A DNA stretch of 26,157 nt from a virus. Lineage: Duplodnaviria > Caudoviricetes. A program made the translations under genes and the position numbers. Shown piece by piece: positions 1 through 26,157 of the stretch (within the stretch, counting starts at the first letter, position 1; each line of letters begins with the position of its first letter). The notes under the pieces were generated by a model. It was not told the DNA's origin and searched no databases. It was given only the letters and a program-made list of their open reading frames with translations. Location of the stretch: the IMG/VR virus record IMGVR_UViG_3300027828_000090, positions 1-26,157 of that record; one strand, 5' to 3'.

Positions 1-1
1 C

Positions 2-97
2 GAAGAGGAAGCGGCTGAGTTGTGGGAGCGCATAAAGACTTGGGCGGTTAAGTATCTAGGCCATGAGGCAGTTAATTCGTATGAAGGGGGATGGTGA
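2..97 (+). CDS. 3' end of upstream gene (partial; possibly NinB-like)
   Basis: Frame 2 is open from the window edge: EEEAAELWERIKTWAVKYLGHEAVNSYEGGW*. The stop overlaps the next ATG (TGATG at 95-99). NinB resemblance is weak and based on position. Confidence 0.55.
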   Translation, partial: EEEAAELWERIKTWAVKYLGHEAVNSYEGGW

Positions 98-99
98 TG
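68..99 (+). repeat. 32-bp perfect direct repeat A, copy 1
   Basis: gcagttaattcgtatgaagggggatggtgatg is identical at 68-99 and 801-832. Confidence 0.97.
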
Positions 100-780
100 G
101 AGAAGGTTGAGATAGGCAATGCGGTTCTTTATCACGCTGACTGCATGGAGATATTGCCGACGCTGGACAAGGTTGATGCGGTAGTGACTGACCCGCCTTA
201 TGTGGTCAGTGCCGGGCTGCATGGTGGTGCTTTCGGTGATAGGGATTATTTATCAGACATGGAGAGCGCGGGCATTACCGAGGGTTTCGATTTAAGTGTT
301 TTTGACGGAAGTGCGAACACGGTTTCTTTCTGCTCAAAAGACCAGTTAATAGCTTACATAGAGTTTGCGACCGCCGCTGGCCTGAAATGGGATTTATTGG
401 CGTGGCACAAAACAAACCCTACGCCGCTATGTCATGAACGTTATTTGCCAGACGTTGAGTATATTTTTCATTTAAGAGCTAAGGGTGTTCCTGTAAGGGG
501 CGGCTATGAAAACAAATCGAGGGTTATTCAGTTTCCTACAGGCGGCAATAAATACAAACACCCAACGGTCAAACCAGTGGAGGTTATTTCAACACTGCTA
601 GTGTCCTGCTCTGATGAGGGGGCGTTAATTCTAGACCCCTTCATGGGCAGCGGCACAACGGGCGTTGCCTGCATGAATTTAGGCCGTAAGTTCATCGGCA
701 TAGAGCGCGAGAAAAAATACTTTGACATTGCCTGCGAACGCATAGAAGCAGCACAAGCTCAGGGCAGGCTGTTCGCATGA
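97..780 (+). CDS. DNA amino-methyltransferase (N6-A/N4-C, beta-type motif order)
   Basis: VTDPPY catalytic motif near the N-terminus, HPTVKP, and ILDPFMGSGTTG SAM-binding motif followed by GRKFIGIE. ATG 97 is coupled to the upstream stop (ATG 91 is the alternative). Confidence 0.93.
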   Translation: MEKVEIGNAVLYHADCMEILPTLDKVDAVVTDPPYVVSAGLHGGAFGDRDYLSDMESAGITEGFDLSVFDGSANTVSFCSKDQLIAYIEFATAAGLKWDLLAWHKTNPTPLCHERYLPDVEYIFHLRAKGVPVRGGYENKSRVIQFPTGGNKYKHPTVKPVEVISTLLVSCSDEGALILDPFMGSGTTGVACMNLGRKFIGIEREKKYFDIACERIEAAQAQGRLFA

Positions 781-830
781 GCGGAATTAAACGCACCACA
801 GCAGTTAATTCGTATGAAGGGGGATGGTGA
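777..830 (+). CDS. 17-aa chimeric mini-ORF (ninG-like start fused to upstream gene end)
   Basis: MSGIKRTTAVNSYEGGW*. ATGA overlap with the methylase stop and TGATG overlap with the next start. Confidence 0.55.
   Translation: MSGIKRTTAVNSYEGGW
778..804 (+). repeat. 27-bp perfect direct repeat B, copy 1
   Basis: tgagcggaattaaacgcaccacagcag is identical at 778-804 and 980-1006; overlaps repeat A copy 2 by GCAG (801-804). Confidence 0.97.
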
Positions 831-832
831 TG
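801..832 (+). repeat. 32-bp perfect direct repeat A, copy 2
   Basis: Identical to 68-99. Confidence 0.97.
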
Positions 833-982
833 AATTGGCTTGACAGGTTTTTGGTCTGGTTACTGCCTGACCCTATCCACTGCCCTGAGTGCGGTGAACA
901 GGCGAGGCGAATTGAGTGCGCGGTGATTCCTCACGGTTACTGCGATGGGTGTGATTTGGTTTTTTACGGGGTGGATGAGTGA
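830..982 (+). CDS. 50-aa zinc-ribbon protein (not in ORF track)
   Basis: MNWLDRFLVWLLPDPIHCPECGEQARRIECAVIPHGYCDGCDLVFYGVDE*. Has CPEC and CDGC pairs, a GGGGG SD-like run, and a GTGA overlap with the next gene. Confidence 0.75.
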   Translation: MNWLDRFLVWLLPDPIHCPECGEQARRIECAVIPHGYCDGCDLVFYGVDE

Positions 983-1410
983 GCGGAATTAAACGCACCA
1001 CAGCAGACAAGCATTTTTCCGATGCGGTCAGGGAGTCGTTTGATTTCACCTGTCGGAGTTGCGGCATCAACGGGCGGCATCAGCCGGGAATGATGGACTG
1101 CTCTCATGTCTTTTCCAGAAAGCACCGGAACACCCGCTGGCATCCATTGAATGCGTTGTGCCTCTGCCGATCTTGTCACCAGAAGATGAGCGATAGGCCA
1201 CCTGTTCACGCGGAGCTAGTCCGAAAGGTGTGGGGCGAGGAAAAGTATTACTGGCTGATTAGGGAGCATAACAAGGTGGCGAAGATTCCGAAGGCGCAGG
1301 AAAAGGATATTGCCAAGCACTACAAGGCAGAGAAAGAGAGGGTTCAGGGACTCCGTGCAATGGGGCGGGGTGGGTATATCAAGATTAATAATTGGATGGA
1401 TACGGAATGA
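979..1410 (+). CDS. ninG: NinG/Rap-like HNH-fold endonuclease
   Basis: CRSCG...DCSHVFSR...TRWHPLNALCLCRSCH pattern; located upstream of the late regulator as in lambdoid nin regions. Confidence 0.7.
   Translation: MSGIKRTTADKHFSDAVRESFDFTCRSCGINGRHQPGMMDCSHVFSRKHRNTRWHPLNALCLCRSCHQKMSDRPPVHAELVRKVWGEEKYYWLIREHNKVAKIPKAQEKDIAKHYKAEKERVQGLRAMGRGGYIKINNWMDTE
980..1006 (+). repeat. 27-bp perfect direct repeat B, copy 2
   Basis: Identical to 778-804; forms the start of the NinG-like gene. Confidence 0.97.
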
Positions 1411-1892
1411 GTCAGGGCAGGTCTGTACGCAGCATATTCGTGAAAGAAACCGGAACAGTCTTAGATGGTCAGTGGTGTTCTGAGAGGACTATTGCCGAGG
1501 TGATGAAGAAGGGGCGCGGGTGGGTGCGTAACCGTCTGATTATCACCGCGAACGGCAGGAAGTTTCTGACAGGTAAGAGCATCGCGGATAACGTGGATGC
1601 CCGGACGCTGGGGGTCAAGTTAGAGGTGGTCAGCGGGGAATACGCGGGGCAAAAGATGACGCTAAAGGAGATAGCAGAAGCCTATGACCGTTCACAGAAT
1701 TGGGCTTCATCCAGACGGGTCGGGAACACATGGGACTTAAACCGCTTTCCGGTGCGGGAGTTTCGGGAGCGTAAGGAAGCGTGTGGGGTTCGGCTGAAGG
1801 CAGAGAAGTGCGTGACGCACAAGAACAACCTAAACCCTGCCGCCCTGCTATTCGGTTCAATGAAATGGGGGGAGTGCAATGCTCACGGATGA
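1407..1892 (+). CDS. hypothetical protein, possibly two HTH-like DNA-binding repeats
   Basis: ATGA-coupled start at 1407; segments SERTIAEVMKKGRGWVRNRL and TLKEIAEAYDRSQNWASSRR resemble each other and HTH motifs. Confidence 0.6.
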   Translation: MSQGRSVRSIFVKETGTVLDGQWCSERTIAEVMKKGRGWVRNRLIITANGRKFLTGKSIADNVDARTLGVKLEVVSGEYAGQKMTLKEIAEAYDRSQNWASSRRVGNTWDLNRFPVREFRERKEACGVRLKAEKCVTHKNNLNPAALLFGSMKWGECNAHG

Positions 1893-2184
1893 GCAACGGA
1901 CGCGGATTATCAAGGCAAGAGGCAAGCGGGTGCGGTTTCGGGTTCAGTTGGCATCCAGACAGGAAAAGACAGCAAGGCGGGGCATGGTGTCGCTGTTCAA
2001 GATAGATCACAAGCGACCGAATACGCTGCTGAGAGAAGGGCAGAGGGCAGAGGATGACCGTTACAGGGAGGTGGTTGGTGAGCCGCCATTGCTGGTTGGG
2101 ATTTATACGCCCGAAGTCGATTTGTGCTTGATTGATGATGACATTGCGTTATCGGTTCAGGAATACATGGAGGCGCGTAAATGA
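1879..2184 (+). CDS. hypothetical protein
   Basis: GGGGGAG SD; tiles between neighbours with overlaps. Confidence 0.65.
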   Translation: MLTDEQRTRIIKARGKRVRFRVQLASRQEKTARRGMVSLFKIDHKRPNTLLREGQRAEDDRYREVVGEPPLLVGIYTPEVDLCLIDDDIALSVQEYMEARK

Positions 2185-2609
2185 GAAAAGCGCGGAGTCA
2201 GTTCGGGCTTGAGGCGCAGGAGTATTTCGACAGGATGCGAATACTCGACCTTGAGCATGGTTATTCAAAGATAAGCCCCGCAGCACCTCCGTGGGCGAGG
2301 GAGCAGCACTCAAGCAATGAACCAGAGCCGCCTGGGAATCATCGGTATCATCGGGTGCTGACCAAAGGACTGAACAGCAGACAACTGCACATTCATCGGG
2401 GATTTGTGGCATTGCCTGACACGGAAAAGGCTATTTTGTGGCTTCAGTTCGGTTACTGGCCTGAAAATGGAAAGACCGCAACAAACAGCCAAAGGGCGAA
2501 ACTGGCAGGGATGTCGGTTGGTTCGTATCGCAGCAAAGTGCAGACTGCTAAGGGACGTTGGCGGGAATCCATTAAGCGTGTCAGAGCGTGTCAATTTGTG
2601 ACAGCTTAA
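2181..2609 (+). CDS. late transcription regulator (Q antiterminator-like / sigma region-4-like HTH)
   Basis: GGAGG SD; LPDTEKAILWLQF...NSQRAKLAGMSVGSYRSKVQTAK HTH-like C-terminus; last gene before an intergenic promoter/terminator and the late operon. Confidence 0.7.
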   Translation: MRKARSQFGLEAQEYFDRMRILDLEHGYSKISPAAPPWAREQHSSNEPEPPGNHRYHRVLTKGLNSRQLHIHRGFVALPDTEKAILWLQFGYWPENGKTATNSQRAKLAGMSVGSYRSKVQTAKGRWRESIKRVRACQFVTA

Positions 2610-2633
2610 CTGGGGTTAATGTGAGACTATAAA
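2606..2633 (+). promoter_or_regulatory. candidate late promoter (pR'-like)
   Basis: TTAACT (2606-2611), 16-nt spacer, TATAAA (2628-2633), directly after the Q-like gene and just upstream of a terminator. Confidence 0.4.
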
Positions 2634-2655
2634 AGTAAGATGGAAACACTTTTGC

Positions 2656-2682
2656 AAGCTGCGCTCCGGTGCGGCTTTTTTT
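2656..2682 (+). terminator. intrinsic terminator (tR'-like)
   Basis: aagctgcgc-tccg-gtgcggctt hairpin running into a T7 tract. Confidence 0.8.
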
Positions 2683-2814
2683 ATGTCTGACTCAGACGAG
2701 CAGGGCAAAGATCGCCGCAGGGAAGTTGAGCGGTTGAGGGCGCAGGGTTATTCGCCCGAAGAGATTGCCGCCTTATTGTCTGAGGATAAGTGGGACGGTT
2801 ACTCATCACACTGA
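2683..2814 (+). CDS. 43-aa small protein, HTH-like (not in ORF track)
   Basis: MSDSDEQGKDRRREVERLRAQGYSPEEIAALLSEDKWDGYSSH*; no clear SD. Confidence 0.45.
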   Translation: MSDSDEQGKDRRREVERLRAQGYSPEEIAALLSEDKWDGYSSH

Positions 2815-2892
2815 GCGAGAGGGCATCAGTTCGGGCGGGGCTTCACCCTATACCCTCTCTCCCTCTCGCGGGGTGAATGTCCCTGCCTTTTT
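2815..2892 (+). other. structured intergenic RNA element (hairpin + T tract with competing/pseudoknot pairing)
   Basis: gcgagaggg 2815-2823 is the reverse complement of ccctctcgc 2861-2869; 2834-2848 pairs with 2871-2887; followed by T5. Confidence 0.5.
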
Positions 2893-2908
2893 AACTTTGG
2901 GGGTTGCA

Positions 2909-3046
2909 ATGGATTGGATTAAAGCGAAATACGCACGGGCGCAGGTCTGGTATGACGAAACCCGGCTGAACTTTGACCGCACCAGTTACGTTCTAGGTGC
3001 TGTGAGTGCCGTGGTTGTGATTGCCCTGCTGAGTTCCATTGGTTGA
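2909..3046 (+). CDS. 45-aa single-pass membrane protein
   Basis: ATG 2909 preceded by GGGGG; hydrophobic C-terminus YVLGAVSAVVVIALLSSIG. Confidence 0.65.
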   Translation: MDWIKAKYARAQVWYDETRLNFDRTSYVLGAVSAVVVIALLSSIG

Positions 3047-3193
3047 TTGCAAACCATCCCACTCACAATAGCCACTCTCTGCTATGTCTGGACTGCATTG
3101 GTCTTGATTGCAAAGGGTGATTACCCGCTAGGGATGACGTTTAGCTTTTACGCATTGGCGAATATCGGCCTGATGTGGGCCACATGGCATTAG
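3047..3193 (+). CDS. 48-aa two-helix membrane protein (not in ORF track)
   Basis: TTG directly after the previous stop: MQTIPLTIATLCYVWTALVLIAKGDYPLGMTFSFYALANIGLMWATWH*; fills the gap exactly. Confidence 0.6.
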   Translation: MQTIPLTIATLCYVWTALVLIAKGDYPLGMTFSFYALANIGLMWATWH

Positions 3194-3546
3194 CGGCAAA
3201 GAAGATATGCAGCCACCCCGGTTGTGGTGTCCTGACCAATAACAGCCGATGCAGCAAGCACGACAAGCCCAAATTCAGACGCGCACCGGATAGACGGGGA
3301 AGCGCGGCAAGTCGGGGCTATGACAGCAAATGGCAGTCGTTAAGACGCAGTTTCATCATGCACCACCCTCTCTGTAAGCACTGCGAGGAAGAGGGGCGGG
3401 TGACTCCGGCGCAGGACGTTGACCATATACAGCGATTCAACGGCATAAATGACCCGTTAAGGCTGGACTGGAACAACCTGCAAAGTCTGTGCAGAAAATG
3501 TCATAACCGCAAGACAGTGAGAGAGAATGTACGACCGGGAAGTTGA
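3184..3546 (+). CDS. terminase-associated HNH endonuclease (HK97 gp74-like)
   Basis: CSHPGC...RCSKH N-terminus, RGYDSKW, HPLCKHC, VDHI...NNLQSLCRKCHNRKT. Confidence 0.9.
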   Translation: MALAAKKICSHPGCGVLTNNSRCSKHDKPKFRRAPDRRGSAASRGYDSKWQSLRRSFIMHHPLCKHCEEEGRVTPAQDVDHIQRFNGINDPLRLDWNNLQSLCRKCHNRKTVRENVRPGS

Positions 3547-4048
3547 AAAGGCTCGTTATATCGAGTGTTACAAGTCACCGACATATCACTGCAAGCCTAA
3601 GCGCAGAAAGCCCACCTTCGACCTGATGAACAGGGCGGAGGGTGAGAGTTGGCTGGATGTGGGTTGCGGTCGCGGTGAGGTGTTAGATCAGGCCGAGCGT
3701 CTGGGTTTCCGTGCGTTAGGCATTGAGACTGTCCCCGCCCTGATTGACGGAAAGCGGGTATTTGAGGGCGATGCTTGTGCGTTGCCTTTCTCTGATGCGG
3801 GCTTTGATGTTGTTTCCTGCTTTGATGTGCTTGAACACCTTGTGCCGGGTGATGAAGTAACCGCCCTGAAAGAGTTTAAGCGTTTGGCAACTAGGTTTGT
3901 CCTGCTGAGTGCGGATAACAAGAAACAACCTCTGCACATCAATATCAAGACTTATCCAGAGTGGGATGAACTCATCCGGTCGGTATTCCCATCAGCGGAG
4001 TGGGTGAAGCACGACCCGCACCCTCAGTTCTGGATAGCTGAAGTGTGA
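3527..4048 (+). CDS. class I SAM-dependent (non-DNA) methyltransferase
   Basis: WLDVGCGRG motif I; GDACALPFSDAGFDVVSCFDVLEH. Confidence 0.88.
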   Translation: MYDREVEKARYIECYKSPTYHCKPKRRKPTFDLMNRAEGESWLDVGCGRGEVLDQAERLGFRALGIETVPALIDGKRVFEGDACALPFSDAGFDVVSCFDVLEHLVPGDEVTALKEFKRLATRFVLLSADNKKQPLHINIKTYPEWDELIRSVFPSAEWVKHDPHPQFWIAEV

Positions 4049-4833
4049 AGGTCTGCATTTACACCCGCAGTCATGCACCTCATCAGGATCAGTTTCATGG
4101 TGCATTCGGTGAAGGGTTAAGGGCGCACGGCATACAACCAGAGCATCTGATTACAGGCCAATGGAAGGAGTCGGATGTTGCGGTTGTGTGGGGTGAGCGG
4201 AATCGGCAAAGCGCGGAAAAGTTTGCCAGAAATGTATTGATATTAGAGCGCGGATATTACCGTGACCGCTTCACCTTCACCTCTGCTGCTTGGAATGGAC
4301 TGAACGGCAGGGGTGAATTTTGCAATGCTGATAGCCCGTCAGACAGATGGGAAAAGCATGGAGTCCCTGTAAAGGATTGGAAGCAGGGTGGTGAATACAT
4401 CCTGTTACTGGGGCAAGTCCCCGGAGATTATAGCCATAGACACACAGACATTAACGGATTCTATCTTGAGGCTCTTGCTCAGTTGGGTGGGGGCGCTCTT
4501 CCTGTTGTGTTTCGTCCTCACCCTCTTAGTCGTGGGGGCAATCCGGGCTGCATGGTGGATGCCAGTGCGACTTTGGAACAAGCACTGTCTAAAGCCGCAT
4601 ACGCAGTAACTTTCAACAGTAACAGCGCGGTTGATGCGGTGCTTGATGGAGTGCCGTGCATAACGATGGATGAGGGTTCGATGGCTTGGGATGTAACAGG
4701 TCACGAATGGGAACAACCACCAACACCTGACCGGACGCAGTGGCTGCATGACTTGGCTTATTGCCAGTGGTCAGAAGATGAAATGAGAGAGGGCATAGCA
4801 TGGCAACACTTGAAGAAAGGGTTGAACGCTTAG
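4045..4833 (+). CDS. GT-B-type glycosyltransferase-like protein (capsule biosynthesis KpsC/KpsS-like motifs)
   Basis: ILERGY, LLGQVPGD, VFRPHP and VTFNSNSAVDAVLDGVP correspond to the QxxxD, HP and TxNS...A..G.P motifs of capsule beta-Kdo transferase-like proteins. Confidence 0.7.
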   Translation: MKVCIYTRSHAPHQDQFHGAFGEGLRAHGIQPEHLITGQWKESDVAVVWGERNRQSAEKFARNVLILERGYYRDRFTFTSAAWNGLNGRGEFCNADSPSDRWEKHGVPVKDWKQGGEYILLLGQVPGDYSHRHTDINGFYLEALAQLGGGALPVVFRPHPLSRGGNPGCMVDASATLEQALSKAAYAVTFNSNSAVDAVLDGVPCITMDEGSMAWDVTGHEWEQPPTPDRTQWLHDLAYCQWSEDEMREGIAWQHLKKGLNA

Positions 4834-4976
4834 AGCGTAGAGATTCACGCAATCGGCGCATGATTCGCCGGATAGCTAAGGCGTTATACATGGCGGCAGA
4901 GAATGGCTTACTGCCTAACACCTGTCGGGCATTGTTTAAGGCTGAGTATGACGAGGCAGAACGTGCCGATTTATGA
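4800..4976 (+). CDS. 58-aa coiled-coil protein (not in ORF track)
   Basis: GAGAGAGGG SD; MATLEERVERLERRDSRNRRMIRRIAKALYMAAENGLLPNTCRALFKAEYDEAERADL*. Confidence 0.65.
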   Translation: MATLEERVERLERRDSRNRRMIRRIAKALYMAAENGLLPNTCRALFKAEYDEAERADL

Positions 4977-5145
4977 ATACAGATGTGAGGACTGCAATCA
5001 CGTTCACGCATACCTCGCTCATGTAGATAACAGAGAGACAGACCGCATCTGTCCAGAGTGTCAGGGCGTTGCGAGGTTCAAGCTGTCAGCAACAAAGACC
5101 ACGTTCAAGGAAGCGGATAAGAGCGGGATAAAGAAAGGCGAGTGA
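4963..5145 (+). CDS. FmdB-family zinc-ribbon protein
   Basis: GTG start with GAGG SD gives MPIYEYRCEDCNH...ICPECQG, the CxxC_CxxC FmdB signature. Confidence 0.8.
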   Translation: MPIYEYRCEDCNHVHAYLAHVDNRETDRICPECQGVARFKLSATKTTFKEADKSGIKKGE

Positions 5146-5807
5146 GATTCTGTAAGAACTGTGGACAGGAGTTCACACCAAAAGAAGCAGACCGAAAGAC
5201 CTTCTGTGGCAGAGGCTGCTCTTACGAGTACCTTGCCAAGCACGGCAGGCCAGAGCGGAGAAAGCCGCCGCTGGTCAGCATTCTCAAGCGTTCATGTAGG
5301 CAGTGTGGCAAACGGTTCACAGCGGTACGCAATGCGGTCTACTGCTCTGATGAATGCAGGGCAGAGCGCAACAGAGAGCGAGGCAAGCGGCAGGACAGAA
5401 CAAAGACCTGCGATGTGTGTGCCAAGACATACACGGTTGCACCTGATGAGTATATGACTGCCTTCTGCTCAGACGAGTGTAGGCAGAGTCGTGAGCGTGA
5501 GCAGAGGTCTGCTGGTAAGGCAAGGCGCAGGGCAAGAGAGCGCACCACTCAGACAGAGACAGTCTCATGGCTAACTATTGCAGGGCGTGATGGTTATGCC
5601 TGTAACGCTTGTGGATGCGACACACCGAAAGCATTGCGCGGCACACACTATGACAACGCGCCTGAGTTAGATCATGTGGTTGCTCTGGCTCAAGGCGGCA
5701 CACATACAGCGGACAACTTGCAGATACTTTGTCGATTGTGCAATCAGATGAAGTCAGACAAGCCAATGGCAGAGTTCATGCGGGAAATGGGACTACATAC
5801 CCCCTAA
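5142..5807 (+). CDS. HNH endonuclease with three N-terminal CxxC...CxxxC zinc-finger repeats
   Basis: CKNC..FCGRGC, CRQC..YCSDEC, CDVC..FCSDEC; C-terminal CNACG...ELDHVVALAQGGTHTADNLQILCRLCNQMK. Confidence 0.85.
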   Translation: MRFCKNCGQEFTPKEADRKTFCGRGCSYEYLAKHGRPERRKPPLVSILKRSCRQCGKRFTAVRNAVYCSDECRAERNRERGKRQDRTKTCDVCAKTYTVAPDEYMTAFCSDECRQSREREQRSAGKARRRARERTTQTETVSWLTIAGRDGYACNACGCDTPKALRGTHYDNAPELDHVVALAQGGTHTADNLQILCRLCNQMKSDKPMAEFMREMGLHTP

Positions 5808-5841
5808 CCCCAATCCATCTCTAGAGCATATGGTTTTCCAA

Positions 5842-5857
5842 GACCGAGCCGCCAGTC
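5842..5857. promoter_or_regulatory. candidate cos (cohesive end) site
   Basis: In the non-coding gap before terS: GAC-[CGAGCCGCCA]-GTC, a 10-nt GC-rich core flanked by an inverted trinucleotide. This is the expected position for HNH/P27-terS 3'-overhang phages. Confidence 0.45.
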
Positions 5858-5897
5858 AATTTTACGTCACCGCAGAATTTAGCTTAGGGGGTTCGCA

Positions 5898-6350
5898 ATG
5901 GGTAGAACCGCATCGCCAACCAGTTTGAAGATTATCAAAGGCAATCCGGGTAAGAGGGCATTGCCTCAGAACGAGCCAGAGCCAGCACCGATCAGCGCAG
6001 ACACGCCCGCTCCGAAAGAGATTGAGGGGATGCCGGATGCGTGTTGGGCTTGGTCGGACATCCTGCCCCGGCTCTGCAATATGCAGGTAATGACCGAGGC
6101 CGACATTCCGATGCTGGTCATGTACTGCGAAGCGTATGCGGATGAGAAGAGCGCAGTCGCTCAGATGGGTGAGACTGGCGCGGTTCAGGTTGCTGCGTCA
6201 GGCCATGCACAAGTCAGTGCGTGGTACACAGTTCGGAAGGATGCCCGTGCATTGCGCTTGAAAATTTTGGGTCTGTTCGGGTTAAGCCCGTCAGACCGCA
6301 CAAAGGTGCAGAAGATTGCTGCACCGAAGAAGGCGAACAAGTTTGATTGA
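5898..6350 (+). CDS. terS: terminase small subunit (P27 family)
   Basis: MGR..PTSLKIIKGNPGKRAL N-terminus; FGLSPSDR C-terminal motif. Confidence 0.92.
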   Translation: MGRTASPTSLKIIKGNPGKRALPQNEPEPAPISADTPAPKEIEGMPDACWAWSDILPRLCNMQVMTEADIPMLVMYCEAYADEKSAVAQMGETGAVQVAASGHAQVSAWYTVRKDARALRLKILGLFGLSPSDRTKVQKIAAPKKANKFD

Positions 6351-6549
6351 ATATTTTGTAAGTCTGATTGTGGTCTGCATCGTTTTCGCGGTGATTAGTT
6401 CGTATGTTCGGACGTTCCTGAGAAAGCGCAGAGACAATCAGCGTGACTTGTACCTTGTGGACACTAAGTGGGGCGTGGTTATTGCCAAGCCTCGCCACTT
6501 TGACCGCTTGAATAGAGCGCATCTGGTCAAGGACTTTGAGACGTTCTAA
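6343..6549 (+). CDS. small membrane-anchored hypothetical protein
   Basis: TTG 6343 overlaps the terS end; hydrophobic N-terminus then RKRR; TAATG coupling to the next gene. Confidence 0.6.
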   Translation: MIEYFVSLIVVCIVFAVISSYVRTFLRKRRDNQRDLYLVDTKWGVVIAKPRHFDRLNRAHLVKDFETF

Positions 6550-7616
6550 TGTCATTCAAGGTAATACAGGGAGATGCGCTGGAAGAGTTGCGCAGGCTTC
6601 CCGATGACAGTGTAGACCTGATATTGACTGACCCACCTTACTTTCGCGTTAAGTCGTTGTGGTGGGATAGACAGTGGGATGATTCTGCCAAGTTTATCGA
6701 GTGGATTGGCGAACTTGCTGACGAGTGGCGGCGCGTATTGCGTCCGAACGGCTCTCTCTATTGTTTCGCATCGCCACAGATGTCGGCGCGAGTAGAAGTG
6801 GAGATTGGCAAGCGGTTCAATGTGCTGAACTGCGTCAGGTGGATAAAGCCGCAAGGAAACCACAAGCGAGCGAGTCCAGATGCTCTGCGCAGGTTTTTGA
6901 CTCCGCACGAGTCCATTATATTCGCGGAACACTACAACGCAGACAATATCGCAATGGGCGGTGCTGGATACGACAAGAAGTGCGACGAGTTGCGCGGCTT
7001 TGTGTTTGAACCGCTTCGGGCTTATTTGGACGGGGAGAGAAAACGCGCCGGAATTGGAAAGGCAGAGTGTAATGTAGCCTGTGGCTTTTCCTATTCCGCT
7101 GGAGGCATGGCATCGCGCCACTACTTCAGCCGCTCTCAGTGGTGCTTGCCTACAGAGCAGCATTATAAGTCGCTTCAAGAGCTGTTTAACGAGGGTGCGG
7201 GCGAATACGAATACCTCTCCCGCGAATACGAAGAGCTGCGCCGCGAATACGAAGAGCTGCGCCGCGAATACGAAGAGCTGCGCCGCGAATACGAAGAGCT
7301 GCGCCGCCCTTTTGCGGTAACAGCGCAGACAGGCTGCGAGGACACTTGGGATATTCGCCCGGTTAATGGCTATAAGGGGAAACACCCCTGTGAGAAGCCG
7401 CAGGAACTTCTGCGCAAGATAATAGCTGCAAGCAGCCGTGAGGGGGCTGTTGTGCTGGACTGCTTCACGGGCAGTGGCTCGACAGGTGAGGCAGCGTTAG
7501 CACTAGGCCGCGAGTTCATTGGAATAGAGATAGATGATAAGTGGGTAAACGCAGCCCGTCAGAGGATTGAATCAGCGGAGCGATACGAGTCGGCACAGAT
7601 TCCGCTAGCAGTTTAA
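6549..7616 (+). CDS. DNA amino-methyltransferase (beta type) with inserted helical domain and heptad repeat
   Basis: ILTDPPY, HPCEKP, VLDCFTGSGSTG, GREFIGIE; (REYEELR)x4 insertion. Confidence 0.93.
   Translation: MSFKVIQGDALEELRRLPDDSVDLILTDPPYFRVKSLWWDRQWDDSAKFIEWIGELADEWRRVLRPNGSLYCFASPQMSARVEVEIGKRFNVLNCVRWIKPQGNHKRASPDALRRFLTPHESIIFAEHYNADNIAMGGAGYDKKCDELRGFVFEPLRAYLDGERKRAGIGKAECNVACGFSYSAGGMASRHYFSRSQWCLPTEQHYKSLQELFNEGAGEYEYLSREYEELRREYEELRREYEELRREYEELRRPFAVTAQTGCEDTWDIRPVNGYKGKHPCEKPQELLRKIIAASSREGAVVLDCFTGSGSTGEAALALGREFIGIEIDDKWVNAARQRIESAERYESAQIPLAV
7221..7304 (+). repeat. 21-bp tandem repeat x4 (in-frame VNTR)
   Basis: cgcgaatacgaagagctgcgc, four perfect copies, plus a degenerate copy at 7200-7220. 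Confidence 0.98.
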
Positions 7617-7696
7617 GGGGGTGAATGGGTTTGACGGTGCGTAAAGCCTAACGGGAAGCGCAACGGACGGCAGTTCAATTCTGCCCACCTCCACCA
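7617..7696 (+). ncRNA. tmRNA-like RNA consisting only of the tRNA-like domain (mini-tmRNA)
   Basis: Acceptor stem GGGGGTG/CACCTCC with G3:U70, discriminator A and encoded CCA; T arm GGCAG-TTCAATT-CTGCC; unpaired D-loop AATGGGTTTGAC; P2-like helix CGGTGCGT/GCGCAACG; GGAC linker. No tag ORF. Confidence 0.85.
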
Positions 7697-7698
7697 CC

Positions 7699-9402
7699 AT
7701 GAAAGATTATGAAGGCATCGCGCTGCAATATGCGCGAGATGTGATTGCGGGTGACATTCCTGCTTGCAAGTGGGTTAAGGACGCAGCACAGAGACAACTA
7801 GACGATCTTGAGAAGTACGCAGACGGGGAGACCTATCTGTGGAATCCCGTCATTTTTAAGCGGGGCAAAGAGGTTCGTCCCGTTGATGACGTTTGCAAGT
7901 TCCTTGAGAACCTACCCCACATCAAGGGGCAATGGGCGGGAACTGATTTAACGCTTGAACCGTGGCAGATATTTGTCGTGTCTTGTGTGTTCGGGTGGAT
8001 TACCCCGGACGGTGTGCGGCGGTTCAGGACTGCTTACCTTGAAGTGCCGAGGAAGAACGGCAAGACCTTCGTTATTTCGGGCATCGGGCTTTACCTGCTC
8101 TGTGCTGATGACGAGGCGGGTGCAGAGGTTTACTCCGCTGCGGTTAAGAAAGACCAAGCCAAAATCAGTTGGGACACTGCCCGGAGGCAGGTTCTAAAGA
8201 CTCCCGACCTTCAGGAAGCATTCGGCGTTGAGGCACTGAAGCACTCGATCTTCATTGAAGATAACGCTTCGATGTTTCAACCACTGGCCTCTGATTCGGA
8301 CTCACTTGACGGTCTGAACATACACGGTGGCTTGATTGATGAACTCCACGCGCACAAGTCGCGTGAGGTGTTCGATGTCATTGAGACTGGTACTGGCTCT
8401 CGCAGTCAGTCGCTCATGTTCATCATCACCACTGCCGGGTCTAATCAGGCGGGCATCTGTTACGAGCAGCGCGGGTATGTGACGAAGCTGCTCGATGGTG
8501 TGGTGGAGGATGAGGCTTATTGGGGCATTGTCTACACGTTAGACGATGACGACATAGAGCAGGTCTGGACGAACCCGGAACTGCTTGAGAAAGCCAATCC
8601 GAATTACGGCATTTCTGTCCTGCCTTTCGACATTGAAAGACTCTGGACGAAGGCGAAACAGACTCCATCCGCTCAAAACAACTTCCTCACGAAGCGGGCG
8701 AATGTTTGGGTGAATGCCGATACCGCATGGATGCAGATGCACCGATGGGACAAAGGGCATAACGGTGCTTTGTCGCTTGAGGATTTCAAGGGTAAGCCCT
8801 GCATTATCGGCGCTGACTTTGCCTCAAAGGTGGACATTGCGGCGCTTTGTTTACTGTTTGAAGAGGGCGGGGAGTTATATCCCTTCCTGAAATACTACCT
8901 GCCGGATGAAACGGTGCGGAACTCGTCTAACGACCTTTATGCGGGGTGGTGGCGCGAGGGGCGCTTAACCGTAACGCCGGGACAGGTGATTGACTTCGAT
9001 TTCATTGAGCAGGACTGCGAACAGTTCGCCTCTGATTTTGAAATTAAAGAATTTGCGTATGACCCGCATCAGGCGACCCAGTTTGCGGGCCGGATGATTA
9101 ACAACGGATTCAACATGGTCGAGGTTCGCCCGACTGTTTTGAACTTCTCCGAGCCGATGAAAGAGCTTGAGGCGCGGGTTTTAGCCGGAAAACTCCACCA
9201 CAACGACCCCATTTTGAAGTGGATGGTCAGCAATGTGGTTGGTCACTATGACGCAAAAGACAACATTTACCCGCGCAAAGAGCGACCAGAGAACAAGATT
9301 GATGGGGTTATTGCTCTGCTTTCTGCGCTCAATCGCCTTATGAACCCCGGCGAAGATGAAACAAGTATTTATGAGAAGCGTGGATTGAGAGTTATTGACT
9401 GA
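7699..9402 (+). CDS. terL: terminase large subunit
   Basis: LEPWQ, Walker A VPRKNGKT, Walker B LIDELH, ITTAG coupling motif, nuclease GADFA...KIDGVIA. Confidence 0.97.
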   Translation: MKDYEGIALQYARDVIAGDIPACKWVKDAAQRQLDDLEKYADGETYLWNPVIFKRGKEVRPVDDVCKFLENLPHIKGQWAGTDLTLEPWQIFVVSCVFGWITPDGVRRFRTAYLEVPRKNGKTFVISGIGLYLLCADDEAGAEVYSAAVKKDQAKISWDTARRQVLKTPDLQEAFGVEALKHSIFIEDNASMFQPLASDSDSLDGLNIHGGLIDELHAHKSREVFDVIETGTGSRSQSLMFIITTAGSNQAGICYEQRGYVTKLLDGVVEDEAYWGIVYTLDDDDIEQVWTNPELLEKANPNYGISVLPFDIERLWTKAKQTPSAQNNFLTKRANVWVNADTAWMQMHRWDKGHNGALSLEDFKGKPCIIGADFASKVDIAALCLLFEEGGELYPFLKYYLPDETVRNSSNDLYAGWWREGRLTVTPGQVIDFDFIEQDCEQFASDFEIKEFAYDPHQATQFAGRMINNGFNMVEVRPTVLNFSEPMKELEARVLAGKLHHNDPILKWMVSNVVGHYDAKDNIYPRKERPENKIDGVIALLSALNRLMNPGEDETSIYEKRGLRVID

Positions 9403-10826
9403 TGTTTGAATGGTTGAAGCGGAACAAGGCAAAGAATCTCACGCTGAAAAGCCCTGACGGGTGGGGTCAGTTGTTTTCCCGCACAAATGCGGGTGTTTCG
9501 GTGTCTGTAGAACAGGCAATGCGAATTGCGGCGGTTTTCGCTTGCGTGAAGATCATTGCGGAAACGATTGCAAGCACTCCGCTCCACATTTACCGGAACA
9601 GGCCGGAAGGCGGCAAGGATAGAGCGAGTACTCATCCTCTTTCCGTTATTTTCGGTGGTGTCGCTAACGAAGAGAACACATCTCAGGAATTGTTGGAGTA
9701 TGTGCTGGCTTCTCTGCTTCTGCGAGGCGTTTCTTACTGCGAAATCGTAAGAAAAGGCGGCAAAGTTACCGCGTTGATTCCGCTTGATGCCTCTAAGATG
9801 CAACCTGACCGCATGGAAGGCGGCGCACTGGTCTTTAATTACACGGTTGACGGGGTAACAACTACCTATCAGCCGAGCCAATTATGGCGCGTTACGGGGC
9901 TTTCTAGTGATGGCGTGACGGGTTACAGCGCGGTTTCTCAGGGTAAAGAGGCGCTTGGTGTTGCGTTAGCGGCAGAAGAACACGCTGCACGGACGTTCAG
10001 TAACGGCGCAAGCATCCCCGGTGTCTATCAGAAGGACGGGATGCTGTCTGATGAAGCCTTTACCCGTCTGAAAGAACAGCTAGACAGTCGGGCGGACTCG
10101 CTTGGCAGTCTGATGAAGCCACTTCTTTTGGAAGAGGGGCTTACTTACGAGTCTGTTTCAATGACGTTGGAACAGGCGCAATTCGTTGAGGCGCGGAAGT
10201 TCCAGATTGCCGAGGTGTGCAGAATCTTCCGAGTTCCGGCGCACAAGGTCGGGCTTATGGACGCTGCGACCTTCGGCAACATTGAGCACCAATCCCTTGA
10301 GTTCGTGATTGACACGTTGACTCCGTGGTGTGTGCGTATTGAGCAGACGATTCGGCGCGATCTGCTCACCGCCAATGAGAAGCGATTCTTTTATGCCAAG
10401 TTCAACTTAGAAGGACTGCTGCGCGGTGACGTTAAGACCCGTTATGAGGCGCACAGTTCCGCTCTTAATAACGGTTGGATGTGTGCCAATGAGGTACGCG
10501 CACTTGAGGACTTGAATCCGATTGAGGGCGGTGACGTTTACCGCATCCCGTTGAACATGGGGCAGGTCGGTGACGAGCCGGAAAAAGACCCCGAAGAGAA
10601 TCCCGTCACTGCTTTGGAGATGCGTCAGGTCAATGCGATTCGGCGTGAGGTTGGGCGCGGTGACTTCAGCGAGTGGGCAACAGATTTTTATGACCGTCTC
10701 GCCGTTTCTATAACTGGCGATGACTGTGACGAGGACACTGCGAAGGCGTATTGCGCGAAGCAGTTGAAAGAACTACTGGCGGCAGACGATGTTCCCGCCT
10801 TGCTGACTAAATGGGAAGGCAAATGA
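9402..10826 (+). CDS. HK97-family portal protein
   Basis: AVFACVKIIAETIASTPL, FSNGA.PG, EVCRIFRVP, NEVRALEDLNPIEGGD. Confidence 0.96.
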   Translation: MFEWLKRNKAKNLTLKSPDGWGQLFSRTNAGVSVSVEQAMRIAAVFACVKIIAETIASTPLHIYRNRPEGGKDRASTHPLSVIFGGVANEENTSQELLEYVLASLLLRGVSYCEIVRKGGKVTALIPLDASKMQPDRMEGGALVFNYTVDGVTTTYQPSQLWRVTGLSSDGVTGYSAVSQGKEALGVALAAEEHAARTFSNGASIPGVYQKDGMLSDEAFTRLKEQLDSRADSLGSLMKPLLLEEGLTYESVSMTLEQAQFVEARKFQIAEVCRIFRVPAHKVGLMDAATFGNIEHQSLEFVIDTLTPWCVRIEQTIRRDLLTANEKRFFYAKFNLEGLLRGDVKTRYEAHSSALNNGWMCANEVRALEDLNPIEGGDVYRIPLNMGQVGDEPEKDPEENPVTALEMRQVNAIRREVGRGDFSEWATDFYDRLAVSITGDDCDEDTAKAYCAKQLKELLAADDVPALLTKWEGK

Positions 10827-11506
10827 GTGAAATTGAGATTTTTGACGTAATCGGTCAGGACTACTTCGGTGAGGGCATCACTGCTGCGAGTGTCAAAGAG
10901 CAACTTGATGTAATGCAGGATGCGGAAGAGATTACCGTGCGCCTGAACTCTCCCGGTGGTGATGTGTTTGACGGGTTGGCTATTTTCAATCTGCTGAAAG
11001 AGCATCCGGCGAAAGTGACCGTAAAGGTTGACGGTTATGCCGCTTCAAGTGCGTCAATCATAGCAATGGCGGGTGATGAGGTTGTGATGGGTGTCGGTTC
11101 GCAACTGATGATTCATAACCCGTGGACTTTTGCACTGGGTGAGTCGAAAGACCTGCGTAAAACCGCTGACACTCTCGACGAGATTAAGGGTGGTCTGGTT
11201 GATGTGTACCTGACCAAAGTGGAGTCAGACGCTGAGACTGTCTCCGATTGGATGGATGAAGAGAAGTGGATGGGTGTTGAAGAGGCGCAGGAGTTGGGGT
11301 TTGCCACTGGTGCGAGTGAAGTGAAGGCCAGTGTCCACAATCTGAGCGGTTGTCGCTGGATTAACAAAGCGCCAGAGGTTGAGGAAGAAGAACTGTCTCC
11401 TGCTGCGAACTCTCGCCCTGCCTATCTGGATTACCTTGCTGAATCGAACCGCAGAGCGCAGGAGCGTAATGCGTTGAACGAAACTCGAAAGAATTTGAAA
11501 GCCTGA
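10823..11506 (+). CDS. ClpP-type (S14) prohead maturation protease
   Basis: LNSPGGDVFDG, DGYAASSASII (catalytic Ser), MIHNP; ATGA coupling at 10823. Confidence 0.94.
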   Translation: MSEIEIFDVIGQDYFGEGITAASVKEQLDVMQDAEEITVRLNSPGGDVFDGLAIFNLLKEHPAKVTVKVDGYAASSASIIAMAGDEVVMGVGSQLMIHNPWTFALGESKDLRKTADTLDEIKGGLVDVYLTKVESDAETVSDWMDEEKWMGVEEAQELGFATGASEVKASVHNLSGCRWINKAPEVEEEELSPAANSRPAYLDYLAESNRRAQERNALNETRKNLKA

Positions 11507-11548
11507 CCGGAATAGTTTGGTTTTCGCGGTTGGAATGACCGCAAGAAC

Positions 11549-11571
11549 GGCCCGCCTTGAGCGGGTTTTTT
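11549..11571 (+). terminator. intrinsic terminator-like hairpin before capsid gene
   Basis: ggcccgc-cttga-gcgggtt followed by tttt; a second hairpin gcggtt-ggaat-gaccgc at 11526-11542. Confidence 0.7.
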
Positions 11572-11598
11572 ATTGCCTAATTTTTATAGGACAAGATT

Positions 11599-12774
11599 AT
11601 GAAAGATGTAAATGACATCTATCTGGAGCGCGGTCAGGTTATCAACCAGATGACCGAGCTTTCAGATGCCAACCCGGAAGGCTTCTCAGGTGAGATTCAG
11701 GCCAAATGGGACAAACTGAACGAGAAGCAGGAGGCACTGAAAGCCTCTGCTGACCGTCTGGAACATGAAGCCAAGCTGCGGAACGAAGTCGAAGGCATTG
11801 CCCCTCGTCAGACTCCTGATATTGCTGGTGAAACCGTTAAGCCTCGCGCTACTGCTGAATATAAAGCTGCGTTTAACGAGTATCTGCGTAAGCCTAAAGG
11901 TTCTGTGGATGGTCGCTTTCTGAATGCTTTGCAGGTTGGCACTAACTCAGAAGGTGGCTACGTCACGCATGAGGAGTTCCAGACTTCTGTTGAGCGTGAA
12001 ATGGTCAACTATAACCCGTTTCGTCAGTATGCGACCGTTATCACCACTGGTGGTGACCGTAATATTCCGTTTGAAAGCACTCGCGGTGCTGCCTCATGGA
12101 CTGCTGAAGAAGCGTCTTACCCTGAGTCTGATCCGGCTTTCGGTCGCGTTACTCTGGGCGCTCACAAACTGGCGAAGATCGTCAAAGTGTCTGAAGAACT
12201 CGTTAATGACTCTGACTTTGACCTGTTCGGTTATCTGACCGAGAACTTTGCTGAGGCTTTCGGTGTTGCTGAAGAAAACGCATTCCTGAACGGTACTGGC
12301 TCAGGTCAGCCGAATGGTCTGCTGACCATTGCTGGTGATGTTGGCACTGCTGAAACCGCTGTGACTGAAGATGCGCTTGACGACCTTTTCTGGGGTCTGG
12401 GTGCTGCTGAACGTCGCAATGGTGTGTTCTGCTTCGGTGATAGCTCTCTCCGTTCTATCTCCAAGCTGAAGAACAGCAACGGTGACCGCATCTGGCAGCC
12501 GGGTCTGACTGCTGGCGCTCCTGATACCATTCTCGGTCGCCCGTACATCAACTCAGACCACATGGGTGATGCTGCAAACTCTCCTGAAGAGATTGTGGGT
12601 TACTTCGGCAACCTGTCTAAGTTCATCATTGCTGACCGCACCGATATGGTCATTCAGCGCCTTGATGAGCGTTATGCTGACAGTGGTCAGGTTGGCTTCC
12701 GTGCGTATCGCCGTACCGATGCTAATGCTGCCATCACTTCTGCACACAAGTCTCTGACTCTTTCTGCGGCCTAA
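11599..12774 (+). CDS. HK97-fold major capsid protein with N-terminal delta domain
   Basis: Coiled-coil N-terminus, EGGYVT, VSEELVNDS, FLNGTGSGQPNG, ILGRP, QVGFRAYRRTD; strong GCT/GGT/CGT codon bias. Confidence 0.97.
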   Translation: MKDVNDIYLERGQVINQMTELSDANPEGFSGEIQAKWDKLNEKQEALKASADRLEHEAKLRNEVEGIAPRQTPDIAGETVKPRATAEYKAAFNEYLRKPKGSVDGRFLNALQVGTNSEGGYVTHEEFQTSVEREMVNYNPFRQYATVITTGGDRNIPFESTRGAASWTAEEASYPESDPAFGRVTLGAHKLAKIVKVSEELVNDSDFDLFGYLTENFAEAFGVAEENAFLNGTGSGQPNGLLTIAGDVGTAETAVTEDALDDLFWGLGAAERRNGVFCFGDSSLRSISKLKNSNGDRIWQPGLTAGAPDTILGRPYINSDHMGDAANSPEEIVGYFGNLSKFIIADRTDMVIQRLDERYADSGQVGFRAYRRTDANAAITSAHKSLTLSAA

Positions 12775-12781
12775 GTGAGTT

Positions 12782-12813
12782 AAGGGGCGGGGGAAACCTC
12801 GCCCCTTTCCTTT
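12782..12813 (+). terminator. intrinsic terminator after capsid gene
   Basis: aaggggcgggg-gaaa-cctcgcccctt followed by tccttt. Confidence 0.8.
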
Positions 12814-12824
12814 AAGGGAAATCA

Positions 12825-13403
12825 ATGGGAATTGAATCAACAAACGCTTCAGAGGTCATCACTCTGGCAGAGGCTAAGGCTCACTTGCGTATTCCTGGCG
12901 GGGTTACGGATGATGATGCTTACATTTCAAGCCTGATAACTGCTGCGCGTGAGTATGCCGAGGGGTATACCAAAAGAAGTATAGGTACTCAGACCTGCGT
13001 TTATACGCTTGATTCCTTCCCTTCAGTAATTGACCTGCCCCGTTGTCCGGTGCAGTCGGTTACATCTGTTGAATACATTGACGAGGATGGCGCGACTCAA
13101 AGCGTTGCCTCGTTCCAGACAGACTTAAATGGGTCTGTTACTGCGAAGGTTAAGCCAGCGTATGACGCTTCATGGCCTGACACTCGCGCTGTTTTGGGTG
13201 CTGTGACCGTCACATATCAGGCGGGTTACGGTGCGGCAGGGGACAGCCCGGACACTGTGCCGCTGTCTATCAAACAAGCCCTGCTCATCTTGGTCGGTTC
13301 GTTCTACGAGAATCGTGAAAATGAGATTGTCGGCGCTGCTGTTTCAGAAGTTCCTTTTTCGGTTAAATGTCTGCTAGACCTCTTCCGTTTAGTCCAAGTT
13401 TAG
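12825..13403 (+). CDS. head-tail adaptor (gp6 / phiE125 gp8-like)
   Basis: ITLAEAKAHLRI, AAREYAE, V.VTYQAGYG, VPLSIKQALLILVGSFYENRE. Confidence 0.92.
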   Translation: MGIESTNASEVITLAEAKAHLRIPGGVTDDDAYISSLITAAREYAEGYTKRSIGTQTCVYTLDSFPSVIDLPRCPVQSVTSVEYIDEDGATQSVASFQTDLNGSVTAKVKPAYDASWPDTRAVLGAVTVTYQAGYGAAGDSPDTVPLSIKQALLILVGSFYENRENEIVGAAVSEVPFSVKCLLDLFRLVQV

Positions 13404-13966
13404 AGGGCAAGACTGCCGTCGTTATCGGCGGCGGCGCGAGTTTAACGAAAGAGGACTGCGATTATGCGCGGGACTCTGATGCGTTCCTGATTGGCGTTAA
13501 TGACGCTTACCGGATGACGCAGCTTGATTGCCTGTATGCCTCAGACCATCCGTGGATTAAATATCACTGGGATGCGCTGAAGGATTACGCGCCTTGTCTG
13601 CTTGTTACGCAGACCCATGTGAACGGGAAACCCTTAGACCTGCCTATGTGGACGGTGGAGGGCAAGCATGGGTGTGATATGTCGGACTCTGTCCTTAATT
13701 TTGGGGGCAATTCGGGCTTTGCAGCGGTGCATCTCGCCTCGCTATGGGGTGCGGCAAGGGTGCTGCTACTGGGGTTCGATATGCGCCTAAATGGGGGCAA
13801 ACGACACTGGTTCGGAGATCACCCCGGCAACATGAACAAAAAGAGCAACTATTTGACATGGGTTGCCAACTTTGAGCGGGCGAACTGTCCGACTCCAATC
13901 ATTAACTGCTCACGGGACACGGCTTTGACCTGTTTCCCGAGAGCGACCATTGAGGAAGTGCTGTGA
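13367..13966 (+). CDS. Maf/MptE-like (sialyltransferase-fold) putative glycosyltransferase
   Basis: AVVIGGGASL, IGVNDAY, LYASD, GGNSGFAAVHLA...GAARVLLLGFDM, HWFGDHP; inserted between neck genes. Confidence 0.68.
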   Translation: MSARPLPFSPSLEGKTAVVIGGGASLTKEDCDYARDSDAFLIGVNDAYRMTQLDCLYASDHPWIKYHWDALKDYAPCLLVTQTHVNGKPLDLPMWTVEGKHGCDMSDSVLNFGGNSGFAAVHLASLWGAARVLLLGFDMRLNGGKRHWFGDHPGNMNKKSNYLTWVANFERANCPTPIINCSRDTALTCFPRATIEEVL

Positions 13967-14292
13967 GAGCCGGATTGCTCCGCCACAAGGTAGACATTCA
14001 GAGCAACGGTGAAACGGTTGACTCCTTCGGTGGGGTGGTTTCGGGATGGTCTGACGTTGTTACGGATTACCCGGCAACGGTCACGCCTTTGAGGGGCGTT
14101 GAGCGGGACTCACAAGGGCGCGTGGAGTCTGACGTAACCCATAAGGTCACAATCCGTTATGCGTCCGTTGTGGCGGCACTCACGACCTCTCACAGGGTTG
14201 TATACGGTTCACGGGTGTTCGACATCAAGAGCGTTGTGAACGTGGGTGAGCGTAACGTGATGATTGAACTGATGTGCGTGGAGCATGGCTAA
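13963..14292 (+). CDS. head closure / head-tail joining protein (SPP1 gp16-like)
   Basis: MRAGLLRHKVDIQ...THKVTIRY...RVVYGSRVFDIKSV; synteny. Confidence 0.9.
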   Translation: MRAGLLRHKVDIQSNGETVDSFGGVVSGWSDVVTDYPATVTPLRGVERDSQGRVESDVTHKVTIRYASVVAALTTSHRVVYGSRVFDIKSVVNVGERNVMIELMCVEHG

Positions 14293-14794
14293 GGCAGATA
14301 TTGAGTTAAAGGTTGAGGGGCTTCAGGAACTCAACAGAAAGCTCGACCAGTTCGCCCTCAAGACTCAGAAGAGCATGGTGACTTCGGCGCTGAGAGCCGG
14401 GGCGAAGATCGTACAGGCCGCAGCGAAAGCGAATGCACACAAGTCCAAGCACCCTTCTTCCGGCGCGTTGGCTGAGTCGGTTGGCATCAAGGCGAAGCGT
14501 TTTGGTCGGGGTGGCAAGGGTTCTGTTTCAAGTCTTTGGGTTGGTGCGTTGCGCTCCGATAAGAAAGCGGTTGCGCGGTATGCGGGTTTTTACGGCAAGG
14601 CAAGCGTCAAGAGTATCAATGGCGGCATCCGTCACGGTCATTTAGTTGAGTTCGGTACGAAGCACCAGGAGGCGCGTCCGTGGTTGTATCCGGCGCTGAA
14701 GGGGAATGAGCAAGCGGTGGTTAATCGTTTCCGCACGGTTCTCTCAAAGCGGATTGAGCGCGAAGTAAAGAAGATAAACAAGGCTAAGAAATGA
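14285..14794 (+). CDS. HK97 gp10-like tail completion protein
   Basis: VEGLQEL, ALRAGA, HLVEFGTKHQEARPWLYPAL. Confidence 0.9.
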   Translation: MAKADIELKVEGLQELNRKLDQFALKTQKSMVTSALRAGAKIVQAAAKANAHKSKHPSSGALAESVGIKAKRFGRGGKGSVSSLWVGALRSDKKAVARYAGFYGKASVKSINGGIRHGHLVEFGTKHQEARPWLYPALKGNEQAVVNRFRTVLSKRIEREVKKINKAKK

Positions 14795-15186
14795 GGTTGG
14801 AGCAAGGATTAAAAGCGGCGCTAGAGGCTGATGCTGATGTGTCTGCGCTTGTTTCTGCCCGCGTTTACTTGGAGCGGATGCCTCAGACAGAGGTTTATCC
14901 GTGCATCGTATTCAATCGCATATCGACAAGTCAGGGCGGGCTTCTATCAGAAGTTGAAACGCTGACAGAGGTGCGGATTCAGGTTGATTGTTGGGCTGAG
15001 TCCTATCCGGTTCTGTATGACTTGGCGAAGAAAGTACGCACTCTGCTCTCTGGTTATCAGGGAGATATGGGGGGCGTATCGGTTCAATGGTCGAAGTTTG
15101 AGAACGAGGTGAATGCGTCCGACTTTGACGGTGACGAGGTGGAGTTGAGGCAGATACTTAACTTCACATTCTGGCTGCACGAATAG
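14791..15186 (+). CDS. tail terminator (DUF3168-like)
   Basis: RVY...P....YPCIVF, RIQVDCWA; synteny before the tail tube gene. Confidence 0.85.
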   Translation: MRLEQGLKAALEADADVSALVSARVYLERMPQTEVYPCIVFNRISTSQGGLLSEVETLTEVRIQVDCWAESYPVLYDLAKKVRTLLSGYQGDMGGVSVQWSKFENEVNASDFDGDEVELRQILNFTFWLHE

Positions 15187-15201
15187 CCACTAATTTTATT
15201 C

Positions 15202-15252
15202 AAGCCCCTTAACCGGGGCTTTTTTTATGCCCGCTGTCATGCGGGCTTTTTT
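15202..15252 (+). terminator. two tandem intrinsic terminators
   Basis: aagcccc-ttaacc-ggggctt + T run (15202-15226) and gcccgc-tgtcat-gcgggc + T6 (15229-15252). Confidence 0.8.
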
Positions 15253-15265
15253 GTGAGGTAAAAGC

Positions 15266-15703
15266 ATGACTAACGCAGTATTAAGCGCGGGTACGAAGAT
15301 CGGCATTGGTGACGGTGCAAGCCCGGAAGTATTTAACAAGATTCCTGAAGTGGGTTCTCTGACCACTCCTGAGATCAGCCGCCCGACTGTGGACGTGACT
15401 TCTCTGGACAGCACCGCGAAGGAATATATCTCTGGCCTTAAAGACGCTGGTTCAATTGAAATCTCAGGTAACTGGGATGCGTCTAACACCTATCACCAGT
15501 TGCTTAAATCCAATTCATCAGCGGGTACAGCAGCTAATTTCCTGATTGAGTTGCCAACTTCGCCTGCAACAAAGGTCGAGTTTAACGCTACTCCTGAGAC
15601 TTTCCAAATCACGGCAGAGCCTGATGCTCAGTTGTCTTTCAGTGCCACGCTGAAGGTGTCCGGTGACCCGGATTGGGACACGACTGCATCAGTAACTGGT
15701 TAA
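15266..15703 (+). CDS. major tail (tube) protein
   Basis: GAGGT SD; GTKIGIGDGASPEVF, DVTSLDSTAKEYISGLKDAGS, TLKVSGDP. Confidence 0.92.
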   Translation: MTNAVLSAGTKIGIGDGASPEVFNKIPEVGSLTTPEISRPTVDVTSLDSTAKEYISGLKDAGSIEISGNWDASNTYHQLLKSNSSAGTAANFLIELPTSPATKVEFNATPETFQITAEPDAQLSFSATLKVSGDPDWDTTASVTG

Positions 15704-15722
15704 TCAGTAAGGGAGAGAGGGA

Positions 15723-16088
15723 ATGAGTCTTGAGTCTTTTGATGACATTTTGGGTGTCAGTGACCTTCAGGTGGAGGAAGTTGATGTTTCCGAGTGGTGG
15801 GGTGACGTTGCTTATGTTCGCGCCCTTGACGCGGAGGCATTTGGCATCTTTGTCGGGTTGTCTGACGGTGGCACTAAGTCCACCTTTAATGCCTCTGATG
15901 TTGCTGCCGTTGTCGCTCTGACGTTGTGCAAGCCGGACGGTACTCTGCTGGTTAAGCGGAGTGAGTGGAAGAAGGGTGCGAAGAAGCTTGAAGGTAAAAG
16001 CTTTGCGCCTCAACAGGAGTTGTATGTTGCTGCTCTTCGTTTGTCCGGCCTGACCAAAGACGCGCAGGACGCTGCTGAAAAAAAATAG
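15723..16088 (+). CDS. tail assembly chaperone (gpG-like)
   Basis: V.VSEWWGDVAYVRAL; ends AAEKK* on an A8 run; lies between the tube and tape measure genes. Confidence 0.85.
   Translation: MSLESFDDILGVSDLQVEEVDVSEWWGDVAYVRALDAEAFGIFVGLSDGGTKSTFNASDVAAVVALTLCKPDGTLLVKRSEWKKGAKKLEGKSFAPQQELYVAALRLSGLTKDAQDAAEKK
16078..16085 (+). promoter_or_regulatory. -1 programmed ribosomal frameshift site
   Basis: GAA AAA AAA TAG (A AAA AAA heptamer); the -1 frame is open from 16085 to 16393. Confidence 0.85.
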
Positions 16089-16393
16089 AGAATGCCCCGC
16101 TCCTGCGCTTTGCGTTTCGCATTGCGCGGGATCAGGGCAAATCTCTGTCTGAGTTATTCGCATCCATGTCACCGCAGGAATTTGTCCTGTGGTTTTCCTT
16201 TTACGAGTTAGAGCCGCCGAATGAAGAACTCCGGTGGTTGATAGCCGGGATGCGCTCAGACATCTGGAATGCGTCTGGAAATCTCAAGAAGGGAGTCAGG
16301 GCTAAACCTGCTGACTTCATGCCTAAACCGAAACCGAAGCCTCTGAGTCCAGAGGAGTCGGTGAACCTGCTTAAAGAGATGCTTGGTGGCTAA
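16085..16393 (+). CDS. gpT-like frameshift extension of chaperone (gpGT fusion 15723-16393)
   Basis: The -1 frame reads IENAPLLRFAFRIARDQGKSLSELFASMSPQEFVLWFSFYELEP...; the listed ORF 16166-16393 is its distal part. Confidence 0.82.
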   Translation: MENAPLLRFAFRIARDQGKSLSELFASMSPQEFVLWFSFYELEPPNEELRWLIAGMRSDIWNASGNLKKGVRAKPADFMPKPKPKPLSPEESVNLLKEMLGG

Positions 16394-18569
16394 TCTTTCA
16401 ACCCTCACAATTCAGCTTGATGGCAATAGCGCGAAACTCGTTAAAGAGTTAGCGAAGGCGCAGAAACGGACGGGGAAATTCTCCCAAAAGATGAAGCGGC
16501 AGATAAAGACTGCTGCCAAGTCTTTTGCTGTTTTGGGCGCTGCTGCGGGTGCTGCTGCCACTGCTATTGTCGCATCACAGTTGAAGTCGATTGATGCGCT
16601 TGCCAAGACATCTGACAAGCTAGGCATTACCACCAAGAACCTCGCCGGTCTTACTCAGGCCGCGAAAATAACGGGCGTTGAGCAGTCCGTGTTGAATAAG
16701 GCGCTCGTCCGTCAGCAGAAAGCGGTTGCGGATGCGAACAACGGGCTGGAAACCTATGCCCGTCAGTTCCGTGCGCTGAACATTGATACCAAAGAACTCG
16801 CAAAGCTGAATCCTGCCGAGCAGTTCAAAGTTATTGCGGATGCGCTGAACAAGGTTGAGAACCAGACGCAAAAGACTGCCATTGCTTATGACATCTTCGG
16901 TGGTCGCGCTACTGACCTGATTAACACCATGCGACTTGGTTCTGAGGGGCTGAATGCGTTTGAGGAAGAGGCGGAGTCGTTAGGGCTTGCCATTTCCCGC
17001 ATTGATGCGGCTAAAGTCGAGTCGGCGAACGATGCAATGGTGCGGGCAGGTGGCGCGGTTCAGGGCTTGGGTAACAAGCTGACCATTGCACTCGCGCCTT
17101 ACATCGAAGAAGCATCCTTGCAGTTCGTTGAAGCCATGAAGAACGGCGAGGAAATGGGTCAGGGTGTTTCTGATGCCGTAGAGTCTGCCGGTAAAGCGGT
17201 TGCGTTCGTTGCAGACGCTGTTCACGGCTTGGGCGTGGCGTTTCAGTTAGCCAATGCCATTGCGAATACTGCGGCGGCGGGGATGCTCACGGGCTTCTCG
17301 ATCACCTTCACCGCGCTGACGAGTTTGGCGGAGGGTTGGCTTAACACCTGGTCTGCCATTCTTGACGCTGCGGGCAATCTGCCTGACTCAATGGGTGGTC
17401 AGATGTTCCGCGATGCTGCTGCTGCTGCTGATGAGGCGGCGCAGGGCATCCAGAATGCTCAGGATTATGTAGACGGTCTTGCTGACTCTGTGCGTGATAA
17501 CGCTGCGGAGGCATGGACTGACCTGCACAATGCCGCGATGGAGGAGCTACCCTCTGTTGGAATTAACAAGTATTTCGACAATCTTGAAGCGCGGGCGCAA
17601 GCCGGAGCGGAGGCGATTGCTGCTGCCGCCAATGCCAATGTAAGCACGGCAGGGGGTGAGGTGCAGACTGCCCTCGCACCTCTGGATAACTCCGATTTTC
17701 AAGAGAAGCTGCAAGAGCGTCTTGCAATGCAGATTGAGCATACCCAACAGGCTCATGCTGCTGAGTTGGAAATGGACAAGGCTCTGGATGCTGCGAAGTT
17801 AGAACAGCAAGCCTTGACCGATGAGACTCTGATTGCAATGGCAACGGAGTACGCCACTCAAAAGGTCATGGCAGAGTGGGAAGCGAAGCAAGCCGCACTG
17901 GGTGAAACGGGTCAGCCGCTGTCCGAAGAGGACAAGGTGGCGCGTCAGGCCGAGATTGAAGAACAGTCTTTAGCTATTGCCGCAGACATGGCAAACCGCA
18001 GAGCGAAGATTGAAGCGGACAAGGCCAAAGCAATTCAGAAGTATGACCTCGCCACTATGAAGGGCAAGGTGAACACACTCAATGCGACTGCAAACGTCAT
18101 GGCGGCATTCGGCAAGAAGTCAGAGAAACTTCAGAAGATTGCAAGCATGGCGAACCAAGCCATTGCGCTCAAGGATGCGGTGGTAAATACCGCGAAGGGC
18201 GTGACCAATGCCCTCGCAAGTATGCCTTACCCGGCTAACCTCGCTGCTGCTGCGTCTGTTGCTATCGCGGGTGCTGTTCAGATCGGCACGATTGCGGGCG
18301 CGGGTTACGGTGGCGGCTCTGGTGGTGGTTATTCCGGTGGTGGTGCTGTTACTCCTTCCTATGCGTCCGGCAATGTTGCGGACAGTGAGGAAGTGACTCA
18401 GCGCAAGTCTGAATCAATGGTAACGGTGAATATCGCGGGCAATCTCCATGCTGACGAAGATTACCTGTGGAATCAGGTCATTCCGGGCATTCAGGAAGCG
18501 GTCAAAGAGAAAGACGTTGTTTTCATTGATGCGGACTCCCGTCAAGCAGAAGAACTGGCGTTAGCGTAA
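16386..18569 (+). CDS. tape measure protein
   Basis: Long Ala-rich helical protein starting MANLSTLTIQLDGNS; position after the chaperones (GTG 16386 or TTG 16383). Confidence 0.92.
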   Translation: MANLSTLTIQLDGNSAKLVKELAKAQKRTGKFSQKMKRQIKTAAKSFAVLGAAAGAAATAIVASQLKSIDALAKTSDKLGITTKNLAGLTQAAKITGVEQSVLNKALVRQQKAVADANNGLETYARQFRALNIDTKELAKLNPAEQFKVIADALNKVENQTQKTAIAYDIFGGRATDLINTMRLGSEGLNAFEEEAESLGLAISRIDAAKVESANDAMVRAGGAVQGLGNKLTIALAPYIEEASLQFVEAMKNGEEMGQGVSDAVESAGKAVAFVADAVHGLGVAFQLANAIANTAAAGMLTGFSITFTALTSLAEGWLNTWSAILDAAGNLPDSMGGQMFRDAAAAADEAAQGIQNAQDYVDGLADSVRDNAAEAWTDLHNAAMEELPSVGINKYFDNLEARAQAGAEAIAAAANANVSTAGGEVQTALAPLDNSDFQEKLQERLAMQIEHTQQAHAAELEMDKALDAAKLEQQALTDETLIAMATEYATQKVMAEWEAKQAALGETGQPLSEEDKVARQAEIEEQSLAIAADMANRRAKIEADKAKAIQKYDLATMKGKVNTLNATANVMAAFGKKSEKLQKIASMANQAIALKDAVVNTAKGVTNALASMPYPANLAAAASVAIAGAVQIGTIAGAGYGGGSGGGYSGGGAVTPSYASGNVADSEEVTQRKSESMVTVNIAGNLHADEDYLWNQVIPGIQEAVKEKDVVFIDADSRQAEELALA

Positions 18570-18982
18570 TGCAGATCAGATATACAGCACAAAGAAGTCT
18601 GAACACCACGGACAGTCCTGCTCATGTTGTTGATACTCAGTATACGATGACGGTCTACCTGAAGTCCTATGACCGGACTCGAAAAGCGGTAAAGACATCT
18701 GTGCGCTCATTGTCCGGCATTGAGCAGACCACCTACCAGCGGGGCGAGACTACCTATAAAGCGCAGTCTATTCCTGTTACTGGTTCGGATGTTATCAACT
18801 TCCGCGAGTTCCTTGATTCAGTCGAGGACGGTTCAAAGTTTGAGTTTGATTCCGGTGACGGTCGCGGGTTCGTTCGGGTTCAGATAGAAGGCAAGGGATA
18901 CACCGAGAAACGCGCCATTCAGAAGGGTGGTGGTGGTTCATCTGATTACTTCGCATTCGGGTGGAAGCATCGTGAGGTCTGA
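18569..18982 (+). CDS. distal tail protein-like
   Basis: 137 aa, TAATG-coupled to the tape measure gene; beta-rich; assigned by synteny. Confidence 0.65.
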   Translation: MQIRYTAQRSLNTTDSPAHVVDTQYTMTVYLKSYDRTRKAVKTSVRSLSGIEQTTYQRGETTYKAQSIPVTGSDVINFREFLDSVEDGSKFEFDSGDGRGFVRVQIEGKGYTEKRAIQKGGGGSSDYFAFGWKHREV

Positions 18983-21617
18983 TGATTGGGGGTCATTCGG
19001 GTCATACAGTTTCAGTGCAAACAGACAGCCGAAGTGCGTTGTCCGTGTGCTGTATGACGATGAGACTCTAAACTTTACGAGTCATTCCGGCCTTTCAAAT
19101 CTGTCCGGCACTACGCTGGAAGAGGTGCTTTCGGGCGTTTCATCGACCTCGCAGAAAGTGTTTCCGATGGATGGACGCACTCAGATCGGTGGCGTGACGG
19201 TCAGACTGTTGGATAACAGTTCACCTTCGACCTTTACGGACAAGGTGCGTTCACAGCTTGCCTCTGTGGACTCTCCCCCTGATGCGGGTGAGTCTCTGCG
19301 TCATAAAGAGGTGCAGGTGTGGGTCGGTTATACCGATGATTTCTCCGACTTCGTTCAGGTTGTTACGACCTATGTGAACGAGGTCAGTCTGAACAAGGGT
19401 GAGTACACGCTTGCCTGTATAGACGTTACCCGTCAGATGCGTAAGAGCATCTTTGAGCAGAAAAAGACCCGTCTAGCTGCGAACCTGTCCGACCCGGACA
19501 CCTCTCCGCAGTCAGATATTAGCGTGACCACGGTGGACGGTTTCGCAATGCTTGAGCATACGGGCGCATTTACTGATGCACCGAGTCAGACAGTGGGTTA
19601 TCTGCGCGTTGTCGATACGGGCGAGATCATCCGTTATACGGGTATTTCAGAAAGCCCGTTAGCGTTTACCGGCATCACACGTGAAGTGTTCGGCACTGTC
19701 GGGGGTGCGGTTACGGTAGATATTGCCGAGGCGGAAGATCAGTGGCCTGAATTAGAAGAGTTTGTTTACCTTGAGATGCCCGCCCCGCAGTTGGCGTATG
19801 CCGTGATTACGGGTGAGGTGTTGGGTTCAAGTCCGACAATCACTCTGCCGGAACACTGGCACATGGGTATTGACACCGCGCAGGTCGAAGCGTCCGAGTT
19901 TTCTGATATTGGTGATGACCTTTACTACGATGACGAGAGTGGGGTGATTCTCCGCTTTGAGCATCTGAAAAAGACGGACGGAAAAAAGTTCGTAGAGTCC
20001 GAGATTCATCGACTTGTGGGGACGTATTCCCCTGTAAACCGTGACGGTAAGCTAGGGTTAAGACGGATTAACCAAGTGTTGTCCGATGCTTCCCCGGTGA
20101 TTTCGCTCAATGAAGCTCACGTTGTCAATCATTCTGCCTTAAAGCACAAGCAATCTGACGTTGTAAACCAGTTCCGCATTGACTATCAGCCGAATGCTGA
20201 GAGGTATCTGCGTTCTCTGAGTCTGACCGATGCGGACTCCATCAGCCGGAATAACACGGTCAAGGAGAAGGTGCTGAAGTTCAAGGGACTGCACAATGCC
20301 CGCCACACTCAGTCAGTTATCTATTCGCTGATTAACGGTCTACAGGTGCGCTACAGAAACGCACCGGAAGAACTATCTATAGATGTCATGCCTTATCTCG
20401 ATGTACTTGAGGCCGGGGATGTTATCAAATTAACGCTTGACCACCTTCAGGACTTCTCAAGTGATGGCACGTTAAGCCGCGCCTTTGAGATTCAGAGCGT
20501 TCGTATTGATTGGATGAAGGGCAAGGTCACGTTGGGGCTGTTCGGTTCGTCCGGTGAAGAAGGCGACCCGCTATTAACTCCCCCTGCGCCTGTTCTCGCT
20601 GATGCGTTTTACACCTCAAAGGGAACGGACTTAGCCTCAATCTCACCGAGCATTGTGGACGGTTCGGGGCATATCACTGCTGACTGCACCTTAACGGGTG
20701 ACGCTGATATGACCGATGCGGGTGCGGTCTATTACTACGATGGTGATTTGACCATTGATAACGGTGTGACCGTCACCATCACTGACAATGTTCAGTTAAG
20801 GGTGAAGGGTACGCTGACGGTCAACGGTGAGGTTAACGGGGTAGGGGGCGGCATCACGGGCTCAACTTCCCACTTTGTTTCCGAGAAACTGCGCATTCGT
20901 GGTTACGTTGGTGACACTCGTGGCACTGATGGTTGGCACAGGGGCGAGAGTGGCGGCACACAGTACAAGTTCAATGTCGGGCAGTTGGGCGAAGGTTACA
21001 ACAGTTCCTTCCCTTCCCTGTCCCTGAATGCGGGTGACCAGACTGCTTCACCTATTCCGACCGATATAAGCGGCATCCCGACTGACCTCAGAGGTACGGG
21101 TGGCGGCAAGGGCGGGTCTTGCCTGAATCACAGCAATTATGCCGTGAGTGGTGACAAGCCGAAAGGTGGTGACGGTGGTGACGGTGGCGCGGGTCTGTGC
21201 GTCATTGCCCGCGCATTCAACTTTGGTGCGTCCGGTCAGATAGACCTATCCGGCACTGACGGGGATGACCCCGGCACATATTTCCATTTTGACCAGCATT
21301 ATTTCCGCGCCGGAACGGGTGGCGGCGGGGGTGCGGGTTGCGTACTTGCCCTGATTGACGGGGCTAATGCTCTGCCTGATTTATCCGGTGGCAACTTCAT
21401 TGCGAATACAGGATTAAGCGAACCCGTTACAGGGATGTTTCAGGACAATGAGGGTCACGGTGTTGGTGCATCGTGGAACGAGTATTACAACAACAGTCCG
21501 AGTAATCCGCTATTGGGTCATAACGATGGTTACCCATCCAATCCGGTCTACATCATTTCGGGTGTTGACCGTTCAGCAACCAACAGAAAAGCAATGCACA
21601 TACCGGAGTCAGCATAG
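18972..21617 (+). CDS. tail tip / baseplate hub protein with Gly-rich C-terminal region
   Basis: Large acidic protein after the distal tail gene; VVNQFRIDY and LEAGDVIKL hub-like motifs; GGGKGG, GGDGGDGG, GGGGGAG repeats. GTG 18972 is the likelier start than 18927. Confidence 0.75.
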   Translation: MRSDDWGSFGSYSFSANRQPKCVVRVLYDDETLNFTSHSGLSNLSGTTLEEVLSGVSSTSQKVFPMDGRTQIGGVTVRLLDNSSPSTFTDKVRSQLASVDSPPDAGESLRHKEVQVWVGYTDDFSDFVQVVTTYVNEVSLNKGEYTLACIDVTRQMRKSIFEQKKTRLAANLSDPDTSPQSDISVTTVDGFAMLEHTGAFTDAPSQTVGYLRVVDTGEIIRYTGISESPLAFTGITREVFGTVGGAVTVDIAEAEDQWPELEEFVYLEMPAPQLAYAVITGEVLGSSPTITLPEHWHMGIDTAQVEASEFSDIGDDLYYDDESGVILRFEHLKKTDGKKFVESEIHRLVGTYSPVNRDGKLGLRRINQVLSDASPVISLNEAHVVNHSALKHKQSDVVNQFRIDYQPNAERYLRSLSLTDADSISRNNTVKEKVLKFKGLHNARHTQSVIYSLINGLQVRYRNAPEELSIDVMPYLDVLEAGDVIKLTLDHLQDFSSDGTLSRAFEIQSVRIDWMKGKVTLGLFGSSGEEGDPLLTPPAPVLADAFYTSKGTDLASISPSIVDGSGHITADCTLTGDADMTDAGAVYYYDGDLTIDNGVTVTITDNVQLRVKGTLTVNGEVNGVGGGITGSTSHFVSEKLRIRGYVGDTRGTDGWHRGESGGTQYKFNVGQLGEGYNSSFPSLSLNAGDQTASPIPTDISGIPTDLRGTGGGKGGSCLNHSNYAVSGDKPKGGDGGDGGAGLCVIARAFNFGASGQIDLSGTDGDDPGTYFHFDQHYFRAGTGGGGGAGCVLALIDGANALPDLSGGNFIANTGLSEPVTGMFQDNEGHGVGASWNEYYNNSPSNPLLGHNDGYPSNPVYIISGVDRSATNRKAMHIPESA

Positions 21618-21886
21618 TGCCTGAACAATCGTCTAATACTTTGCTTGCTTGGCTACCTGCTGCGCTGGCGTTTATTTCGTCAGGTTGGTGGGGCATCCGT
21701 AAGGGGTTCAACTTCAATCAGCGTCTTGCGCGTGTAGAGGAAGCGATAGCGGAGGGCGAGAAAGACCGCGCCGCGTTCATGGCGGAATATAAGAAAGATC
21801 GCAAGCAGTATCAGAATGACAGCACAAAGATTGCTGTTGTTGAAGAGCGCACAAACTTAATCCTGCAAGAACTCCGCAGACGATGA
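21617..21886 (+). CDS. holin-like protein (N-terminal TM + coiled coil)
   Basis: GGAG SD; LLAWLPAALAFISSGWWGI followed by a charged heptad region; directly upstream of the putative endolysin. Confidence 0.55.
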   Translation: MPEQSSNTLLAWLPAALAFISSGWWGIRKGFNFNQRLARVEEAIAEGEKDRAAFMAEYKKDRKQYQNDSTKIAVVEERTNLILQELRRR

Positions 21887-22350
21887 ACTTAGAGTTAATC
21901 CGATATGCCTACCATCACACTGTGACGCTAGGCGGCTTGAGGGTGGGCGAGAAAGCATTTTTCACTCTGGAACGTCCGTGGATTAAGCACAGTGAGAAGG
22001 GTGGTCTGCCGTTCAAGTCCTGTGTGCCTGACGGTACTTATGACCTCATCCCATTCACTCGCGCCAACGGTGACGAGGTTTATGCCTTAGCCAATGCGGA
22101 ACTGGGTGTATGGGTTCGCAAAGAGGACAGGCCGAACGATTGGGGGCGTTACGAGATACTCATTCACCCGGCGAACTGGGCCTCACAACTGGGCGGCTGT
22201 ATCGCTCCCGGCTTGCACTATAAGATTGACCAGTACGGGCGGCACATGGTTACTAATTCCCGCGCTGCCATGAATGAGATCATGGAGGAGTTGAAAGGAC
22301 TCCCCGGCAACACGTTGACCATCCGCCACATCAGAGGGACGGGTGAGTGA
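21883..22350 (+). CDS. DUF5675-like putative endolysin (L,D-transpeptidase-like His/Cys motif)
   Basis: FTLERPW, SCVPDGTY, ILIHPAN...LGGCIAPG, NSRAAM. Confidence 0.72.
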   Translation: MNLELIRYAYHHTVTLGGLRVGEKAFFTLERPWIKHSEKGGLPFKSCVPDGTYDLIPFTRANGDEVYALANAELGVWVRKEDRPNDWGRYEILIHPANWASQLGGCIAPGLHYKIDQYGRHMVTNSRAAMNEIMEELKGLPGNTLTIRHIRGTGE

Positions 22351-22640
22351 GAGTTATCCCGAAACAGTTTGACCTGTTCGGGCAACGCATCACGGTAGAG
22401 ACTCAGAAGAACTTTGCCCGTGAGCAAGGATGCTTGGGTAAGTGGCATCCGTATCAGCTAAAGATTGTCCTGCAAGAGCCAGACGAAGAACACGCGCAGA
22501 GCGTCATTCTTCAGACCTTCTGGCATGAAGCCATCCACGCTTGTTTAGACCTTTTAGGTCACACAGACCTGTCAGAAAACGAGGTCTTAGTGGAGCAGTT
22601 AGGGCAAGCCATTTTCCAAGTGCTGAAAACCAAGAGGTAG
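22347..22640 (+). CDS. small zincin-like metallopeptidase (HExxH)
   Basis: TFWHEAIHACL...NEVLVE. Confidence 0.75.
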   Translation: MRVIPKQFDLFGQRITVETQKNFAREQGCLGKWHPYQLKIVLQEPDEEHAQSVILQTFWHEAIHACLDLLGHTDLSENEVLVEQLGQAIFQVLKTKR

Positions 22641-22641
22641 T

Positions 22642-23796
22642 ATGGACTATCAAGGGTTGCTCCCGTTCTGTCGCAGCGATGCACAGCGGGAGGTTATAGA
22701 GGCTTGCCTGGAATATGGGACGCAGAAGAAAGCGGCTCAGGTTCTAGGCAAGAATAAGAGAGGCGTGGAGCGCATATTGCAGCGGGTGAAGCAGTATGCC
22801 GCGACTCAGGGTTATAGCCCTGACCACGACATGACCCGCACTGCTCCTGCCGGATATGGCGTAAAGGGTGTTTCAACGCTCTATAACGCGGATGGCGAGG
22901 TAGCAGCGCAATGGGTTAAGACCACGCAAGACGGCCAGCGCCTTGAGTTATTGCGCGATGCTGCCTGTGGGGTGTTTGAGGACATTAAGCCACTCCCGAA
23001 GGTCAAAGCGCCGAAACGGTGCAACAAAGACCTGCTGGCTATCTACCCGATGGGTGACCCGCACTTAGGTATGTACGCATGGGGCGAGGAAGCAGGGGAG
23101 GATTTCGATTTAGAAACCTGCTCCCGTGACTTGCTTGCTGCTGTAGATCGTCTGGTTGATGTAGCGCCTCCCGCAGAGGTCGCAATAATCCTGAACTTGG
23201 GTGACTTCTTCCATTCCGACACGATGGATAACAAGACGCGCCGGAGCGGGAATGTCCTTGACGTTGATACCCGTTGGGCGAAGGTCTTAGAAACAGGGCT
23301 TGAGGTAATGGTGCGGTGTATAAGACGCGCACTAGAGAAGCACAAGCGCGTTATTGTTCGCAACAACATCGGCAACCACGATGAGCATACAAGCCTGATG
23401 CTCTCCATTGCCCTGCGCTCTTATTTCAAGGACAACAGCAGGGTTGAGATTGACGCAAGCCCTAACCCGTTCTGGTACTTCCGGCACGGCAAGTGCTTGC
23501 TTGGTTCGACTCACGGCGATAGAACAAAACCCGCTGCACTGCCTGAGATTATGGCGGCAGACAGAGGCAAGGATTGGGGCGAAACGCTATACCATTTTTG
23601 GTATACGGGACACATCCACCACCAGAGCAAGCATGAGTTCAGGGCTTGCACGGTTGAGTCATTTCGGACTCTGGCAAGTTCAGACGCATGGCATCACGGT
23701 CAGGGCTATCGCTCAGGCCGAGATATGCGCTGCATTGTGCATCACGGTGAACATGGTGAGGTAGAGAGTCACCGAGTGGGGATTGAATCGCTATGA
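22642..23796 (+). CDS. calcineurin-like metallophosphoesterase with N-terminal HTH
   Basis: GDPHLG, LGDFFHSD, GNHD, THGD, GHIHH; N-terminal GTQKKAAQVLGKNKRGVERIL. Confidence 0.85.
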   Translation: MDYQGLLPFCRSDAQREVIEACLEYGTQKKAAQVLGKNKRGVERILQRVKQYAATQGYSPDHDMTRTAPAGYGVKGVSTLYNADGEVAAQWVKTTQDGQRLELLRDAACGVFEDIKPLPKVKAPKRCNKDLLAIYPMGDPHLGMYAWGEEAGEDFDLETCSRDLLAAVDRLVDVAPPAEVAIILNLGDFFHSDTMDNKTRRSGNVLDVDTRWAKVLETGLEVMVRCIRRALEKHKRVIVRNNIGNHDEHTSLMLSIALRSYFKDNSRVEIDASPNPFWYFRHGKCLLGSTHGDRTKPAALPEIMAADRGKDWGETLYHFWYTGHIHHQSKHEFRACTVESFRTLASSDAWHHGQGYRSGRDMRCIVHHGEHGEVESHRVGIESL

Positions 23797-24002
23797 GCGC
23801 ACTCGACAAGCAGGAAGGTGGCGAACACTACAAGACCGCCATTCAGCCCATTCAATTCATTCACGCAAACAAGCTCCCATTCATTGAAGGGAATGTTGTT
23901 AAGTACGTCACGCGCCACAGGAACAAGAACGGACGCGAGGACATCGAGAAGGCCATTCATTATCTAGAACTCTTATTGGAGTTGGAATATGGACAAGGAT
24001 GA
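23793..24002 (+). CDS. DUF3310 / SaV-like protein
   Basis: QEGGEHYK..IQPIQFI....F.EGNVVKYVTR...KNG.EDIEKAIHYL. Confidence 0.88.
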   Translation: MSALDKQEGGEHYKTAIQPIQFIHANKLPFIEGNVVKYVTRHRNKNGREDIEKAIHYLELLLELEYGQG

Positions 24003-24204
24003 ATACAAAGCATTTCAGCAAAAACTAGACGAGAAGGACAGGGAAAAGCGGCAGGTGATTTCGTATTACCAAGACACGCTCGACCTGCTCCGCATTGAAG
24101 TCGCAGACCTGATTGAAGAAAACAGGGCGCTGAAAGGTCAGTTACAGATTTTAAGCAATGACAAAGACTTTGGGCTTGTCATTGAAACAACCACCATCAA
24201 TTAG
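23989..24204 (+). CDS. hypothetical coiled-coil protein
   Basis: GGAG SD; LRIEVADLIEENRALKGQL. Confidence 0.65.
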   Translation: MDKDEYKAFQQKLDEKDREKRQVISYYQDTLDLLRIEVADLIEENRALKGQLQILSNDKDFGLVIETTTIN

Positions 24205-24212
24205 GAATCACT

Positions 24213-24434
24213 ATGGGTTATAAGCATGGCGGGGCGATTACCCCGGACGATAACAATGACACCGGATCATATGACGCAATCTTTGTCGGAGTTGGCGGCG
24301 ATATTGAAGTAATCACCGACTCAGGCAAAACCATCCTATTTAAGAATTGTGCTACGGGCGCGATTCTGGACGTATCGCATACACGCGTACTCGATACAAA
24401 CACAACTGCCACCGATCTGATTGGACTTGAATAA
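24213..24434 (+). CDS. head spike base protein (RcGTA Rcc01079-like)
   Basis: AITPDD..D...AIFVGVGGDI.V......F.N...G.IL.V...RVL.T.TTATDLIGL pattern; AGGA SD. Confidence 0.72.
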   Translation: MGYKHGGAITPDDNNDTGSYDAIFVGVGGDIEVITDSGKTILFKNCATGAILDVSHTRVLDTNTTATDLIGLE

Positions 24435-25871
24435 ATGCTGAACCCTGTTCGTGGTTTTGTTTTTGGCGATAGCCAGAGCGTAGAGGGTTTTGATGCGAGT
24501 CACACCCGGAATTGGTATGACGCACTTGGTGCAAGGGTTGACAATGTTTATGCCAATACCGGCGCAACAATGTCGCACTTCCTCAATGGCTTTAATGACT
24601 CACCTCATCAGGGCAAGGGTATTACCGAGTTTCTGAGCGAGAACCTGAATGCGGACGTTGCGTGGTTTTTCTGTGGTGGCAATGACATCCTGAACGGCCT
24701 GTTTAATAGTCAGGCTGCGGCAGATGCTGGTGTTGCCAGTATGATTGCAGACTTTGACTCAATAGTGACCGAGTGCAATGTCGCGGGTGTGAAGCTGATT
24801 GTGGGTATCACGCCTCCCGGCTCTCAGGGCGGCACTTGGGCAGTGGGTGTTACGAACGGTTGGGGCGCTTATTATGAATCTGCTTATGACGCATGGGTGC
24901 AGCACCTTCTAGACGGTCATGCGGCGGGTAAGTTTATTTACGCCGATACCCGTGACCGGATGGAGGCATCTGGTTACGCAATGCAAACCGCTCACATACT
25001 GTCTCCAACAAACATTCACTTTAATGATGTGGGTCGGGGTTTGTTGGGCTGGTATATGCTGCAAGAGACTCAGCGTTTTGAGTTCTGGACAGATGAAGCG
25101 CGGACAGTTGTCGAGCGATATCCCAATGCTACCCGTGACGAGCAGGACGCTATTGCGCGGTTTGTGAATCACTTGGTTGATGCGGGGAACTACTCTTACT
25201 TAGTAGAGGCGTTTCCCTTTGCGCTGTCCGATGACGCTGACCAGTTGCAGGGCATCATGGGTAATCTCGCCACCACTAACAGCACAGTGACTAACGTGGG
25301 CGCGAATGGTGTGCGGTTTGATACCACCTCCGCTTATGTAGACACGGGCATTGTTCCCTTTGACGATCTAACCGCTGACGGTGGCAAGGCTTGTCACGGC
25401 ATTCTAATGACGAGTGTGCCGGATGTATCTGCCGAGGATTGGTTCACTTACTACGGGGCGGCTCAGCCGGGTTCGTTTGGGTTCTTTTTGAACGGCTTCC
25501 GGTTTAGAGATTCAGCGAATGCTCATCAGTATTCTGTAAATTGTCCGGGTCAAGCGTCTGGTGCTGGTGAATTAAATGCGCCTGTATCCGGCAAACTGAT
25601 TCAGGTGGTGCGTGACAGTTCTGCTCCGTGCGATATGCAGGTATATATCAACGGTTCTGTGGCGGCGAGTCAGGACGATGTGGGGCTGTCTCAGACCACT
25701 CAGGCCGCTACCGACCCCATCCTCATCAATGCTTTGAATCAGGATGGAGTGAACGGTAACGATGATACAGGGGCGCAGTGTGCTTTCTGGTTCATCGCGC
25801 AGGAAGGGTATAACCCCACATCGTTCCTTGCTGCTGTGACCCGTCTGCTGCGTGATTTGGGTACGCTATGA
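24435..25871 (+). CDS. SGNH/GDSL-hydrolase-domain virion spike/fibre protein with C-terminal lectin-like domain
   Basis: FGDSQS (block I), GGNDI (block III), NIHFNDVG (block V); beta-rich C-terminus with YVDTGIVP and VYINGS; starts immediately after the spike-base gene. Confidence 0.68.
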   Translation: MLNPVRGFVFGDSQSVEGFDASHTRNWYDALGARVDNVYANTGATMSHFLNGFNDSPHQGKGITEFLSENLNADVAWFFCGGNDILNGLFNSQAAADAGVASMIADFDSIVTECNVAGVKLIVGITPPGSQGGTWAVGVTNGWGAYYESAYDAWVQHLLDGHAAGKFIYADTRDRMEASGYAMQTAHILSPTNIHFNDVGRGLLGWYMLQETQRFEFWTDEARTVVERYPNATRDEQDAIARFVNHLVDAGNYSYLVEAFPFALSDDADQLQGIMGNLATTNSTVTNVGANGVRFDTTSAYVDTGIVPFDDLTADGGKACHGILMTSVPDVSAEDWFTYYGAAQPGSFGFFLNGFRFRDSANAHQYSVNCPGQASGAGELNAPVSGKLIQVVRDSSAPCDMQVYINGSVAASQDDVGLSQTTQAATDPILINALNQDGVNGNDDTGAQCAFWFIAQEGYNPTSFLAAVTRLLRDLGTL

Positions 25872-26157
25872 AGTGGCTAAAGGCTATCTTTGCAACCCCT
25901 GAGACTGCCGGTAAGGTGGTTGACGGGGTTTATAACGGACTAGACAAGGCTTTCTATACCGAAGAGGAAAGAGCGGAGACTGAGAACGGTCTGCGCGAGT
26001 TCTTCTTGAAGTATCTGGAGGCAACCAATCCGCAGAACTTAGCCCGGCGCGTCCTTGCGTTTCTGGTTGCGGGTATCTGGTCTGCTCTCATTATCGCTGC
26101 AACTGTTCTCAGTATCGCAGCGGCTCTACTAGAGAGTGCGACTGCTGCAATGGCGGC
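25868..26157 (+). CDS. holin-like membrane protein (partial, runs off window)
   Basis: ATGA-coupled; MKWLKAIFATPETAGKVVDGVYNGLDKAFYTEEEKAE...ARRVLAFLVAGIWSALIIAATVLSIAAALL. Confidence 0.6.
   Translation, partial: MKWLKAIFATPETAGKVVDGVYNGLDKAFYTEEERAETENGLREFFLKYLEATNPQNLARRVLAFLVAGIWSALIIAATVLSIAAALLESATAAMA

Follow-up and report, generated by a model that had tools for sequence, protein, structure and literature searches.

A tagless tmRNA is said to have been reported originally by Mao et al. in 2009, from the mycobacteriophage DS6A. The entry 'Mycobacterium phage DS6A (TLD only)', where TLD denotes the tRNA-like domain, is tabulated in PMC4131195 (Table 2) and recurs in PMC11915505. According to these two sources, a DS6A-like molecule strongly inhibits tmRNA in E. 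coli whether or not it can be charged, perhaps by titrating SmpB. tmRNAs devoid of a coding sequence are also described for jakobid and oomycete mitochondria, together with forms of about 65 nt in Mallomonadaceae plastids (PMC11915505), and in vitro the tRNA-like domain with SmpB yields template-free polyalanine (PMC2481249 and PMC3929946). DS6A is the one phage example of a tagless tmRNA that we found named in the literature, and no description of a wide phage family came to light in the literature on phage tmRNAs and tagless forms, searched mainly at record level; in fact such RNAs are common in uncultured phages and go unrecognised by ARAGORN. The first-pass annotation of the locus studied here had been uncertain whether phage-borne TLD-only RNAs were already described. 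DS6A answers this in the affirmative, and the type itself is therefore not new.

The locus lies within a 26,157-nt stretch of viral DNA (the window), whose virus record is 57% complete. Between the stop codon of a DNA methylase gene (TAA, 7614-7616) and the ATG of the terminase large subunit gene terL at position 7699 there is a gap of 82 nt, which houses an 80-nt element with an encoded CCA on the plus strand (7617..7696). The Infernal-type comparison proposed at first pass gave an end-to-end match of this element to the Rfam tmRNA model RF00023 (model positions 1-374) with 62.9 bits against a gathering cut-off of 47 (E 1.3e-23), the only match above an Rfam cut-off in the whole window. The mitochondrial tmRNA model RF02544 was not among the displayed Rfam matches, from which two lower-scoring matches of the same clan were hidden. 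In the RF00023 alignment, 304 consensus positions are replaced by 11 nt, and a short hairpin stands in place of the message domain, which agrees with the initial reading of the element as a TLD-only tmRNA lacking the mRNA-like domain.

The 5′ strand of the acceptor stem, GGGGGTG (7617..7623, with G3 at 7619), pairs with CACCTCC (7686-7692, with U70 at 7690), giving a G3:U70 pair, and is completed by the discriminator A73 at 7693 and CCA at 7694-7696. A stemless D-loop (7624..7634) ends in TTGA before C7635; in the Rfam alignment it corresponds to the predicted SmpB contact region, the D-loop being in contact with SmpB in tmRNA structures (PMC8363625). The T arm GGCAG-TTCAATT-CTGCC (7669..7685) is connected by a GGAC linker (7665-7668) to a P2-like region (7635..7665), whose helix (7635-7642 / 7658-7665), AAAG bulge (7643-7646) and CC-TAAC-GG cap (7647-7654) replace the pseudoknots and tag ORF. 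Every part that the first-pass annotation had described was confirmed; the P2-like helix, present along with the cap, forms 7/8 pairs and contains one G.A mismatch that had gone unmentioned. The interior between the GAC and GGAC motifs is 29 nt long; pseudoknots and a resume codon are absent from it, as are a tag ORF and its stop codon. The folding energy of the 80-mer is unremarkable (z -1.27; 19/200 shuffles fold equally well), and for several genuine members of the family described below, folding the sequence by itself gives a weak or an incorrect structure.

The DS6A element was placed at L206:28478-28560, corresponding to JN698994.1 28478-28560, and scores 43.2 bits with RF00023. Both RNAs are about 80 nt long, phage-borne and intergenic, and share G3:U70, A73, a stemless D-loop ending in YGAC, the T arm, a P2 helix with an A-rich bulge and a CC..GG cap, and the lack of a tag ORF. 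In the family alignment they are 56% identical. They differ in the encoded 3′ end (CCA in the window, CTA in DS6A), in the linker (GGAC versus GGCAC) and in their neighbours, as the window copy abuts terL, whereas that of DS6A has gp33 on one side and a DNA polymerase III gene on the other. Other assignments were considered and rejected. The permuted two-piece tmRNA model RF04321 gives a partial match of 20.8 bits against a cut-off of 47, and the ends of the element are in standard order. A tRNA-Ala is contradicted by the missing D stem and anticodon arm, by the stemless D-loop and GGAC linker, and by ARAGORN, which had been suggested as a check at first pass and called 0 genes in the window. 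A fragment left at an ssrA attachment site should comprise just the 3′ part of ssrA and adjoin an integrase; here both tmRNA ends are present, and no integrase was found among the 27 window ORFs scanned in Pfam (in a record of the completeness given above). Finally, a standard tmRNA would require pseudoknots, tag ORF and stop codon, all of which are missing. On sequence grounds, we conclude that the element is a genuine RNA gene under selection and belongs with the TLD-only tmRNAs of the DS6A type, resembling the tRNA half of tmRNA and falling outside standard tmRNA.

A strict motif taken from the window's own sequence matched 0 viral stretches, and a loose motif was used instead. It detected at least 120 viral loci in the 20/64 parts scanned, with about 410 stretches estimated. 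Among the matches listed there are 92 distinct sequences of 61-85 nt, with two main size classes: at 62-65 nt P2 is a simple hairpin, and at 77-80 nt it has the bulge and cap. Pairing was counted from the anchored ends and only at positions unconstrained by the search motif. Acceptor pair 5:68 is formed in 90/92 listed sequences compared with a shuffled mean of 42, T-stem pairs 1-3 in 92, 92 and 91 of the 92 (shuffled 38, 37 and 44), and P2 pairs 1-5 in 90, 88, 84, 87 and 83 (shuffled about 40). A family model (R1) was trained on 69 sequences, namely 64 viral ones of 75-82 nt, DS6A, the window element and three relatives, with L009 left out owing to an overlapping ARAGORN call; it scores the window element, itself part of the training set, at 74.2 bits. 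In a model-fitted alignment of 88 sequences, which are related and whose fitting is biased toward structure, 96.1% of cells pair compared with at most 54.8% in slid controls, and both partners vary at 17/22 pairs. The D-loop GG and T19, left free in the motif, are kept in this alignment in 84, 78 and 88 of 88 sequences. The CC/GG pairs of the cap show sequence conservation more than covariation, and the measure of further pair types did not rise above shuffles (63 of 500). When the MAFFT alignment A1, in which the 5′ ends of some rows are off by one column, was folded with RNAalifold, just the T arm and an incorrect short stem were obtained. With phage homologues thus gathered and their pairing far above shuffled controls at motif-free positions, covariation and the close relatives described below uphold the original proposal that this is a selected RNA and not an ssrA remnant or attachment scar.

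ARAGORN, applied to 80 viral loci, recognised none as TLD-only; it labelled one of them tRNA-Leu and three of them long tmRNAs. When the 80-mer was compared by BLAST with 50,697 records of cultured phages, short T-arm matches alone were obtained, none covering 80% of the query. The Streptomyces phages BRock and GiJojo carry unannotated copies in their tRNA regions, near RNA ligase genes, that score 70.7 and 73.8 bits and lie outside the training set; their presence in culturable phages makes the role of a message-less tmRNA testable. The GiJojo RNA (L208:2991-3068) lies beneath gene 44, which is annotated as encoding a hypothetical protein and may have been called in error. Four of the 80 viral loci are inside tRNA arrays (L004, L032, L063 and L073). 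A PHROGs scan of 79/122 nearest ORFs from 52 loci gave a named neighbour for 16 loci and no integrase; at 10/16 the neighbour is a head, packaging or connector gene, a raw count without a random-position baseline. Further members may be contained in the 97,179-entry tmRNA database (PMC11915505) and the candidate RNA tables (PMC10690425).

The RNA gene sits in a late operon, and the window contains terS, terL, portal, protease, capsid and tape measure genes identified by Pfam and PHROGs. The terminase small subunit (5898..6350, PF05119) belongs to the head/packaging operon of a tailed phage, and is followed by the N6/N4 DNA methylase (6549..7616, PF01555, E 2.6e-42), the RNA gene and, on the plus strand like the others, terL (7699..9402, PF03354 and PF20441), whose closest cultured counterpart, that of Marinobacter phage AS1, is 55.6% identical. 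A sigma-70 scan of the plus strand from 2500 to 9500 found no promoter, a result of little weight for a late operon. The methylase contains a tandem EELRREY-type repeat mid-protein, and a second N6/N4 methylase lies at 91-780 (Pfam). Also among the late genes, at 3527-4833 and 13367-13966, are a SAM methyltransferase, a 262-aa ORF with no match in Pfam or PHROGs and a sialyltransferase-like gene, a set that possibly serves virion or DNA modification.

Close relatives of the locus were located via terL (L121, L122, L128, L132, L134, L135, L123, L129 and L130), and, apart from the degenerate form in the last three, they display an RNA that changes in sequence at constant fold. In L121, L122 and L128 (terL 86%) the 5′ part is as in the window and the T arm is different, 4/5 of its pairs in L121 being altered on both sides. 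P2 is altered too in L132 and L135, with pairing retained. The flanks of L134 share 96% and 99% identity with those of the window, yet its RNA (L134:1483-1562) is just 67% identical: D-loop, P2, cap and T stem are all new and nevertheless paired, and the T-loop reads GGCAGAG. The methylase is missing from L121, L128, L132, L134 and L135, where a 77-aa ORF stops directly on the RNA; as these relatives carry the RNA without it, the methylase is an insert in the window's lineage. A degenerate form with A3:U70, devoid of GGAC and T arm, occupies the site in L123 (506-562), L129 and L130 (terL 77%). In L123 it retains an acceptor-like stem and ACCA, folds into one long hairpin (z -3.0, 506-565) and, like those of L129 and L130, is not detected by R1. 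It may be a relic or a cis element. A further candidate, L235, proved to be a chance match of the terL-junction motif. Judged by these comparisons, the RNA gene behaves like a cassette: it is accessory, is exchanged at one constant position before terL and can also decay.

T-loops of the GGCAG-NN subclass, as in L134, were matched at 9 viral loci (L237-L245), of which at least one (L238) is doubtful. The full-length ssrA of a Saccharibacteria MAG (L228) shares this T-loop type, hinting that T-loops may be matched to the host.

In tmRNA, G3:U70 is the determinant for AlaRS (PMC3985003). As this pair was fixed in the loose motif, it was tested by two separate complete scans that allowed single changes at 3:70 only and no double changes. 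The scan for G3 with any non-U at 70 returned 0 stretches, and that for A3:U70 returned 1, which turned out to be mis-anchored inside a 104-nt form; read from its real start, this form carries G3:U70. This long form (L326:266-369) is directly followed by a tRNA-like sequence. Whereas pair 5:68 occurs in all four Watson-Crick forms, the two stem-strengthening changes at 3:70 are absent. The BRock and GiJojo copies, found by BLAST independently of the motif, have pair 4:69 changed and G3:U70 kept. Because G3:U70 is without true exception in the two control scans, alanine charging appears to be under selection, which argues against a simple sponge for SmpB; the invariant identity pair points to ribosomal action beyond SmpB titration alone.

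A scan of bacterial genomes yielded 68 loci, of which 26 were judged by eye to be TLD-only and the other 42 to be the 3′ ends of tmRNAs in full-length or two-piece form. Since 8/10 tested genomes carry a full-length ssrA as well, with P2 and T stems that differ by eye from those of the short copy, the RNA is an extra gene. Neither SmpB nor an integrase was found among the 90 of 115 neighbour ORFs of the 26 loci that were scanned in Pfam. In Patescibacteria and Saccharibacteria MAGs, TLD-only genes (L144, L157, L159, L169 and L174) each lie near a TrmB-family regulator, L157 additionally near a PIN/MazE-type gene pair, and the four tested all contain a full ssrA; these copies possibly mark a non-phage, stress-regulated locus. 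TLD-only genes are also located within bacterial arrays of 8-24 tRNAs (L149, L156, L187 and L198, two of them cyanobacterial), L198 lying near an RF-1-domain gene. In an Achromobacter MAG (L173) the sole above-cut-off tmRNA match is an 80-nt form with 91 bits and there is no full ssrA, so that this form probably reflects a host ssrA that was misassembled or has lost its interior by deletion.

With moderate confidence, we propose that the RNA, once charged, would compete with host tmRNA by accompanying host SmpB into non-stop ribosomes, where it would add alanine and leave no tag. By analogy with tmRNA biology, from which processing, charging, binding and A-site entry are all taken, the RNA would likely be excised from the late transcript by host RNase P together with maturation of the 3′ end. 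AlaRS is predicted to load it with alanine, and EF-Tu and SmpB would then bind it; as no smpB was found in the window, which belongs to an incomplete record, host SmpB would be the partner. The complex would enter the A site of non-stop ribosomes in competition with host tmRNA and add alanine without a degradation tag, the expected outcome being less SsrA tagging in the late phase, with peptide release by host back-up factors or drop-off. Several points weigh against this competitor model. Ribosome entry is not needed for the published inhibition, since this was seen with chargeable and unchargeable RNA, and charging could be selected just for stability or EF-Tu protection. Blocked rescue could harm the phage's own translation, and the tmRNA genes called by ARAGORN in 402/18,146 phages (PMC9004378) suggest that many phages want more rescue, not less. 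The lineage of L123, L129 and L130, without T arm and with A3:U70, weighs against it as well.

It is possible, though doubtful, that the RNA is instead a tag-free helper of translation, which once charged would free non-stop ribosomes or tail their products with alanine when host tmRNA is limiting or cleaved. The members in viral and bacterial tRNA arrays, the copies of BRock and GiJojo near RNA ligases and that of L198 near the RF-1-domain gene would suit such a function, as would the invariance of G3:U70 and the conservation of tagless mitochondrial tmRNAs along with SmpB (PMC11915505). However, the RNA has no stop codon or release signal, the majority of members are found outside tRNA arrays, and the sole reported in vivo test showed inhibition.

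That the RNA is a pure SmpB sponge, titrating the protein and destabilizing host tmRNA with no action on the ribosome, we consider unlikely. The same idea has been published for the DS6A-like molecule, effective whether chargeable or not, and it agrees with the motif-free conservation of the D-loop GG and T19. It gives no reason, however, for the fixity of G3:U70, which is never replaced by G3:C70 or A3:U70 although 5:68 varies fully. Of the three roles proposed by the first-pass annotation, titration alone fits the invariance of G3:U70 least well, since the published inhibition did not need charging.

The third of those roles, in which the RNA would serve as a decoy for, or replace, the tmRNA or tRNA that host defences detect or cleave, seems very improbable to us. 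It would account for the rapid sequence turnover at constant fold seen in L134, and defence systems with SmpB-like domains have been predicted (CoCoNuTs, PMC11090510), but the link between CoCoNuTs and tmRNA is itself a prediction there, and nothing relevant was found in the literature on tmRNA, SmpB and anti-phage cleavage.

Mainly a cis function, in which tRNA-type processing would leave a near-leaderless terL mRNA and so set terminase levels, has still less to recommend it. In its favour, the terL ATG lies 2 nt past the CCA and overlaps no upstream gene, and this distance stays at 2-6 nt in L121, L132 and L134 as well, even for the degenerate form of L123. The gene has no Shine-Dalgarno site: with the anti-Shine-Dalgarno motif, its start gives a duplex of +2.2 kcal/mol, the weakest among 24 starts tested. 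Yet the family has no fixed neighbour, a same-strand ORF starts at most 10 nt past the CCA in just 3/63 distinct listed viral loci, no copy was found in the flanks retrieved for 78 more distantly related terL loci (35-57% identity), and G3:U70 would be unnecessary for a cis signal. Cis processing may be a secondary role within this clade.

A non-functional ssrA remnant, attachment scar or assembly deletion is hardly credible: such deletions are known in MAGs (PMC11915505) and L173 resembles one, but here both ends are present in standard order, the 3′ motif occurs in the window once without mismatch, no integrase is found among the scanned neighbours, and independent contigs carry the element too, with changes that compensate for one another.

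One may speculate that a large, unannotated RNA family of phages and tRNA arrays makes host SmpB a tag-free, alanine-tailing rescue machine on the 70S ribosome in vivo, and that the copy in this clade is an exchangeable cassette retuned to the T-loop type of the host and doubling as a processing signal for a near-leaderless terminase mRNA; as a whole, we regard this picture as rather doubtful. If the RNA does act on the ribosome, phages would tune host ribosome rescue and protein tagging by an 80-base RNA, which would also bear on the tagless organellar tmRNAs.

Compared with standard bacterial tmRNA (ssrA, RF00023), the complete tRNA-like domain is common to both, whereas ssrA has about 300 nt between GAC and GGAC instead of the 29 nt of the window, and its pseudoknots, resume codon, tag ORF and stop are missing here. 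The tagless organellar tmRNAs share with the window element a tRNA-like domain without a tag reading frame, but they are the sole tmRNA of their compartment and usually permuted, whereas the phage gene is extra and unpermuted. RqcH/RqcP, which add alanine to a stalled chain without a template (PMC8012679), offer a parallel in the way of working only: RqcH is a protein system that uses tRNA-Ala on split 50S subunits, while here an RNA with SmpB would act on the 70S ribosome. The concept of a tagless phage tmRNA is thus known from DS6A; what makes it worth testing is how widespread the family is, that it covaries, that charging appears to be selected and that the gene is exchanged like a cassette next to terL.
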